In this document: positions 1 through 64,000 of the stretch, piece by piece
Position numbering within the stretch: position 1 is the first letter of the stretch
Layout of the letters: every line of letters starts with the position of its first letter
From: an uncultured virus (IMG/VR IMGVR_UViG_3300025390_000006)
Taxonomy: Duplodnaviria > Heunggongvirae > Uroviricota > Caudoviricetes
Virus record (IMG/VR): IMGVR_UViG_3300025390_000006
Length of the DNA stretch: 64,000 nucleotides
Direction: 5' to 3' (one strand)
The notes under the pieces: model-generated
What the model saw: only the letters and a program-made list of their open reading frames with translations
Told to the model about the DNA's origin: nothing
Databases searched by the model: none
Position numbers and translations under genes: made by a program

Positions 1-276
1 GGAGAATGGAAAGATGGAAAATGGTATAGCAAATTCCACCGTGATGCTTGGATCAAGGCTGTCAAACCATACGCCGATGAGATTGAACGGCTGCGGGGTT
101 CATATGAAGACTGCATCAATGCTGTTGATACTATAATCAATGACGGAATGACTGAGCCAGCAAAATTTGCCAAAATTCAACACAGTGGGTTTACCGCGTA
201 TAACTACATGATCGCAATGGCGGAAGACATAAAAGATGAAATTAAAAAACGGGCTGCACTGAAGGAGGGTGAGTGA
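1..276 (+). CDS. Cassette-array protein, 5' truncated (..KAVKPY-ADEIERLR-GSYEDC..AALKEGE)
   Basis: Frame +1 is open from base 1 to TGA at 274-276 and carries both array motifs. Confidence 0.8.
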   Translation, partial: GEWKDGKWYSKFHRDAWIKAVKPYADEIERLRGSYEDCINAVDTIINDGMTEPAKFAKIQHSGFTAYNYMIAMAEDIKDEIKKRAALKEGE

Positions 277-596
277 TGGATATTGTTGAACGGTTGCGGG
301 ATCGTAAAGAAACAATTATTGGGTGGGTTGTTAATTTTGATACATGTGAAGCCGCTGATGAAATTGAACGGTTGCGGGAAGCGTTAAATATTTTCATGGC
401 GGTAGACCCCGATAAGACCAGCAACTGGTTGTATAAGCGGGAAAAAGCAGAAGCACTTGTCAAGGAATCCTTGTCAACTGGTAAGCAATTCTTACAAGTT
501 TGGCCGTGGAAATGCCCTATCGGAAAAACAGATTGCAATGAAAATTGTGGAAGATATGGTTGGGCAATTAGCCCGTGCCGCACTGAAGGAGGGTGA
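276..596 (+). CDS. Cassette-array protein MDIVERLR-DRKET..EAADEIERLR.., Cys-rich C-terminus
   Basis: SD AAGGAGG 7 nt before ATG; TGATG overlap with the previous gene. Confidence 0.85.
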   Translation: MDIVERLRDRKETIIGWVVNFDTCEAADEIERLREALNIFMAVDPDKTSNWLYKREKAEALVKESLSTGKQFLQVWPWKCPIGKTDCNENCGRYGWAISPCRTEGG

Positions 597-599
597 GTG

Positions 600-674
600 A
601 TGTCAGACCATGCGATTGAATTTATATGCAATACGGTTTTCTGGATAGTTCTTGTATATTTATGGTTTCGTTGA
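600..674 (+). CDS. 24-aa hydrophobic micropeptide cassette (MSDHAIEFICNTVFWIVLVYLWFR)
   Basis: ATG and SD supplied by repeat A; its stop is the TGA of the next repeat A core. Confidence 0.65.
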   Translation: MSDHAIEFICNTVFWIVLVYLWFR

Positions 675-687
675 AGGAGGGTGAGTG

Positions 688-945
688 ATGGATATTGTAG
701 AACGGTTGCGGCAAGAAATTGCTGGGTACACAGACGGCCCAATTGAGGCGGCTGAAGCAACGATGCATGAAGCCGCCGATGAGATTGAACGGCTGCGCAT
801 TAATATGTATCAAGCAATGCATCATGCTGCTGAAATTTGGAAGGAAAATGGGAAAAAATTAGACGACCAACTTGGCGTTGTTGCTTTGATATTAGCCAAT
901 GGATTAGGCATTATCCCTGACGCCGCACTGAAGGAGGGTGAGTGA
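688..945 (+). CDS. Cassette-array protein (MDIVERLR..EAADEIERLR..AALKEGE)
   Basis: Both motifs present; repeat-encoded SD and start. Confidence 0.85.
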   Translation: MDIVERLRQEIAGYTDGPIEAAEATMHEAADEIERLRINMYQAMHHAAEIWKENGKKLDDQLGVVALILANGLGIIPDAALKEGE

Positions 946-1229
946 TGGACATTGTTGAACAATTACGCAAATGTGCAAATACTATTTACCATCAAGATGG
1001 TTACACGTTTCGCCTTGGATTGCAGAACGAAGCTGCCGATGAGATTGAACGGTTGCGGCAAGCATTACAATTAATTGCGGATCATCCCGTTGAACAATCT
1101 GGGCAATGGCAGGTTGGTGCAAAAGAAATGCAAAATATAGCTAATTCCGCGTTAAAAGATCCTGCCGCCTTGGGCTATGGGATCGTTAAAAAAGTATTGA
1201 AAGATCATGGTCTTTGGGAGGGTGAGTGA
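945..1229 (+). CDS. Cassette-array protein (MDIVEQLR-KCANTIY..EAADEIERLR..WEGE)
   Basis: Both motifs present; repeat-encoded SD and start. Confidence 0.85.
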   Translation: MDIVEQLRKCANTIYHQDGYTFRLGLQNEAADEIERLRQALQLIADHPVEQSGQWQVGAKEMQNIANSALKDPAALGYGIVKKVLKDHGLWEGE

Positions 1230-1471
1230 TGTGTAACAGAAAGGGCGAACCCATGACGGGATACCAAAGCAAGAAGCTATCGGCGGAAATCCGGTGGCTG
1301 GGGCCGTACCCGCCTAATACCCGCCATGCTGATCCTGAGACGATGGATCATATCATTGACCTGCGTAAGAAATTGGCAGAGGCGGAAAGGCAGCGGGACA
1401 ACGCATTGGACAGGGTCGTGTTCATGCAAAAGAAGGTGGCGGAAATGAAGGAGGCTCTGGGCTTAAAATGA
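1229..1471 (+). CDS. Hypothetical coiled-coil protein (alternative start 1253)
   Basis: Coupled to the last repeat A; helical C-terminus. Confidence 0.7.
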   Translation: MCNRKGEPMTGYQSKKLSAEIRWLGPYPPNTRHADPETMDHIIDLRKKLAEAERQRDNALDRVVFMQKKVAEMKEALGLK

Positions 1472-1563
1472 CCAGTCTGACTACTTTAGCCGCGTTGTTT
1501 TACGTGGCGCATACGTTCTGTTGTTTTGTTTTGCTGTGCGTTTTAATGTGGAGGAATGGATAA
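1468..1563 (+). CDS. 31-aa hydrophobic micropeptide (MTSLTTLAALFYVAHTFCCFVLLCVLMWRNG)
   Basis: ATGA overlap upstream and TAATG overlap downstream; fills the gap exactly. Confidence 0.6.
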   Translation: MTSLTTLAALFYVAHTFCCFVLLCVLMWRNG

Positions 1564-1763
1564 TGGCTTTTATGAACAAGAGAAGTAAAAGTGGAAGGAG
1601 GGGTGGTGGCAGTGGAACATCAAGGATTGAGATGCCAATGGTGCGTTTGGTTTCCGCTAAACAAGAACGGCGGATAGAAAAGATACGGGCGGCATTTCAG
1701 CCTGAAGCTAAACCGAAGGTAACATTACCTAAATTTTCATGGGACAAAAAAGATGACGAATAA
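1563..1763 (+). CDS. Small basic hypothetical protein
   Basis: SD GGAGG; coupled start. Confidence 0.65.
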   Translation: MAFMNKRSKSGRRGGGSGTSRIEMPMVRLVSAKQERRIEKIRAAFQPEAKPKVTLPKFSWDKKDDE

Positions 1764-1962
1764 CGAATTAGAGGCGGCATTACAGGAAGCAATCGCGTTG
1801 ATTGCAATAGCGGTTCATATGGCGAACGATCCTGAAGATCGGTTACAGTTTAAGGAAAAGTGGATCAATAAGGCTAACGAAGTAGTTCGGGGATATTTTG
1901 ATTATGTCAAACGTGAGGCAGATAGCGCAGAAACACGGCATCAGGATTGGATCGGAGACTAA
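1753..1962 (+). CDS. Hypothetical protein
   Basis: ORF in a tightly packed operon. Confidence 0.6.
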   Translation: MTNNELEAALQEAIALIAIAVHMANDPEDRLQFKEKWINKANEVVRGYFDYVKREADSAETRHQDWIGD

Positions 1963-2215
1963 GGCGGCGCAAAAGACAATTTGCCCAAAGTGCAGCAGTA
2001 AACGGGTTCACGCATACGATCATTGCCTATCGGTAAGGATTGACGCTACGGGTATAGGGTGGCGGTGCTTTCATTGCGGGTGGACAGGCGGGGAAATGAC
2101 GGATGCTTTCAGAACTTCATCAAAAATGGTTGGAAAAACGCGGGATCAACATCAACACCGCGATCCATATGGGGACTTACTCAGGAAGGCGCGGGCCGGA
2201 TGGGCAGGTCGTTAG
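1904..2215 (+). CDS. Stand-alone primase zinc-binding domain protein
   Basis: CPKC..CLSV..WRCFHCGWTG zinc ribbon directly upstream of the TOPRIM-helicase. Confidence 0.75.
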   Translation: MSNVRQIAQKHGIRIGSETKAAQKTICPKCSSKRVHAYDHCLSVRIDATGIGWRCFHCGWTGGEMTDAFRTSSKMVGKTRDQHQHRDPYGDLLRKARAGWAGR

Positions 2216-3593
2216 TCATCCTGAAGGGGATGTCTTGTGTTTTCCGTTCATCAAGGACGGGGAAATAGTCGGCCACAAATACAGGGGGCCGAAAAAGTCA
2301 TTTTGGCAACAAGCAAACGGAAGGAAACAGTTTTACAATGCGGACATTCTCACAGACCCTGCGCTACACGACGGAAGCGTTTCCCTTGTTATTACTGAGG
2401 GAGAGGTTGACGCACTGGCGGTGGCAACTGCCGGATACCCATATGTTGTCTCCGTCCCAGACGGTGCGCCGCCTCCCCGTGACGCGGATGGACGGCTCAT
2501 TGTCGTTCCACGGACAACAGATGATATCGTACCAGATGCCGATACAAAATTCGGATACATCACCGCCGACTGGGAAAGCCTTACGAAGATCCGTCGGATC
2601 ATCATAGCGGTTGATAACGACGATGCGGGGCGGCGGTTAGGGGATGAACTTGTCCGCCGCCTTGATCGGGTTCGGTGTTCGTTTGTAACGTTTCCCGAAA
2701 CCTGCAAAGATTTTAATGAGGTTTTGGTAAATCACGGTTCTGATACCGTGCGGGAAATTATAGGGGCGGCAAAACCTTATCCGGTTGATGGGGTTTACAA
2801 GCTATCGGACTTTCCGCCTGAGGAGCCGATTACAACCTACACAACGGGTTGGGGTTCATTGGATCAGTATATCCGCCCATATTTAGGGGCGTTTATGGTT
2901 GTGGGTGGGTTTCCGGGGCATGGTAAATCAACGTGGACGCTCCAGTTCGCCGCTAACATGGCAAGGTTGCACGGTTGGGGGGTTGCGGTTGCATCCTTTG
3001 AAATGAAGGTTGTCCCGTATGTCACTGACACCCTCATGTCCACGTTTCTGCAAGGTCCGATTAAGTTTGCGGCTCCGGTTAACCGTAAACGGGCGGTTGA
3101 GTTCGTTGAGGATCGGTTTACGTTTATCGCGCCGGAAAAAGGGGATAGTGACACGGATCATGACATTGATTGGTTGATTGACCGGATGCAGGTTGCGGTT
3201 ATCCGTGGCGGTTGCAAGATGGTTTTGATTGATCCGTTTAATGAGATTGAGCAGAATAAAAAGCGGGATGAAACCACAACCGAATATATCGGGCGGGCGA
3301 TTAGGAAGCTGAAGGCGTTCGCAATGCAATATAATGTGTTGGTCTGCGTTGTGGCTCATCCGACCAAGGGTTCCGCCCATTTGGATAGTGCCGATTTGGG
3401 GTTATACAATATCGCGGACAGCTCACACTTCGCAAATAAGGCGGATATCGGGCTTATTATCGGTCGGGTTGGTGATCCGAAGGTTGATGTCATAACGGGG
3501 ATTTACATTAAAAAAATCAGGTATCAACCAGACGCTGGCACGTTGGGTGAGGCTTTTTTAACCTTTGACAAAAGTACGCGGTTGTTTTCTTGA
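2103..3593 (+). CDS. Twinkle/T7 gp4-like primase-helicase (TOPRIM + SF4 helicase) lacking the zinc-binding domain
   Basis: ITEGEVDAL, DNDDAG, CKDFNEVL, Walker A GFPGHGKS, LIDPFN, VVAHPTK. Confidence 0.92.
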   Translation: MLSELHQKWLEKRGININTAIHMGTYSGRRGPDGQVVSHPEGDVLCFPFIKDGEIVGHKYRGPKKSFWQQANGRKQFYNADILTDPALHDGSVSLVITEGEVDALAVATAGYPYVVSVPDGAPPPRDADGRLIVVPRTTDDIVPDADTKFGYITADWESLTKIRRIIIAVDNDDAGRRLGDELVRRLDRVRCSFVTFPETCKDFNEVLVNHGSDTVREIIGAAKPYPVDGVYKLSDFPPEEPITTYTTGWGSLDQYIRPYLGAFMVVGGFPGHGKSTWTLQFAANMARLHGWGVAVASFEMKVVPYVTDTLMSTFLQGPIKFAAPVNRKRAVEFVEDRFTFIAPEKGDSDTDHDIDWLIDRMQVAVIRGGCKMVLIDPFNEIEQNKKRDETTTEYIGRAIRKLKAFAMQYNVLVCVVAHPTKGSAHLDSADLGLYNIADSSHFANKADIGLIIGRVGDPKVDVITGIYIKKIRYQPDAGTLGEAFLTFDKSTRLFS

Positions 3594-3652
3594 AACCGTT
3601 ATTGTATGGTTAAGACAAGGCTCCCGTTCGTCTCCGGCGGTTGTAGCTTGGG

Positions 3653-3694
3653 GCGGTTGGCTTTCATCCCCGTTGTGCCGACCGCCCTTTTTTA
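3653..3694 (+). terminator. Intrinsic terminator after primase-helicase
   Basis: GGGCGGTTGGC..GCCGACCGCCC stem followed by a T run. Confidence 0.7.
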
Positions 3695-3715
3695 TGTTTA
3701 ACCTATTGCAAAATA

Positions 3716-3747
3716 AAGAAAAACCGGATAGGTTAGTATCCGGTTCT
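3716..3747 (-). terminator. Terminator of the leftward early unit
   Basis: AACCGGATA/TATCCGGTT stem followed by a T-rich tail on the minus strand. Confidence 0.6.
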
Positions 3748-3779
3748 TTGACATTGTGAAGTATGTTTCGGGGTGCGGG

Positions 3780-4010
3780 TTATAGGTTACCGCTCCGGTT
3801 CATAGGGTTGTAACCCGTTGGGTTAGGTTCGGGGTTCGGTTTAGGTTCAAGTTTAATTATTATTTCGGTTACGCGATCAATGATCGGGTTGTCGTAAGTG
3901 TCAAAGGTTGACAGGCGGTCAAATAACGCATGAACCGCCGTTTCATCTGGCGCGTCAATTTCGTAGGTTTTAGTGCCTGAAAATTCAACGGTTACGGTAA
4001 ATTGTGGCAT
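3780..4010 (-). CDS. Hypothetical protein (MPQFTVTVEF..)
   Basis: SD GGAGGGG before ATG at 4010. Confidence 0.65.
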   Translation of the reverse strand: MPQFTVTVEFSGTKTYEIDAPDETAVHALFDRLSTFDTYDNPIIDRVTEIIIKLEPKPNPEPNPTGYNPMNRSGNL

Positions 4011-4023
4011 GGTTTCCCCTCCC

Positions 4024-4767
4024 CTATGCGTTATGGGTTTCATAATTGCGGATAACAAAACCGGATTGATCCCGTTTCGCTTTATGACCTTTGGGGGATA
4101 ATCCAACAATAACACCCTTTGGATCAAGAAACCGTAAATCATGCTTATCCCCGTCAATAACGGGATAACCTAAATACGTTTCCGGTAAACCGTGATCGAA
4201 AATGGCGGCAACATTGACCCCCCGTGCCAATAGCGCCCGCGCAATCGGTTCGTTTGTTTCTGATAGGCTGAAGGTTAAATGGTAATTAGGCGGCAATTTC
4301 CGGTTAAATCGGTTAGGGTTCTTTGTATAATCCAGAAATGGGATAGCAGGGAAAGCTTCCATAATATTGCGATAGGTTAAACCGTTAACCGTAACCGCAA
4401 CCCCTTCGTAAGCGATATCCGTTGAACCGTTAGGGCGGATTGCGGGTTTTAAACCGTCTTTTTTAGCGTTATCGATTAGTTTTTGAACGTGATAGGCGAA
4501 TTCTTGCATATATTCGGAACGGTATTTCATAAAGAAAACCATTTTGCGCTTGCGGCTATCCCGTACGGTTTCCGACATTGCAGCTTGTCCGGAATGTTCA
4601 CCTAAGCATAACGCAATGCATCCGGCGCTTGCGTGTGAACAAAGGTTTCCGACACCGCCCGATTTATGAGGCGCACCGTAATTTATCCCGTTAAGATAAC
4701 CGTATGAATTCGCCTTAACCGCTTTCGGACTATCCACCGAAAGAAACCGTTTGAATTGAATTTTCAT
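4024..4767 (-). CDS. GP88-like phage protein (Cx6Cx3C, radical-SAM-like)
   Basis: NLCSHASAGCIALCL, RPNGSTDI, DYTK, NYHLTFS, DGDKHDLRFLD motifs. Confidence 0.75.
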   Translation of the reverse strand: MKIQFKRFLSVDSPKAVKANSYGYLNGINYGAPHKSGGVGNLCSHASAGCIALCLGEHSGQAAMSETVRDSRKRKMVFFMKYRSEYMQEFAYHVQKLIDNAKKDGLKPAIRPNGSTDIAYEGVAVTVNGLTYRNIMEAFPAIPFLDYTKNPNRFNRKLPPNYHLTFSLSETNEPIARALLARGVNVAAIFDHGLPETYLGYPVIDGDKHDLRFLDPKGVIVGLSPKGHKAKRDQSGFVIRNYETHNA

Positions 4768-5025
4768 TTAAACCCCCGTTTAAATTGGATCAGGATTGAT
4801 CCTACTGATAAGCATAATTGCGAATTAGTGAAAAGCAAGCGAAAAATGTTATTGAAGTGAAAAAATTTTATCTTTTTCACTGATAAGCAAAAAAGCGATT
4901 TAATAGGCGGTTTATGCTTTATAATATATAGGCGAAAATTAATTTCAATTTACCGCTTGCAATCAACAAAAAATTGATTTACAAAAAATACGCGCAATAA
5001 CGCGCTACATAAACGGGGGTTTATT
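4768..5025. promoter_or_regulatory. Divergent early promoter region
   Basis: AT-rich; leftward TTGCTT-N16-TATGCT, rightward TTGCAA-N17-TACAAA; SD hairpins AAACGGGGGTTT on both sides. Confidence 0.6.
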
Positions 5026-5859
5026 ATGAACGATATGTCTTACAACCAGAACCGATTTGCTACAGATACGGCTATTCGCTTGCCAAGCGCAACCTACGCG
5101 GAGTGTCCGCACAATAGCCGGACAGATAAATTCCGTCATATCCCGACTTTTGAGATTGTGGACATTATGAAAAACGCGGGCTTCGTTCCAGTCCGCGCAA
5201 GCGCAAGAAACGTTCGCAATCCGGACAAGCAAGGTTTTCAAAAGCACGTTATCCGCTTTCGTCGTGAACAAGACGCGGATTTACGTCTGGCAAGAGTAGG
5301 GGAAACGGTTTCGGAGATTGCATTGCTAAATGCTCATGACGGAACAAGCGGACTAAACCTTATACCCGCCTTAATGCGTTTAGCGTGTTTAAATGGTTTA
5401 GTGATACAGGATGAAACCCTTGGCAAAATCTCAATTCCGCACCGTGGCGCTAATATCGCGGATCGGATTATTGAAGGTTCATATTCTGTGATTGAGCGGG
5501 CGGATCAAGGTGCGATTGCAGCGATTGAGTGGTCAAAGGTTAACCTATCCCCTGAAAAAGCGCTTGAATTTGCGGATCGGGCGCTTTCGATTAAATATGT
5601 TACCAAGGCGGGAGAAAATCGCGACGACATTTGTCCGATTGAACCGCTTCACTTGCTACGTCCGCGTCGATATGGCGACAATGGCGCTGATTTATGGAAG
5701 ACGTTCAATCGCGTTCAAGAGAATTTAATCAAAGGCGGACAAGGCGGACGGATCGGCGATAAATTCCGCTCCAGCCGCGCCGTAAAGAGCGCTGAAAAAG
5801 ATATCACGCTAAACGCTGCGCTATGGGGCTTGGCGAAAGAATATGCTTTAGCCGCTTAA
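5026..5859 (+). CDS. DUF932 (DUF945)-family protein
   Basis: HIPTFEIV, KHVIRFR, LLNAHDGTS, RLACLNGLV, LWKTFNRVQENLIKGG. Confidence 0.85.
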   Translation: MNDMSYNQNRFATDTAIRLPSATYAECPHNSRTDKFRHIPTFEIVDIMKNAGFVPVRASARNVRNPDKQGFQKHVIRFRREQDADLRLARVGETVSEIALLNAHDGTSGLNLIPALMRLACLNGLVIQDETLGKISIPHRGANIADRIIEGSYSVIERADQGAIAAIEWSKVNLSPEKALEFADRALSIKYVTKAGENRDDICPIEPLHLLRPRRYGDNGADLWKTFNRVQENLIKGGQGGRIGDKFRSSRAVKSAEKDITLNAALWGLAKEYALAA

Positions 5860-5886
5860 AGCGGGGGATAAAATAAATTGAGATTA

Positions 5887-5909
5887 GGGGGGAATTTCCC
5901 CCCTTTTTT
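5887..5909 (+). terminator. Intrinsic terminator
   Basis: AGGGGGGAATTTCCCCCCT followed by a T run. Confidence 0.7.
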
Positions 5910-5985
5910 ATTGAATTGTTAATCAAATCAATTTATTCTCTTTCTTGTCGGAATGATCCGACGATATCAGAAACGGGGGTTTCTT

Positions 5986-6258
5986 ATGAATAACGCAATT
6001 GAATTGCTACAGTCTGAATTGAGCGCCGTAATTGCTTTAAATGCAAAGCTTGAAGCTAAGATAGCCGCCTTGGTATGGAAGGCGGACGATTGCGGCGATA
6101 TAGTCCGCGCCTATCGCTTTAAGTTTAACAATAAGCGGGGACTTGTTGAAGTGTATACAAATAAGACGCGGCTATTTTATGCGGGTAAAGAATATGCTCC
6201 GGAACAAGCGCCGTCTGACATGATAGCCGCTGCGATACAAGCTGATCCGGAATTTTAG
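5986..6258 (+). CDS. Hypothetical early protein
   Basis: Own promoter TTGAAT-N17-TATTCT and SD hairpin. Confidence 0.7.
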   Translation: MNNAIELLQSELSAVIALNAKLEAKIAALVWKADDCGDIVRAYRFKFNNKRGLVEVYTNKTRLFYAGKEYAPEQAPSDMIAAAIQADPEF

Positions 6259-6314
6259 GGTCCGCAATGGCTTAAGGCGGCCATATAGTAAGACAAGAAT
6301 ATAAGGGGATTTAG

Positions 6315-6343
6315 GGGGGAGATTGTATCTCCCCTTTTCTTTT
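6315..6343 (+). terminator. Intrinsic terminator
   Basis: GGGGAGAT..ATCTCCCC followed by TTTTCTTTT. Confidence 0.6.
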
Positions 6344-6907
6344 ATCTGATAGCAGGGGAATTGAGGCGCTGATAGCAATAGGCTGAAATATAAGGCAGAA
6401 AGCCCTTTTCTTCTTACAGGGGTAGGGGTCTGCCGTGATGATACAAAATGCTAATCACTGGCACGCTTCCGTGGTGTGCAATTTGTATAAGTAGTGAGCC
6501 GTCAAGGATCATTTATGCTAATCAGTGAAGTAAGCAATAATGCTAATCAGTGAAGCGCGTCATGGTTCAGCTTGGCGCGTGTCTGGCAAGATAAAGCGCG
6601 GCATGGTGCGGCGCGTGCGATGGATGCCAGCCGCCCGCAATGGTCAGCCTCTATGCTATAGGCGGCACTGATAGGGTAAGAGACGGAACGGGCTTGGTGC
6701 GCGCTCTGTGAGGCACCGCGACCGTATAGGATAGGGCACAAAGAAAGGCCTTTGCAAAATCAGACAAACGACCCCCGACCCCCCCTTTTCATAGGGATAG
6801 GGGGTGGAAAAGGGACCCCCCATACCCCCAGAGAATCTTAATTTCTCACTGATTCTCACTTCCGCAAATCACTCAACCCCCCACCCCTTTTTGGGACCCC
6901 CCAGTAC

Positions 6908-6943
6908 AAAAACAAAAAAACCGCCAGAGTTTCCCCTGACGGC
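6908..6943 (-). terminator. Intrinsic terminator (GAAA-capped stem + U7) ending the candidate ncRNA
   Basis: Minus strand GCCGTCAGGG-GAAA-CTCTGGCGGT-TTTTTTG; the G-U pairs fix the strand. Confidence 0.75.
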
Positions 6944-7143
6944 TTTCTTTTGAGATCCGCCGACCGCGACGCATACACGGTCCATTGCTCTCTATTGGCG
7001 GCTATGCTTTACGGGTGGTAGACTTGACGCTGTTCTGCTTCGTTCTACCTAAGACGTGGAAACAGCAAAAACACGCCGCCCCGTAAACTGTATACGTATA
7101 TTAACGTCTGACCTTACATCCAGATACAGTACGTTAATTAAGC
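6914..7143 (-). ncRNA. Candidate structured non-coding RNA (~230 nt)
   Basis: TTGACA promoter upstream, terminator downstream, no credible ORF, multiple stems and pseudoknot-type pairings. Confidence 0.55.
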
Positions 7144-7149
7144 TTGAGT

Positions 7150-7180
7150 ACTATATATGGCGGCAATAAAAAATTGTCAA
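7150..7180 (-). promoter_or_regulatory. Sigma70-type promoter
   Basis: TTGACA-N17-TATATAGT on the minus strand. Confidence 0.7.
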
Positions 7181-7417
7181 CTAACCGCAGACCATACCGC
7201 AGTAGCCCAGCGTATCGCTGTAATGGCCTTCATCTTCCCCGTCTTCTTTCCAATCGTACTTTGCCCTCCACGCCATGCACTTTGATGCAATGCATGCGCG
7301 GCCAGCTTCCAGCCCATCATAGATAAGAACGCGGTTATTCATACCGCCACCTACTGACATTGGGCATACTTTCTTGGCGGCCTCTAATTCCGTAATGTAG
7401 TGCGGAGCATTAGACAT
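7181..7417 (-). CDS. Small Cys-rich protein (C..CxxxxCMAWR..GYCGMV), paralog of 58403-58627
   Basis: Shared PHYxT..EA, CMAWR and GYCGMV motifs. Confidence 0.75.
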   Translation of the reverse strand: MSNAPHYITELEAAKKVCPMSVGGGMNNRVLIYDGLEAGRACIASKCMAWRAKYDWKEDGEDEGHYSDTLGYCGMVCG

Positions 7418-7493
7418 TGCTTTTCCCCCAATTAGTGGTAATAAAAGTTACATAGTTTCAAGGCATTATACTTTAAACAATGGGGAAAATCAA

Positions 7494-8432
7494 ATGCCGA
7501 CACCTAAACTGTCTGTGGAAGTTTTAATTGAAACCCTTAAATTATTAGAAGCGCATAGCCGCCGACCAACCATAGCTGCTAAGGCGGGAAACATATCTCC
7601 CAATACATTTAACCATCGCATGAAGATGGCATTTGAGCGATTTCCTAATGGACTGGATGATGTAAAATTAGAACGCCCAACATCCACTTGGACTTACCCC
7701 AGACTTAAAACCATTGAAGCCCCCGACACAAAATGGATCATAGGATCTGACCTTCACGTCTGGGATGGTGACCCAACCCTCATTTACAAAGCATTCGTTA
7801 AAGTTGCTAAAACTTTAAAGGTTGATGGGATAATCCTTAACGGGGACATTATTGACGGGGCGCGAATCAGCCGCCACCCATCCGTTCGGGGTTCCAAAGC
7901 CCCTAAAATTGAAAAAGAAATAGACACCGCCAAGAAATGGCTCCGCCTCCTACCCAATGCCAAATACAAACTGTGGACCCTTGGCAACCATGATATCCGC
8001 ATAGACAACTACATCGCCGCTAACGCTTCAGAACTGGATGGGTATATCCTATCCCTGCATGAGCATTTTACAGATTGGGATTTTTCCTTTGCGTTTGATA
8101 TCAACGGAACGGAAATTCGCCACAGGTTTAGGGGCGGCATCCATGCGGGCTGGAACAATGCTTTACATGGTGGGATAAGTATCGTTACGGGTCACACCCA
8201 TCAGCTTCAGGTCACCGCCATGCGGGATCGGAAAGGTTCGCGGTGGGGTGTGGAGACTGGGATGATGGCGGACCCCACTGGCCCGCAGTTTCAGTATTCA
8301 GAAGGAACCCCGTCCCGGTCGCAGCAAGGGTTCGCGGTTATTTCGTTCGATGAAGACGGAACAATGTTTCCGCCGGAACTGTGCGAAATGATTAATGGCC
8401 GCCCCGTGTTTAGGGGCGACCACGTATTTTGA
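7494..8432 (+). CDS. Calcineurin-like metallophosphoesterase with N-terminal HTH-like region
   Basis: SDLH, GDIID, GNHD, GHTH motifs. Confidence 0.85.
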   Translation: MPTPKLSVEVLIETLKLLEAHSRRPTIAAKAGNISPNTFNHRMKMAFERFPNGLDDVKLERPTSTWTYPRLKTIEAPDTKWIIGSDLHVWDGDPTLIYKAFVKVAKTLKVDGIILNGDIIDGARISRHPSVRGSKAPKIEKEIDTAKKWLRLLPNAKYKLWTLGNHDIRIDNYIAANASELDGYILSLHEHFTDWDFSFAFDINGTEIRHRFRGGIHAGWNNALHGGISIVTGHTHQLQVTAMRDRKGSRWGVETGMMADPTGPQFQYSEGTPSRSQQGFAVISFDEDGTMFPPELCEMINGRPVFRGDHVF

Positions 8433-8444
8433 TTAAGAAAAGGA

Positions 8445-8864
8445 TTATTCTTCCTCTTCTTCACCCTCTTCGGAATCATCGCTCTCATCGGGATATTCGT
8501 ACTCAACTTCAATCTCAACCAGCTTATCCAAACCATCGTCACCCTTGACAATTTTAAGGACTGGCAACTCAAACGCCGCCGCCATCAGATCAAAATCGTC
8601 CGCGACTTCTTGGAAAGTGTTTCCGTATGGGGCGCAACCCTCATCCGACCAGAACTCAATCTCGCCGTCGTCATCGTAAAAAACTTCACGAATGGTGTAG
8701 GAATCTTCACCAAAAATATTACCTTCAGCGGCAAGTTCCATAATAACGCGGTAGTTCCAAGACATGTTATTGTTCCCTATGTTGAAAGAATCTGATGATA
8801 TTGTAAACACTGGGATTTCTCCCAAATTCCATTCAAATGTAACGTTAGTCGCGGTCAAACCCAT
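8445..8864 (-). CDS. Acidic hypothetical protein (WNYRVI..EVFYDDDG)
   Basis: SD AGGAGG; long acidic tail. Confidence 0.7.
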   Translation of the reverse strand: MGLTATNVTFEWNLGEIPVFTISSDSFNIGNNNMSWNYRVIMELAAEGNIFGEDSYTIREVFYDDDGEIEFWSDEGCAPYGNTFQEVADDFDLMAAAFELPVLKIVKGDDGLDKLVEIEVEYEYPDESDDSEEGEEEEE

Positions 8865-8911
8865 GAAAACCTCCTATAAAGGGGACAACGCTACACTATA
8901 CCAGATTTTCA

Positions 8912-9121
8912 TCACTTTGATGACGGGGATTTCTTTTTAAGGGCAAATTCTTCGCAAGTGTTATTTTCAAATGTCACCGCCGCCCGTCTAATATCCCTGA
9001 CAACATCGCCGGAAGAAGGGTTAAAATGATCGTATAGGCGGTCATTAATAGGGTTCATGCAGTTAAACCCGTTATCCTGAGCGTAAATCCACTTACAATT
9101 AACGCAAATCTTCTCTGACAT
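8912..9121 (-). CDS. Small Cys-containing hypothetical protein
   Basis: SD AAGGAG; CxxC..C..C. Confidence 0.65.
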   Translation of the reverse strand: MSEKICVNCKWIYAQDNGFNCMNPINDRLYDHFNPSSGDVVRDIRRAAVTFENNTCEEFALKKKSPSSK

Positions 9122-9143
9122 TTAACTCTCCTTTTTAAAACAC

Positions 9144-9173
9144 TTGTATTTTAATCAACTTTTGCGATATAGT
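9144..9173 (+). promoter_or_regulatory. Promoter of the terminase operon
   Basis: TTGTAT-N18-TATAGT. Confidence 0.5.
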
Positions 9174-9193
9174 AAATACAAAGGAGTAGGAAA

Positions 9194-9694
9194 ATGAAAG
9201 CAATTACCAACGCCAACCGTCTTACTCAGAAACCGGATGAGCCTGAGTACAAGGGGAAGAAGAAAGGCCGCAAACGGAAAATCCCAGACGACGCTATGGT
9301 TCGAAAGACCATAATGGGCCTTGCTAAACGGGGTACGACATTGGATGAGATCGCGGATATTGTTGGGGTTTCCCGCGCATGGTTGCACCGTGAATACGGG
9401 AATGAAATTAAAAACGGGCGGCAAATTGCGAACGCGCTGGTTGTGGAAAATCTTTACCAGCAAGCAATGAAAGATACCCCATCCTCCATTAATGCGGGGA
9501 TTTATCTGACCAGATCCCAAATGGGATGGAAAGATAAGCCAGACCAAACGGACAATCACCGCCCACAAGTTATTTTTGACTTTGGTCAATTATCTTACGA
9601 AGAACGCGCATACCTTATTAGTAAGGTTAGGGACAAAATTGGCGGACCAAAAATTATAGAAGGTGAAGTTTTTGATGAACTCCCCCAAGAGTAG
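9194..9694 (+). CDS. terS: Terminase small subunit
   Basis: HTH-like region, NLYQQAM..AGIYL..MGW; directly upstream of TerL. Confidence 0.8.
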   Translation: MKAITNANRLTQKPDEPEYKGKKKGRKRKIPDDAMVRKTIMGLAKRGTTLDEIADIVGVSRAWLHREYGNEIKNGRQIANALVVENLYQQAMKDTPSSINAGIYLTRSQMGWKDKPDQTDNHRPQVIFDFGQLSYEERAYLISKVRDKIGGPKIIEGEVFDELPQE

Positions 9695-11285
9695 CACTAT
9701 TTTACACGCAAAAACATTAGAAGAAGCAATTGAGCAATATCCGGAAGATGCGGCGCGGGAACTTGAACGCCTCAATTTTGAGGAGAAGATGGTCGATTTT
9801 GTTGCGGGGGCGTGGAAATACATTGACCCCAACCCGTATAAATATGGTTGGCACCTTGAAGCTATCGCGGAACATCTTCAAGCCGTAACCCGTGGAGAGA
9901 TTCGGCGGCTGGTCATTAACGTCCCGCCCCGCACGTCCAAATCCTCTATGGTTTCCGTTTGTTTCCCCGCTTGGACATGGGCGCAATCCGATATTGGACC
10001 ACTCTCTGGTCCACATGTACAGTTCTTATACGCCTCCTACGCGCAATCCCTTTCCATCCGCGATTCCATTAAAACCCGCCGCCTATTAGAATCTCCGTGG
10101 TACCGACACCATTTTGGAGATAAATTTAAAATTGTATCGGACCAAAACACTAAAGTAAGGTTTGACAATGATAAAGGTGGGTACCGCCTTGCAACCTCCG
10201 TTGACGGCGCCCTGACGGGTGAAGGTGGATCAATTATTGTGGTGGACGATCCCCACAACGCAAATGAAGTTGAATCGGATCTTGTCCGGCAAGGGACGTT
10301 GGAATGGTGGGATCAATCCATGTCTACCCGTCTTAACGATCCTAAGACTGGCGCGTATGTCGTTATTATGCAGCGGCTACACGAATCGGATCTTACGGGC
10401 CATGTTTTATCCAAAGACACGGGAAACTGGGTTCATCTATGCCTCCCCATGCGGTTTGAACCAGACCGTCGGTGTATCACGCCGTGGTACATTGATAACC
10501 GCGAAGAAGGTGATTTGCTGGTCGGGGATCGGTTTGGTGAGGATGAAGTTGCTTCACTGGAATCCGCCCTTGGCCCCTTTGCCGCCGCTGGTCAATTGCA
10601 GCAACGCCCAAAACCTAAAGGCGGCGGTATTATAAAGCGCGATTGGTGGGTGCTATGGGACGAAACCGTATCGGGGTCAGAAGGGTTACGCAAAAGTGTT
10701 TTCCCGCCTTTTGAGTACGTTATCGCCTCATTGGACACCGCTTATACCACTAAGCAAGAAAACGATTATAGTGCTATGACCATTTGGGGCGTGTGGACCG
10801 ACCGCCAAGATAACCAACGGATTATGTTAATATATGCGTGGCAAGATCGGTTAGAGTTCCCTCAACTTGTTAAAAAAACAGTAGAATTATGTAATAAGTT
10901 TAAAGTTGATAAACTTTTAATTGAATCCAAAGCGGCTGGGCTATCCGTCGCTCAAGAACTGCGAACGCATTTTGCGCGGGAAAACTGGGGGATTCAATTG
11001 GTAGATCCGGGCAGGGGGGACAAAGTTGCGCGTACATACGCGATACAACATCTTTTTTCGGACGGGATGATTTATGCCCCCGACATGGAATGGGCGGAAA
11101 AGGTCATTGAACAGGCGGAATCGTTCCCTAAATCAAAACACGATGACTTAGTGGATAGCATGACGCAAGCACTCTCACACTTGCGTGTTATAGGTTTTGC
11201 ACGTAAACCAGTAGAAATAGTAGCGGAAAAGACCGAAGGTATGGTATATAGGTCTTCAAAGTCATCACAGCTTTACCCGGTGTAA
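9675..11285 (+). CDS. terL: Terminase large subunit
   Basis: INVPPRTSKS Walker A, IIVVDDPH Walker B, SLDTA and HDDLVDS nuclease motifs. Confidence 0.95.
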   Translation: MNSPKSSTILHAKTLEEAIEQYPEDAARELERLNFEEKMVDFVAGAWKYIDPNPYKYGWHLEAIAEHLQAVTRGEIRRLVINVPPRTSKSSMVSVCFPAWTWAQSDIGPLSGPHVQFLYASYAQSLSIRDSIKTRRLLESPWYRHHFGDKFKIVSDQNTKVRFDNDKGGYRLATSVDGALTGEGGSIIVVDDPHNANEVESDLVRQGTLEWWDQSMSTRLNDPKTGAYVVIMQRLHESDLTGHVLSKDTGNWVHLCLPMRFEPDRRCITPWYIDNREEGDLLVGDRFGEDEVASLESALGPFAAAGQLQQRPKPKGGGIIKRDWWVLWDETVSGSEGLRKSVFPPFEYVIASLDTAYTTKQENDYSAMTIWGVWTDRQDNQRIMLIYAWQDRLEFPQLVKKTVELCNKFKVDKLLIESKAAGLSVAQELRTHFARENWGIQLVDPGRGDKVARTYAIQHLFSDGMIYAPDMEWAEKVIEQAESFPKSKHDDLVDSMTQALSHLRVIGFARKPVEIVAEKTEGMVYRSSKSSQLYPV

Positions 11286-11288
11286 CAC

Positions 11289-13601
11289 ATGTCATTAGCA
11301 CCCATGAACATTCGTCAAGTTCCCGTTTTGGGAAGTCGGCCAGAAGAATTTGATGCAATGGACATGGATATGGCCGTTGAAGGTGACACCGATGTTGAGG
11401 TTAATCCTAAATCCCCATATGTAAAAGTTGAATTGCCAGACGGTTCCGTCACGATTTCTTTCGGGGGTCCGCAGAAATCGGAAGATGAGGGGGATGAAGA
11501 TTTCCACGAAAACCTTGCGATGCATTTGGACAATAGTTCATTAGGACAAATTGCGAACGAACTTGTACGGCTTATTGAACAGGATAATGAATCCCGCCAA
11601 GAACTCCTTCAACAATACGTTATGGGCCTTGATCTTTTGGGGACAAAGATTGAAACCCCGCGTTCCAATGCGGGGGATGGTTCTACGGCGGTTGAAGGAC
11701 AGGCAACCGTCCGCCATCCGTTGCTTTTGGAGTCAATTGTCCGTTTCCAAGCCAACGCCCGTGGAGAACTTCTCCCATCTTCCGGCCCAGTTAAGATCCG
11801 CAACGATGGGCTTGATAGTGCTAACATCAATGCTCAGGCGGAAGCGTTGGAAAAAGATTTTAATCATTATTTAACATCCACCGCATCGGAATATTACCCC
11901 GACACGGAACGGATGTTTTTTGCGTTGGGTTTTGGTGGAACCGCATTTAAGAAAGTATACTACTGCCCAATTCGCCGCCGCCCGGTTTCTGAATTTGTTA
12001 GCATCCCTGAAATTATTGTCTCCAATGCGGAAACGACGGTGGCGACCGCACAGCGGATTACGCACGTTATTAAGATGTCCCCCAGCACCCTTAAAAGGCT
12101 GCAACTGGTCGGGATGTACCGAAATGTCCCCCTTTCTTCCGCACAACCGCCTAAAAACAACGTCGTGGAAGATAAATTAGAACAAATGATGGGTGTTATC
12201 CCCCGTAATATGACTAATACGGATAACCAACCCCGCGAAATCTATGAATGCTACTGCGAATTGGATATCCCCGGTTATGAACATGAGGATGATGAAGGGC
12301 CAACGGGCCTTCAACTCCCATATCGCGTAACGATTGATAAGACTTCATCTGAAATTTTGGAAATCAGGCGGTGGTGGAAAGAAGATGATGAACAATGTCT
12401 GCGTCGACAAGTGTTTGTTGATTATATCTTCGTTCCCGGCTTTGGCTTCTACGGCCTTGGCCTTTTACATCTTGTTGGTAATACCACGATGGCGCTAACC
12501 GCCGGATGGCGGTTGTGTATTGATAACGGAATGTTTGCTAACTTCCCCGGATTCTTGTACGCAAAACAAGCGGGGCGGCAATTAACCAATGAGTTTCGCG
12601 TTCCACCGGGTGGCGGTATGCCGATTGACACGGCGGGTCAGCCTATTCAATCCGCCATTATGCCCCTACCATACCGGAGCGTTGACGGGCAATTTCTTAA
12701 TTTACTTCAATTAATTGAGACAAGTGGTCAACGTTTAGCTTCAACTTCGGAAACTAATGTTGGTGAAGGTAATGCGGAAGCTCCAGTTGGAACGACTATT
12801 GCGTTAATTGAACAGGCGCAAAAGGTTATTTCCGCTGTGCATAAACGTATGCATGCGGCGCAAGCACGGGAATTTGCGCTTCTTAAAGAATTATTTAAAG
12901 AATGCCCTGAGGCTTTTTGGGAAAATAACAAATATCCATCTTACCAATGGACGCCAGAAACATTAATAACGGCGCTTGACAACATTAATTTAGTCCCCGT
13001 TGCTGACCCAAATACCCCATCCCATGCGGTTCGCATTCAAAAGGCAATGGCAATTAAGCAATTGCAGGGTCAGAATCCGGGGTTATATGACCCACGCAAG
13101 GTAGATGAGCGTATCCTAACCATGCTTGGTATTGAGGACGCGATGGATCTATTTGCCCCACCAATGCCGCCTCAAGCCATGCCGCCAGATCCAATGATGA
13201 TCCAAGCGCAAGCAAGAATGATCGATGCTCAAGCAAAAATGGAAGAGGTCAAGATTAAAGAAAAGAGCGTAGATGCTCAGATTCAAAACTATCACCATGA
13301 CCGGGAACATGAAAAATGGCAAGCATCTTTGGAAAACGCTCCGCGTGGCCCAACTGACCCGGAAATGATGACGGCGCAAGCAAAAATGATTGACTCCCAA
13401 GCCAAAATGGCGGAAGTTAAAGTAAAGGCTGTAGACGCGGCGGCTGACGCTCAGAACCGCACGGCTGACAGAGAAAGCAAAGAACGGATAGCCATGTTGC
13501 AACTGGCCCGCGAAATTGCAGTTCATCCAGAGAGCGCTTCTCAGGCGGAACAGTTTATTAAACCGGAAATCCAAGGATTGATTAGCAATCCTAAAGTTTA
13601 A
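11289..13601 (+). CDS. Portal protein (P22-like)
   Basis: Follows TerL; HPLLLESIVRFQA, FKKVYY, PGFGFYGLGL, APVGTTIALIE. Confidence 0.88.
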   Translation: MSLAPMNIRQVPVLGSRPEEFDAMDMDMAVEGDTDVEVNPKSPYVKVELPDGSVTISFGGPQKSEDEGDEDFHENLAMHLDNSSLGQIANELVRLIEQDNESRQELLQQYVMGLDLLGTKIETPRSNAGDGSTAVEGQATVRHPLLLESIVRFQANARGELLPSSGPVKIRNDGLDSANINAQAEALEKDFNHYLTSTASEYYPDTERMFFALGFGGTAFKKVYYCPIRRRPVSEFVSIPEIIVSNAETTVATAQRITHVIKMSPSTLKRLQLVGMYRNVPLSSAQPPKNNVVEDKLEQMMGVIPRNMTNTDNQPREIYECYCELDIPGYEHEDDEGPTGLQLPYRVTIDKTSSEILEIRRWWKEDDEQCLRRQVFVDYIFVPGFGFYGLGLLHLVGNTTMALTAGWRLCIDNGMFANFPGFLYAKQAGRQLTNEFRVPPGGGMPIDTAGQPIQSAIMPLPYRSVDGQFLNLLQLIETSGQRLASTSETNVGEGNAEAPVGTTIALIEQAQKVISAVHKRMHAAQAREFALLKELFKECPEAFWENNKYPSYQWTPETLITALDNINLVPVADPNTPSHAVRIQKAMAIKQLQGQNPGLYDPRKVDERILTMLGIEDAMDLFAPPMPPQAMPPDPMMIQAQARMIDAQAKMEEVKIKEKSVDAQIQNYHHDREHEKWQASLENAPRGPTDPEMMTAQAKMIDSQAKMAEVKVKAVDAAADAQNRTADRESKERIAMLQLAREIAVHPESASQAEQFIKPEIQGLISNPKV

Positions 13602-13625
13602 TGCTGGACGCAGCAGGAGCATAAA

Positions 13626-15041
13626 ATGAGCGATCACAAGAAAGAAGCTAAAAGCGCGGCGGCTGCTAAATTGCAGCGCATGGGTTTAAAATTAGATGAT
13701 GGCAGCAAATCCTTTACGGATGAGCGCGGCGGTTCCCCTTTTGAGGGTTTGAACAGCGGCAATGCTGGCAAGATGCCTATTACCCCATCCCGTTTTAAAC
13801 GCGGTGGTAAAGTTAGCAAACATGCTAACGTTGAGGGTAAACACGCACATAAGAATCTTGGTAAATCCGCCCGCAAGGGTCGTGAGCATCATTCTGGACT
13901 TGATGGTATTAATCGCGTTGGTCAAATGACTGGCCCTGAAACAATTCCAAATCAGCCACAAATTCCGACAACTGGGAAGAAAAACCCATCAAATTATCCA
14001 ACGGATAATCGTATGGGCCGTGGTATCCCCACAAAAAATGGCCCCGCTTGGTTTATGCAAGATACGGATACTCCATTACCGACCCGCGATAAGCCTAACA
14101 CCAAATTTGAAGTTCCAGATCAGGCGGCTAAAAAAGGCGGTCGCATTCATAAGGCTGGTGGCGGCATGATGGGTGCAATGACTCCCGCCCAGAAAAAAGC
14201 TGTTATTGGTGCAATGGTCGCACGTAAGAAAAGGGCTGGTCTTCCTATAGCACCCCCATCGCAAAGCGCCGCTGGTATTCTTGGGACCCGCCCAGTAATG
14301 CCAATGGTTTCTTCAATGCGTAAATCCGGTGGTGCCGCAAAACACACGGATGAAGTGCAAGATAAAAAGTTAATGCACAAAATCCTTAAGCCAAAAGCAT
14401 TTAAAGCTGAGGGTGGCCGCGCTTATAAATACCGTGGTGGCGAATTGGCAGATGGATATGATTTTCGCAAAAGCAGTAAATCTGCTGTTGAAAATTCAAA
14501 TTGGGATATGAATAATCCGGATGGTTCAAATTGGGATAGCAGTGTTGTTGATTCACGGCATTCTAATTCACAAAGCCTTCGTGATGCTCAATTAAAACGT
14601 GGTGGTAAAGCTATGCACCATGAAGATTGCTCATGCAAAATGTGCAGTGGTGGCATGGCGGAACGTTCTCATCGTGCTACTGGCGGGCGTACTAAAGCAG
14701 GAAAAACCAATGTCAATATCATTATTTCTCCGCAATCTGGCGGACAAGGCCAAGCACCTTTGGGCGCTGGCGTTGGAATGGGTCAACCTCCTGTCCCGCC
14801 GATGATGCCTCCTATGCCTATGGGCGCACCTCCTATGGGTGGTATGCCTCCGGGAATGCCGCCAATGATGCCTCCGGGCGGTGGTATGCCCCCACGTCCA
14901 CCAATGCCTCCTATGGCCCGCAAAGCTGGCGGTCGCGTAGGCAATGTAATGCCAAAATATCAAGAGAAAGATTACGGTTCCGGGTCCGGTCTTGGTAGGT
15001 TGGAAAAGAAAAAGTGGCCTGTAGCTAACGGAACCGAATAA
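13626..15041 (+). CDS. Low-complexity basic protein with ~10 xxGGx motifs (putative capsid-internal protein)
   Basis: Repeated KRGGKV/KKGGRI/KAGGRV motifs; Pro-Met tract. Confidence 0.7.
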   Translation: MSDHKKEAKSAAAAKLQRMGLKLDDGSKSFTDERGGSPFEGLNSGNAGKMPITPSRFKRGGKVSKHANVEGKHAHKNLGKSARKGREHHSGLDGINRVGQMTGPETIPNQPQIPTTGKKNPSNYPTDNRMGRGIPTKNGPAWFMQDTDTPLPTRDKPNTKFEVPDQAAKKGGRIHKAGGGMMGAMTPAQKKAVIGAMVARKKRAGLPIAPPSQSAAGILGTRPVMPMVSSMRKSGGAAKHTDEVQDKKLMHKILKPKAFKAEGGRAYKYRGGELADGYDFRKSSKSAVENSNWDMNNPDGSNWDSSVVDSRHSNSQSLRDAQLKRGGKAMHHEDCSCKMCSGGMAERSHRATGGRTKAGKTNVNIIISPQSGGQGQAPLGAGVGMGQPPVPPMMPPMPMGAPPMGGMPPGMPPMMPPGGGMPPRPPMPPMARKAGGRVGNVMPKYQEKDYGSGSGLGRLEKKKWPVANGTE

Positions 15042-15049
15042 GGATCTAA

Positions 15050-15262
15050 ATGGCGTCACTTGACCTGCTCCTCTACCGCAAATTGGAGGAGCGTATTGAA
15101 GAAGAACGGGAGAAGCTGGCAGAGAGCATTCTAAACGGTTTCTCCCCAAACTATGAGGACTATAAAAATCGTGTTGGGTATCTAAGAGGATTATCCGACG
15201 CACTTATCTGGGCGAAAGAGACGATGGATGACATCGTCGGCATTGATAGAAAAGCGAGATAA
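15050..15262 (+). CDS. Small conserved head-cluster protein
   Basis: YEDYKNRVGYLRGL motif, located just before GroES. Confidence 0.7.
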   Translation: MASLDLLLYRKLEERIEEEREKLAESILNGFSPNYEDYKNRVGYLRGLSDALIWAKETMDDIVGIDRKAR

Positions 15263-15265
15263 ACG

Positions 15266-15664
15266 ATGAAGACTGCTACGATGAAGATGCTCCATGCGGC
15301 TGACCCCGCAGCGGAGTTAAAAGCTGCAATTGGTGACATTTCTAAAATTAAAGTAATGCACAACAACATTCTCTGCGCCGTATATAAACGGCCAGAACGC
15401 ACGGCCTCCGGCCTTTACCTTTCAGATGGCATCCGCAAAGAAGACGAATATCAGGGCAAGGTTGTTCTTGTACTGAAAAAAGGTCCAATTGCGTTTATGG
15501 ATGACGACAAAACCGCCTTCGCGGGACAAAACGTAAACGAAGGTGATTGGATTGTCCTTCGCTCCTCAGACGGTTGGAAATTGAACATTAATGGCGTCCT
15601 TTGCCACGTTATTCAGGATGTTCAAATTAAAATGGTCATCCCTGAACCCGATATGGCATTCTAA
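15266..15664 (+). CDS. groES: Co-chaperonin GroES-like protein
   Basis: ERTASGLYL mobile loop, VLKKGP, VNEGDWIV. Confidence 0.8.
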   Translation: MKTATMKMLHAADPAAELKAAIGDISKIKVMHNNILCAVYKRPERTASGLYLSDGIRKEDEYQGKVVLVLKKGPIAFMDDDKTAFAGQNVNEGDWIVLRSSDGWKLNINGVLCHVIQDVQIKMVIPEPDMAF

Positions 15665-15674
15665 GGAGGTATAA

Positions 15675-16607
15675 ATGTCAGAATTACAAGCCGCAGAAAT
15701 TACGGTTACGGCTCCTAATGTTCCGCAAATGACGGAAGTAGATCTTGGGGCGGTATCTAAACAGCCTGAAATAATTGAAAAATCAAAAGATGAAGACGGA
15801 ATCCAACTTTTAAAACAACAGTTGGAAGAAAAACGGCGTGAGGCAGAAGAAATTCGTCGTCAAAAAGTACAAGCGGAACAATTTGCTCAACAAGCACAGC
15901 AACAAGTAAAAAATTATCAGTATCAAGCACAGGATAATCAATTAGTTGCGTTTACAAATGCTATCGCAAGTTTTGAACGTGATGCGGAAATGCTTGAACG
16001 TGATTACGCAAATACTTTGGCGGAAGGTGATTACGCAAAAGCCGCCAAATTGCAGCGTCACATGGCGCAAGTTGAGTCAAAATTGATTCAATTGTCGCAA
16101 GGTAGGGAAGCGCTTCAAGAAAAACTTACCTACGAACTACAAATGCTTGAACAACAGCGTCGCCAACCGCAGCCACGCATGCAACAAGAGAATTTGGACC
16201 CAATTGAGGCAAAAATTCAAGAAGTTCCAAGCCCAAAAGCGCAAGCATGGTTACGTTCTCACCGTGATGCGTTGGAAGATCCCGTTAAAACGGCACGTAT
16301 GACAGCCGCTCACTGGGATGCTGTGGCGGATAATGTACCATTAGACTCCCCAGAATATTTTGCCTTTATTGAAAACAGGGTTTACGACGCGGAACCTGTA
16401 CGTTCTTCTGTACAACAACCACGTTCCCGTCAAGCTATGGCGGCTGCTCCCGTTTCGCGTACCAATTCCGCGCAAACTTTCCGTTCTGGGCAAACTGTGA
16501 CTATGACTTTGACCCCAGCGGAACGTCAATCTGCCCGTGATATGGACATGAGTGACGAAGAGTATTTGGAAGGCAAGTTGTATTACCAGCAAAAGAACAT
16601 GTTGTGA
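15675..16607 (+). CDS. Putative scaffolding protein
   Basis: Coiled-coil; C-terminal LTPAERQSARDMDMSDEEY; upstream of the capsid genes. Confidence 0.65.
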   Translation: MSELQAAEITVTAPNVPQMTEVDLGAVSKQPEIIEKSKDEDGIQLLKQQLEEKRREAEEIRRQKVQAEQFAQQAQQQVKNYQYQAQDNQLVAFTNAIASFERDAEMLERDYANTLAEGDYAKAAKLQRHMAQVESKLIQLSQGREALQEKLTYELQMLEQQRRQPQPRMQQENLDPIEAKIQEVPSPKAQAWLRSHRDALEDPVKTARMTAAHWDAVADNVPLDSPEYFAFIENRVYDAEPVRSSVQQPRSRQAMAAAPVSRTNSAQTFRSGQTVTMTLTPAERQSARDMDMSDEEYLEGKLYYQQKNML

Positions 16608-16615
16608 GGTAATCC

Positions 16616-17200
16616 ATGTCAGAACCAATTAAACGTGGCCCCGGACGGCCAGCCAGAACCCCAATTACAGAACAAATGGAAGAAAACATGACCGAATTAC
16701 GCCAAAATGACACCCAAGAATTGGGTATGGCCCCAGTAAGCCGTGGCCTCCGTGAAGCTTCGCTCCGTGCTGAAGAGTTGCGGGCAAGAATGAACGACGA
16801 TTCAATGGACCCGTCGATGTACGATGAGTTTTACATTGATCCGCGCAAGGTTCCAGAAGGTTGGGACTACAATTGGAAGCGCGAATCCATTGCGGGTATG
16901 ACGGATGACCAGCATATGATTGAAATGCGTTCAGGCGGTTGGGAACCAGTAGATACCCGCCGTCACCCAGACATGATGCCTATCGGCCATAGCGGCGCAA
17001 TCCGTAAAAAAGGCATGATTCTTATGGAACGCCCTAAGGAAATCACCGTTATCGCTCAGGATCGGGAACTTTCTACCGCCCGTGAATTGGTTAACCAAAA
17101 AGAAAAGGCGTTGGGTATTGCGCCAGCCGGAACCTTTGAACGTGACCGCAAACAAACAGGTGTCCGCAAGTCTTACGAACCAATGCAAGTTCCACGGTAA
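16616..17200 (+). CDS. Conserved head-cluster hypothetical protein
   Basis: PEGWDYNWKR..GWEPV..GMILMERP. Confidence 0.7.
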   Translation: MSEPIKRGPGRPARTPITEQMEENMTELRQNDTQELGMAPVSRGLREASLRAEELRARMNDDSMDPSMYDEFYIDPRKVPEGWDYNWKRESIAGMTDDQHMIEMRSGGWEPVDTRRHPDMMPIGHSGAIRKKGMILMERPKEITVIAQDRELSTARELVNQKEKALGIAPAGTFERDRKQTGVRKSYEPMQVPR

Positions 17201-17201
17201 T

Positions 17202-17226
17202 AAAAAGGGGGCGCAAGCCCCCTTTT
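17202..17226 (+). terminator. Bidirectional-type intrinsic terminator
   Basis: AAAAAGGGGGC-GCAA-GCCCCCTTTT. Confidence 0.8.
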
Positions 17227-17232
17227 CTACTA

Positions 17233-17261
17233 TTGCACTGTATTAAATATGGTGTTATAGA
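17233..17261 (+). promoter_or_regulatory. Capsid operon promoter
   Basis: TTGCAC-N17-TATAGA. Confidence 0.6.
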
Positions 17262-17358
17262 AAAAGTTATAACTCCTCTACGCGCCGTAGGGGGCTTCCC
17301 CATGTTGGATAAATAAAGACGCGCCGTCTGGTTTTATCCTACTGAAAAGGAGCGACCT

Positions 17359-17970
17359 ATGGCGAACACTTCAGCGCCCAATGGTTTCGTACTTGCAGGA
17401 TTTTTGGACGGGCGTACTGGTTCCCTTGGACAGTCGACGTATCAGATTCAGTCTGCTTATTCTTCAAACATCTTCTCTGGCGACCCCGTACAGCTTTCGG
17501 GCGGCTATGTAATTGCTGGCGCTGCTGGCACGACTGCCGTTCTTGGCGTATTTATTGGTTGCGAATATTACAATTCGTCGGTTAACCGCGTTGTTTGGTC
17601 GCCTTACTGGCCCGCCAGCACGACTGTCCCATCGGGAACGGTTATCAATGCTTATGTAATTGTCGACCCACAGGCTACGTTTAACGTTCAGTCTTCTGGT
17701 TCCGCAGCGGTTACTCAGGCTCAAGTCAACTCAAACATTGACTACGCTGGTAACTCACCTGCATCGCCAGCCGCTTACCAGCTTTTGACTGGTCAGTCGA
17801 CGGCCTATGCTAACCAAGCAAACATCAGCACGTCAACGACGTATGCTTTCCGCATCCTTTCGCTTGTCACTGCACCTCCCGGCGCAAACGGCACGGATAC
17901 GACGACTGCATACAATCGTATCATCGTTGCATTCAACAACCAGTCCTTCCGCCTGACGGCTGGGTCGTAA
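17359..17970 (+). CDS. Putative capsid decoration/cement protein
   Basis: Beta-rich; IFSGDPV..GVFIGCEY; immediately before the MCP. Confidence 0.65.
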   Translation: MANTSAPNGFVLAGFLDGRTGSLGQSTYQIQSAYSSNIFSGDPVQLSGGYVIAGAAGTTAVLGVFIGCEYYNSSVNRVVWSPYWPASTTVPSGTVINAYVIVDPQATFNVQSSGSAAVTQAQVNSNIDYAGNSPASPAAYQLLTGQSTAYANQANISTSTTYAFRILSLVTAPPGANGTDTTTAYNRIIVAFNNQSFRLTAGS

Positions 17971-17985
17971 TAGGAGTAAGTTCAA

Positions 17986-18903
17986 ATGGCTATTAATCTC
18001 AGTCAGATTCGTGACCTTCTCCTCCCCGGCCTCCGTGGAGTTGAAGGTAAATATTCTCAGATTCCATCCCAGTACGACAAGGTGTTCGAAATCACCAAGT
18101 CAAACATGGCTTTGGAACGCACCGCTGAAATGCGTTACCTTGGTCTTGCTCAGTTGAAGCAAGAAGGTGGTAACACTCAGTTTGATAACGCCGCTGGCGA
18201 ACGTTATGTCTATAACCAAGAGCATAACGAAATCGCCCTTGGCTACGCGATTACCCGTAAGGCAATCGACGACAACCTCTACAAGGCTCAGTTCAAGCCA
18301 ACCAACCTTGGCCTTACTGAATCTTTCCATCAGACCAAAGAAATCTACGCGGCTAACGTGCTTAACACGGCTACCACGTACAATGCTTCGATTGGTGCTG
18401 ACGGTGTGGCGCTTTGCTCCACGTCGCATCCTATCGATGGCGGTCTGACGATTGCTAATACCCCAACTGTACAGGTCGATCTGAACGAAGCAACCTTGCT
18501 TAACGCAATGGTTTCTATCCGCCAGAACTTCCGTGATATCGCTGGCATCAAGATCTTCGCCCGTGGTCGTAAGTTGATCGTTCCTCCTTCACTTGAACCA
18601 GTTGCTATTCGTCTTACGAAAACGCAGCTTCGTCCGGGTACGGCAGATAACGACACCAACGCGATCCTCTTTACGGGTGGCGGTCTGCCAGAAGGCTATA
18701 TGGTCATGGACTTCTTGACCTCCAACTATGCTTGGTTCCTCTTAACGAACATTAAGGGTCTGGTATATATGGAGCGCATTCCATTCGAAATGGACATGCA
18801 AGTCGATTTCACGACAGACAACCTTCTTGTTAAGGGCTATGAGCGTTATTCTCTGGGCTATTACAACTGGCGTTCTATCTACGGTTCGTTCCCAACATCG
18901 TAA
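17986..18903 (+). CDS. Major capsid protein
   Basis: LLPGL, ALGYAITRKAIDDNLY, KLIVPPSL, AWFLLT, GYERYSLG..WRSIYGS; codon usage of a highly expressed gene. Confidence 0.85.
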   Translation: MAINLSQIRDLLLPGLRGVEGKYSQIPSQYDKVFEITKSNMALERTAEMRYLGLAQLKQEGGNTQFDNAAGERYVYNQEHNEIALGYAITRKAIDDNLYKAQFKPTNLGLTESFHQTKEIYAANVLNTATTYNASIGADGVALCSTSHPIDGGLTIANTPTVQVDLNEATLLNAMVSIRQNFRDIAGIKIFARGRKLIVPPSLEPVAIRLTKTQLRPGTADNDTNAILFTGGGLPEGYMVMDFLTSNYAWFLLTNIKGLVYMERIPFEMDMQVDFTTDNLLVKGYERYSLGYYNWRSIYGSFPTS

Positions 18904-18915
18904 GGAGAAGGCACT

Positions 18916-20145
18916 ATGGCTGATACCGCATTCTCCGGTCCAATTATTGTATTTGGGCAATCGCCCTATACGGGATCAGAATATAATCCTGACTTAGGCT
19001 CTTCGCTATTTTATGCGGGGGGCGGCATCCTTGATCCGCGCACTCCTTTTACTTACATTCCCGGTGAGTCACAGGCAGCGCAGGATTTTGGGTGGTACGG
19101 CTTCAGTGACATTGTTTCGTTCACTGGCGTCCCATACACAAACGCAGCGGCAGCAATTGTTGCCTCTGCAAACGCAACAAGCGCAACTCTTACGCTTGTT
19201 TCCACTAACTCCGCGACCACTGGCGTCTATTATTCAACGAACTTTGTTCGTTCGGATACGGGCGTTACGGATACGGTTCTTGCTCTTGATGCTTACGCTT
19301 CAGTCACCGCTTCGGCAACGAACGGCGTTCTGACGGTTACGGCAAACAGCGGCATGCCAATCGGACCCGGCATGGTTCTCCTTTCATCGTCTACGACGGT
19401 AACAGGCGGAACTCTTGGTGCATCTTCTGGTGTGTATATTGGCTCCCAATTGACCACGACCGGAACTTCATCAACGGTTGGTAACGGACAAACTGGTACT
19501 TATCAGCTTAGTCAGAACGTGACTTTCACGTCTGGAACAGTCACTTTGGCTTATCCAAACGTGCAACAGTGCGCTATTCCAACAAACATCCAGACTCCTT
19601 CAATCTGGTTGTGGAATCCAATGGCTATGGTTGGCCGCGCAGTAAGTGTTACTGCGGCAGCAAGTGCTACTGCTACAACCGCGACTGTTAACGGCTACGA
19701 TGTCTACGGATATCCAATGTCGGAAAACATTACGATTTCGGCAGGTAACGCTGTTAACGGTAAGAAAGCATTTAAGTACATCAAGAGTGTTGTTCTTAAC
19801 GCTGCTGATGCTACACATGCCTATTCCGTTGGTACAACCGCAATTGTTGGCCTTCCTGTTCGTTCGGATACGGCTGCTGAAGTTGTAGTAAATTCTGGTA
19901 ACTCTCAGACTGCTTTGAGTGTTAACACGGGTTTTGCTGCAAACGGCTTCTTACCTGCTGACCGTACTACACCGTCCGCAACAACGGGCGATGTCCGTGG
20001 CACGATTGACCTTGCGAATGCGTCGGGTGTCAATCTTACGCCTTCCACTGGCACGAACAAGTATTCGTTCCGCCAGATTCCGCAAGCCTACAATGTTCAG
20101 TCTGCAACTGGCTTGTTTGGTTTAACCCAGTATTACAACTTTTAA
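18916..20145 (+). CDS. Virion structural protein (Thr/Ala/Gly-rich)
   Basis: Directly after the MCP; GYDVYGYPMSENIT..GKKAFKYI. Confidence 0.65.
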   Translation: MADTAFSGPIIVFGQSPYTGSEYNPDLGSSLFYAGGGILDPRTPFTYIPGESQAAQDFGWYGFSDIVSFTGVPYTNAAAAIVASANATSATLTLVSTNSATTGVYYSTNFVRSDTGVTDTVLALDAYASVTASATNGVLTVTANSGMPIGPGMVLLSSSTTVTGGTLGASSGVYIGSQLTTTGTSSTVGNGQTGTYQLSQNVTFTSGTVTLAYPNVQQCAIPTNIQTPSIWLWNPMAMVGRAVSVTAAASATATTATVNGYDVYGYPMSENITISAGNAVNGKKAFKYIKSVVLNAADATHAYSVGTTAIVGLPVRSDTAAEVVVNSGNSQTALSVNTGFAANGFLPADRTTPSATTGDVRGTIDLANASGVNLTPSTGTNKYSFRQIPQAYNVQSATGLFGLTQYYNF

Positions 20146-20155
20146 GGAGTAACCC

Positions 20156-20572
20156 ATGAAGCATCATTCTGAACATCATGGTCACCATGCTCATGGCGGT
20201 CATGCTCATCACATGGTTAAGAAGCATTCTATGCATACGATGAAACGTGCTGCCCACAAAAAGGGCGGCGCTGTCGAATCGCCAATGCATGGTCAAGTAG
20301 ACAAAGACGAAACCCCACATGACGTTTACGCAGGTGCAAATTCTCCTACGGTACACGAAGCCAAGGAAAAGCATGCAGCCCGTAAACGCGGTGGCCGCAC
20401 TCACAAGGCGCATAAGCACCTTGAAATGCATGGTCACCATGCTCATCACCGTCTTGACCGCCCTGCCCGTAAGTCGGGTGGTGCAGTTGGCGGCGCTGAG
20501 ATGCGTCCTTTCTCCGCAGCCAACAAGGTTAAGACCCCTGCTGGCCGCATGGTGGAGCCGGGGGAGTCGTAA
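20156..20572 (+). CDS. His/Lys-rich small protein with xxGGx motifs
   Basis: SD AAGGAG; His-rich; three GG motifs. Confidence 0.75.
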   Translation: MKHHSEHHGHHAHGGHAHHMVKKHSMHTMKRAAHKKGGAVESPMHGQVDKDETPHDVYAGANSPTVHEAKEKHAARKRGGRTHKAHKHLEMHGHHAHHRLDRPARKSGGAVGGAEMRPFSAANKVKTPAGRMVEPGES

Positions 20573-20772
20573 GCCGTCAGCATCATGCTGATGGCGGTGC
20601 TACGAAGTGGATTCAGGGTGCTATCAAGCATCCCGGTGCGCTTCATCGGCAGCTTCACGTCCCGGCTGGGGAGAAAATCCCCGCCAAAAAGTTAGCTAAA
20701 GCGGCGCATAGCGATAACCCTACTCTTGCTAAACGCGCCAGACTGGCTCAGACGTTGAAGAAAATGCACTAA
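20560..20772 (+). CDS. Start-less -1 frame ORF (..HHADGGATKWIQGAIKHPGAL..KRARLAQTLKKMH), candidate frameshift extension
   Basis: Frame +1 is open 20533-20772 with no ATG/GTG/TTG before 20755; G GGG GAG heptamer and downstream hairpin. Confidence 0.6.
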   Translation, partial: GGVVSRQHHADGGATKWIQGAIKHPGALHRQLHVPAGEKIPAKKLAKAAHSDNPTLAKRARLAQTLKKMH

Positions 20773-20775
20773 TTG

Positions 20776-20803
20776 AGGGGGGCTGCGGCCCCCTTCTTTC
20801 TTC
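20776..20803 (+). terminator. Intrinsic terminator
   Basis: GGGGGC-TGCG-GCCCCT followed by TCTTTCTT. Confidence 0.6.
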
Positions 20804-20813
20804 GGAGGTTTTT

Positions 20814-21059
20814 ATGACTGCTGCATGGACAAGATCTGAAGGTAAATCACCCTCTGGCGGGTTAAACGCTAAGGGTCGTTCTTCGTATCATTCTGAAACG
20901 GGCGGCACATTGAAAGCCCCCACCAAAGATACGCATAATTCCCGCCATAAGTCATTCTGTGCGCGGATGGAAGGGATGCGTTCCAAACTGACAAATCACA
21001 AAAACGCGCATGATCCAGAAAGCCGGATCAATAAGTCGCTTCGGAAATGGGGTTGCTAA
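20814..21059 (+). CDS. Small basic conserved phage protein
   Basis: AWTRSEGK..GGLNAKGR..SFCARM..RINKSLRKWGC; SD GGAGG. Confidence 0.75.
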   Translation: MTAAWTRSEGKSPSGGLNAKGRSSYHSETGGTLKAPTKDTHNSRHKSFCARMEGMRSKLTNHKNAHDPESRINKSLRKWGC

Positions 21060-21060
21060 A

Positions 21061-21141
21061 ATGGTTGTAGGTTTATCATTTGGTGAAATTGTTAATGTTG
21101 CCCTTTCCGGCATAATTCTTATTCTTTTGGTGAGGAAATAA
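21061..21141 (+). CDS. 26-aa single-TM micropeptide (MVVGLSFGEIVNVALSGIILILLVRK)
   Basis: Fills the gap; TAATG overlap with the next gene. Confidence 0.5.
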   Translation: MVVGLSFGEIVNVALSGIILILLVRK

Positions 21142-21305
21142 TGGCTAAGACACCTTTTTGGGAGCATCCCGCTGAGAAAGATGCTCATCATAAACACCTC
21201 ACCGCAAAACAAAAATCAACCGCAAAAGCACATGCAAGGGCGGCTGGCCGTCCTTATCCAAATTTGGTGGATAATGCAGCAGTTGCACGTAAAAAAGGTA
21301 AATAA
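21141..21305 (+). CDS. 54-aa basic protein (..AGRPYPNLVDN..)
   Basis: SD GAGG; coupled start; below the ORF-track cutoff. Confidence 0.7.
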   Translation: MAKTPFWEHPAEKDAHHKHLTAKQKSTAKAHARAAGRPYPNLVDNAAVARKKGK

Positions 21306-21307
21306 TT

Positions 21308-22105
21308 ATGACCAGCCAAGCTTTTGTAATTAACGATTCCGTCACTAAACGTGGTTATTATGAACCATTTGAGTTGCAGGTTTCCCGCAATCAAATTACG
21401 GGCCATACGCCCACCAATATTTTTGGTTATGGCACGACCCCCGCAACGGCTGGGTTATTTCGCACCGTTTGGGAGAATATGGGATCAACAGAATATGTGT
21501 TTCCGTCTTCCGCTGTGACAATGAACCTTGTTAGTACGGTGAATACCGATACCGCAACGATTACCATTGTTGGTTTGGATGCTAATTACAATGTGCTTAC
21601 CGAAAATCTTGTTTTAAATGGCACAACCAATGTGCCAACGGTAAACCAGTATTTCCGCATCAATAATATGTTTGTTTCCGTTGGAAGTACGACTAATCCA
21701 TCCGGTGTCATAACACTAATCAACGGCGGTGTAACGTATGCCCAGATCAATACGGGCGTATTTAACGGAACAACATCAAGCCTTGGCGCATCTCAACAGG
21801 CTGTATATACGGTTCCCGCAGGTTACACATTTTACGGTTATCGTTATGGCGCTTATTCTTCGTTCAACGGAAACAGCGCAAACTATACAACGTATCGGGC
21901 AATTACCAATTCATCGTCAGGCGTTCAAAAGCTAATTGTAACTACACCATTCAACACAACATATGAAGTACAACGCCATTTCCCATTTGCTTATGCGGAA
22001 AAAACCGATTTGCGCTTCCAAATTGCATCAAGCGCTGCGGCGGCGGCAGTTGTGAGCATCAATATTGGCGGTGTTTTAATAGCAAACGACGGTACTATCT
22101 TCTAA
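21308..22105 (+). CDS. Virion structural protein
   Basis: Beta-rich; ITIVGLDANY, YTVPAGYT. Confidence 0.6.
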   Translation: MTSQAFVINDSVTKRGYYEPFELQVSRNQITGHTPTNIFGYGTTPATAGLFRTVWENMGSTEYVFPSSAVTMNLVSTVNTDTATITIVGLDANYNVLTENLVLNGTTNVPTVNQYFRINNMFVSVGSTTNPSGVITLINGGVTYAQINTGVFNGTTSSLGASQQAVYTVPAGYTFYGYRYGAYSSFNGNSANYTTYRAITNSSSGVQKLIVTTPFNTTYEVQRHFPFAYAEKTDLRFQIASSAAAAAVVSINIGGVLIANDGTIF

Positions 22106-22114
22106 GGATAGCAA

Positions 22115-23038
22115 ATGACCAGTTCGGGTACGTACAACTTCCAACCCAGCTTAGGTGAGTTAGTCCTCAATGCGTTTTCGCGTTGCGGAATCCGCCGTAC
22201 TTCGCTTCTGCAAGAGCATTTTGCAGACGCTACGATGGAAACCAACCTTATGTTGGCGTCTTGGGCTAACCAAGGCGTCAATCTGTGGGAAGTGGATCTT
22301 ATATCCGTACCTCTTGTTCAAGGCGTAACAACCTATTCGGCGGCCCCTATAGATAATATTACCGCCATTTCCGGCACTGGTACAACCGCTACTCTTACTT
22401 ATAGCAGTACCAATACGTATCCCGTTGGCTCTCCAATTACTGTGGCGGGCATGACCCCTACTGGGTACAATGGTACGTATGTTGTTACCGCATCTACATC
22501 TACGACTGTGTCTTATGCAAATTCCACAACGGGTAGCTTGACTGTGGCGGGTACTGTTACGGGCGATGCACGTCCAACAGTTATGGTTTTGGATGCGTTT
22601 ATTCGATACAATAGCGGCACTTCTTCGCAGTTTGACCGCGTTATTATGCCTATTTCGCGCACAGAATACTCCCAAACGCCAAATAAATTGCTTCAATCGC
22701 CGCCAACAGTGTTCTGGTTTGACCGTTTAATTAGCCCAACGATCACCGTTTGGCCTGTTCCAGACCAGACTGGTTACTATACGTTAAACTATTACAGGGT
22801 TCATCAGATCCAAGATGCAAATCTAACGGGCGGCCAAACGGTTGACATTCCGTATCGTTGGCTGGATGCGATGGCCTCTGGATTAGCGGCACGGTTATCC
22901 GCTATTTATGCCCCTGACAGGCTCCAATTATTGGAAGCTAAGGCGGAACAGGCGTATACGATAGCCGCTACGCAGGATACGGAAAACGTCCCACTTTATA
23001 TTATGCCTGGATTAGCGGGATATTTTAGGGTTTCTTAA
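22115..23038 (+). CDS. Putative head-tail adaptor with an inserted beta domain
   Basis: WANQGVNLW, ISRTEY..PNK, VWPVPD, DIPYRWLDA..GLA. Confidence 0.65.
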   Translation: MTSSGTYNFQPSLGELVLNAFSRCGIRRTSLLQEHFADATMETNLMLASWANQGVNLWEVDLISVPLVQGVTTYSAAPIDNITAISGTGTTATLTYSSTNTYPVGSPITVAGMTPTGYNGTYVVTASTSTTVSYANSTTGSLTVAGTVTGDARPTVMVLDAFIRYNSGTSSQFDRVIMPISRTEYSQTPNKLLQSPPTVFWFDRLISPTITVWPVPDQTGYYTLNYYRVHQIQDANLTGGQTVDIPYRWLDAMASGLAARLSAIYAPDRLQLLEAKAEQAYTIAATQDTENVPLYIMPGLAGYFRVS

Positions 23039-23040
23039 CA

Positions 23041-23640
23041 ATGGCTTACATAGTTTACGTAGCGACAAACATTGTAAACGGGAACCGCTATATTGGCGTT
23101 ACATCCCGTGGTTTGTCATATCGTAAATCCAATCATTATTCTAAGGCAAGGGCCAAATTTTCAAATGGCGGAAGTTGCCCTAAGTTTCATGCAGCAATTC
23201 GCAAATATGGTGAAGACGCTTTTTCATGGGAAATATTAGAAATCCATGCAAATATTGATGACATGATAGCAGCAGAAATTCGACTTATTGCTGAATTAAA
23301 ACCTGAATACAATTTGGCCGCTGGCGGAGAAGGTGCAAAAGGTATTAAGCACACAGAAGAAACTAAACGTTTACTTTCTGAACAAAAAAAGGGCAAAATT
23401 GTTTCCGCAGAAAGACGGGAACAAATGAGAAAAACGGCTCAAAAAACAAACACGACCCCCGAATATCGCGCAAAAATGTCTGCTGTCCAAAAAGGTAAAC
23501 GCAAAACACCTGAATGGCGGGCCAAAATATCTGCTGCCCATAAAGGCAAAAAGAAACCACGTACCCCAGAACATCAAGCCAAAATTACTGCTGCTCTTCG
23601 TGAAACTCATGCACAAAGGCGGATGGAGGCTTTGCACTAA
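23041..23640 (+). CDS. GIY-YIG homing endonuclease with NUMOD3-like repeats
   Basis: YIVY..NGNRYIGVT, KYGEDAF, YNLAAGG, HTEETKRLLS / RAKISAAHKGK. Confidence 0.88.
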   Translation: MAYIVYVATNIVNGNRYIGVTSRGLSYRKSNHYSKARAKFSNGGSCPKFHAAIRKYGEDAFSWEILEIHANIDDMIAAEIRLIAELKPEYNLAAGGEGAKGIKHTEETKRLLSEQKKGKIVSAERREQMRKTAQKTNTTPEYRAKMSAVQKGKRKTPEWRAKISAAHKGKKKPRTPEHQAKITAALRETHAQRRMEALH

Positions 23641-24368
23641 TGGCTTATCGTCCCCACGGCCATGCATATGCGAATCCTAACTCCCCCTCCGCATGGGGGC
23701 GGTGCGACCGTTGCGGGTTTATTTACAACCATAAGACCCTGCGTTTTCAATTTGATTACCGTGGTCCGCAATTGCAGAACCTGCGATTTTTGGTGTGCGA
23801 AAAATGCTATGACAAGCCTCAGGCTCAGTTAAAACCAATTATGGTCAGTCAAGACCCGATTCCAATTATGAATGCCCGTCCTGATTCGTATGATTACTAC
23901 AATACAAGCAATTTGGCGGAACCCGGCTTTACCATTAACACCGCCACTGGCATTCCCGTCCCCAATAATGTTGATCTGATTACGGAAGATGGGCAAACTT
24001 TAACCGCGCAGCCCATTGGCAAGCCCGCAGATCTTGATCCTAATGCGTTAATGCCGTTAATCAACCAGACGCAATACGATATTCTATTACCCGTGCTATC
24101 AATTACCGCTGATGGTTCCACTACCGTTACCGTGACGACATCCGCCGCAAATAACCTCTCAACTGGCAGCCAAATATCGGTTACGGGGACAACAAACAAC
24201 AACGCTATGGGTATGTACAGTGTAACCGTTTTATCGGCGGTTTCTTTTACATATCAAGCTAATTCTGCTATACCTTCAGGTGGACTTTTGGGTCCAAATA
24301 CACGTATAGTAACTGCGTCCGTTGGTATTCCGCCGCAATATACACAAATCGTTCAAACAGGTGCGTAA
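23640..24368 (+). CDS. Virion-cluster protein with N-terminal CxxC..CxxC
   Basis: CDRCGF..VCEKCYD..DPIPIMNARPD. Confidence 0.65.
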   Translation: MAYRPHGHAYANPNSPSAWGRCDRCGFIYNHKTLRFQFDYRGPQLQNLRFLVCEKCYDKPQAQLKPIMVSQDPIPIMNARPDSYDYYNTSNLAEPGFTINTATGIPVPNNVDLITEDGQTLTAQPIGKPADLDPNALMPLINQTQYDILLPVLSITADGSTTVTVTTSAANNLSTGSQISVTGTTNNNAMGMYSVTVLSAVSFTYQANSAIPSGGLLGPNTRIVTASVGIPPQYTQIVQTGA

Positions 24369-27300
24369 ATGTCAAATATTTCCATTTCAAACCTGCCATC
24401 AACTACAGCGGCGACCGCAAACAATCAAATTCCTGCGGTGCAAAACGGGACGACCGTTTACCTTACGGTAGGGCAAATCGCGCAATATACCCAACAAACT
24501 TACCCAAATAATGGTATTACATCTATTACGGTGCAATCTCCGCTTTCCGGTGGGACGATTACGTCTACGGGGACAATTGGATTGCCAACGGGTTCGCTAT
24601 CCAATTCTTACTTAGCGAACATGCCCGCCAATACCATCAAAGGCAACAATACGGGGGTTTCTTCTGCCCCAACAGATTTAACTGTAGCTCAGACAATGAG
24701 TCTATTGGGGGCGGCACCGTTAGCTTCCCCCGCATTTACTGGGGTTCCTACGGCTCCAACTCCTGCAACCAGCGATTCAAGCACGACGTTAGCAACGACT
24801 GCCTACGTTAAAGCACAGGGATTTGGTGGTGGTAGTGTTACATCAATTACGGCGGGAACGGGTTTGTCCGGCGGTACGATTACAACCTCCGGTACCATTG
24901 CAATTTCCAGCACGGGCGTTACGGCGGGAACTTATGGTTCCGCATCGGTTGTTCCTCAATTTACCGTCAATGCCCAAGGTCAAATTACTTCCGCGTCAAA
25001 TGTTAACATTTTGATTCCATCGGGTCAGGTCACTGGCCTTGGAACAATGGCGACGCAAAATGCGAACTCCGTTGCAATTACGGGCGGTTCAATTAACCAG
25101 ACGACAATTGGCGCATCAACTCCAAGTTCTGGTTCTTTTACAAACCTCACCGCCAATGGAACAACCAATTTAGCAACGATTGCTACTGGTACGTGGAATG
25201 GAACCGCTATTTCTATTGGGTATGGTGGTACAGGCGCAACAACTGCTCCGGGGGCAAGAACGGCTCTTGGTGTAGCCTCTTCTGGCGCGAATAGCGACAT
25301 TACAAGTATAACGGGGCTAACCACACCACTGGCGGAAACACAGGGCGGTACGGGTTATGGGTCGTATACGACAGGTGATTTGCTTTATGCTTCATCATCT
25401 TCCACCTTGGCCCGTCTTAATGACGTGGCTACTGGCAATGCACTTATTTCTGGCGGAGTCGGTGTTGCTCCGTCTTGGGGTAAAATTGGTCTTACTACGC
25501 ATGTAAGTGGGACGTTGGGTACCGCAAATGGCGGTACTGGCTTAACATCATTTACGTCTGGAGGTGCATTATATGCCACCTCTACGTCAGCTTTAACATC
25601 CGGCACGTTGCCTGTAACGGCGGGGGGAACTGGGGTTACAACCTCTACGGGTACTGGTTCAGTAGTGTTGTCAAATTCGCCAACGCTTGTAACGCCAGCC
25701 CTTGGAACCCCATCTGCTGCGGTTTTGACAAATGCTACGGGATTACCTTTAACAACTGGCGTAACGGGTACGCTTCCTGTTTCCAATGGTGGTACTGGGG
25801 CTACAACCTTAACGGGCTATCTTGTTGGTAACGGAACAAGTGCGTTTACCGCTGTTTCTACTATTCCAAATGCTGGGTTGACCAATTCCTCCATTACGAT
25901 TGGTTCTACCGCAATATCCCTTGGCGGCAGTACTTCTACAATTTCTGGTTTGACAACGCTTACTTTGACGCAGGACCCAACGTCCGCCTTGCAAGCTTCG
26001 ACAAAACAATATGTCGACAACACAGTTTCAACGGTTGCCAATACGACGTATCACACCGCCTCTGGTTATGCGACTACCGCAGACCTTGGTACGGTAACAT
26101 ACAATAATGGTACAGCAGGTGTTGGCGCTACAATTACCAATGCGGGTACTCAGGCAGCGTTAACCATTGATGGTTATACATTTACCGCGACTGACGTTAC
26201 TAATTCGACCCGCGTTTTGGTTAAAAACCAATCAAGTGGTTTGCAAAACGGTATTTATGTCGTTACAAACCAAGGTTCTGGTTCAACTAACTGGGTATTA
26301 ACCCGTTCTACCGATTTTAACGCAGTTGGAACAGGGCCTAATTTCATTGAAACTGGCGCTGCTGTTTACGTCAGCAATGGCACGACAAACGGCGCAACTT
26401 CTTGGACCATGACGACGACTGGTACAATTACCGTTGGTTCAACCGCATTGGTTTGGTCGCAAATTTCTTCTTCCGGCAACATTCAAGTTTCTGCCCCTAT
26501 TACCAAAACGGGTAATACAATTGGCCTTGGAACGGTTGGCGTTGGAAATGGTGGAACAGGTTTAACTACGCTAACCGCGTATGGATTGTTATATGCCCCA
26601 AGCACGTCCTCTGTTGGTCAGATTTCCCCATCTGCAACAACTGGGTATGCGCTTCTTTCCAACGGTTCATCCGCCGCAGCTTCGTTTGGTCAAGTATCTC
26701 TTACAGCGGGCGTAACCGGAACATTACCAACCGCCAATGGTGGGACTAACCTTACGACCTTTACGGCGGCAAATAACGCTATTTATTCAACATCCGCATC
26801 CGCATTAACGGCGGGTACACTTCCTGTTCTTGCTGGCGGTACGGGCGTCACAACCTCAACTGGCACAGGATCTGTTGTTCTTTCAACGTCTCCAACGCTT
26901 GTTACCCCCGCCCTTGGTACGCCATCTGCCGCTGTTTTGACCAATGCAACTGGTCTTCCATTAACTACGGGCGTAACTGGAACGTTGGGCGTTACAAATG
27001 GCGGAACGGGTACAACAACAACGTTTACTGCGGGTTCGGTTGTATTTTCGGGCGCTTCAGGTGTCTATTCTCAAAATAACTCAAAGTTTTTCTGGGATAA
27101 CACCAATTTCCGCCTTGGTTTAAATACCGTTGCTCCAAATACAACATTAACAGTTTTATCAAATAGTCAAACCGCTACGCCCCCAACAACGGGCCTACCA
27201 GCGGGTACTGACATATATATTATGGGCGCTAATGCCGCCAATACCCGTATTACGCAGGACGCATACGGCACAGGTGCTTATGGTGTATATACAGCACGTT

Positions 27301-28649
27301 CCGCCCGTGGAACTGCCGCATCTCCAACAGCATCGCAATCTGGCGATACAATTGCCCAGTTTACTGGTCGCGGTTATGGTGCAACTGGTTTTGGCGCCGC
27401 ATCTACAGGTCGTTTTGATATAACGGCAGCGGAAAACTTCACGGATACGGCGCAGGGAACGTATGCGTCTGTGTTCACAACCGCTACGGGCAGTAACTCA
27501 TCAACGGAAGCTTTCCGATTCGGCCCCGCTGGTCAATTTGGTATTGGCGCTGGAACATATGGCACATCTGGTCAATTCCTAACTTCTGGCGGCGCTTCCG
27601 CTGCCCCTTCTTGGACAACCGTTACGCTTGCAACCCTTTCCGGCGTTGTTCCTGTTGCAAGTGGCGGTACGAACATTACGTCCTATACAACGGGCGATTT
27701 ACTTTATGCTTCCGGCGCTACAACGCTTTCTAAATTGGCGGATGTAGCTACAGGTTCGGTGTTGGTTTCTGGCGGTGTTGGTGTTGCCCCAGCTTGGTCC
27801 AGCACTCCAAGTATCGGTACGCTAACCGTTACATCAACATCATCTAACGCTTTAGCGGTTGGTCCATCTGGCGCAACCAACCCATCTTTTAACGTAGATG
27901 CTTCAACCGCATCGGCTGTTACCGGGTTTAACGTAAAATCCGCCGCTGTTGGTAACGGTCTTGCTTTATCGGTTACATCATCCGGTGCAAACGAAAACTT
28001 AACTATTAACGCCAAGGGTACGGGTACAATTTCTATTGGAAACGTATCTACTGGCGCAGTTACAATTAGCACATTAAACTTAACCAATGCGTTAACAGTT
28101 GGTAACGGTGGTACGGGCGCTACGACTTTTACCGCTAACGGCGTTATCTACGGCAATACGACAAGCGCATTGGGAGTAACCGCTGCTGGTACGACTGGTC
28201 AGGTATTGATCGGTAATACGGGGGCCGCGCCTTCTTGGTCAGCCGCAACATCTGTGGCTGTCACGTCTATTAACTTTGGAACAACGGGTTTAACGCCGTC
28301 TTCCGCGACTCAGGGCGCAGTAACGGTTGCGGGTACATTAGCGACAACTAACGGCGGTACGGGATTAACCACATTTACCGCCGCAAATAATGCTATTTAC
28401 AGCACATCTTCCTCCGCACTAACCGCAGGTACATTGCCTGTGGCGGCGGGCGGTACGCAACTTTCAACCGCCCCTACAAATGGTCAATTACTGGTTGGTA
28501 ACGGGTCAACATATACACTTGCAACAATTACCGCTGGTACTGGCATTTCCGTTACTAACGGGTCTGGTTCCATTACAATCGCTGCTACTGGATCATCAAC
28601 TTCAATTGGCCTATCAAGGGCTATATCCACCAACTATATCTTGCCATAA
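24369..28649 (+). CDS. Long tail fibre-like protein with GTLPVxxGGTG repeats
   Basis: 1426 aa, Gly/Thr/Ser-rich; internal duplications; RVLVKNQ..NGIYVV..LTRSTD domain. Confidence 0.75.
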   Translation: MSNISISNLPSTTAATANNQIPAVQNGTTVYLTVGQIAQYTQQTYPNNGITSITVQSPLSGGTITSTGTIGLPTGSLSNSYLANMPANTIKGNNTGVSSAPTDLTVAQTMSLLGAAPLASPAFTGVPTAPTPATSDSSTTLATTAYVKAQGFGGGSVTSITAGTGLSGGTITTSGTIAISSTGVTAGTYGSASVVPQFTVNAQGQITSASNVNILIPSGQVTGLGTMATQNANSVAITGGSINQTTIGASTPSSGSFTNLTANGTTNLATIATGTWNGTAISIGYGGTGATTAPGARTALGVASSGANSDITSITGLTTPLAETQGGTGYGSYTTGDLLYASSSSTLARLNDVATGNALISGGVGVAPSWGKIGLTTHVSGTLGTANGGTGLTSFTSGGALYATSTSALTSGTLPVTAGGTGVTTSTGTGSVVLSNSPTLVTPALGTPSAAVLTNATGLPLTTGVTGTLPVSNGGTGATTLTGYLVGNGTSAFTAVSTIPNAGLTNSSITIGSTAISLGGSTSTISGLTTLTLTQDPTSALQASTKQYVDNTVSTVANTTYHTASGYATTADLGTVTYNNGTAGVGATITNAGTQAALTIDGYTFTATDVTNSTRVLVKNQSSGLQNGIYVVTNQGSGSTNWVLTRSTDFNAVGTGPNFIETGAAVYVSNGTTNGATSWTMTTTGTITVGSTALVWSQISSSGNIQVSAPITKTGNTIGLGTVGVGNGGTGLTTLTAYGLLYAPSTSSVGQISPSATTGYALLSNGSSAAASFGQVSLTAGVTGTLPTANGGTNLTTFTAANNAIYSTSASALTAGTLPVLAGGTGVTTSTGTGSVVLSTSPTLVTPALGTPSAAVLTNATGLPLTTGVTGTLGVTNGGTGTTTTFTAGSVVFSGASGVYSQNNSKFFWDNTNFRLGLNTVAPNTTLTVLSNSQTATPPTTGLPAGTDIYIMGANAANTRITQDAYGTGAYGVYTARSARGTAASPTASQSGDTIAQFTGRGYGATGFGAASTGRFDITAAENFTDTAQGTYASVFTTATGSNSSTEAFRFGPAGQFGIGAGTYGTSGQFLTSGGASAAPSWTTVTLATLSGVVPVASGGTNITSYTTGDLLYASGATTLSKLADVATGSVLVSGGVGVAPAWSSTPSIGTLTVTSTSSNALAVGPSGATNPSFNVDASTASAVTGFNVKSAAVGNGLALSVTSSGANENLTINAKGTGTISIGNVSTGAVTISTLNLTNALTVGNGGTGATTFTANGVIYGNTTSALGVTAAGTTGQVLIGNTGAAPSWSAATSVAVTSINFGTTGLTPSSATQGAVTVAGTLATTNGGTGLTTFTAANNAIYSTSSSALTAGTLPVAAGGTQLSTAPTNGQLLVGNGSTYTLATITAGTGISVTNGSGSITIAATGSSTSIGLSRAISTNYILP

Positions 28650-28661
28650 GAGGACACTACA

Positions 28662-29099
28662 ATGGCCGCTAATACCGCACCAATTTTCTCCATCGCAGGT
28701 CACGTTGAATCTGTTGCGTCGGACAACTCAGGTCTTGTTGTCGGTCCTACCGCTAACACGGCTCAGGACGGATCTGGTACGCTGTACAAAGCATTTACCG
28801 CTGGCGCTAACGGATCTTTCCTTCAAAAGATCAGATTCCGCCCGGTCGGTTCCCCAGCCGCAACGGTCTGCCGCGTATTTATTTCGTCCAGTTCTTCAAC
28901 CAGTGCAACCAACACATGGTTGTATGACGAAATTACGCTCCCAGCCGTTACGGTTTCCCAAACTGCCGCATCCAGCGTATTTGAGCTTCCGCTTAACTTT
29001 GCTTTAAACGCCAACTATCTTCTGTATGTAACTTTTGGTACGTCAACGGGTTCCTCGGGTACGGGTTATTCCGTTGTAACAGTTGCGGGGGATTATTAA
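28662..29099 (+). CDS. Tail-associated protein
   Basis: Follows the fibre; beta-rich. Confidence 0.6.
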   Translation: MAANTAPIFSIAGHVESVASDNSGLVVGPTANTAQDGSGTLYKAFTAGANGSFLQKIRFRPVGSPAATVCRVFISSSSSTSATNTWLYDEITLPAVTVSQTAASSVFELPLNFALNANYLLYVTFGTSTGSSGTGYSVVTVAGDY

Positions 29100-29100
29100 T

Positions 29101-29292
29101 ATGTGGAGAGAAACGGATACGTGGTTCAAAGTTCAATTTGTAGATGGTTCATTTGGTTATGACCATTTGGATGCGAACGGAAACCACATTGGCCTGTTCA
29201 AAGAAGATGGGACGCAGATTGGTGACGGTGTTGCCGTGGAATACACCTGCGTTGACGATAATTCCCCCGTTCCTTATTGGTGGGGAAAATAA
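29101..29292 (+). CDS. Small tail-associated protein
   Basis: Coupled ORF. Confidence 0.55.
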   Translation: MWRETDTWFKVQFVDGSFGYDHLDANGNHIGLFKEDGTQIGDGVAVEYTCVDDNSPVPYWWGK

Positions 29293-29969
29293 TGTTCGTT
29301 CGGCAAACCCAACAACAGTTTCGCAACAGCAATGCTGATGTGCAGTTTTTCTACGGCGATGGAAGCCAAAGAAGCTGGGTAAAACCTGTTGGGGTTAGCC
29401 AAATTTATATGATGCTAATTGGCGGTGGTGCTGGGGGTAATGCTGGCACTAATGGAGGCGGGTCTGGCGCTGTCACGACTTGGTTTGGTCCCGCGCAAAA
29501 TGTTCCAAATAATTTAATAATTTCCGCAAGTGCGTCTGCCGCAGCCGGGGCAAGTGGCGGTACCACTTATGTGTATTATCAAACTTCTTCCTCTACTTTA
29601 GTCGCGTTATTATCTGCCAATGGTGGGCTTACTGGAAGCGGTGGCGGGACAGCAATGACCGCCAATCAATTTTCAAATATGGGGTTATTTCAATCCGTTG
29701 CTGGTCAAGCAGGTTCAACAAGTGCAAATACCGCTGCTTCCGCAACTACTTTTTTGAGTGGTGGTTCTGGGTCTTCTCAGACTAACGGTAATTATGGATA
29801 TTTAACCACCACAAATGGATTCCTTCAATTACAGCCAATTATAGTCGGCGTAGCGGGTAACACCGCTACAGTTGATACTGTTTTAACCGGAGCGGGTTGT
29901 GGAGGAGCGCAAGGTGTAACAACTGGATGCAAGGGCGGACAGGGCCTTGTAATCATAGCATCGCGGTGA
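29292..29969 (+). CDS. Glycine-rich tail protein, paralog 1
   Basis: WVKPxGV..IGGGAGG..GGGSG; TTFLSGG. Confidence 0.7.
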   Translation: MFVRQTQQQFRNSNADVQFFYGDGSQRSWVKPVGVSQIYMMLIGGGAGGNAGTNGGGSGAVTTWFGPAQNVPNNLIISASASAAAGASGGTTYVYYQTSSSTLVALLSANGGLTGSGGGTAMTANQFSNMGLFQSVAGQAGSTSANTAASATTFLSGGSGSSQTNGNYGYLTTTNGFLQLQPIIVGVAGNTATVDTVLTGAGCGGAQGVTTGCKGGQGLVIIASR

Positions 29970-29973
29970 AAAC

Positions 29974-30630
29974 ATGACATTTCCTTTCAATTACCCGACC
30001 CCCACAAATTGCAATGTTCAGACATTTTCCGTGCCTTCTTCTGGTACAGTTTATGAAGGTTCTTGGGTAAAACCTATTGGCGTATCATTTGTTTGGTTTA
30101 CTTTGATTGGCGCAGGTGGCGGTGGCGATTCAGGTACTACTGGCGGTGGGTCAGGATCTGTTACAAATTGTTTAGTTCCCGCTTTTTTAGTTCCAGATGA
30201 GTTAACAGTTTGGGTTGGTAAGGGCGGTATTAATGCGGCTAATGGAACCAGCACAGTTGTTAATTTTCGCAATAAAACCACTTACACCCTTCTTACAGCA
30301 GGTCCCGGAAGCACTGGCGGCGCAACAAACGGTGCATCCACATCAAATTATTTTTCTTGCATGGGATTTTTTCAATCGGTTGACGGCCAAACTGGTTCAA
30401 CTGGGGCGCAGACAGCCTCATCAACAACATTTTTATCTGGCGGCGCAGGTGCCACCTCAACAACCTCAAATTACGGTTATAGCACTACAACAAATGGATT
30501 TTTTCAAACTCAACCTATTATTGTCGGCGTAAGTGGCGCAACGGCAACAGCTTACAAGGGTGGAATAGGTTGTGGCGGTAGCTCAAATGGCATTGGCGGT
30601 GATGGCCTTTGCGTTATAATTTCATGGTGA
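29974..30630 (+). CDS. Glycine-rich tail protein, paralog 2
   Basis: Same motifs as paralog 1. Confidence 0.7.
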   Translation: MTFPFNYPTPTNCNVQTFSVPSSGTVYEGSWVKPIGVSFVWFTLIGAGGGGDSGTTGGGSGSVTNCLVPAFLVPDELTVWVGKGGINAANGTSTVVNFRNKTTYTLLTAGPGSTGGATNGASTSNYFSCMGFFQSVDGQTGSTGAQTASSTTFLSGGAGATSTTSNYGYSTTTNGFFQTQPIIVGVSGATATAYKGGIGCGGSSNGIGGDGLCVIISW

Positions 30631-30634
30631 AATC

Positions 30635-31444
30635 ATGTTAGATGTTTTTAATACGATTCAGCCACTAAGTTCTAACTACCAAGAGTTTTATGGTGGCGGC
30701 ACGACCATTGACTGGGTAAAACCCCGTGGCGTTGCTATGGCGCGTATTTTAATCATCGGCGCAGGTGGTGGCGGCGGTGGTGCTGGCGGGTCAGCAACAG
30801 GCGGTGGGGGATCTGGCGCTTTTACGGCTTGGATAGGACCAGCAATATTTATCCCAGATGTGCTGCAAGTATCTATTGGTGCTGGCGGAACAGGTGGAGC
30901 GGCCAATTCAACAGGTGTAGCAGGTGGGACTACATCAATTATTTACCAAGCTAAAACTGGCTCAGGATATACACTTTTAACGGCGAATGGCGGCAGTGCT
31001 GGAACAAATGCCGCAGGTGGCGCAGGTGGCACCGCAATGACCAATAACTATTTTGGCGCTGCTGGTATTTTTAACTCCATTGCGGGTCAGGCGGGGGTTG
31101 CTGGCGCGGCTCAAACGGCCTCAACAACAACATTTTTGTCCGGCGGCGCAGGTTCAAATGCCAATACAAGCAATGCTGGGTATGCTGTTGCAATCAATTA
31201 TAATTATCCAACCATATCTGGCGGCGCGACATCTGGCGGCGCTGGGGGTAATGGTTTCTTTATTACGCAACCTACTATGCTTGGGGCAGGCGGGGCTGGC
31301 GGTGGCGGAAACGCTTCAGGTATAGGCGGTGCTGGGGGAAAAGGCGGCATTGGTTGCGGAGGCGGCGGTGGTGGTAGGGGTAGCACTACAGGGGGCGCAG
31401 GTGGTCCCGGCGGTGATGGCGCTGCATTTATTTGGTCTTGGTAA
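30635..31444 (+). CDS. Glycine-rich tail protein, paralog 3
   Basis: Same motifs as paralog 1. Confidence 0.7.
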   Translation: MLDVFNTIQPLSSNYQEFYGGGTTIDWVKPRGVAMARILIIGAGGGGGGAGGSATGGGGSGAFTAWIGPAIFIPDVLQVSIGAGGTGGAANSTGVAGGTTSIIYQAKTGSGYTLLTANGGSAGTNAAGGAGGTAMTNNYFGAAGIFNSIAGQAGVAGAAQTASTTTFLSGGAGSNANTSNAGYAVAINYNYPTISGGATSGGAGGNGFFITQPTMLGAGGAGGGGNASGIGGAGGKGGIGCGGGGGGRGSTTGGAGGPGGDGAAFIWSW

Positions 31445-31455
31445 GGGAAAGTATC

Positions 31456-31680
31456 ATGGATACGCAGACGATGATTAATCTACTTGGTGGCGCTGCATTA
31501 TCCGTAGTAGGATGGCTTGCCCGCGAATTATGGGGCGCTGTTAAGGAACTTCGGAAAGATCTTCATATTTTAGAAGTTAACACAGTCCCCAGATCGGAAT
31601 TTGTAGAAAACATTCGGCATATAGAAGATATTTGCCGTCAGATTTTTGATAAAATAGATGCGTTTCGGTCTGAAAGGTAA
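31456..31680 (+). CDS. Small N-terminal TM + coiled-coil protein
   Basis: Hydrophobic N-terminus followed by a helical region. Confidence 0.6.
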   Translation: MDTQTMINLLGGAALSVVGWLARELWGAVKELRKDLHILEVNTVPRSEFVENIRHIEDICRQIFDKIDAFRSER

Positions 31681-31687
31681 ATGAGTC

Positions 31688-32770
31688 ATGGTTACATATA
31701 CGACAAATAAAGCACTTCAGGAACCGGATGCCAATTCATCCTCTTGGAACGTTCCGTTAAACTCCAATTTTGTGGCTATTGATGCCGCATTTGGGACTAC
31801 AACTACGTCTACATTAAGTGGAACCACTTATAATCTTTCCACTTCGGAAATTGCAAACTTTCGCATTTATTTAAATGGAAGCCCCGGTGCGGGCGTAAAC
31901 GTTGTTATCCCAATCACAAACTCAGCGGGCAGTAGTGTTGGTGGATATTGGGTTTTTGAAAATCAAATTACGACGACTCAAACCATTACAATATCCAATG
32001 CTTTTGGCGGCAATACGGTTGTTATCCCCAAAGGATATCGCATTGTACTATTTTCCGACCCAACATCCGGTGTTTGGATTGCAAATGATGGGGTCATTCG
32101 CGGTAATTATGCGGGAACATTCAGCACCCTATCTACGTCGGGAAACGTAAGTATTGGTACGGCCACTTCAGTTAGCCGATTGTTTATTCCCGCATCAGCC
32201 AGCAACACTTCTGATATTCGATATTCATCAGCTTCACTAACTGGCAATGCTACCTCTTATTTGGGAATAGGGGCTTCAAGTGCTACCAACATAATAACTG
32301 CGCTTGATAGCGGGAACGTCAATAATAATTTTTCTTTTAATACAAGTTCAAGTGCTTTTCCCGGAACGCCGCGACTAAAAATAGATAACGCCGGGAACGT
32401 TCTTGCTGTTAGTAAGGGGTCAAGTGCTGGCTTGGGTTATGGAACAGGCGCTGGGTCTACGGTAACTCAAACAACAAGTCTTACAACGTCTGTGACAATT
32501 AATGCCCCAACAGGTGTCATTAATACGTATAATGCATTTTGGAACAATTATACGGTTTCTAATCCCGCATCCTTTACGGTCAGCAATACATCCGTGAACA
32601 CAAATGACACGGTTGTTTTATCTATTGGTTCGGGTCTTTCTAATACATATGCGTATTTTGTATCTGGGGTGTCTACTTCGACTTTTGTAGTTACAATTTA
32701 CGCCCTAAAGGGAACTGTACAAGAATCTGTTATCATTAACTTTGGCCTTATTAAAGGGGCATCTTCATAA
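31688..32770 (+). CDS. Tail fibre/spike protein
   Basis: WNVPLNSNF..ID attachment-type N-terminus; GLGYGTGAGSTVTQ..TTSVTINAPTG C-terminus. Confidence 0.65.
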   Translation: MVTYTTNKALQEPDANSSSWNVPLNSNFVAIDAAFGTTTTSTLSGTTYNLSTSEIANFRIYLNGSPGAGVNVVIPITNSAGSSVGGYWVFENQITTTQTITISNAFGGNTVVIPKGYRIVLFSDPTSGVWIANDGVIRGNYAGTFSTLSTSGNVSIGTATSVSRLFIPASASNTSDIRYSSASLTGNATSYLGIGASSATNIITALDSGNVNNNFSFNTSSSAFPGTPRLKIDNAGNVLAVSKGSSAGLGYGTGAGSTVTQTTSLTTSVTINAPTGVINTYNAFWNNYTVSNPASFTVSNTSVNTNDTVVLSIGSGLSNTYAYFVSGVSTSTFVVTIYALKGTVQESVIINFGLIKGASS

Positions 32771-32855
32771 CCAATTCATAGACTTTGCCAAAGGTTTATG
32801 GCATTAAATTAATGTGTCGCGCCGACATATTTCAATTGAAGACAGGGAAATACAA

Positions 32856-33044
32856 ATGAACGACGTGCAAGTTGATCTAAAATTGTCTCTTCAACAAGTA
32901 AACGCAATCCTTTTGCTGGTTTCACGGGGAGCCTATGCGGAAGTTGCAGATTTAATTGCGGAAATCCGTAGGCAGGTAGAACCACAGTTTGAGGCGGCTC
33001 AGGCGGCGGCTCCTGTTGAAGTGGTTAACGCGCCAGCACAGTAA
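32856..33044 (+). CDS. Small hypothetical protein (possible fibre chaperone)
   Basis: VNAIL..AYAEVADLIAEIRRQ. Confidence 0.55.
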   Translation: MNDVQVDLKLSLQQVNAILLLVSRGAYAEVADLIAEIRRQVEPQFEAAQAAAPVEVVNAPAQ

Positions 33045-33067
33045 TACTATGCCTATAGGGGGCGACC

Positions 33068-33784
33068 GTGGCTTTATCATACAGTGACTATGTAACACAG
33101 CTTGCTACGCTTGCAGTCGTCCCCGCCACTGATCCATACTTCTTGACTATTCTTCCAGATGCAATTTCTTATGCGGAATTGCGGATTCAAAGGGATTTGG
33201 ACCTTTTAGCGACTGTTGTATCTGATACATCGTCGTATTCAACGACCGCGTCTCAGGGATATGTCAACATTCTCCCATCGCAGTTTATTTCCGTCCAAAC
33301 GGTATCTGTGACGACCCCATCTTCTGCCGTGTTTCCATTGGTTAACGTTTCCAAAGAATACATTCAGAATGTGTTTAATGGCAACACTACGGGAACCCCA
33401 ACGTATTTTGCAATGTACGGATCTGGTACGGACACTACCGGATTGAACAACATAACCATTCTTTTGGGGCCAATACCAGATGCAACCTACCCGCTTACAA
33501 TAACGGGTACGGAAAGATTTGCGACATTAAGTGCGTCCAACACGCCTACGTATATAAGCACTTACTTCCCCGACCTATTCCTTATAGCGTCGATGATTTA
33601 TGTCTCCGCCTATCAACGGAATTTCGGTAAGTTGAACGATGACCCACAGATGGCGGTTACGTATGAAAGCCAATACCAAGCGCTTCTGAAGGGTGCAACG
33701 GTTGAAGAATACAGGAAGAAGTTTGAAGGACCCGCTTGGTCTTCGCGCTCCCCATCGCCTATTGCCACCCCTCCACGGAGTTAA
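33068..33784 (+). CDS. Putative tail adaptor (tubular protein)
   Basis: AELRIQRDL, GTPTYFA, LGPIPDATY, TYISTYFPDL..S; precedes the nozzle. Confidence 0.7.
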   Translation: MALSYSDYVTQLATLAVVPATDPYFLTILPDAISYAELRIQRDLDLLATVVSDTSSYSTTASQGYVNILPSQFISVQTVSVTTPSSAVFPLVNVSKEYIQNVFNGNTTGTPTYFAMYGSGTDTTGLNNITILLGPIPDATYPLTITGTERFATLSASNTPTYISTYFPDLFLIASMIYVSAYQRNFGKLNDDPQMAVTYESQYQALLKGATVEEYRKKFEGPAWSSRSPSPIATPPRS

Positions 33785-33787
33785 CCT

Positions 33788-36700
33788 ATGCCCCGTGCAG
33801 AACTTAAACTTGTCCCCGGCGTTGACTTAATAAAGACGCTGAATTTGAACGAATCCGCTATTTCGGATACGAACCAGATTCGGTTTCTCCCCGACCGGAA
33901 CCAACTTGGACTGGCCCAAAAAATGGGCGGATGGCAGCCATATTATAACGCCGCCATATCGTCCACTGTCCGGTCAATGAAGGCGTACAATGATTTAAAC
34001 AACTTAAATCATCTTGCTTTGGGTTGCGTTGGGCCAAGCCCCGGAACAAATGCGTATGGGTCATTGCAGATCCTTACAAACGGTACCTTAACGGATGTTA
34101 CCCCGCAATTCCGGGCTAATTATGCTGCTAACGCTACATCTACATTAAGTACAATTAGTTACGTTATTCAAAACACTGGAACGACCAATTTTACGTCTAT
34201 TGGTTCGTCGTCCAACGACCTTTATACCTACTTCACCGCGACGGGGGCGGGTACAGGTACGGGTACGGCTATTCCAGTAATTAAGATATCTACAACTGCG
34301 GGTAGCAATATTGTAACGATTGTAGATACGGAAATACCCGCAATTGTTGGCGACTTTATTGAATTTAAAGAACCAATATCACTTGGTGGTACAGTTTTCC
34401 AAGGGCCGTATGCTGTATCAAGCGCAAATGGCACGACGTATACAATACAAATTGCAACTACGGCCACAAAGCCTGAAACCAATTTTTTATTCACCAATGC
34501 TTCCGCCCTTTTTAATGGTAGTAGCAGCGCAGCGGTATTAACGGTTACAGCTATTACCAGTGGGACATTGAGCGCTGGTCAGTTGATTAGCAGTTCTAAT
34601 ACAACGGCTGGAACTCTTATCGTTTCGCAATTAACCAGCAGTGCAGCAGCGGTTGTTACAAAAACCTATTCCAGCGGTGGTGCTGTCGGGACAAATACCG
34701 TTACATTCGCAAACGTTACAAGCATTGCTGTTGGGCAATTGGTGTCCGGCACAGGCATTCCTAATGGCACGTTTGTTGGATCTATTTCCAGCAATACCAT
34801 TACGTTGGTAACCGTTACGGGAACCGCAAGCAATTTCACGGTTCAAGCGGCTGGAACTTATAGTTTTTATACTGCGGGCGGCGTTGGAACATATTCTATT
34901 TCAATATCCCAAACGTCTTCCGGCGGTTATGCCGCTACTTTAGAACAATATCGCACCTACGTCATTCAAACTCCGGGAACGACAGTTTGGACATCTAACG
35001 GGGCGGCATCCAGTTTAACGGGAACCGTATTTTTGTCTACGATTGCCGTGGCGACTGCTGGGGCTTTTGTTGTTGGCAGCACATATGAAATTATAACAGC
35101 CGGAACTACGGATTTTACATTAATTGGAGCCGCTAATAGCACTCCGGGAACTATTTTTGTAGCTACAGGGGTTGGTACTGGAACAGGTACAGCAACGACG
35201 TATACTGGCACAGGAACCGCCAGATTATTGGGCGTGCCCGCATATTATATAGCTCCGGGTAGCCAAACGGTTACTGTTTACCTTGATAACCACACATATA
35301 CCGTTGGCAGTGATTATTATATTGCGGACCCAGTAACGGTAAACAACGTTACTTTGGCGGGGTCTTTTACAGTTACGGCGGTAGGATCAAACCAAACAGC
35401 CCCTACATTTACAATCCAAGCACCTAACGTTGTTGCATCCGCGACAGCCGCTGGTTCATTTGTTATTGGTCAGCAATACAAAATTCAATCGGTTGGTACT
35501 ACGGATTTTACCGCGATTGGCGCATCCGCCAATACGGTTGGTGTTATTTTCGCCGCTACTGGCGTTGGATCTGGTACGGGTACGGCTTATACCCCCAATC
35601 CAGTCCCTGCAAATTCCGGTATGCCCAATACCAACTTTTACATTTCTCCATTACCAACGTCTCAATCAGGGGGGTATGGTTCTGGCGGATATGGCGTTGG
35701 TGGATACGGAACGGGTACAGGCGCTATAACAAATGCTGGGTCTTTTATTGTTGGGACTCAATATCAAATTCTTACGGTTGGAACCACTGACTTTACATTG
35801 ATTGGGGCGTCTTCTAACACAGTGGGCGTTATTTTTACCGCTACTGGCGTTGGTAGCGGGACGGGTACAGCAACCAGTTACAATGCGGGCTACCAGATCA
35901 ACGCTACTGACTGGTCTTTGGATAACTTTGGGCAGATTCTTGTCGCATGCCCCGCTGGCGGCCCTGTTTATACGTATGCGTTTAACACAGCCTCCGCCAA
36001 TGCTAACTTACCAAGCATCCAAGCACCGCTTCTTAATGATGGCGCGTTTGTCGCAATGCCACAACGCCAAATTGTTGCATGGGGTTCTTCATTTGGGTTA
36101 GAACAAGACCCGCTTCTTCTTCGCTGGTCAGATGTTCAAGATTCCACCACTTGGGTTGGAACCGCACTTAATCAAGCGGGTAGCTTCCGCATCCCAACGG
36201 GCAATAAAATTGTAACCTGTATCCAAGGTCCGCAACAGGCGTTTATCTGGACGGATATTGACTGCTGGGCGATGCAGTATGTTGGTGCGCCTCTTGTTTA
36301 TGGATTTAACAAGATTGGATCAAATTGCGGTGCTATTTCGCGCAAATCGGTCGGCCAATATCTAAATAACATATATTGGATGAGCCAAAAGCAGTTTTTC
36401 GTAAACCGTGGTAATGGGCCGGAAGTTCTCCCATGCCCCGCTTGGGACTTTGTTTTCCAAACGCTCAATACGGGCGGCGGGGTTAACGTATCCCCTTCAT
36501 CCCTTATTCCGGGCAAAACATATGTTATAACATCTCTTGGAACAACGGATTTTACGACCGTTGGTGCGACGACAAACGTAGTGGGATTAACATTTGTCGC
36601 TACCGCTACGGGAACGGGGTCTGGAACGGCTTATCTCCCACCATACACAAATAACATTCGTTGCGCGATAAATTCGCAATTTAACGAAATTATTTGGTAT

Positions 36701-37516
36701 TTCCCATCAACCGCATACCCATCCTTTACGGCCTATGCGGGGTCGTTGGTTGTTGGGAAAACCTATACGATTGGATATGTCGGCAACACGGATTTTACCG
36801 CATTGGGCGCATCGTCCAATACAGTTGGGGTAACATTTGTTGCGACTGGCACGGGAAGCTATTCCTCTGGCGCTGGTTGGGCGACATTAACCTCATCCAT
36901 CGGTGAGAATAATGCGTATATCAAATACAACGTGGCGGTAAACCAATGGAACTTTGGTTATAACCTTACGGGTACTGCCTTTGACGGCGCGACTCAGGTT
37001 AGCCAATTTGTAGGCCGCACAGCTTGGATCGACCAATCTGTATTGGGCAACCCACTTGGTACGGGATACGATAACTTCATTTATCAACATGAAGTTGGGT
37101 ATAATGCGTATCAGGGGAATGCTTCCTTTCCGATGACCTCATCCTTCTCCACCGGGTTCTTCCAAATTGCGGAGGCGGATCAACTTGTTTTCGTTGACCA
37201 AATCTGGCCTGACTTTGTATGGGGAACATATTCCGGCGACCCAACCACATCACCAAATGGCGGCGATAATTACAATGCTACCATACAGATGTACATTTTG
37301 TTTACAAACGATGCGGATGAGCCGCAAAATTTTGATGGCGCAAACGGTATAAATACTCTGGGTCCGTTTACGTTCCAATACGGAATGACCCCATCTTATG
37401 TCTCTTGCCGCATCCGCGCCCGATTTATCCGCCTATTGTTCTTCTCAAACGATTCCAACACTTGGTGGCGTTTAGGCGGATTAAGATACCGTTATCAACC
37501 AGATGGGAGATACTGA
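33788..37516 (+). CDS. Tail nozzle / stabilization protein (P22 gp10-like) with inserted repeats
   Basis: WSLDNFGQ, DPLLLRWSD, NQAGSFRI, FNEIIWYFPS, RTAWID, WRLGGLRYRYQPDGR. Confidence 0.75.
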   Translation: MPRAELKLVPGVDLIKTLNLNESAISDTNQIRFLPDRNQLGLAQKMGGWQPYYNAAISSTVRSMKAYNDLNNLNHLALGCVGPSPGTNAYGSLQILTNGTLTDVTPQFRANYAANATSTLSTISYVIQNTGTTNFTSIGSSSNDLYTYFTATGAGTGTGTAIPVIKISTTAGSNIVTIVDTEIPAIVGDFIEFKEPISLGGTVFQGPYAVSSANGTTYTIQIATTATKPETNFLFTNASALFNGSSSAAVLTVTAITSGTLSAGQLISSSNTTAGTLIVSQLTSSAAAVVTKTYSSGGAVGTNTVTFANVTSIAVGQLVSGTGIPNGTFVGSISSNTITLVTVTGTASNFTVQAAGTYSFYTAGGVGTYSISISQTSSGGYAATLEQYRTYVIQTPGTTVWTSNGAASSLTGTVFLSTIAVATAGAFVVGSTYEIITAGTTDFTLIGAANSTPGTIFVATGVGTGTGTATTYTGTGTARLLGVPAYYIAPGSQTVTVYLDNHTYTVGSDYYIADPVTVNNVTLAGSFTVTAVGSNQTAPTFTIQAPNVVASATAAGSFVIGQQYKIQSVGTTDFTAIGASANTVGVIFAATGVGSGTGTAYTPNPVPANSGMPNTNFYISPLPTSQSGGYGSGGYGVGGYGTGTGAITNAGSFIVGTQYQILTVGTTDFTLIGASSNTVGVIFTATGVGSGTGTATSYNAGYQINATDWSLDNFGQILVACPAGGPVYTYAFNTASANANLPSIQAPLLNDGAFVAMPQRQIVAWGSSFGLEQDPLLLRWSDVQDSTTWVGTALNQAGSFRIPTGNKIVTCIQGPQQAFIWTDIDCWAMQYVGAPLVYGFNKIGSNCGAISRKSVGQYLNNIYWMSQKQFFVNRGNGPEVLPCPAWDFVFQTLNTGGGVNVSPSSLIPGKTYVITSLGTTDFTTVGATTNVVGLTFVATATGTGSGTAYLPPYTNNIRCAINSQFNEIIWYFPSTAYPSFTAYAGSLVVGKTYTIGYVGNTDFTALGASSNTVGVTFVATGTGSYSSGAGWATLTSSIGENNAYIKYNVAVNQWNFGYNLTGTAFDGATQVSQFVGRTAWIDQSVLGNPLGTGYDNFIYQHEVGYNAYQGNASFPMTSSFSTGFFQIAEADQLVFVDQIWPDFVWGTYSGDPTTSPNGGDNYNATIQMYILFTNDADEPQNFDGANGINTLGPFTFQYGMTPSYVSCRIRARFIRLLFFSNDSNTWWRLGGLRYRYQPDGRY

Positions 37517-37857
37517 TGGCATCGCTTGACGACATATTAAGCGCACATAAAAATGCGGTACAGGCTATCAACAATTGGGGGCAGACAACCTCCAATCTGG
37601 CGGGGGTAATGAACAGCGGGGAAATTTCCTCCGCTACTCTTTTGACGCCAAGGTTGGGGTGGGTCGCCAACGTCTCCGTTATTGTAGCGGGTAGCGCTGG
37701 TACGATTTATGATGCGACCAGCACCGCAACGACAAGCGGAACCAGAATATATACAATTCCCGCTACTGTCGGGGTTTACAGCGTTATGTTGCCCGTACAC
37801 AACTCCATACTTGTTGTGCCGGGATCTGGCATGGTTGTGGCGGTATCTTATAGTTAA
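37516..37857 (+). CDS. Small virion protein
   Basis: TGATG-coupled; beta-rich. Confidence 0.65.
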   Translation: MASLDDILSAHKNAVQAINNWGQTTSNLAGVMNSGEISSATLLTPRLGWVANVSVIVAGSAGTIYDATSTATTSGTRIYTIPATVGVYSVMLPVHNSILVVPGSGMVVAVSYS

Positions 37858-37917
37858 TCGGGGCTATTAAAAAGTGTAGTTTTGGTGTAATAAATCTGAG
37901 AACAAGTGGAGTTTAGC

Positions 37918-39672
37918 ATGTCGGACGCATTTCAATACGGTGATGAACGCGATGCGTTTCAAAACTCTGATTTTGGCCCAGACCTTTCAGGATTATTCCC
38001 AACGGGTGCGATTGACTATACGCGCCGAATTGGAACAGATATTTACAACAGATTGCCGTCCCTTCCCTCAAATCCAGTCGCGGGTGGCCCAGAAGATAGG
38101 GCTATGCGCCGTTTGATGAGCCAATCCATCCGTTATGGCAATCGCGGCTCTTCGGATAACAACCCCCTTTCAAATATGGGTGATTACATCACAAATACCG
38201 CCAAATCGTTGTATAATGCGGTCCCTTCGTTTAATTACACCCCAAGTTCTGCGGATGATGTTGGCGCGACTGTTTACTCCCCAGATGCGGCTAAAACCCA
38301 AGCGATTACCCCACGGGACCGCTCCGAATATGCGTATAAACCGCATGAGAAGTCTTTTTATGAAAAGACCTTGGATCTTTTGCATTGGTCGCATCCAAAC
38401 AACCCTGAGAACAAAGTTGAACCCGCTTCCAGTAACTCATTCGTCGGCGCTTTAACGGGAAAGCCAGCGCCAACCGCCCCAGTTACGCCATCGGCCCCCG
38501 CCACCACTTCAACAGCCCCAACCCCATTTATTAAGGCGCTGACGGGTAATACACCTCAAAATACGACAATCGCTATGGGCGGTGCCAATACGGATACGCA
38601 ATATCCAAATGCTAAGGTGCCGTTACCACCACGTCGTCCTGCCAATTTAGGCCAACCCCGTCCACAGGCGCAACCTGAACAAACGGAGGATACGGGTCCG
38701 GGTTCTTTGGCGGAGGCACAAAAGCTATTTCCGGGCCGCCCATTGCAACAGGCTATCTATTACACTGAGCCTCCAAGTGGGAAGCACAGCACGGGCGGTC
38801 AAATGCGCCGTCTTGGCGTAGGTGCGGATACGTCTGGCTTAAATCCTGATTATATTGCACGTATTTGGGAGCCAAAGGATTTGTCCAGCGGGGAAAGGTT
38901 TATCCGTGGGGCTTATGAAACTCAGGCCCCGCAAACGCCAGTTCGCAAGACCTCTGGCCCTGAAGTGGGCGCAACCCAATATGCATCAGGCGGCCATGTT
39001 GATATGGCGGATAAGCTTGCGCGGGAAAAGTCAACTCCATGCCATACGGGAATTATCCAAATGGCGGTGGGCGGACGTACCGACCATCTCCCAATGCACG
39101 TCCTTGAAGGTTCATATGTCCTCCCAGCCGACATCGTCTCCGGTCTTGGTGAAGGCAACACCCTTGCGGGCGCTAAAATTCTGGATGAGATGTTCGGCCA
39201 TCACCACAACCTTCCCCACAAAGCGGGCGGTGGTGGGTTAAGTTCAAAAAGTATATCCGCAAATCTAAAAAGCTTGCGGGATCTTCCAGCAGATATTGCA
39301 TTGGGTGTTGACGGCAGGGACTTTGCTGGTAGCGATATTTTAAGCAAAATGTTCAGCGAAGGTCCGGGTGGGGCAGAAATGCCTAATTTCCGTGCATCGG
39401 TAAACTTCCCAAGCCTTATGTTCCCCGTTCCCGGAAACGCAAGTATTTCGGAAGCATCCCGTGCGACAGGCGGCGGCGTAATATCAAACACGCACCGCCC
39501 AGTTCCGATTGTCGCGGCGGGTGGTGAGTATGTAATTCACCCAGATGATGTAACGCGCTATGGTGGCGGTGATATGGACAAGGGCCACGATAAACTGGAC
39601 AATTTTGTTAAATATGTCCGTTCTCACTTGGTTAAAACGTTGAAAAACCTTCCCGGACCAAAAAGAGATTAA
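37918..39672 (+). CDS. Putative internal virion protein with xxGG motifs and duplicated G(S/E)YV(L/I)xxD domain
   Basis: GGRTDHLP..GSYVLPADIVSGLG and GGEYVIHPDDV. Confidence 0.65.
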   Translation: MSDAFQYGDERDAFQNSDFGPDLSGLFPTGAIDYTRRIGTDIYNRLPSLPSNPVAGGPEDRAMRRLMSQSIRYGNRGSSDNNPLSNMGDYITNTAKSLYNAVPSFNYTPSSADDVGATVYSPDAAKTQAITPRDRSEYAYKPHEKSFYEKTLDLLHWSHPNNPENKVEPASSNSFVGALTGKPAPTAPVTPSAPATTSTAPTPFIKALTGNTPQNTTIAMGGANTDTQYPNAKVPLPPRRPANLGQPRPQAQPEQTEDTGPGSLAEAQKLFPGRPLQQAIYYTEPPSGKHSTGGQMRRLGVGADTSGLNPDYIARIWEPKDLSSGERFIRGAYETQAPQTPVRKTSGPEVGATQYASGGHVDMADKLAREKSTPCHTGIIQMAVGGRTDHLPMHVLEGSYVLPADIVSGLGEGNTLAGAKILDEMFGHHHNLPHKAGGGGLSSKSISANLKSLRDLPADIALGVDGRDFAGSDILSKMFSEGPGGAEMPNFRASVNFPSLMFPVPGNASISEASRATGGGVISNTHRPVPIVAAGGEYVIHPDDVTRYGGGDMDKGHDKLDNFVKYVRSHLVKTLKNLPGPKRD

Positions 39673-39674
39673 GA

Positions 39675-40145
39675 ATGACTGATTATAAGGTCAAAGTTGC
39701 TACTGCTGAAGATGTGGATCAAATCATTGATCTGCTTAAAATGATGCATGATGAGAATGGCGTTTTTCAATACGACGAAGAAAAAACGCATGATATCATC
39801 ACAAATATGATTAATGCTGGTAAGGGTGTTGTTGGGGTTATTGGTGAGGGTCAAATTGAGGCAATGATTGGCCTTATTATTGACCAGCTATGGTACGGAA
39901 AAGACTTTCATCTTAATGAATTGTTCAATTTCGTCCACCCTGATTACCGCAGATCTACCCGCGTCAAATCACTAATTACGTTCGCTAAAAAATGTTCCGA
40001 CGAAATGCAGATACCGCTTGTTATCGGTGTTGTCGCAAATCACAGGACGGAAGCCAAAGTTAAACTGTACGAAAGACATTTCCCTAAAGCGGGGTCATTC
40101 TTTTTGTATAACGAAGATTATGCAAGGGTAAATGGTCATGGGTAA
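39675..40145 (+). CDS. GNAT-fold acetyltransferase-like protein
   Basis: VATAEDVDQI, ELFNFVHPDYRRS..LI; positioned before the ejection genes. Confidence 0.7.
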   Translation: MTDYKVKVATAEDVDQIIDLLKMMHDENGVFQYDEEKTHDIITNMINAGKGVVGVIGEGQIEAMIGLIIDQLWYGKDFHLNELFNFVHPDYRRSTRVKSLITFAKKCSDEMQIPLVIGVVANHRTEAKVKLYERHFPKAGSFFLYNEDYARVNGHG

Positions 40146-43100
40146 TTTATTTAGTGGCGGTCCATCGTCAACGACGTACCAAGCAAACCCCGCGATAACC
40201 AATGCGTTAACGCAGCTTCTTGGTGAGGGTGGCGGTCTTATCGGATCAACGGGCGCTCCATATTACGACCCATCGACCGCACAGCAATATGCGGGTTTTG
40301 TCCCCGGCCTTGTCGCACCCCAGACGCCGGAGCAAATCAACGCGATCAATAACATTACGAATTTGCAGGGTGGGACTCAGCCGTTTTACTCAGCGGCGGA
40401 ACAGATGACTTCCCAAGCGGCTACCCCAATGCAGATGCGACAATTTTCTTTGGGTGGCGTTAATCAATATATGAGTCCATATATTAGTGACGTTGCTAAC
40501 GCAGCGATGGGGAATATTAACCAAACAAATGCCCAACAGCAACAACAAGTGTTGGGCAATGCGATGCAAAAGGGTGCTTTTGGTGGCGACCGCGCTGGTA
40601 TTGCTCAGGCGGAATTAGCGCGTCAGCAAGACTTGGCGAACAACGCGACGATTTCTAATCTTTATAACCAAGGTTACACTCAGGCCCTTGGTGAGTTTAA
40701 TCAGCAGCAGGGTGTTGACCTTGCGACGCAATTACAAAACCGCAATCTTTTGTCTCAAAATGCACTTAACCTTGCTAACCTTGCGACGGGCGGACAGAAT
40801 GCTGCATTGCAACAAGCGCAAGCGCAATACGGTGCGGGCGCGACGGAACAACAGCAGCTTCAAAATCAGTTATCCACCGCCTATCAGCAGTATATGAACC
40901 AATATCAAAACCCTTACGGCCAGCTTGGATGGTTGGGTTCATTGATTAGTGGTGCCGCTCCCGCGATGGGTGGGACAACAACGGGTCAGCCAGCATCCCC
41001 ATCTATTGCAAATACAATAGGCGGAATTGGGACAATGTTCTCCGCATTGGGAAAAATTCCGGGGTTAGGATTTAAAGAGGGTGGCGCTGTTAAGGGTTAC
41101 GCAACTGATGGGGCGGTGACCGCACCAAAAACAGATCCAGCGGTAACTGATGCGTTAAACGCTATCTATGAAAAGGATTTTGGCCGCGCTTATAATCCAA
41201 CGACCGATTCCTATTGGGCGGATCAAATCGCTTCCGGTAAAGACTCCCTCTCAAATATGGCACAGTTGCAGAGCGATATCGCTGGCGGCGCACAGGGCTT
41301 TGATAGATTTGCATTGCAACATGCGATGGCAAATAAGCCAATGGTTGATGCGTATAATGCGTATGGCACACTTGCTAATTCTGGAAATGCATCACTGGGT
41401 GATTTGCGTAACTCCTACAATTCCTATTTGGCATCCATGCGCCCGACATCTGGCGTTGCACTCCCATCAAGAGCAATAAGCGGCGCGTCTCCTTTCGCGT
41501 CATTGCTTGCCAGCCTTGCGGGTGCGGGAGCGGGTTTAGGCGCGGGTACTTCAGGATCTGATTCTTCTGGATTAACGGATGCTACCGCAAGCGGATTAAT
41601 AGGTCGCGGGCATGGGGAACCATCTACCGCCCGTAATGCTAACTATTCTTCCGATTTCCGTTCCAGCAATGGTCCTATTGCAAGTCCGGGCGGGTATGGT
41701 CCGTATTCAGCGGGTGGCGGTGGTGGGGCATCGTTCAACTTTGGCGGCCCATTGGGTGGCTTGTTGGCTGGAATTGGCGCTGCTTTAACGGGCGGTTCCA
41801 CGGAAAGTAAAATTCCAAAAGAAGAAGGCTATACTGGCGTTACATCTTCAATGGGTCCAGACAAAGAAGAAAACCGCGGTGGTCGTATTCATAGTGCAAA
41901 GGGCGGCTTAATCCCTACCAGCTATGGGCTTATGACCAAAGATGATTTGGCGCAGTTAAACGCTGATGTATTTGGTTCAGGTGTGTCTAACGACACCCCA
42001 TCTGAGCAAGCATTTGGCGCGGCTGACGTCCTAAGCGGCATGAATCGCGGTGGCGTCGTTGGTCATTATGCTCCCGGTGGAGCCGCAACGGATGACTCAT
42101 CGGATGAAGCCCCAGTCGCGGATACATCCGTAATCCAAAACTCCGCTAAAAACGCGGGTATTCCGGTAGATCAGTTTGTCAAATTATCGCAAGGCGAAAG
42201 CGGCCACCGCTTTAAGTTGGGTGATGATAATTCATCCGCCGGGCCATTCCAATTGCATGTTGGCGGCGCTTCAAAACAATATCCAAACCCCGGAAAAGGC
42301 GATGATTTTTTTAATGAAATGCATCCCGATTTGGCGGAAAAATTAACACCTCAACAAAAGGCCGCATACATAAACGATCCATCCCATTTACAAGAAACAT
42401 CGGATTGGACCGCAAATGAAATTGCGAAAAATGGCGCAAATGCTTGGACTGTAGCGCGTCAGCAAGGTCTCCTTGGTGCGCGTCAAGCTGATATGCCATA
42501 TGTAAACGCAAAGAACGCAGCCGCCCAAGCTGGCGATCAGACTGGTCAGGGATCTCAAAATAAAAGCATTTTATCCGGCCTATTCCCCGGCCTTGCTGAT
42601 CCAGAGCGCCTTGCATTGTTTAAGTTCGGTGCGACGTTAGCGGGAACACCGGGTCCGTTTGGTTATGGTCTTGCGAAGGCTGCTGATGCGTATGCGAATC
42701 AGTTGGTTGAGTCGCAGAAACTTGCGTCCGAAAGCAATCTACGCGCCGCTCAAGCGGAAGCACAAAAAGGCGAAGCTATTACTAAACGCGCGACACTTGG
42801 TCGTGCTGGTGCATTGGTTAGCACCATGAACCCTGACGGCTCTATTTCATTGCAACAAATTCCAATAGGCGGTATGGGCGGCGGACAGTCAAGCGCCGCT
42901 GCACCATCAATAGGTGGCGGTGAATTTAATATTCCCCCAGCAAGCCAATCTGGAACTACTGGCGGCCCATCCGGTGGCGGCGCTGGCCCATCCACTGGCG
43001 CTCCTTCGGCTCCAACCGCTCCTGTCGGCCCTGAAAAAGCTAAACCCTTACAGACGTTTGCATATGGGTCGATCCGCGAAGACGGTTTGAATGCTGACAA

Positions 43101-43890
43101 GAAAAATGCAGCTATTCAACAAGAAATTGACGCAATCAATAATGATGTGTCGTCTCAATACGGCCCGCGTTCACAACAATTGGCTACCCAAGCTGATGCG
43201 ATACAAAATACCGCAACCAAAGAAGGTAGTGCCGCTTATAACGGTAGGCAAGATCTTCAAACTTTGACAAAGGCGGTTGCCTCTCAGGATTCAACTGGCT
43301 TGCTTGCTTCCGGTATTCAGAAAGCATTCCGCGACCGAATGGCTAACTACGCTCAAACGGTTGGTGCGATGACGGGCAACGATTTGGGCTGGTCTGATAA
43401 ACTTAGCGCTCAAGAGCAGGCAAATAAGATCGCAACTTGGGCATCAGTTCAACAGGGCCGCCATGCTGGGTTTATCACACAGGGCTTGGAAAATGCGTTC
43501 CCAACAGGTGCATTACAGCCTGAAACACAACGTTCATTACTTGCAAGCATGATTACGCAGAATAAACGCGCTCAAGATTTGCAAAACTTCACGACTGATT
43601 ACAATCAGAAAACTAACAATTTAGGTTGGAACGCTGAAAAGGTATTCCAAAAGACAAACCCGCCAAGCGAATATGCGCGGGATGCTCAAGCAATTGAAGC
43701 GCTCATGGCATTGTCGGATAAGACTCCTGCGGGACAAGGTAACTTGCATCCCAACCCAATTACGGATTTGATGAACCGTAAATACGGGCCAAAGTCGGCT
43801 GAGTATTTCGATCAGTACGTTCATAATCTGTATGTTAAAACGGGCGACCCACGTTTTGCGGTTCACAATCTTTCCCGTTATTTTGAATAG
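40138..43890 (+). CDS. Ejection/internal virion protein with possible lysozyme-like domain
   Basis: Gln-rich YMSPY..GAFGGDR N-terminus; GESG..SSAGPFQL. Confidence 0.7.
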   Translation: MGNLFSGGPSSTTYQANPAITNALTQLLGEGGGLIGSTGAPYYDPSTAQQYAGFVPGLVAPQTPEQINAINNITNLQGGTQPFYSAAEQMTSQAATPMQMRQFSLGGVNQYMSPYISDVANAAMGNINQTNAQQQQQVLGNAMQKGAFGGDRAGIAQAELARQQDLANNATISNLYNQGYTQALGEFNQQQGVDLATQLQNRNLLSQNALNLANLATGGQNAALQQAQAQYGAGATEQQQLQNQLSTAYQQYMNQYQNPYGQLGWLGSLISGAAPAMGGTTTGQPASPSIANTIGGIGTMFSALGKIPGLGFKEGGAVKGYATDGAVTAPKTDPAVTDALNAIYEKDFGRAYNPTTDSYWADQIASGKDSLSNMAQLQSDIAGGAQGFDRFALQHAMANKPMVDAYNAYGTLANSGNASLGDLRNSYNSYLASMRPTSGVALPSRAISGASPFASLLASLAGAGAGLGAGTSGSDSSGLTDATASGLIGRGHGEPSTARNANYSSDFRSSNGPIASPGGYGPYSAGGGGGASFNFGGPLGGLLAGIGAALTGGSTESKIPKEEGYTGVTSSMGPDKEENRGGRIHSAKGGLIPTSYGLMTKDDLAQLNADVFGSGVSNDTPSEQAFGAADVLSGMNRGGVVGHYAPGGAATDDSSDEAPVADTSVIQNSAKNAGIPVDQFVKLSQGESGHRFKLGDDNSSAGPFQLHVGGASKQYPNPGKGDDFFNEMHPDLAEKLTPQQKAAYINDPSHLQETSDWTANEIAKNGANAWTVARQQGLLGARQADMPYVNAKNAAAQAGDQTGQGSQNKSILSGLFPGLADPERLALFKFGATLAGTPGPFGYGLAKAADAYANQLVESQKLASESNLRAAQAEAQKGEAITKRATLGRAGALVSTMNPDGSISLQQIPIGGMGGGQSSAAAPSIGGGEFNIPPASQSGTTGGPSGGGAGPSTGAPSAPTAPVGPEKAKPLQTFAYGSIREDGLNADKKNAAIQQEIDAINNDVSSQYGPRSQQLATQADAIQNTATKEGSAAYNGRQDLQTLTKAVASQDSTGLLASGIQKAFRDRMANYAQTVGAMTGNDLGWSDKLSAQEQANKIATWASVQQGRHAGFITQGLENAFPTGALQPETQRSLLASMITQNKRAQDLQNFTTDYNQKTNNLGWNAEKVFQKTNPPSEYARDAQAIEALMALSDKTPAGQGNLHPNPITDLMNRKYGPKSAEYFDQYVHNLYVKTGDPRFAVHNLSRYFE

Positions 43891-43902
43891 TAGGAGCGGT
43901 AA

Positions 43903-46900
43903 ATGGACGACCAAAACCCGTTTATCTCTCAATACGGATCAATGGATTCGCAAGTAACACCCGCGCCCTCAAAAGCTGGTTCTTCCTCTGAAGGGGGGAA
44001 TCCGTTTGAAGAGGCGTATGGTGCTATTAATGAAAAGCAGCAAAAAGACCAACGGTATGCGGAAAGGGTTCAAGCCTATCTTCCGCAACAACAAGAATAT
44101 TATAAGGAAGCTGGTCCGGGATACGACCCTTCAGGGGGTAGCATACCTCTTCTTGGGCCATTAGTGATGAGCGGTGCGCGTCATATTGAGGCTGCTTTAG
44201 GTGCGGGTGGCACTGACCCCACTGGGAAAAAGGCGGCTGACTATTCTGAGCGCCTTCAAAATCTTGCCGCAAGAGATGAGGCGGCAAAGATTGCAAGAAA
44301 AGAAGCGTATCCTGTAAGATCCGTAATTCAAGATTTTTTACCTTCCTTGGCGCTTGGTGCTGTTGCTCCTGAAGCAATCGGTTTAGAAGCCGCCGCTGGC
44401 GCTGCTGGGGAAGCCGCTTTGCCCGCAATTGCCGCTGAAACAGTTGCCCCCGCCGCTGGTGAGGCTGCTGCGGCTGCCGCTGTTAAGGAACCAATTATAC
44501 CTGAAACGTCTTGGTTAAAGACAACAACCCCCGGTCGTGCGGTTATGGATGTAGGCCGCCTTGGATTGGAGGGCGCTGGTTATGGAGCGGCTTCCGCTGC
44601 GGGTGAAAAGTATTTTGGAACCTCCCCTGATGCGGAGGATACAAGTATCACTCAGGGAGCGTTACTTGGCGCTGGCTTGGGTGCGGGGTTAGGCACTGCG
44701 GCGAAAGCTTTGACCGCTGGCGCGGGCTTTGCGGCGGAAAGACTTCCCGATTGGATGACGAATATGTTCTCCAAAGATAAGGATGTGTTAAACAACCTTG
44801 CCGAAAAATACGAACTTGACCGTCAAAATGGATTTGTCCGCAATGCGGGGACAAAGGATGAGTCGAAGGGCATGTCGTTTGAAGACTTTCATCAAGCGCG
44901 GGCCAACGGGCAAACGCCAATTGTCGCTGATGTGGGCGGGGACAATCTGCAAGGCTACATCGCTGATGTTTTGGCGAATGGCGACCCAGACCAAGTCAAT
45001 GCGTTAAAGGGATTTTTACAACGCCGTAGCAATACCAGTGGCATTAACTTTTCCAACTTTTTGGAAAAAATGTATGGTGTTACGGATGATATGAACCTTT
45101 CCGCTCTTCGTCAGGCGGCGGAAGATGAGCGCGTTCGGATTAACAAAGAAAATTACGGGGTATTCCGCAACGACCCAAATTATGGGCGCGGAACTTGGTC
45201 GCCTGAGTGGAACCAGTATTTGAACAATGGTCTCTTCAGGGAGGGCATTGATGCGGTTGACGCTGAAAGGCGGTTGATAGATCCTAATTACCGCTCTCCA
45301 TTCCGCACAATGTTCATGGACCCATCAGGTAAAAAGATGGTGAATGATGTCCCATTGGAAAATATGGGGCTTACGGATGAACAGCAACTTGCGTTAATGA
45401 AACGTAATGTTTTCTCAGCAAGCGACCTTAGCAAAATGTCGCCTGAAGAAGTGTCTAATATTTTCTTTCAGCCTCCAGCGGATGCGTCAAATCCAATACA
45501 AATGCGGGCGGCTAAAGATAACGCGAATCAGGCTGCATCTGAAATTTTAAATGCACAGAAAAAATTCAGCCCAAGAACCATTGTTGATTCCAATCAAATC
45601 AACACGAAGTATTTGGATGATTTGCAACGGAAACTGAATGAAATAGGTGAAGCACGTTATCAAAACGGGCAAATTGATGTCGCCAATGCTCAAAAAGGGA
45701 TTGGGAATAAGATTGTTGGTGATTTAACCGATCCTAAAAGCCGTTACTTTAATCCCGCTTTTGCGAAAGCCCGTGAAGGGTATTTGTACCGCAGAAACGG
45801 GGAAAATGCGTTTAAATACGGTGAAAGCTTCCTCACCAATATTAATAACACCAAAAAAATCCACGACGTCGTTGAATTTACTAAAACGATGACGCCGGAG
45901 GAAAAGGTTTCGTTCCAAAGAGCGGTGCTTTTGGACATGCTTAATCGCGTTAAGTCTGGCGATAGGTTGAACGCTGACAAAGCGATGAAATTCTTTAAAA
46001 ACGCGCAATATCGCAAGGGCATGGAAAATATTTTTGGTAAGGAAGATGTCGCGAATATGGAACATTTCATCAATATGGAAAAGTTGATGAATGATGTTAA
46101 GAACCACCTTGGAATGGTGGACCCTAATGCTGAACGTGGCCCCGCCTCTAAAATGGCGGACTGGGTTATTGCGGCACATAGCCTTGATATGCTCCTTATG
46201 AAAAAGGGCATTGAGAAAGGCGAATCATTCTTGCAAAGCCGTTACGGTCGTAAACTATATTCGCAGATTAAGTCGGACAACATCAACGACTTACAAGCGG
46301 CTCATAAGTCTTTGACTGATCCCAACAATACCAAAAAGGATAGCGCGTTTATCGCGAAGAATATTCTTATGGGGTTAGCAAGGGCTGGAACCCGCGTCGG
46401 CGCTACAGCTATGGGTCGCAAAGAAGGCGGTCGCGTAGGTTACGATGAGGGCGGTGACGTTCGTTCGGGCGATAGCGTTGGTGGATATAAAGGTGATACG
46501 GGCGGGTCCAGTGGTGATTCGGGCGGGAACGATAACGTCCGCGCCGATACCGTTTCGCAATCACAACAAGCATCCAGCGATGCACAGGCGGCGGCTAATG
46601 ACAGGGCTAACAGTCAAGATGTAAGTAAGTTTGCATTTGGTAAGGGCTTTGATACATCCGGCGGTGATTCGGGTGGGCCATCTATGGGTTCACTCCCATC
46701 TGGGGCGGCAACCGCCAATGTTCCAACCCCGCACTTGGATTACGTCAATAAGATCGTCGACTCCATGCAGGGGCCGGAAAGTTCGTACGGACAAAATACG
46801 TACAATATGGGTTCGGGTGCATTTGGTCCTTGGGGCTTAATGCCTAAAACCGCTGTGGATCAATTAACTCAGTTGCACCCTGAGTACTTAAATGAAGCGA

Positions 46901-47475
46901 CAGGGACGGTTAACCCCGGAGACGTTGCAAGTGGCGGATTGAATACCAGCCAAGATCCTTCTGGCGTCTCTAACTCCACCCTCCTTCGCAATATTGTGAC
47001 GAATCAGGATTTGCAACGGGAATTGGTTACCAATTTAACGAACCAGAACATGCAGACGCTTGCGTCCAACGGATTTGCGACAACCCCCGGTAACATTTAC
47101 GCCGCTCATATGCTGGGTGTAAACGACGCGATGAAACTATTGCGCTCTGATCCATCCGCCGGGATTGAAAGCACGGGGGTTAACCCGAAAGCGATCAAGA
47201 GCAATAAATTGGATGGTATGACGGTATACGATTTCCTTAATCATACACAAAATCTAATGGCACAGGCCCCTACGGCTCCCATAGCCCCAACCGCTGGACG
47301 TACTTTCCAGAACAAGGGCGGTCGTGTTCAACGGTCCACTGGCGGTCGTATTCCTGAAATGGATAAGATCTTTAAGAGTGCGAAACGGGAATTGGACGGC
47401 CAAACTCAAAAAATGCTTCACATGCATGATGATGCAATCGTCAATGCTTTAAGAATTGCCCAACGTAGGGTATAA
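43903..47475 (+). CDS. Large ejection/internal virion protein with C-terminal lysozyme-like domain
   Basis: Ala/Gly hydrophobic segment; PESS..GAFGPWGLMPKT..IYAAHMLG. Confidence 0.7.
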   Translation: MDDQNPFISQYGSMDSQVTPAPSKAGSSSEGGNPFEEAYGAINEKQQKDQRYAERVQAYLPQQQEYYKEAGPGYDPSGGSIPLLGPLVMSGARHIEAALGAGGTDPTGKKAADYSERLQNLAARDEAAKIARKEAYPVRSVIQDFLPSLALGAVAPEAIGLEAAAGAAGEAALPAIAAETVAPAAGEAAAAAAVKEPIIPETSWLKTTTPGRAVMDVGRLGLEGAGYGAASAAGEKYFGTSPDAEDTSITQGALLGAGLGAGLGTAAKALTAGAGFAAERLPDWMTNMFSKDKDVLNNLAEKYELDRQNGFVRNAGTKDESKGMSFEDFHQARANGQTPIVADVGGDNLQGYIADVLANGDPDQVNALKGFLQRRSNTSGINFSNFLEKMYGVTDDMNLSALRQAAEDERVRINKENYGVFRNDPNYGRGTWSPEWNQYLNNGLFREGIDAVDAERRLIDPNYRSPFRTMFMDPSGKKMVNDVPLENMGLTDEQQLALMKRNVFSASDLSKMSPEEVSNIFFQPPADASNPIQMRAAKDNANQAASEILNAQKKFSPRTIVDSNQINTKYLDDLQRKLNEIGEARYQNGQIDVANAQKGIGNKIVGDLTDPKSRYFNPAFAKAREGYLYRRNGENAFKYGESFLTNINNTKKIHDVVEFTKTMTPEEKVSFQRAVLLDMLNRVKSGDRLNADKAMKFFKNAQYRKGMENIFGKEDVANMEHFINMEKLMNDVKNHLGMVDPNAERGPASKMADWVIAAHSLDMLLMKKGIEKGESFLQSRYGRKLYSQIKSDNINDLQAAHKSLTDPNNTKKDSAFIAKNILMGLARAGTRVGATAMGRKEGGRVGYDEGGDVRSGDSVGGYKGDTGGSSGDSGGNDNVRADTVSQSQQASSDAQAAANDRANSQDVSKFAFGKGFDTSGGDSGGPSMGSLPSGAATANVPTPHLDYVNKIVDSMQGPESSYGQNTYNMGSGAFGPWGLMPKTAVDQLTQLHPEYLNEATGTVNPGDVASGGLNTSQDPSGVSNSTLLRNIVTNQDLQRELVTNLTNQNMQTLASNGFATTPGNIYAAHMLGVNDAMKLLRSDPSAGIESTGVNPKAIKSNKLDGMTVYDFLNHTQNLMAQAPTAPIAPTAGRTFQNKGGRVQRSTGGRIPEMDKIFKSAKRELDGQTQKMLHMHDDAIVNALRIAQRRV

Positions 47476-47505
47476 TATCGTTGATTTTTCTGGAAAGGGT
47501 TTAAG

Positions 47506-48348
47506 ATGGGCGGATATATGAATGGTGGCGGTTATGGTTATCCCCCTCCCAATTCTGGGTATGGATATATGCCTGACCTCCAAGGTAATACGGCAGTCCC
47601 GCAAAGCAACGCGGCGCAAAATATACAAGCGAATCAGAACGCACAAACGGTCGTCCCAAATGGCGCGAATACTCAATATACGGGAGGGTTAAATTATGGC
47701 CCTAACCCGTACATGTATAGCGGCCAAGGTGGTTATGGTGGCTACGGCGTCATGCAGGGGTATAATGGGTATAATATGCCGCAAGGTGGTCCGCAGGGGC
47801 GGGATTTCTTTAAACAATTGTTAAGTACCCTCCAAGGGCTAAATACCAACACCACAAATCAACCCGCTACCCCAACTCCACCGACTACTCCGACAGATCC
47901 TAATGCTGCGTTGATAACCAGTGCATATCAAAAGGATTTTGGCCGCGCTCCTGATGCGGCTGGTCTTGCTTATTATCAGCAGCAATTGGCTCAACATCCA
48001 GAATATGCCAACAATTTAAACGCAATTATTGGTGGTGGTGCGGCGGCTGGTAGTGCTGATTATAATGCTTATAACGCTAATAATTTACCGACAGAAATGG
48101 GTGGTAACAAAGGAAGCTTTGGACCCGCAACATCTTCGGATGCATTGCCAGCAGTAAACCCCGTTACGGTTGGTGGGACAACGTACAATCCAACGATACC
48201 GTCGGGCGTTGGTGCTGGGTATATAAATAACTTGAACGCCGCCAATGCTAATCCTCAAATAGCCTCCGCTTTGGCTGGAGCGGTCAATGCGGGTATTCCC
48301 GGATTTAACGTTGTTAAGACTGGCGGTCGTATTAAATACAAGTATTGA
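47506..48348 (+). CDS. Low-complexity protein with GRAPDAAGLAYY motif
   Basis: G/Y/N-rich; ends KTGGRIKYKY. Confidence 0.6.
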   Translation: MGGYMNGGGYGYPPPNSGYGYMPDLQGNTAVPQSNAAQNIQANQNAQTVVPNGANTQYTGGLNYGPNPYMYSGQGGYGGYGVMQGYNGYNMPQGGPQGRDFFKQLLSTLQGLNTNTTNQPATPTPPTTPTDPNAALITSAYQKDFGRAPDAAGLAYYQQQLAQHPEYANNLNAIIGGGAAAGSADYNAYNANNLPTEMGGNKGSFGPATSSDALPAVNPVTVGGTTYNPTIPSGVGAGYINNLNAANANPQIASALAGAVNAGIPGFNVVKTGGRIKYKY

Positions 48349-48368
48349 TTTGATTGGGGATTTACTGA

Positions 48369-48836
48369 ATGGACCCGTTTACCCTTATAGCGGGCGCTAC
48401 CGCAATCTATAACTCCATTAAGTCCGCCGTTGATTCGGGTCGGGACATGATGGAGACTGCGGAGAAGGTAAGCAATCTATTTAGCAAAGTTGGTCAAATT
48501 GTTACGGTAACCTCTACGCCGCATAAGAAAAAACTATTCCAAAGCCAAGCGGATTATGAGGCGGAGGCGGTAAAACGCTACGCTGTTAAAGCTAAAGCAC
48601 AGGATATGCAGCTTCAGGTAAAGAACATGTTCGTGGGCCAATATGGTCCCGCAGCATGGGAAGGCATCCAACGTCAAGTCATTGAAATGCGGAAAGAGGC
48701 GGCCCGTCAAGCTGCTGCCGCGTTAAAAGAACAGGAAGAAAACCGTAAGGATTTAATTATGGTTAGCAGTATCGTTGGATTTTTGGTATTAGGTATAGGC
48801 GCAATCGGCATCTTTTTAATGTTAACGGTGAAATAA
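48369..48836 (+). CDS. Conserved protein with C-terminal TM helix
   Basis: MDPFTLIA..; coiled-coil followed by TM. Confidence 0.65.
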   Translation: MDPFTLIAGATAIYNSIKSAVDSGRDMMETAEKVSNLFSKVGQIVTVTSTPHKKKLFQSQADYEAEAVKRYAVKAKAQDMQLQVKNMFVGQYGPAAWEGIQRQVIEMRKEAARQAAAALKEQEENRKDLIMVSSIVGFLVLGIGAIGIFLMLTVK

Positions 48837-48837
48837 C

Positions 48838-49062
48838 ATGCTTCAAGCTCTTAAACATATGTTCACTGGGGTGGACAACATGACTTGGGACATTGGCCGC
48901 ATCTTATGGGCTAAAATGTCCTTTGTTTACTGCGCGGTTACCGCATATCAGGCGGTGATTCATGGGAACTTTGACCCTCAAAACTGGGCTATCGGCGCTT
49001 CCGCTATCCTTGCTGGCGGCGGTGGTGGGTTAGCACTAAAGTCTAAGACGGAGCCATCGTAA
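48838..49062 (+). CDS. Putative holin (2 TM)
   Basis: Two hydrophobic segments; located in the lysis cluster. Confidence 0.55.
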   Translation: MLQALKHMFTGVDNMTWDIGRILWAKMSFVYCAVTAYQAVIHGNFDPQNWAIGASAILAGGGGGLALKSKTEPS

Positions 49063-49319
49063 TGTTCTTCCTACTCCTTAATCCTTGGGTGCGTAATGCC
49101 GCAATCGCCGTTGGGATAAGTGCCGCACTTATTCTGGGCTATGCATACTGGGCGGGCCATGAAAAGGCTATAGGGGCCGCCAATGAGCGGGCGCAGGAAG
49201 AGGTCATAGCGATTCAGCATGAGCAGAAGGTCGATGCGGAGGCGGTTAAAATAGACCAGTCTGTCTCTCAGGATAATACCCCTCAGGATACCCTTCAGAA
49301 ACAATGGAGCCAACCATGA
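49062..49319 (+). CDS. Putative i-spanin (Rz-like)
   Basis: N-terminal TM followed by a periplasmic helix. Confidence 0.6.
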   Translation: MFFLLLNPWVRNAAIAVGISAALILGYAYWAGHEKAIGAANERAQEEVIAIQHEQKVDAEAVKIDQSVSQDNTPQDTLQKQWSQP

Positions 49320-49513
49320 AGCGGATTTTTATATTGGTATCGATATTACCTATGGCGGCCTGTATGCCTAAGCCAGAGACTAAGATTGTAGATACATCCT
49401 GCAATTGGGTGAAGCCTATTTATGTCAGAAAAACTGATACTTTATCTAACAAAACGGCATCGGAAATCTTGTCCCATGACGAAAAATGGAAGCAGTTCTG
49501 CGGGAATAAATAA
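49316..49513 (+). CDS. Putative o-spanin lipoprotein (Rz1-like)
   Basis: Signal peptide with lipobox MAAC; DTSCNWVKPI. Confidence 0.65.
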   Translation: MKRIFILVSILPMAACMPKPETKIVDTSCNWVKPIYVRKTDTLSNKTASEILSHDEKWKQFCGNK

Positions 49514-50025
49514 TGAAAGATAATTTTGAGCAGTGTTTAGCCCTTGTTCTTAAGGAAGAAGGGGGCTATGTGAATGATGCACGTGATCCGGGGGGCCGGA
49601 CAAACCACGGCGTTACTCAAAAAGTCTGGGAAGATTGGGTCGGTCATCCGGTGACGGAGATGGACATGATGAACTTGACGATTCAGGATGTCGCCCCCCT
49701 GTACAAAAAGAACTACTGGGATAAGATAAATGGCGACTCACTTCCTCTTGGCATTGACTATGCCACTTTTGATATGGCTGTTAATAGCGGGGTAAGCCGT
49801 GCGGCAAAAACCCTCCAGCAGATATGCGGTGTGGGTCAAGACGGACAAGTCGGGCCAGAAACAATTGCTGCTGCTGAAGAGGCAAACGGTCGTGAAACTG
49901 CAACGCGAATCTGCGAAGCCCGGTTAGCTTTCCTACAAGGACTTCCTACGTGGCCCACTTTTGGAAAAGGTTGGGGCGGTCGCGTATCAAGGGTTGAAAA
50001 TATAGCGTTTCGTATGGTAGAATAA
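49513..50025 (+). CDS. Endolysin, glycoside hydrolase family 108
   Basis: EGGYVN..DPGGRTNHGVT, FDMAVNSG, DGQVGPET, FGKGW..R. Confidence 0.9.
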   Translation: MKDNFEQCLALVLKEEGGYVNDARDPGGRTNHGVTQKVWEDWVGHPVTEMDMMNLTIQDVAPLYKKNYWDKINGDSLPLGIDYATFDMAVNSGVSRAAKTLQQICGVGQDGQVGPETIAAAEEANGRETATRICEARLAFLQGLPTWPTFGKGWGGRVSRVENIAFRMVE

Positions 50026-50068
50026 GAGGTACCGTGGTTTTTCCTTCCCACGGTATCCTCCCTGACTT

Positions 50069-50105
50069 GGGGCCGATCAGTTTCGGGGCTGGTCGGCCTC
50101 CTTTT
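50069..50105 (+). terminator. Terminator at the convergence of the late and recombination operons
   Basis: GGGGCCGATCAG..CTGGTCGGCCTC followed by CTTTT. Confidence 0.7.
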
Positions 50106-50430
50106 CATTACAGATTGTTATAATGTATTTACAACTTTGAACTACGGGGAGATTGCTCCCGTTGCTTTTGTAAATCCTCTCACTGTCAATCCATTGTAAC
50201 TCTTTTAGCCCTTTTAAAGCGCGAATCACCACCGCCCGATTCGTGAAAGTAGCCTCCGCAATTTCATCCAATGTAGCTACAAAATGCTTTGGGCCGTAAT
50301 GATCCAAAATACGAAGCATCATTATCTGCTCCCTCATTCGGGCATTGCTGGTCCAAATCACCGTTTGGATCATCTCCATTATTGTGGGCGGGGTGCGACT
50401 AACACTGGCGTTCATCATCATCCCCATCAA
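50077..50430 (-). CDS. Winged-HTH protein (start uncertain)
   Basis: TLDEIAEATFTNRAVVIRALKGLKELQWI. Confidence 0.65.
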   Translation of the reverse strand: MMGMMMNASVSRTPPTIMEMIQTVIWTSNARMREQIMMLRILDHYGPKHFVATLDEIAEATFTNRAVVIRALKGLKELQWIDSERIYKSNGSNLPVVQSCKYIITICNEKEADQPRN

Positions 50431-50635
50431 GAGACATGTGAATTTCCCTTCGTTTGAATGTCAGATTGGTCTGCGCCCTAACATCCGGGTTTGCATACGT
50501 CCAAATTTCACCCGTGTTATCTTGTACGCACACCCATAGAAGGTGATGCTCTTCGCCGTAATCAATCACAAAATGCGCTAAAGCTGGACCTTTTGGGGTT
50601 AGCATTGGTAAAGTTGGTCTGAGTTGCAAAATCAA
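50399..50635 (-). CDS. Conserved hypothetical phage protein
   Basis: TPKGPALAHFVIDYG..TGEIWT..NPDVR. Confidence 0.7.
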   Translation of the reverse strand: MILQLRPTLPMLTPKGPALAHFVIDYGEEHHLLWVCVQDNTGEIWTYANPDVRAQTNLTFKRREIHMSLDGDDDERQC

Positions 50636-50958
50636 TGTGTTTGCTCCTTACCGCTTTCCAGAAGGTGCTTTAGATAATCTTGAACAATACCTTTAACTTT
50701 TCGGAGGGTTGTTTCTAATGTGTTATCTTCAAGAACTTCGCGGTTCATCATGCAAGTAATGAGCATGAGGGATATGGAATGGATGATGATCGCATCCGAC
50801 ATTTTATCGGTCACCTTCCCATCCTTCACCATCTCCATGACCGATTCGTTAATCGCGAAGGATAGCTTATCCGCCAATGGAAAGGCATGATCGTAGATGT
50901 TTTCTAACGGATTTTCTTTCGCGTTAGGGTCAAAATCGTCTGGTAATATGAGTGCCAT
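50632..50958 (-). CDS. Hypothetical protein
   Basis: Coupled ORF. Confidence 0.65.
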   Translation of the reverse strand: MALILPDDFDPNAKENPLENIYDHAFPLADKLSFAINESVMEMVKDGKVTDKMSDAIIIHSISLMLITCMMNREVLEDNTLETTLRKVKGIVQDYLKHLLESGKEQTH

Positions 50959-51218
50959 TAGTTAATTCCGTCCATGTTAATTGGGAAATGTTTATGGTTT
51001 TTTATAAAATCTTGTGCTTCTTCTAACGTTTCAAATGTTGCGATAGATTCATACGTTAAGAAAAAGTCTTCCCACCGTTTTACTCTAAAACCAATTTCTT
51101 TCTTTTCTGGCCTACCATTTCGGTCATATGTAGTTACTTGAATGGCATCAATTATCCATTTTGGGTTCCTCCAAGACAACCTCACTAATGGCCTCATTAA
51201 AGCGTAAAAAAATTCCAT
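50958..51218 (-). CDS. Hypothetical protein
   Basis: Coupled ORF. Confidence 0.6.
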   Translation of the reverse strand: MEFFYALMRPLVRLSWRNPKWIIDAIQVTTYDRNGRPEKKEIGFRVKRWEDFFLTYESIATFETLEEAQDFIKNHKHFPINMDGIN

Positions 51219-51565
51219 TACTCATCTCTCCTAACTACGGTTCCGTCTAATTTTCGCTTGAATGCAGATTTTTTACCAAAAGGTAAGGGCGTCCTTGATA
51301 CATGACCTCCAAGGTGACGCGCTTCGCGCCTCTTAGCCTTTGCAATTTGACCCACGTCATCAGACGTTTTTGTTCGATGACATTTAATATGGGCCAGTTC
51401 CCAGTTAGCCTCAGCATCTTCCCCGCCCATCGCAAGAGGAATTCTATGCTCCAACTCCCAAGCTTCTCCAACATTAATTTTACCCCCACATATGTGACAC
51501 AGGCCGCCCCGTGATTGGAACAGGGCTACCCGTTTCTTCGTTGATATTGACGCTCTTTTTACCAT
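51218..51565 (-). CDS. HNH endonuclease
   Basis: CHICG..EHRIPLAMGG..N..AHIKCHRTKT. Confidence 0.85.
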   Translation of the reverse strand: MVKRASISTKKRVALFQSRGGLCHICGGKINVGEAWELEHRIPLAMGGEDAEANWELAHIKCHRTKTSDDVGQIAKAKRREARHLGGHVSRTPLPFGKKSAFKRKLDGTVVRRDE

Positions 51566-51831
51566 GGCATGTCGTCATTGAGCGAATCTTTAACTGATGG
51601 TTTTGCCTGTTGTGGCTTAGGGAATGATCCCTTTGACTCAGGCGGCTTAACTTCATCACCCATCCGTCCACCAAGGAAATTATTGCCGTTCTTGGAGGTC
51701 TTATTCCAAAACGCCAATTCATAATCTTTCCCTTCAATATGAATGGACCCCCGCCAATCTGGCTGGCTATCCTTGGTCTTACGATCATTCGCGAACAACG
51801 TTGCGTCGCCATGCTTCTTTTCATACGCCAT
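51559..51831 (-). CDS. Putative ssDNA-binding protein (DUF736-like OB fold)
   Basis: QPDWRGSI..AFWNK..FLGG; acidic tail DDMPW. Confidence 0.65.
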   Translation of the reverse strand: MAYEKKHGDATLFANDRKTKDSQPDWRGSIHIEGKDYELAFWNKTSKNGNNFLGGRMGDEVKPPESKGSFPKPQQAKPSVKDSLNDDMPW

Positions 51832-51832
51832 T

Positions 51833-52285
51833 TTACTTACTCCATAAGTCAACAATGTTAAAACCAATCATCTTCTCCACCTCATGGAGGAGTTCATACT
51901 GGTTGATTTCTGGTATTACTTCTTCCGTTATTACGTCCAAAGAACTCTCAAAAAACTTTCGGAACTCTTCTTGATCCATTGCGTTAAAACTAATGGATCT
52001 TGCAACCCACCAGACCTTATCGTCATGGAACCGAACTTCCTCCACATACCCAAGGCGGATCTTCAACCAAAGTAGTAGCTGTTCCGGCTTACGGTACGTT
52101 TCGTGGTTCTCACAAATCTTCTGAATCAACGCCCAGAAGAACCTATGTTGTTTTGAACTACGGGGCCGTGTGATCGTCACGGATAAGTCTTTCCCCGTAG
52201 GGAACTCAGCCAAAGCCTCTTCGTCCACTAAGGAGCAAGGTTCCAGCTTGTTCCCATTGCGGCGGACATAAATGACTTCAGCCAT
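51833..52285 (-). CDS. DUF1367/NinB-like recombination accessory protein
   Basis: PRSSKQHRFFWAL..SISFNAMDQEEF. Confidence 0.7.
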   Translation of the reverse strand: MAEVIYVRRNGNKLEPCSLVDEEALAEFPTGKDLSVTITRPRSSKQHRFFWALIQKICENHETYRKPEQLLLWLKIRLGYVEEVRFHDDKVWWVARSISFNAMDQEEFRKFFESSLDVITEEVIPEINQYELLHEVEKMIGFNIVDLWSK

Positions 52286-52910
52286 TGCCTTTCAATTCGT
52301 CCCTGCGTAACTTATAATAGTCTTGCAATTCTTTGCGGTGACCGGGGAGAAGCATCGCAATTTTGTCTTTGTTCTCCGTCGCCCACTCCGTTAATTGCTG
52401 TTGGTTTTCGCAGAAATCCAATACACCCTTAATGACTTCCATTAGTTTGGTGCTATCGTCTGGCGTAAGACCCGGCTCCATTTGCTTTGGCGCAGCCTTA
52501 GCCTTTACAGCGGTCGTATCAGCCGCCTGAGCAGCATTGCCGTCATCATCATCCTCACCCGCGACACCCACCAAACCAAATAGCGAATAGCGGCGGGCAT
52601 AGGTCATCGCTGACCCCATCTCCTGCGGGCGACCAAGGCCACCTACCGGATAGTCCGATTCAAGCCACTGTCCAGATTTATGAACGATACGGGTGTTAAG
52701 GATAATGATTCCATCCATTACGGACGTACCTTGAACGAATGCCAACCCGTGCTTTGCGTAGCATTCACGGATCGCATCCAGACCGTCAGAGAGGTCCACG
52801 TAGCGGGATTTAAAGTGTGGGTTGATCTTGTTCTTAGGCGGGTTCTTTAACGCCCCCTGTGCGGCTGCTAAGGCCGTGGAGAGGTGTTCAATGCTTTCAC
52901 TTGTCTTCAT
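52278..52910 (-). CDS. erf: ERF-family ssDNA annealing protein
   Basis: NPHFKSRY, HKSGQW, QEMGSAMTYARRYSL..G..EDDDGN. Confidence 0.9.
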   Translation of the reverse strand: MKTSESIEHLSTALAAAQGALKNPPKNKINPHFKSRYVDLSDGLDAIRECYAKHGLAFVQGTSVMDGIIILNTRIVHKSGQWLESDYPVGGLGRPQEMGSAMTYARRYSLFGLVGVAGEDDDDGNAAQAADTTAVKAKAAPKQMEPGLTPDDSTKLMEVIKGVLDFCENQQQLTEWATENKDKIAMLLPGHRKELQDYYKLRRDELKGNG

Positions 52911-52921
52911 AATCTTTCCTT

Positions 52922-53170
52922 TCAGTGTGCTTTTTTTCTGTCTGGGTTACCAGTTACTTCGTATAGTATTGCGCGGGCGTGTCCGTCCGCGATCTCAATT
53001 TCCCTTGGGGCGGAGGGGTTCTGCAATTGCTTCGCAAGTTCAGGTAGGAGTTCCGCCAACCTATCCCTTATGAATTGCCCCTCATCCGCCGCGACTAAAG
53101 GATGAACTTCAATTTGGAAACCATCTGTCATCATGTGGATTTCCAATATTAAGACGCTTTCTTCGCGCAT
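52922..53170 (-). CDS. Hypothetical protein
   Basis: ATG at 53170, immediately after the previous stop. Confidence 0.55.
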   Translation of the reverse strand: MREESVLILEIHMMTDGFQIEVHPLVAADEGQFIRDRLAELLPELAKQLQNPSAPREIEIADGHARAILYEVTGNPDRKKAH

Positions 53171-53171
53171 A

Positions 53172-53498
53172 TTAATCGCCTTCCTTAAATACGGGCGTTG
53201 GCGGATCGCCAAAACATTTTTTTTCCCATTCAACTCTTCTTTTTAACCAATCCGCTTCTTCCTGCATAAAGACTGAATAAGATTTTTTTGCAGAAAGCCA
53301 GAAGTGACGGGGTACGTTTGGGCAAATTCTTTCCAATTCACGTATAGTTTTGGCAAGGCGTATACCATGCTCAATGAGATGTTCGGACCATCCCATTCCC
53401 CGCTCAATTTCATCTGCGGCGGCATGATAAATTGCATCTGATTTTACGCCACCCACTTCCCAATCACCAAGTTCGCGCAATCGGTTTACAATATCCAT
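53172..53498 (-). CDS. Orphan cassette-family protein (MDIVNRLR..AAADEIER..FKEGD)
   Basis: Carries degenerate copies of all three array motifs. Confidence 0.75.
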   Translation of the reverse strand: MDIVNRLRELGDWEVGGVKSDAIYHAAADEIERGMGWSEHLIEHGIRLAKTIRELERICPNVPRHFWLSAKKSYSVFMQEEADWLKRRVEWEKKCFGDPPTPVFKEGD

Positions 53499-53499
53499 T

Positions 53500-54282
53500 T
53501 CAATCCCCCTTCAATCTTAACGCACCCCGCTTATCGCGCTTGATGCTGACACCGTATCCATACGCTTCCGCCATATCTTCCTCCATCAGACCCTTCAGGC
53601 CAGAGGCGGCTTCATCGTACATTTTCTTACCCGCTGAGTTTAACTGCAACTGATTCGCGAAGTTAGCCCACGCATTGTTGCCCGTCATATCAACGCGGCG
53701 CACCGCATCTACCGGAGGCCGTACGGTAATTGTAACTGGCGGGGTGCCATTTTTGACACAATCCCAAAAGCGTTTTTCCGCGTCAATCAAGATATCCGCG
53801 TATATCGCATCAAGGTTTATGTCGTACTTCTCCCACTTATGGTTGCCGTAAAAGACGGATAGGACAGCCTTCTCCACGCCGCACACCAGCATGTTATGCG
53901 TTAGCTGGGGATAGTAGCGGTCCATAATTTCGTCGTCCTTAGAGAACGCAGAAACGTGTTTAGCTTCAAAAACGGTGAGGCCGTCGTCTGTGAGTCCATC
54001 AAGGGTGCATCCCATGAAAGAGTGAGATAAACTAATCTTTTGGGTACCGTTATCCGTAACATGACGACCCGTCTGCTTTGTAAACCACTGTATGTTAAAA
54101 GGTTCTGTAAAAACTCCCATCTGTACTGGAAGTGCGTCGGACAGATCATGGTCTTCTGCTTTCCCTCTTTTTATTTTCCATAATTCAAAAATACGTTCTT
54201 CATCACCTCCCATGATTGTGTTTGCATCTGACCCGCCCAATAGTTTTGAGCGGAACTCTTTCTGTTCCTTCGTAAGTGCCAT
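53500..54282 (-). CDS. YqaJ-like (lambda exo family) exonuclease
   Basis: R..LGGSDA, G..E, CTLDG, FEAKH, YYPQLTHNM. Confidence 0.88.
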   Translation of the reverse strand: MALTKEQKEFRSKLLGGSDANTIMGGDEERIFELWKIKRGKAEDHDLSDALPVQMGVFTEPFNIQWFTKQTGRHVTDNGTQKISLSHSFMGCTLDGLTDDGLTVFEAKHVSAFSKDDEIMDRYYPQLTHNMLVCGVEKAVLSVFYGNHKWEKYDINLDAIYADILIDAEKRFWDCVKNGTPPVTITVRPPVDAVRRVDMTGNNAWANFANQLQLNSAGKKMYDEAASGLKGLMEEDMAEAYGYGVSIKRDKRGALRLKGD

Positions 54283-54346
54283 TTTTATCTTTCCCGTTGA
54301 TAGTGAGAGGAATTTCCCACTGATTCGCTATTATGTCAACTACTAA

Positions 54347-54823
54347 TTATAGTTCTATAAATTCACCTAAATTAAAGGTGCAGAAGTATGCTTTCTCAGT
54401 ATCACCGCGTTCGCTGTCAGTAACATCTCTGGATGTCCATTGATCCATCGTATCTGTTTTAACAACAAATGCATGTGTCCTATCTTTATTAACGATGAAG
54501 TACGCAAATGCATTTACGCGATGCGTTTTGTGTACCTCATTGATAAGGACTGACTTGAAGGGGTAATCTGACACAGATGTAAAGCTATGCTTCGTTCCCT
54601 TTACCTCAATGATAAAATCATTACCACTGGCGGTATGACAAATAATGTCACCCTTATCGACATACTCAGCGGACTTCGTCACATTAGGTGCTAATTCCAT
54701 TGATGGAATGGTTACCCCAAGGCCCTTTTCCCGCCAGATATATTCCGCGACTTTGAAAACAGCCGCCCGTGAATTTTGGAAGCGCTTTGTAAAAACCGCC
54801 CATTCCCGTTCGCTTTGTCTCAT
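54347..54823 (-). CDS. PD-(D/E)xK-like nuclease
   Basis: DKGDI..IEVKG. Confidence 0.6.
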   Translation of the reverse strand: MRQSEREWAVFTKRFQNSRAAVFKVAEYIWREKGLGVTIPSMELAPNVTKSAEYVDKGDIICHTASGNDFIIEVKGTKHSFTSVSDYPFKSVLINEVHKTHRVNAFAYFIVNKDRTHAFVVKTDTMDQWTSRDVTDSERGDTEKAYFCTFNLGEFIEL

Positions 54824-55302
54824 GCGTAAGCCTTTCTATTTGGAATTGTGTAAATACGGAAATGATACGGACACCATGATTTGCTTGGGACTACGGGATG
54901 CCCGCAGTACAGCGTATCCATGTGCTTTATTGGCCCCACAATAGCCCTACATTCAAAATACCGCAGGTTGTCCAATGTTTTATTGAGCGGGACGAAGTTT
55001 TCATCTTTGTGCGTCTCAAAGGTCTTTATCGGCGGTAAGCGAACTGGCTTAGGGTTCTTTATATTAAAGGAAGCACCCTTCCTTTTCTCCCTCTCTTTTC
55101 TGGGTAGTGCATGCGGCAACTGCTCCTTGGGGAGTGTCCTTTGCAGGAGTGGTATCCCCTTCCGATGACATATACCGATAACGGAGTTTTTATTCCGCCC
55201 CACTAATTCAAGCGCGATGTTCTTCGCGGAGTATCCTTTGGAGGCTAAGTCCGATACGAACTTAATCTCCTCCCATGTCCAAGGTTTTACTTGTTGTACC
55301 AT
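54820..55302 (-). CDS. gcrA: GcrA-like cell-cycle regulator
   Basis: WT.E..L..G.SA.IA.L..NSVIG..HR N-terminal HTH; L..L..CR..G..YCG..WCPYH C-terminus. Confidence 0.8.
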   Translation of the reverse strand: MVQQVKPWTWEEIKFVSDLASKGYSAKNIALELVGRNKNSVIGICHRKGIPLLQRTLPKEQLPHALPRKEREKRKGASFNIKNPKPVRLPPIKTFETHKDENFVPLNKTLDNLRYFECRAIVGPIKHMDTLYCGHPVVPSKSWCPYHFRIYTIPNRKAYA

Positions 55303-55326
55303 TTTCAATTTCCCCGTTATTGATGC

Positions 55327-55360
55327 TTGACAGATAAACATACAGTTGATAAGTTGTCAA
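55327..55360. promoter_or_regulatory. Overlapping opposed promoters between gcrA and the cro-like gene
   Basis: TTGACA (55327) and TGTCAA (55355); -10 TAAGTT and TTATCT at 17-nt spacing. Confidence 0.6.
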
Positions 55361-55378
55361 CATAGTTTGGAGAAACAA

Positions 55379-55654
55379 ATGGTTCATATGATTGCACAAC
55401 GGGTAATTAAGAAGCTGGGCGGCCCCCGCGTCGTTGCGGATATGTTAGCGATGTCTACACAAGCGGTATACAAATGGACGTGGCCTACGGAGAAAGGTGG
55501 GACGGGTGGTTTCATCCCAGCCCGCCGCCAGATCGAATTAATGGTTGCGTCAAAGCAACGTGGGATTATCTTAACCAAAGACGATTTTTTCCCGAAGGAT
55601 GCCGATGATGCCGCCGAAATACAAAGTGAGCCCCAAGGCCGACCGCACGTTTGA
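55379..55654 (+). CDS. Cro-like HTH regulator
   Basis: VIKKLGGPRVVADML..QAVYKW..GGTGGFIP. Confidence 0.75.
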   Translation: MVHMIAQRVIKKLGGPRVVADMLAMSTQAVYKWTWPTEKGGTGGFIPARRQIELMVASKQRGIILTKDDFFPKDADDAAEIQSEPQGRPHV

Positions 55655-56009
55655 TGGGATTACGTTTGACTCAAAGGGTGAGGCCAAGCGTTATCTTGAA
55701 CTGAAACTGGCGGAAAAGGGTGGTTTGATTCAGGATCTGCAATTGCAGTATGGATTTGATGTGTACATTAATGATCAGAAATATTGTACATACACTTGCG
55801 ATTTTTCGTACATTGATACGAAAAGTGGGAAAGTGATTTACGAAGAGGTAAAATCAACGGGGTCGGTCAAAGATGCGGCATATCGTCTCAGGAAGAAAGC
55901 CGCCGAATTGTACCACGGGGTCAAGATTACGGAATACCTTATTGGATGGAATCCGAAGTTGACCCGAAAGAAGAAACGGGTTAAAAAGATAAGCAGCCCC
56001 GACGACTAA
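55605..56009 (+). CDS. DUF1064-family nuclease
   Basis: DGITFDSKGEAKRY..L.LQ..YTCDFSY..EEVK..YRLRKK. Confidence 0.8.
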   Translation: MMPPKYKVSPKADRTFDGITFDSKGEAKRYLELKLAEKGGLIQDLQLQYGFDVYINDQKYCTYTCDFSYIDTKSGKVIYEEVKSTGSVKDAAYRLRKKAAELYHGVKITEYLIGWNPKLTRKKKRVKKISSPDD

Positions 56010-56134
56010 TCGGGACTGCTCTAATGGGTGACGGCCCTGCAAGGCCTAATCCTCAAACTTGGTCGTCGCGGAAGTTCAGGACTGTTCCCCATATAGTCCA
56101 AAAACGACCGCCTTACAATAGGTAGTAGGTCGTT

Positions 56135-57052
56135 ATGTCTTTCCAATCTATGGCTTGGGCCACATCTCAGAAATTAGAACGTGCAACTGATAAGTACTTG
56201 CTTATCATGCTTGCAAATTACGCCAATTCCGATGGCGAATGCTACCCATCTATTGAACGAATCAGTGAAGACACCGCCATGGATCGTAAGACCGTGATGA
56301 AGTGTTTTGCGAATTTGATTGAATTGGGATTGATCGTTGACACGGGAAAACGTGTTGGGGCGCGGAAAAATACTAAAGTAGTTCGCTTAAATGCTAACCA
56401 CTCAACAAGTACCGTTTTTCCCACTGACACATCCCAAAATTGGTACAGTAACCTATCAGGGAACCAAGATACAACTCCTACGGAGTTGGAAGATCCACTA
56501 CTTAGCATTTTTGACACTCCCGAAGAGCCGCCAGTAAATAACACCAAGGCATTCTGGGATCAGGCGGTGGGAATGCTAATATCGTTAGGGGTCGCAAAGG
56601 CTACCGTAAACTCATTCGTTGGCCGCTGTCTCAAAATGACGGGGCAAGATGAAGAAAGGGTAATGGATGCAATTCAGGCGGCTGTAGATGCGGAGCCGCA
56701 CGATGCCATCCCGTACATCGTCGCCATCTTAGGAGGCGGCAAAAAGAAATCTAAAACTGCGAAGGAAAAGGAAATTGAGGATGCATTCGCAAGACTTGAA
56801 GAAGCAAGCGAAAGGAGAAAAGCGAAGTGGAGGGAGCAATACGGCACAGAATACGGAATTATCCCTGACGCCGGAACAGGCGGTCAGAAAAATAATGAGG
56901 TGCTACAACCTCAACCACATCCCGAATCCATCCCTGATGATGGAGAACGCGGCGGAAGCGTTAGGAAAGTTCCCGCCAGAAGTCCTGCAACGGTTGTCAG
57001 ACCCAGCAGAGGGTATTTTAGCGAAGGCGAAATTTCCCCCGACGATTTCTGA
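56135..57052 (+). CDS. Replication initiator-like protein (N-terminal wHTH)
   Basis: KYLLIMLANYAN..CYPSIERISEDT.MDRKTV..L.ELGLI. Confidence 0.75.
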   Translation: MSFQSMAWATSQKLERATDKYLLIMLANYANSDGECYPSIERISEDTAMDRKTVMKCFANLIELGLIVDTGKRVGARKNTKVVRLNANHSTSTVFPTDTSQNWYSNLSGNQDTTPTELEDPLLSIFDTPEEPPVNNTKAFWDQAVGMLISLGVAKATVNSFVGRCLKMTGQDEERVMDAIQAAVDAEPHDAIPYIVAILGGGKKKSKTAKEKEIEDAFARLEEASERRKAKWREQYGTEYGIIPDAGTGGQKNNEVLQPQPHPESIPDDGERGGSVRKVPARSPATVVRPSRGYFSEGEISPDDF

Positions 57053-57107
57053 ATTGGTGTCGGAGGCGGAAAGCTACATGAAACGTATAAGCAAGAACTT
57101 TGTTTAA
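56781..57107 (+). CDS. Helicase loader/inhibitor-like protein overlapping rep (start uncertain: 56781 or 56895)
   Basis: AKFPPTISEL motif; located right after the initiator. Confidence 0.5.
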   Translation: MHSQDLKKQAKGEKRSGGSNTAQNTELSLTPEQAVRKIMRCYNLNHIPNPSLMMENAAEALGKFPPEVLQRLSDPAEGILAKAKFPPTISELVSEAESYMKRISKNFV

Positions 57108-57119
57108 CAGGAGAGTAAA

Positions 57120-57482
57120 ATGGATATGATGAAGCAGAAGACCGAAAGTGGAATTGTTGAAGAGGTACTATCCTCCCGCGAAAAAAATTATGGGCCATTT
57201 CGGGATGTAGCGAAAACAACGCAAAATTTTAAGAAAATTTTATACGAATCCAAAAATTGGAGGCACCTATCTGATTCTCATAAGGAGGGGTTAGAGATGA
57301 TCGTAAATAAAATTTCGCGGATGTTAAATGGTAACCATAAATATCTTGACAACATTATTGACATCATGGGATACTCCGCATTATTAAAGCTGGATATTGA
57401 GGAAAGGGAACTTGACAGGGTAAAGCAGGATATCGTTTCCCAAATGCCCGCCGCCAACGTTCCACAATTTATTAAGAGTTGA
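57120..57482 (+). CDS. DUF6378-like protein
   Basis: R..NYGPF..KISRMLNG..D..DIMGY. Confidence 0.7.
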   Translation: MDMMKQKTESGIVEEVLSSREKNYGPFRDVAKTTQNFKKILYESKNWRHLSDSHKEGLEMIVNKISRMLNGNHKYLDNIIDIMGYSALLKLDIEERELDRVKQDIVSQMPAANVPQFIKS

Positions 57483-57483
57483 A

Positions 57484-58029
57484 ATGAGAAAAAAGAGAAA
57501 ACAAAAGTGGGAAAATCCTACAGGTACAAGGACATATAACGCTTGGAAATCAATGAGAAATCGTTGCGATCCAAATTCAAAACATGTTTCAAAAGATCGG
57601 TATGTTGGTTTGGGCTATTGCCCTGAATGGGAAAGCTACGACAAGTTTTTCCAAGATATGGGACCACGCCCAGAGAGAACGTCATTAGACAGGATTGATA
57701 ACACTAAAGGATATTATCCTGAAAATTGTCGTTGGGCTTCCATGAAAGAACAAATGCGTAATAGGTCGGATAACAGATTAATCACGCACAATGGGGAAAC
57801 CCTACCATTATGTGATTGGGCTGAAAAATTAGGAATACGGGCGGACACACTTTGGAGGCGTTTAATTCGTATGCCGCCCGAAGAAGCTTTAGTTTCAGGA
57901 GATTTAAGGGATTACATAAAATGGGAACATGGGACAAGGGTATGTTATGAGCGGCATAAATGCAGATGTACTGCTTGTAAAAATTATAACGCAGAAAGAG
58001 CCAGAGAATATCGCAGGAGGCAAAAATGA
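57484..58029 (+). CDS. HNH-type homing endonuclease-like protein
   Basis: YNAWKSMRNRC, FFQDMGPRP..SLDRIDNTKGY.PENCRWA; C-terminal HGT..CRC..C. Confidence 0.8.
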   Translation: MRKKRKQKWENPTGTRTYNAWKSMRNRCDPNSKHVSKDRYVGLGYCPEWESYDKFFQDMGPRPERTSLDRIDNTKGYYPENCRWASMKEQMRNRSDNRLITHNGETLPLCDWAEKLGIRADTLWRRLIRMPPEEALVSGDLRDYIKWEHGTRVCYERHKCRCTACKNYNAERAREYRRRQK

Positions 58030-58406
58030 TTGATCTTTCAAAAGTTAACAATGAAGATTTAATTAATGACACTTTAGTCAAACTATCAGCAGATGAACGT
58101 CAGGCTGCAATTGATGCAGGAATTACAATTGAGGAGTATGCGAAGGAAAAAGCCCTTCATATTATTGGTTTGCGGAAATCCAAATTTGAATGGAAAACAA
58201 TGGATACGGCTCCCAAAGACCGCATGATATTATTGGGCGGCAGGGATGAAGAGGGCAATGGCTGGGTAGAGACTGGCTATTGGGAGCCTTACGATATGTG
58301 GCCGGAGGATTCTGGGGCGGAAGGTGCGAAGCCTGATGCAGAATGGTCATGGGGCGTTTGGTTTGCTCCTAAATGGTGGATGGAATTACCGGAGTTACCG
58401 AAATGA
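58026..58406 (+). CDS. DUF551-like protein
   Basis: WKTMDTAPKD..PKWWMELPELP. Confidence 0.7.
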   Translation: MIDLSKVNNEDLINDTLVKLSADERQAAIDAGITIEEYAKEKALHIIGLRKSKFEWKTMDTAPKDRMILLGGRDEEGNGWVETGYWEPYDMWPEDSGAEGAKPDAEWSWGVWFAPKWWMELPELPK

Positions 58407-58627
58407 CTGACACCCCACATTATGTGACGCCTGAAGAGGCTGAAAAAATGGGATGCTGCATGAGTATGAATAGGCCAGAATTTGCTGCTTCATGTATTGG
58501 CAAAACGTGCATGGCTTGGCGGTGGGTTAATTTAATTAAAGAAGTAAAAGATACAGACGATTGCGTGATACGCGAAGGACTATTTAGTACAACCCACGGC
58601 TATTGCGGGATGGTGCGTCATGACTGA
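58403..58627 (+). CDS. Small Cys-rich protein, paralog of 7181-7417
   Basis: PHYVT..CIGKTCMAWRW..GYCGMV. Confidence 0.75.
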   Translation: MTDTPHYVTPEEAEKMGCCMSMNRPEFAASCIGKTCMAWRWVNLIKEVKDTDDCVIREGLFSTTHGYCGMVRHD

Positions 58628-58832
58628 TTGGCAACCAATAGAAACCTGCCCAAAAGATGAATGGGTATTAGTTTGTGAACCCGGCTGTCATCTTATGGTT
58701 GCCAAATGGATTTACGCAGACCAATGGCAATATGCCCAAATTGATGATCCTAAATTTTATTTAAGTTGCCGCCCTACCCATTGGATGATGTTGCCCATAT
58801 GTCCTGCTGATTGGGAGGGCGGTCATGACTGA
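58620..58832 (+). CDS. DUF551-like protein
   Basis: WQPIETCPKD..PTHWMMLP. Confidence 0.75.
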   Translation: MTDWQPIETCPKDEWVLVCEPGCHLMVAKWIYADQWQYAQIDDPKFYLSCRPTHWMMLPICPADWEGGHD

Positions 58833-59112
58833 CATGGAACGAATAGCCGATTTACTTTTACCCCGTGTTCGGGGGTTGGAAATTGAAATACTGAAGCCTG
58901 TATACCCTGATGTATATACCAATTTGGATTTGATTGAAGATAATCTGGTTGTAATCGTTCAGACATCTGAAGACCCATTATTGATACAGGGTTATACGAT
59001 TTTGTTTAAATCAGAAGTGGAAGACGGCACTTGGAAAGATGTGGTTGTGCAAAGGATAAAGGATAAATTTAAACTTCTGGCGGCGTGGAAGAACGGGGAA
59101 ACGGTGCAATGA
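58825..59112 (+). CDS. Hypothetical protein
   Basis: Coupled ORF. Confidence 0.65.
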   Translation: MTDMERIADLLLPRVRGLEIEILKPVYPDVYTNLDLIEDNLVVIVQTSEDPLLIQGYTILFKSEVEDGTWKDVVVQRIKDKFKLLAAWKNGETVQ

Positions 59113-59228
59113 GAAAGTGGATAGTCCGCCATGAACGGGACGGCGACAACATATCTGCGCTGTGGGAAAACGAAGACGGCGACAGGTGGTATGTGCAGGT
59201 TGTTATTAACGGGGAGGTGCAGTGGTAA
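59109..59228 (+). CDS. 39-aa protein (MRKWIVRHERDGDNISALWENEDGDRWYVQVVINGEVQW)
   Basis: ATGA and TAATG overlaps on its two sides. Confidence 0.65.
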   Translation: MRKWIVRHERDGDNISALWENEDGDRWYVQVVINGEVQW

Positions 59229-59524
59229 TGGATATTGTTGAACGGTTGCGGCGCATAAATGCTTTTCTTCATGTCACAGAAGACGAGCCAGAATATGATT
59301 ACAAACTTTCGTATGAAGCCGCCAATGAAATTGAACGGCTGCGGGGTTCATATGAAGACTGCATCAATGCTGTTGATACTATAATCAATGACGGAATGAC
59401 TGAGCCAGCAAAATTTGCCAAAATTCAATATAGTGGGTTTACCGCGTATAACTACATGATTGCAATGGCGGAAGATATAAAAGATGAAATTAAAAAACGG
59501 GCCGCACTAAAGGAGGGTGAGTGA
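59228..59524 (+). CDS. First cassette-array protein (MDIVERLR-RINAF..EAANEIERLR-GSYEDC..AALKEGE)
   Basis: Array motifs. Confidence 0.85.
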   Translation: MDIVERLRRINAFLHVTEDEPEYDYKLSYEAANEIERLRGSYEDCINAVDTIINDGMTEPAKFAKIQYSGFTAYNYMIAMAEDIKDEIKKRAALKEGE

Positions 59525-59724
59525 TGGATATTGTAGAACAATTACGCAAAAGCGCAAATACTGTTTACTCCCAAGATGGCTATACGTTTCGCCTTGGATT
59601 GCAGAACGAAGCCGCCAATGAGATTGAACAATTGCGGGATGCTTTGCGATGGGCTTTGCCTTATGTAAAAAACGATGAAAGAGTTAAGGCTATTGTTCTC
59701 GCTGCACTGAAGGAGGGTGAGTGA
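59524..59724 (+). CDS. Cassette-array protein (MDIVEQLR-KSANTVY..EAANEIEQLR-DALRW..)
   Basis: Array motifs. Confidence 0.85.
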   Translation: MDIVEQLRKSANTVYSQDGYTFRLGLQNEAANEIEQLRDALRWALPYVKNDERVKAIVLAALKEGE

Positions 59725-59918
59725 TGGATATTGTAGAACGGTTAGAAGAGCATCTGCGTTTTAATGGCAAAGATCAGTTATCCCGTGATGCAAAAAGCGC
59801 GATTGAACGGTTGCGGGAAGCGTTACGTTATATTTTAACGCACTGCGAATCTGATAGCCCACCGAATGCCAAAGCACTTATACTTTTTGTCAACAACGCA
59901 CTGAAGGAGGGTGAGTGA
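59724..59918 (+). CDS. Cassette-array protein (MDIVERL..AIERLR..ALKEGE)
   Basis: Array motifs. Confidence 0.85.
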   Translation: MDIVERLEEHLRFNGKDQLSRDAKSAIERLREALRYILTHCESDSPPNAKALILFVNNALKEGE

Positions 59919-60238
59919 TGGATATTGTTGAACGGTTGCGGGATCGTAAAGAAACAATTATTGGGTGGGTTGTTAATTTTGATACATGTGAAGCCGCTGA
60001 TGAAATTGAACGGTTGCGGGAAGCGTTAAATATTTTCATGGCGGTAGACCCCGATAAGACCAGCAACTGGTTGTATAAGCGGGAAAAAGCAGAAGCACTT
60101 GTCAAGGAATCCTTGTCAACTGGTAAGCAATTCTTACAAGTTTGGCCGTGGAAATGCCCTATCGGAAAAACAGATTGCAATGAAAATTGTGGAAGATATG
60201 GTTGGGCAATTAGCCCGTGCCGCACTGAAGGAGGGTGA
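59918..60238 (+). CDS. Copy of 276-596
   Basis: Identical translation. Confidence 0.85.
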   Translation: MDIVERLRDRKETIIGWVVNFDTCEAADEIERLREALNIFMAVDPDKTSNWLYKREKAEALVKESLSTGKQFLQVWPWKCPIGKTDCNENCGRYGWAISPCRTEGG

Positions 60239-60329
60239 GTGATGTCAGACCATGCGATTGAATTTATATGCAATACGGTTTTCTGGATAGTTCTTGTATA
60301 TTTATGGTTTCGTTGAAGGAGGGTGAGTG

Positions 60330-60587
60330 ATGGATATTGTAGAACGGTTGCGGCAAGAAATTGCTGGGTACACAGACGGCCCAATTGAGGCGGCTGAAGC
60401 AACGATGCATGAAGCCGCCGATGAGATTGAACGGCTGCGCATTAATATGTATCAAGCAATGCATCATGCTGCTGAAATTTGGAAGGAAAATGGGAAAAAA
60501 TTAGACGACCAACTTGGCGTTGTTGCTTTGATATTAGCCAATGGATTAGGCATTATCCCTGACGCCGCACTGAAGGAGGGTGAGTGA
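60330..60587 (+). CDS. Copy of 688-945
   Basis: Identical translation. Confidence 0.85.
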   Translation: MDIVERLRQEIAGYTDGPIEAAEATMHEAADEIERLRINMYQAMHHAAEIWKENGKKLDDQLGVVALILANGLGIIPDAALKEGE

Positions 60588-60871
60588 TGGACATTGTTGA
60601 ACAATTACGCAAATGTGCAAATACTATTTACCATCAAGATGGTTACACGTTTCGCCTTGGATTGCAGAACGAAGCTGCCGATGAGATTGAACGGTTGCGG
60701 CAAGCATTACAATTAATTGCGGATCATCCCGTTGAACAATCTGGGCAATGGCAGGTTGGTGCAAAAGAAATGCAAAATATAGCTAATTCCGCGTTAAAAG
60801 ATCCTGCCGCCTTGGGCTATGGGATCGTTAAAAAAGTATTGAAAGATCATGGTCTTTGGGAGGGTGAGTGA
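60587..60871 (+). CDS. Copy of 945-1229
   Basis: Identical translation. Confidence 0.85.
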   Translation: MDIVEQLRKCANTIYHQDGYTFRLGLQNEAADEIERLRQALQLIADHPVEQSGQWQVGAKEMQNIANSALKDPAALGYGIVKKVLKDHGLWEGE

Positions 60872-61545
60872 TGTGTAACAGAAAGGGCGAACCCATGACG
60901 GGATACCAAAGCAAGAAGCTATCGGCGGAAATCCGGTGGCTGGGGCCGTACCCGCCTAATACCCGCCATGCTGATCCTGAGACGATGGATCATATCATTG
61001 ACCTGCGTAAGAAATTGGCAGAGGCGGAAAGGCAGCGGGACAACGCATTGGACAGGGTCGTGTTCATGCAAAAGAAGGTGGCGGAAATGAAGGAGGCTCT
61101 GGGCTTAAAATGACCAGTCTGACTACTTTAGCCGCGTTGTTTTACGTGGCGCATACGTTCTGTTGTTTTGTTTTGCTGTGCGTTTTAATGTGGAGGAATG
61201 GATAATGGCTTTTATGAACAAGAGAAGTAAAAGTGGAAGGAGGGGTGGTGGCAGTGGAACATCAAGGATTGAGATGCCAATGGTGCGTTTGGTTTCCGCT
61301 AAACAAGAACGGCGGATAGAAAAGATACGGGCGGCATTTCAGCCTGAAGCTAAACCGAAGGTAACATTACCTAAATTTTCATGGGACAAAAAAGATGACG
61401 AATAACGAATTAGAGGCGGCATTACAGGAAGCAATCGCGTTGATTGCAATAGCGGTTCATATGGCGAACGATCCTGAAGATCGGTTACAGTTTAAGGAAA
61501 AGTGGATCAATAAGGCTAACGAAGTAGTTCGGGGATATTTTGATT

Positions 61546-61857
61546 ATGTCAAACGTGAGGCAGATAGCGCAGAAACACGGCATCAGGATTGGATCGGAGA
61601 CTAAGGCGGCGCAAAAGACAATTTGCCCAAAGTGCAGCAGTAAACGGGTTCACGCATACGATCATTGCCTATCGGTAAGGATTGACGCTACGGGTATAGG
61701 GTGGCGGTGCTTTCATTGCGGGTGGACAGGCGGGGAAATGACGGATGCTTTCAGAACTTCATCAAAAATGGTTGGAAAAACGCGGGATCAACATCAACAC
61801 CGCGATCCATATGGGGACTTACTCAGGAAGGCGCGGGCCGGATGGGCAGGTCGTTAG
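61546..61857 (+). CDS. Copy of the primase zinc-binding domain ORF
   Basis: Identical translation. Confidence 0.75.
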   Translation: MSNVRQIAQKHGIRIGSETKAAQKTICPKCSSKRVHAYDHCLSVRIDATGIGWRCFHCGWTGGEMTDAFRTSSKMVGKTRDQHQHRDPYGDLLRKARAGWAGR

Positions 61858-63235
61858 TCATCCTGAAGGGGATGTCTTGTGTTTTCCGTTCATCAAGGAC
61901 GGGGAAATAGTCGGCCACAAATACAGGGGGCCGAAAAAGTCATTTTGGCAACAAGCAAACGGAAGGAAACAGTTTTACAATGCGGACATTCTCACAGACC
62001 CTGCGCTACACGACGGAAGCGTTTCCCTTGTTATTACTGAGGGAGAGGTTGACGCACTGGCGGTGGCAACTGCCGGATACCCATATGTTGTCTCCGTCCC
62101 AGACGGTGCGCCGCCTCCCCGTGACGCGGATGGACGGCTCATTGTCGTTCCACGGACAACAGATGATATCGTACCAGATGCCGATACAAAATTCGGATAC
62201 ATCACCGCCGACTGGGAAAGCCTTACGAAGATCCGTCGGATCATCATAGCGGTTGATAACGACGATGCGGGGCGGCGGTTAGGGGATGAACTTGTCCGCC
62301 GCCTTGATCGGGTTCGGTGTTCGTTTGTAACGTTTCCCGAAACCTGCAAAGATTTTAATGAGGTTTTGGTAAATCACGGTTCTGATACCGTGCGGGAAAT
62401 TATAGGGGCGGCAAAACCTTATCCGGTTGATGGGGTTTACAAGCTATCGGACTTTCCGCCTGAGGAGCCGATTACAACCTACACAACGGGTTGGGGTTCA
62501 TTGGATCAGTATATCCGCCCATATTTAGGGGCGTTTATGGTTGTGGGTGGGTTTCCGGGGCATGGTAAATCAACGTGGACGCTCCAGTTCGCCGCTAACA
62601 TGGCAAGGTTGCACGGTTGGGGGGTTGCGGTTGCATCCTTTGAAATGAAGGTTGTCCCGTATGTCACTGACACCCTCATGTCCACGTTTCTGCAAGGTCC
62701 GATTAAGTTTGCGGCTCCGGTTAACCGTAAACGGGCGGTTGAGTTCGTTGAGGATCGGTTTACGTTTATCGCGCCGGAAAAAGGGGATAGTGACACGGAT
62801 CATGACATTGATTGGTTGATTGACCGGATGCAGGTTGCGGTTATCCGTGGCGGTTGCAAGATGGTTTTGATTGATCCGTTTAATGAGATTGAGCAGAATA
62901 AAAAGCGGGATGAAACCACAACCGAATATATCGGGCGGGCGATTAGGAAGCTGAAGGCGTTCGCAATGCAATATAATGTGTTGGTCTGCGTTGTGGCTCA
63001 TCCGACCAAGGGTTCCGCCCATTTGGATAGTGCCGATTTGGGGTTATACAATATCGCGGACAGCTCACACTTCGCAAATAAGGCGGATATCGGGCTTATT
63101 ATCGGTCGGGTTGGTGATCCGAAGGTTGATGTCATAACGGGGATTTACATTAAAAAAATCAGGTATCAACCAGACGCTGGCACGTTGGGTGAGGCTTTTT
63201 TAACCTTTGACAAAAGTACGCGGTTGTTTTCTTGA
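61745..63235 (+). CDS. Copy of the primase-helicase
   Basis: Identical translation. Confidence 0.92.
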   Translation: MLSELHQKWLEKRGININTAIHMGTYSGRRGPDGQVVSHPEGDVLCFPFIKDGEIVGHKYRGPKKSFWQQANGRKQFYNADILTDPALHDGSVSLVITEGEVDALAVATAGYPYVVSVPDGAPPPRDADGRLIVVPRTTDDIVPDADTKFGYITADWESLTKIRRIIIAVDNDDAGRRLGDELVRRLDRVRCSFVTFPETCKDFNEVLVNHGSDTVREIIGAAKPYPVDGVYKLSDFPPEEPITTYTTGWGSLDQYIRPYLGAFMVVGGFPGHGKSTWTLQFAANMARLHGWGVAVASFEMKVVPYVTDTLMSTFLQGPIKFAAPVNRKRAVEFVEDRFTFIAPEKGDSDTDHDIDWLIDRMQVAVIRGGCKMVLIDPFNEIEQNKKRDETTTEYIGRAIRKLKAFAMQYNVLVCVVAHPTKGSAHLDSADLGLYNIADSSHFANKADIGLIIGRVGDPKVDVITGIYIKKIRYQPDAGTLGEAFLTFDKSTRLFS

Positions 63236-63665
63236 AACCGTTATTGTATGGTTAAGACAAGGCTCCCGTTCGTCTCCGGCGGTTGTAGCTTGGGGCGGTT
63301 GGCTTTCATCCCCGTTGTGCCGACCGCCCTTTTTTATGTTTAACCTATTGCAAAATAAAGAAAAACCGGATAGGTTAGTATCCGGTTCTTTGACATTGTG
63401 AAGTATGTTTCGGGGTGCGGGTTATAGGTTACCGCTCCGGTTCATAGGGTTGTAACCCGTTGGGTTAGGTTCGGGGTTCGGTTTAGGTTCAAGTTTAATT
63501 ATTATTTCGGTTACGCGATCAATGATCGGGTTGTCGTAAGTGTCAAAGGTTGACAGGCGGTCAAATAACGCATGAACCGCCGTTTCATCTGGCGCGTCAA
63601 TTTCGTAGGTTTTAGTGCCTGAAAATTCAACGGTTACGGTAAATTGTGGCATGGTTTCCCCTCCC

Positions 63666-64000
63666 CTATGCGTTATGGGTTTCATAATTGCGGATAACAA
63701 AACCGGATTGATCCCGTTTCGCTTTATGACCTTTGGGGGATAATCCAACAATAACACCCTTTGGATCAAGAAACCGTAAATCATGCTTATCCCCGTCAAT
63801 AACGGGATAACCTAAATACGTTTCCGGTAAACCGTGATCGAAAATGGCGGCAACATTGACCCCCCGTGCCAATAGCGCCCGCGCAATCGGTTCGTTTGTT
63901 TCTGATAGGCTGAAGGTTAAATGGTAATTAGGCGGCAATTTCCGGTTAAATCGGTTAGGGTTCTTTGTATAATCCAGAAATGGGATAGCAGGGAAAGCTT
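63666..64000 (-). CDS. Partial copy of the GP88-like gene (5' end outside the window)
   Basis: Identical to 4024-4358. Confidence 0.75.
   Translation of the reverse strand, partial: AFPAIPFLDYTKNPNRFNRKLPPNYHLTFSLSETNEPIARALLARGVNVAAIFDHGLPETYLGYPVIDGDKHDLRFLDPKGVIVGLSPKGHKAKRDQSGFVIRNYETHNA

What the first reader, a model, noticed from the sequence alone, without database searches (positions are those of the whole stretch)
6914..7143. Stand-alone ~230-nt ncRNA with a pseudoknot and a kissing-loop three-way junction
Seen (minus strand): a TTGACA promoter and a GAAA-capped terminator bound a region with no usable ORF. Domain 1: stem UUAACGU/ACGUUAA whose loop ACUGUAU pairs with downstream AUACAGU (pseudoknot). 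Domain 2: UUUACGGG/CCCGUAAA closes hairpins CGUG/CACG and GGUAGA/UCUACC, whose loops are complementary (UGCUGUUU with GAACAGCG). Domain 3: CCGCC/GGCGG enclosing GACCG/CGGUC. Inference: a functional structured RNA of a class I do not recognise. Loop-loop pairing could be intermolecular as in phi29 pRNA, or the RNA could be a decoy/antitoxin mimic or a ribozyme.
Basis: partly seen in the sequence, partly recalled or inferred. Interest (0 to 1): 0.75.

Follow-up and report, generated by a model that had tools for sequence, protein, structure and literature searches.

The report
Phage copy of CyVA-1 RNA
The flagged stretch is a real, tightly folded non-coding RNA gene of a freshwater phage, but its core is a copy of the already catalogued CyVA-1 RNA, whose job is still unknown.

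Summary
Window 6914-7145 (minus strand) is a non-coding unit running from a promoter-like site to a terminator. Its central 78 nt (7009-7086) match Rfam CyVA-1 (RF02965) at 45.0 bits, above the 41.4 cut-off.

**Supported**
- The three-way junction and the loop-loop pairing hold up on 46 CyVA-1 sequences from phages, cyanobacteria, Acidobacteriota and Alphaproteobacteria. Cells paired: 90.2% against 60.4% in shuffles. The kissing helix is 98.8% paired, with three pairs changed on both sides.
- Domain 3 and the terminator are real.

**Not supported**
- The Domain 1 pseudoknot.
- Any conserved small ORF.

**New here**
- Relatives carry an 85-aa gene, and once also a tRNA-Met, exactly between CyVA-1 and Domain 3. 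The window holds the cargo-free form of this cassette.
- Bacterial copies sit behind ECF-type or sigma-54-type promoter motifs, whereas the phage copy has a sigma-70-like one.

Function is not shown. My best guess is a trans-acting mimic of a stress-induced host RNA. The scan has already noted CyVA-1 relatives in six other phage windows. Verdict: new member of a known kind, moderate interest.

The parts
7175..7180 (-). -35-like hexamer TTGACA. It overlaps the stop codon (7183-7181) of the upstream 78-aa ORF.
   Evidence: Sequence. Invariant in all relatives that carry a promoter here. Not listed by the scan, because of the -10 rule.
7152..7157 (-). -10-like hexamer TATATA, 17 nt after the -35 box. 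The predicted start is near A7145 (AAGCUU...).
   Evidence: Sequence. B-type relatives have TATACA at the same 17-nt spacing, and AAGCTT follows 6-7 nt later in all of them. Inferred; no transcript data.
7100..7138 (-). Domain 1: a 5' hairpin with the conserved apical loop GGAUGUA (7121-7115).
   Evidence: Folds as a hairpin in the window, L125 and L137 versions. 76.8% of cells paired, 4 pairs changed on both sides. Thermodynamically weak (z -0.9 to -1.95).
7091..7100 (-). 10-nt perfect palindrome in the single-stranded linker between Domain 1 and CyVA-1.
   Evidence: Each variant type has a different palindrome at this spot. Per-linker shuffle P ranges from 0.005 to 0.16; self-duplex energy -6.4 to -13.3 kcal/mol. 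Meaning unknown.
7008..7087 (-). CyVA-1 core: P1 (7087-7080 with 7015-7008), P2 (7077-7072 with 7058-7053), P3 (7049-7044 with 7022-7017).
   Evidence: Rfam RF02965 at 7009-7086, 45.0 bits against cut-off 41.4. Own model R1 scores 82.3 bits. All 20 stem pairs change on both sides across the 46 sequences.
7060..7066 (-). Loop 1 strand of the kissing helix (GCUGUUU).
   Evidence: Pairs with 7035-7029. 98.8% of cells paired in 46 sequences; 3 of 7 pairs change on both sides.
7029..7035 (-). Loop 2 strand of the kissing helix (GAACAGC).
   Evidence: Within the phage family, U:A becomes C:G in 5 of 15 sequences.
6957..7001 (-). Domain 3: outer stem CCGCC/GGCGG, a 14-nt 5' bulge, and an inner 7-bp hairpin (6982-6962).
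   Evidence: Fold. Outer stem 98.7% paired, inner hairpin 100% paired, 3 pairs changed on both sides.
6914..6949 (-). Intrinsic terminator with a GAAA loop and a U7 run.
   Evidence: Terminator scan. 100% paired in 15 relatives. Some relatives have a weaker UUUCUCC tail followed by a gene.

Best explanation
SHOWN. The interval is a non-coding transcription unit of an uncultivated freshwater phage of about 59.6 kb. Its central 78 nt are a member of the CyVA-1 RNA family. The fold is a three-way junction whose two hairpin loops pair with each other. A lineage-specific 5' hairpin, a 3' hairpin domain and an intrinsic terminator flank it.

In close relatives the same CyVA-1 and Domain 3/terminator 'bookends' enclose optional cargo: an 85-aa gene, and once also a tRNA-Met. 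The window holds the commonest, cargo-free form.

INFERRED mechanism (about 0.4). The RNA itself is the product. It acts in trans as a folded particle, and the invariant unpaired nucleotides around the kissing helix are recognised by a conserved cellular partner (a protein, the ribosome or RNA polymerase).

Bacterial CyVA-1 genes sit behind ECF-type (alphaproteobacteria) or sigma-54-type (Acidobacteriota) promoter motifs. The phage copy sits behind a sigma-70-like one. The phage would therefore supply, from its own promoter, an RNA that the cell makes only under stress or nutrient signals. That would mimic or pre-empt the host response.
For: Identity
- Rfam hit above cut-off.
- 78 nt long, matching the published mean of 78 nt (PMC5737381, one passage seen).
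- 90.2% of cells paired against 60.4% in shuffles; covariation 0.724 against 0.189; 0 of 500 shuffles as high.

Stand-alone unit
- Conserved -35 box, 17-nt spacing and -10 box.
- Strong terminator.
- No ORF kept in frame.
- 15 distinct cargo-free variants keep all helices.
- The RNA survives an internal deletion of the upstream 78-aa gene in L137-L139.

Host versions under alternative sigma factors
- GGAAC-N15-17-CGTT lies within 75 nt upstream in 4 of 9 alphaproteobacterial loci (7 of 9 with a relaxed -10), with 0 matches elsewhere in 13.9 kb.
- A sigma-54-type motif is present in 6 of 9 Acidobacteriota-type loci, against 1 match elsewhere in 13.4 kb.
- The GGAAC/CGTT consensus comes from PMC5869019 and PMC6599016 (passages seen).

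Family expression
- A metatranscriptome study reports CyVA-1 in halite cyanobacteria (bioRxiv 10.1101/761684, one passage seen).

Patchy distribution, as expected of a mobile RNA
- 1 of 151 alphaproteobacterial genomes scored over the cut-off, and that one was the centre genome itself.
Against: - There is no transcript evidence for this phage, and no partner is known. The trans-acting step is pure inference.
- In several relatives and bacteria, CyVA-1 lies directly in front of a gene. Examples are gene Y in L151, L156 and L171, a C5 DNA methylase in two Alsobacter genomes, and a CHASE3/PAS sensor in an acidobacterium. That fits a cis role at least as well.
- When 'gene X' is present (L151, L168) there is no dedicated promoter.
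- One natural variant (L131) has lost the canonical loops yet keeps the rest of the unit.
- The host is unknown, so whether it has a CyVA-1 of its own is unknown.
- The promoter motifs were first noticed by eye and then counted, so that test is post hoc.
Confidence: 0.4

Rival explanations
1. A cis-acting 5' module of an expression cassette. CyVA-1 would be the first folded element of a transcript and would act on that same transcript. It could be a 5' stabiliser or processing signal, or a put-like modifier of the transcribing polymerase that lets it pass the terminator. On this reading the window copy is an 'empty' cassette, or it feeds transcription into the adjacent non-coding region.
For: - Cargo sits exactly between CyVA-1 and Domain 3: gene Y in L151, L156 and L171, plus a tRNA-Met in L156.
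- Some relatives have a weak terminator tail followed by a ribosome-binding site and a gene.
- Bacterial copies lie directly upstream of a DNA methylase or a sensor gene, with no terminator visible between.
- An earlier scan note describes a CyVA-1 relative as the leader of a late phage message (unchecked).
Against: - The cargo-free form is the commonest (15 of 18 distinct variants that have Domain 3) and is fully conserved.
- The window terminator is strong and is followed by no credible gene.
- Several bacterial copies have no gene downstream on the same strand.
- Near-invariant loop sequences across phyla are more than a plain stabiliser would need.
Confidence: 0.3
2. A ligand-sensing, riboswitch-like aptamer. 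It has the same 'tuning-fork' architecture as purine riboswitches. Domain 3 and the terminator would serve as its expression platform.
For: - Three-way junction with L2-L3 pairing and highly conserved unpaired nucleotides.
- A terminator lies downstream, and in some relatives a gene follows it.
Against: - Downstream genes are unrelated to each other, or absent.
- Usually one copy per genome: 1 match in 4 of 5 genomes and 2 in the fifth.
- The only alternative pairing that links the aptamer to Domain 3 (GGCGGC with GCCGCC, in the fold) is broken in the L137 type (by eye).
- In cargo-bearing relatives Domain 3 lies about 300-480 nt away from the aptamer.
- No riboswitch family matched.
Confidence: 0.07
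3. Transcription-related element of the adjacent non-coding region. The promoter fires towards a 530-nt stretch of G-runs and short repeats (6380-6910). That stretch may be an origin or a packaging site, and the RNA or its read-through could prime or activate it.
For: - Seven G-runs and 3-4 copies of a 10-nt repeat lie just downstream.
- Relatives carry iteron-like repeats with an AT-rich stretch at the same place.
- The small terminase gene lies about 2 kb away.
Against: - A strong terminator separates the RNA from that region.
- CyVA-1 occurs in many unrelated contexts without such a region.
- Nothing shows that the region is an origin.
Confidence: 0.08
4. A self-cleaving ribozyme, or an RNA that oligomerises (phi29-pRNA-like, or through the palindromic linker) as part of a larger assembly.
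For: - A compact junction with invariant unpaired nucleotides.
- A palindrome in the linker of every variant type, with self-duplex energies of -6.4 to -13.3 kcal/mol.
Against: - No ribozyme or pRNA family matched, even at E up to 10.
- The loop-loop pairing is satisfied within one molecule in all 46 sequences.
- The palindrome statistics are post hoc. In L151 and L168 the palindrome lies in coding sequence.
Confidence: 0.05
5. A small protein-coding gene explains the conservation.
For: - An AUG at 6985 preceded by a purine-rich stretch opens a 38-codon frame.
- An antisense 33-codon frame is open in most variants.
Against: - The sense frame is cut by a stop in L183 and is absent in L169 and L186.
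- A 1-nt length difference shifts the frame between the window and the L137 type.
- In L151 the AUG itself is replaced.
- Substitutions follow base-pairing, not codons.
- The intrinsic terminator lies inside the frame, before any stop codon.
Confidence: 0.02

Closest known systems
CyVA-1 RNA motif (Rfam RF02965, type 'Gene; sRNA'; Weinberg et al. 2017, PMC5737381)
   Same: - Scores above the family's curated cut-off.
- Same length of 78 nt.
- Same P1/P2/P3 junction.
- Same conserved loop sequences.
   Different: - Sits in a freshwater phage that is not obviously a cyanophage; the nearest cultured large terminase is 45% identical, in Roseobacter phages.
- Embedded in a transcript of about 230 nt with a 5' hairpin and a 3' hairpin domain.
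- The loop 2 position that reads G in cyanobacteria reads C here, as in the alphaproteobacterial copies.
- I could not read the family's supplement, so I cannot say whether the loop-loop pairing is already annotated there.
CyVA-1 relatives already noted by this scan in six other phage windows
   Same: Kissing-loop small RNA, typically one per phage genome, often with its own promoter. One lies in a tRNA cluster and one next to a tmRNA gene, which parallels the tRNA-Met cargo in L156.
   Different: - Different phage lineage and habitat.
- Here the core is canonical, not rearranged.
- Here the cargo-insertion site and the Domain 3 bookend are documented.
- Those notes are unchecked AI notes.
Purine riboswitch aptamer (fold only; architecture recalled, not tested)
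   Same: A three-way junction of about 70-80 nt in which the loops of P2 and P3 pair.
   Different: - No Rfam match.
- Loops are much larger and carry the conserved sequence, while the junctions are short.
- No consistent downstream gene.
phi29 pRNA
   Same: A phage-encoded RNA with a three-way junction and complementary loops.
   Different: - No match to the pRNA family.
- The complementary loops can pair within one molecule.
- The phage is not phi29-like.
- Relatives of the RNA occur in bacterial chromosomes.
GsrN of Caulobacter, an sRNA driven by the EcfG-type sigma factor sigma-T (PMC5869019; one methods passage seen, the rest recalled)
   Same: An alphaproteobacterial small RNA behind a GGAAC / CGTT promoter. 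It is a precedent for what the bacterial CyVA-1 copies may be.
   Different: - No sequence or structure relation was tested or seen.
- GsrN acts by base-pairing (recalled).
- It concerns the host copies, not the phage copy.

Membership tests
CyVA-1 (Rfam RF02965) | Covariance-model score at or above the curated gathering score (41.4 bits) | tested here: met
   45.0 bits, E 5.6e-7 over the whole window, model positions 1-77 of 77. Relatives score 42.7-54.8 bits in 9 of 10 loci scanned; L240 did not reach the cut-off.
CyVA-1 (Rfam RF02965) | Three-way junction: P1 enclosing two hairpins | tested here: met
   All 20 stem pairs change on both sides across the 46 sequences. Helices are 85.4-89.6% paired. 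Sliding the 3' partners by 1-3 columns drops pairing to 42-53%.
CyVA-1 (Rfam RF02965) | Conserved loop sequences (U-run...GUU in loop 1; GAAG.AGAAC..CGUCA in loop 2) | tested here: met
   Alignment to the family consensus. Caveat: most of my comparison set was collected with a pattern that fixes these letters, so their invariance in A4 is partly by construction.
CyVA-1 (Rfam RF02965) | Length of about 78 nt | tested here: met
   7009-7086 is 78 nt. The paper gives a mean of 78 nt.
CyVA-1 (Rfam RF02965) | Occurrence in cyanobacteria and their viruses (recalled from the name, not from a call) | tested here: inconclusive
   The host is unknown. Pattern and model hits also occur in Acidobacteriota, Alphaproteobacteria and Gemmataceae, so the range is wider than the name suggests.
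phi29-type pRNA | Match to the pRNA family, and loops that can pair only between molecules | tested here: not met
   No such match, even at E up to 10. The loop-loop helix is compatible with one molecule in 46 of 46 sequences.
Small self-cleaving ribozymes (hammerhead, twister and others) | Match to a catalogued ribozyme family; cleavage activity | tested here: not met
   No match. Cleavage itself cannot be tested with these tools.
Riboswitch | A consistent class of regulated downstream genes, and a ligand-dependent alternative fold | tested here: not met
   Downstream genes are unrelated or absent. No conserved alternative pairing. Ligand binding is not testable here.

The most novel reading that the evidence does not exclude
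CyVA-1 is a portable RNA module that bacteria switch on through stress or nutrient sigma factors: EcfG-type in alphaproteobacteria, sigma-54 in Acidobacteriota. Many unrelated phages carry it under their own constitutive promoters to occupy or hijack its conserved cellular partner. In this lineage it has also become the 5' bookend of a small cassette that picks up cargo (a small gene, a tRNA). It may pair with a second copy of itself through a palindromic linker.
Probability: 0.2. Interest if true: 0.7.

Novelty: new member of a known kind. Interest (0 to 1): 0.4.

Why it matters
CyVA-1 has been an orphan since 2017: a catalogued fold with no known function. This locus does not solve that, but it adds concrete handles.

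- The loop-loop helix is well supported and can be mutated and then restored by compensatory changes.
- There is a natural series of phage variants with and without cargo genes between fixed RNA bookends.
- There is a clear contrast in promoters. Bacterial copies carry ECF-type or sigma-54-type motifs, while the phage copy carries a sigma-70-like one.

If the host RNA belongs to a stress regulon and phages copy it, that would be a new case of phage mimicry of host regulatory RNA. It could be tested in cultivable carriers such as Alsobacter or cyanobacteria.

Tried and rejected
- blastn of 6700-7500 against deposited phages found no match.
- The window's own assembly is not held. The nearest record, G001, is 100% identical over 801 nt and adds nothing.
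- The supplement of PMC5737381 could not be read. What the authors say about CyVA-1's pseudoknot, hosts and neighbours is therefore unseen.
- The loop 2 pattern alone is too loose. Only 4 of the 120 viral loci returned also had the loop 1 motif upstream.
- 15 of the 37 distinct P1-pattern hits were chance matches in unrelated sequence.
- Sequencing runs: no RNA holder is listed. The 24 listed holders are freshwater DNA runs.
- I looked in the phage for a target complementary to the Domain 1 loop. There were 5 matches with up to 1 mismatch against 3.2 expected, and the only perfect one is the RNA gene itself.
- Small-ORF readings are rejected.
- The minimum-energy fold of the whole RNA pairs GGCGGC with GCCGCC instead of forming P1 and P2. 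That pairing is not kept in the L137 type.
- Model R1 found nothing in 151 Burkholderiales genomes. The call had no positive control, so it shows nothing.
- Neighbouring proteins gave no informative family: the 78-aa ORF, gene X, gene Y and the 82-aa downstream ORF of L125. The only hits were PHROGs of unknown function.
- The resemblance of the Domain 1 loop to a CsrA-type site is recalled only. GGA motifs did not look enriched on a rough count by eye (about 4 seen, about 3.6 expected), so I dropped the idea.

Full report
**What is there.** On the minus strand the window reads TTGACA (7180-7175), a 17-nt spacer, TATATA (7157-7152), then AAGCUU from 7145. About 230 nt further on lies a hairpin with a GAAA loop and a U7 run. 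The terminator scan lists it at 6949-6914. The same scan does not list the promoter, because its rule requires T at the last position of the -10 hexamer. The 230-nt RNA folds much better than shuffles: -82.2 kcal/mol, z = -4.37, and 0 of 200 shuffles fold as well. ARAGORN finds no tRNA or tmRNA in the window.

**What the core is.** A scan of the whole window against Rfam gives one match at gathering level: CyVA-1 (RF02965) at 7009-7086 on the minus strand. It scores 45.0 bits against a cut-off of 41.4 and covers the full model. A permissive rescan of 6600-7500 lists four further matches, and all of them lie far below their cut-offs.

CyVA-1 is one of the 224 candidate RNAs of Weinberg et al. 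2017. The one passage I could see says only that these RNAs average 78 nt (PMC5737381). The supplement could not be read. A metatranscriptome preprint reports CyVA-1 in halite cyanobacteria (10.1101/761684, one passage). A full-text search for 'CyVA-1' found 3 papers, of which 2 were listed. The passages I read in those two assign no function.

**Setting.** The window is phage DNA. It encodes small and large terminase, portal, a head protein, an ejection protein, Erf- and RecE-like recombination proteins, an O-like replication initiator and a primase/helicase. Positions 1-4358 repeat at 59643-64000 with 95.7% identity. The nearest cultured large terminases are 45% identical, in Roseobacter phages. 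The DNA is held by freshwater metagenome runs. The host is unknown.

The RNA gene lies just after a 78-aa cysteine-rich ORF of no known family (7181-7417). It points into about 530 nt of non-coding DNA that holds G-runs and short repeats.

**Relatives of the whole unit.** Three searches collected relatives: one with the 78-aa protein (19 loci) and two with a P1 pattern (14 viral and 32 metagenome loci). They gave 37 distinct stretches. Of these, 22 belong to this RNA family and 15 are chance matches. Fifteen distinct full-length, cargo-free sequences were aligned as A5.

Within these 15 sequences:
- The kissing helix changes U:A to C:G in 5 sequences.
- P3 changes two pairs on both sides.
- P2 changes one pair on both sides.

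When three cargo-bearing relatives and L168 are added, Domain 3 looks like this:
- The inner hairpin is 100% paired, with three pairs changed on both sides.
- The outer stem is 98.7% paired.
- The terminator is 100% paired.

**Domain 1.** A hairpin capped by GGAUGUA forms in three different stem versions. It is weak, however: 76.8% of cells pair, and folding z-scores run from -0.9 to -1.95.

**The wider family and the kissing loop.** I scanned for a pattern that combines the two conserved loops but leaves the putative pairing positions free. It found 48 loci in bacterial genomes and 18 in viral contigs. I built a covariance model from 35 curated sequences. At E up to 1e-9 it recovered 46 sequences. 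They come from this phage family, other viral contigs, cyanobacteria, Acidobacteriota and Thermoanaerobaculia, Alphaproteobacteria (five of them Alsobacter) and a Gemmataceae genome.

On that alignment:
- 90.2% of cells pair, against 60.4% in shuffles.
- The covariation score is 0.724 against 0.189, reached by 0 of 500 shuffles.
- Sliding the 3' partners by 1-3 columns drops pairing to 42-53%.
- The loop-loop helix is 98.8% paired. Its three variable pairs read UA 25 / CG 11 / UG 9 / GC 1; UA 41 / CG 5; and CG 37 / UG 3 / UA 2 / other 4.

The fixed letters of the search pattern cannot explain this last result, because the covarying positions were left free in the pattern. Rfam's own model also scores the Alsobacter and acidobacterial copies above its cut-off. 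The window's core is most like other viral copies (67-73% identity) and then the Alsobacter copies (60-64%).

**A cassette with optional cargo.** In L171 and L151 an 85-aa gene ('gene Y', no known family) lies exactly between the 3' strand of P1 and Domain 3. Its stop codon sits in the CAUAGCC that directly follows P1 in the window. L156 additionally has about 100 nt of unassigned sequence and a tRNA-Met(CAT) between gene Y and Domain 3.

In L151 and L168 a 93-95-aa 'gene X' replaces the promoter and Domain 1. The last 60 nt or so of gene X resemble Domain 1. All four combinations occur: X+Y+ in L151, X-Y+ in L171 and L156, X+Y- in L168, and X-Y- in the window and most others.

The constant parts are therefore CyVA-1 and Domain 3 with the terminator. 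In L137-L139 the 78-aa gene is internally deleted and the RNA is intact. Some relatives have a weaker terminator tail followed by a ribosome-binding site and a gene.

**Bacterial copies.** There is usually one copy per genome: 4 of the 5 genomes searched have one match and the fifth has two. The family is rare in Alphaproteobacteria: 1 of 151 genomes scored over the cut-off, and that was the centre genome itself. Neighbours vary. In two Alsobacter genomes the RNA lies directly upstream of a C5 DNA methylase. In one acidobacterium it lies upstream of a CHASE3/PAS sensor. Elsewhere no gene follows on the same strand.

Upstream promoter motifs differ by group:

| Group | Motif within 75 nt upstream | Loci with motif | Matches elsewhere in the same loci |
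|---|---|---|---|
| Alphaproteobacteria | GGAAC-N15-17-CGTT (strict) | 4 of 9 | 0 in 13.9 kb |
| Alphaproteobacteria | same, relaxed -10 | 7 of 9 | 0 in 13.9 kb |
| Acidobacteriota-type | -24/-12 sigma-54-type | 6 of 9 | 1 in 13.4 kb |
| Acidobacteriota-type (Acidiferrales, L213) | GGAAC-N15-17-CGTT (strict) | 1 of 9 | 0 in 13.4 kb |
| Cyanobacteria | either motif | 0 of 9 | 0 in 13.1 kb |

In the strict alphaproteobacterial matches, the motif ends 9-11 nt before P1. GGAAC and CGTT, 15-17 nt apart, is the published EcfG/sigma-T consensus (PMC5869019, methods passage; PMC6599016, passages). The sigma-54 consensus is recalled. I first saw these motifs by eye, so the counts are a post hoc test.

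**How it most likely works.** What is shown is the fold, the family and the unit. The rest is inference.

The cargo-free, fully conserved form with a strong terminator argues that the RNA itself is the product. The near-invariant unpaired nucleotides around the kissing helix, kept across phyla, argue for recognition by a conserved partner. The promoter contrast suggests that the phage makes, on its own schedule, an RNA that cells make on a stress or nutrient signal. I put this at about 0.4.

The main rival, at 0.3, is a cis-acting 5' module for stability, processing or terminator read-through. The cargo-bearing relatives and the bacterial copies in front of genes support it. The remaining rivals are minor:
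- a riboswitch-like sensor;
- a role in the adjacent G-rich region;
- a ribozyme or oligomer;
- a small ORF.

**Unexplained.**
- Every variant type has a different perfect palindrome in the linker before P1. Per-linker shuffle P runs from 0.005 to 0.16, and self-duplex energies from -6.4 to -13.3 kcal/mol. In L151 and L168 the palindrome lies in coding sequence.
- In B-type Domain 1, the six nucleotides just 3' of the conserved loop differ in almost every variant.
- One variant, L131, has replaced both CyVA-1 loops.

**Verdict.** Its core belongs to a known, function-less family that this scan has already met in six other phage windows (those notes are unchecked). It is a new member of a known kind. 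The cassette structure and the promoter contrast are the useful additions.

Noticed in passing
window 6380-6910: About 530 nt of non-coding DNA just downstream of the RNA terminator. On the minus strand it holds seven G-runs of 4-7 nt (GGGGGGTCCC-type boxes) and 3-4 copies of a 10-nt repeat (6450, 6517, 6542, 6864). Relatives carry other modules here, including iteron-like repeats with an AT-rich stretch. Many metagenome contigs end inside it. It may be an origin or packaging region, or simply a hypervariable mosaic that breaks assemblies.
   Followed up: partly
window 1-4358 and 59643-64000: The two ends of the window are 95.7% identical without gaps (4170 of 4358). The repeat unit is about 59.6 kb, but the two copies are not the same sequence.
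   Followed up: partly
L225, L203, L233, L216, L213 (ECF-type); L196, L191, L192, L214, L199, L212 (sigma-54-type); 75 nt upstream of CyVA-1 in each: Bacterial CyVA-1 genes are preceded by alternative-sigma promoter motifs. Alphaproteobacteria and one Acidiferrales MAG have GGAAC-N15-17-CGTT. Acidobacteriota and Thermoanaerobaculia have a -24/-12 type motif. Both are strongly enriched over the rest of the same loci.
   Followed up: partly
L257 and L258 (Alsobacter genomes), about 100 nt downstream of CyVA-1: In two Alsobacter genomes CyVA-1 lies directly upstream of a C5 cytosine DNA methylase gene on the same strand, with no visible terminator between them.
   Followed up: partly
L156 985-1160: About 100 nt of unassigned sequence and a tRNA-Met(CAT) gene lie between gene Y and Domain 3 of the RNA cassette.
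   Followed up: partly
L188, L193, L194, L195, L200, L201, L210, L217, L218 (cyanobacterial loci): A second, much weaker match to the CyVA-1 model (20-32 bits) lies about 50-160 nt downstream of the first, on the same strand. This suggests a tandem or degenerate second copy.
   Followed up: no
L033 352-433: A viral contig in which the hairpin with the loop 2 sequence comes before the hairpin with the loop 1 sequence. The loops are still complementary, so this is a permuted arrangement.
   Followed up: no
L243, L245, L253 (viral contigs), flanks of CyVA-1: Another group of viral CyVA-1 genes shares its own 5' hairpin followed by UAGAAAUC. L243 and L253 also share a 3' motif (GUCGCRAUGCCAGAC). 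Lineage-specific flanking domains therefore seem to be common.
   Followed up: no
L137-L139, 2501-2600: The 78-aa cysteine-rich ORF upstream of the RNA is reduced by an internal in-frame deletion to about 19 codons, while the promoter and the RNA are untouched.
   Followed up: no
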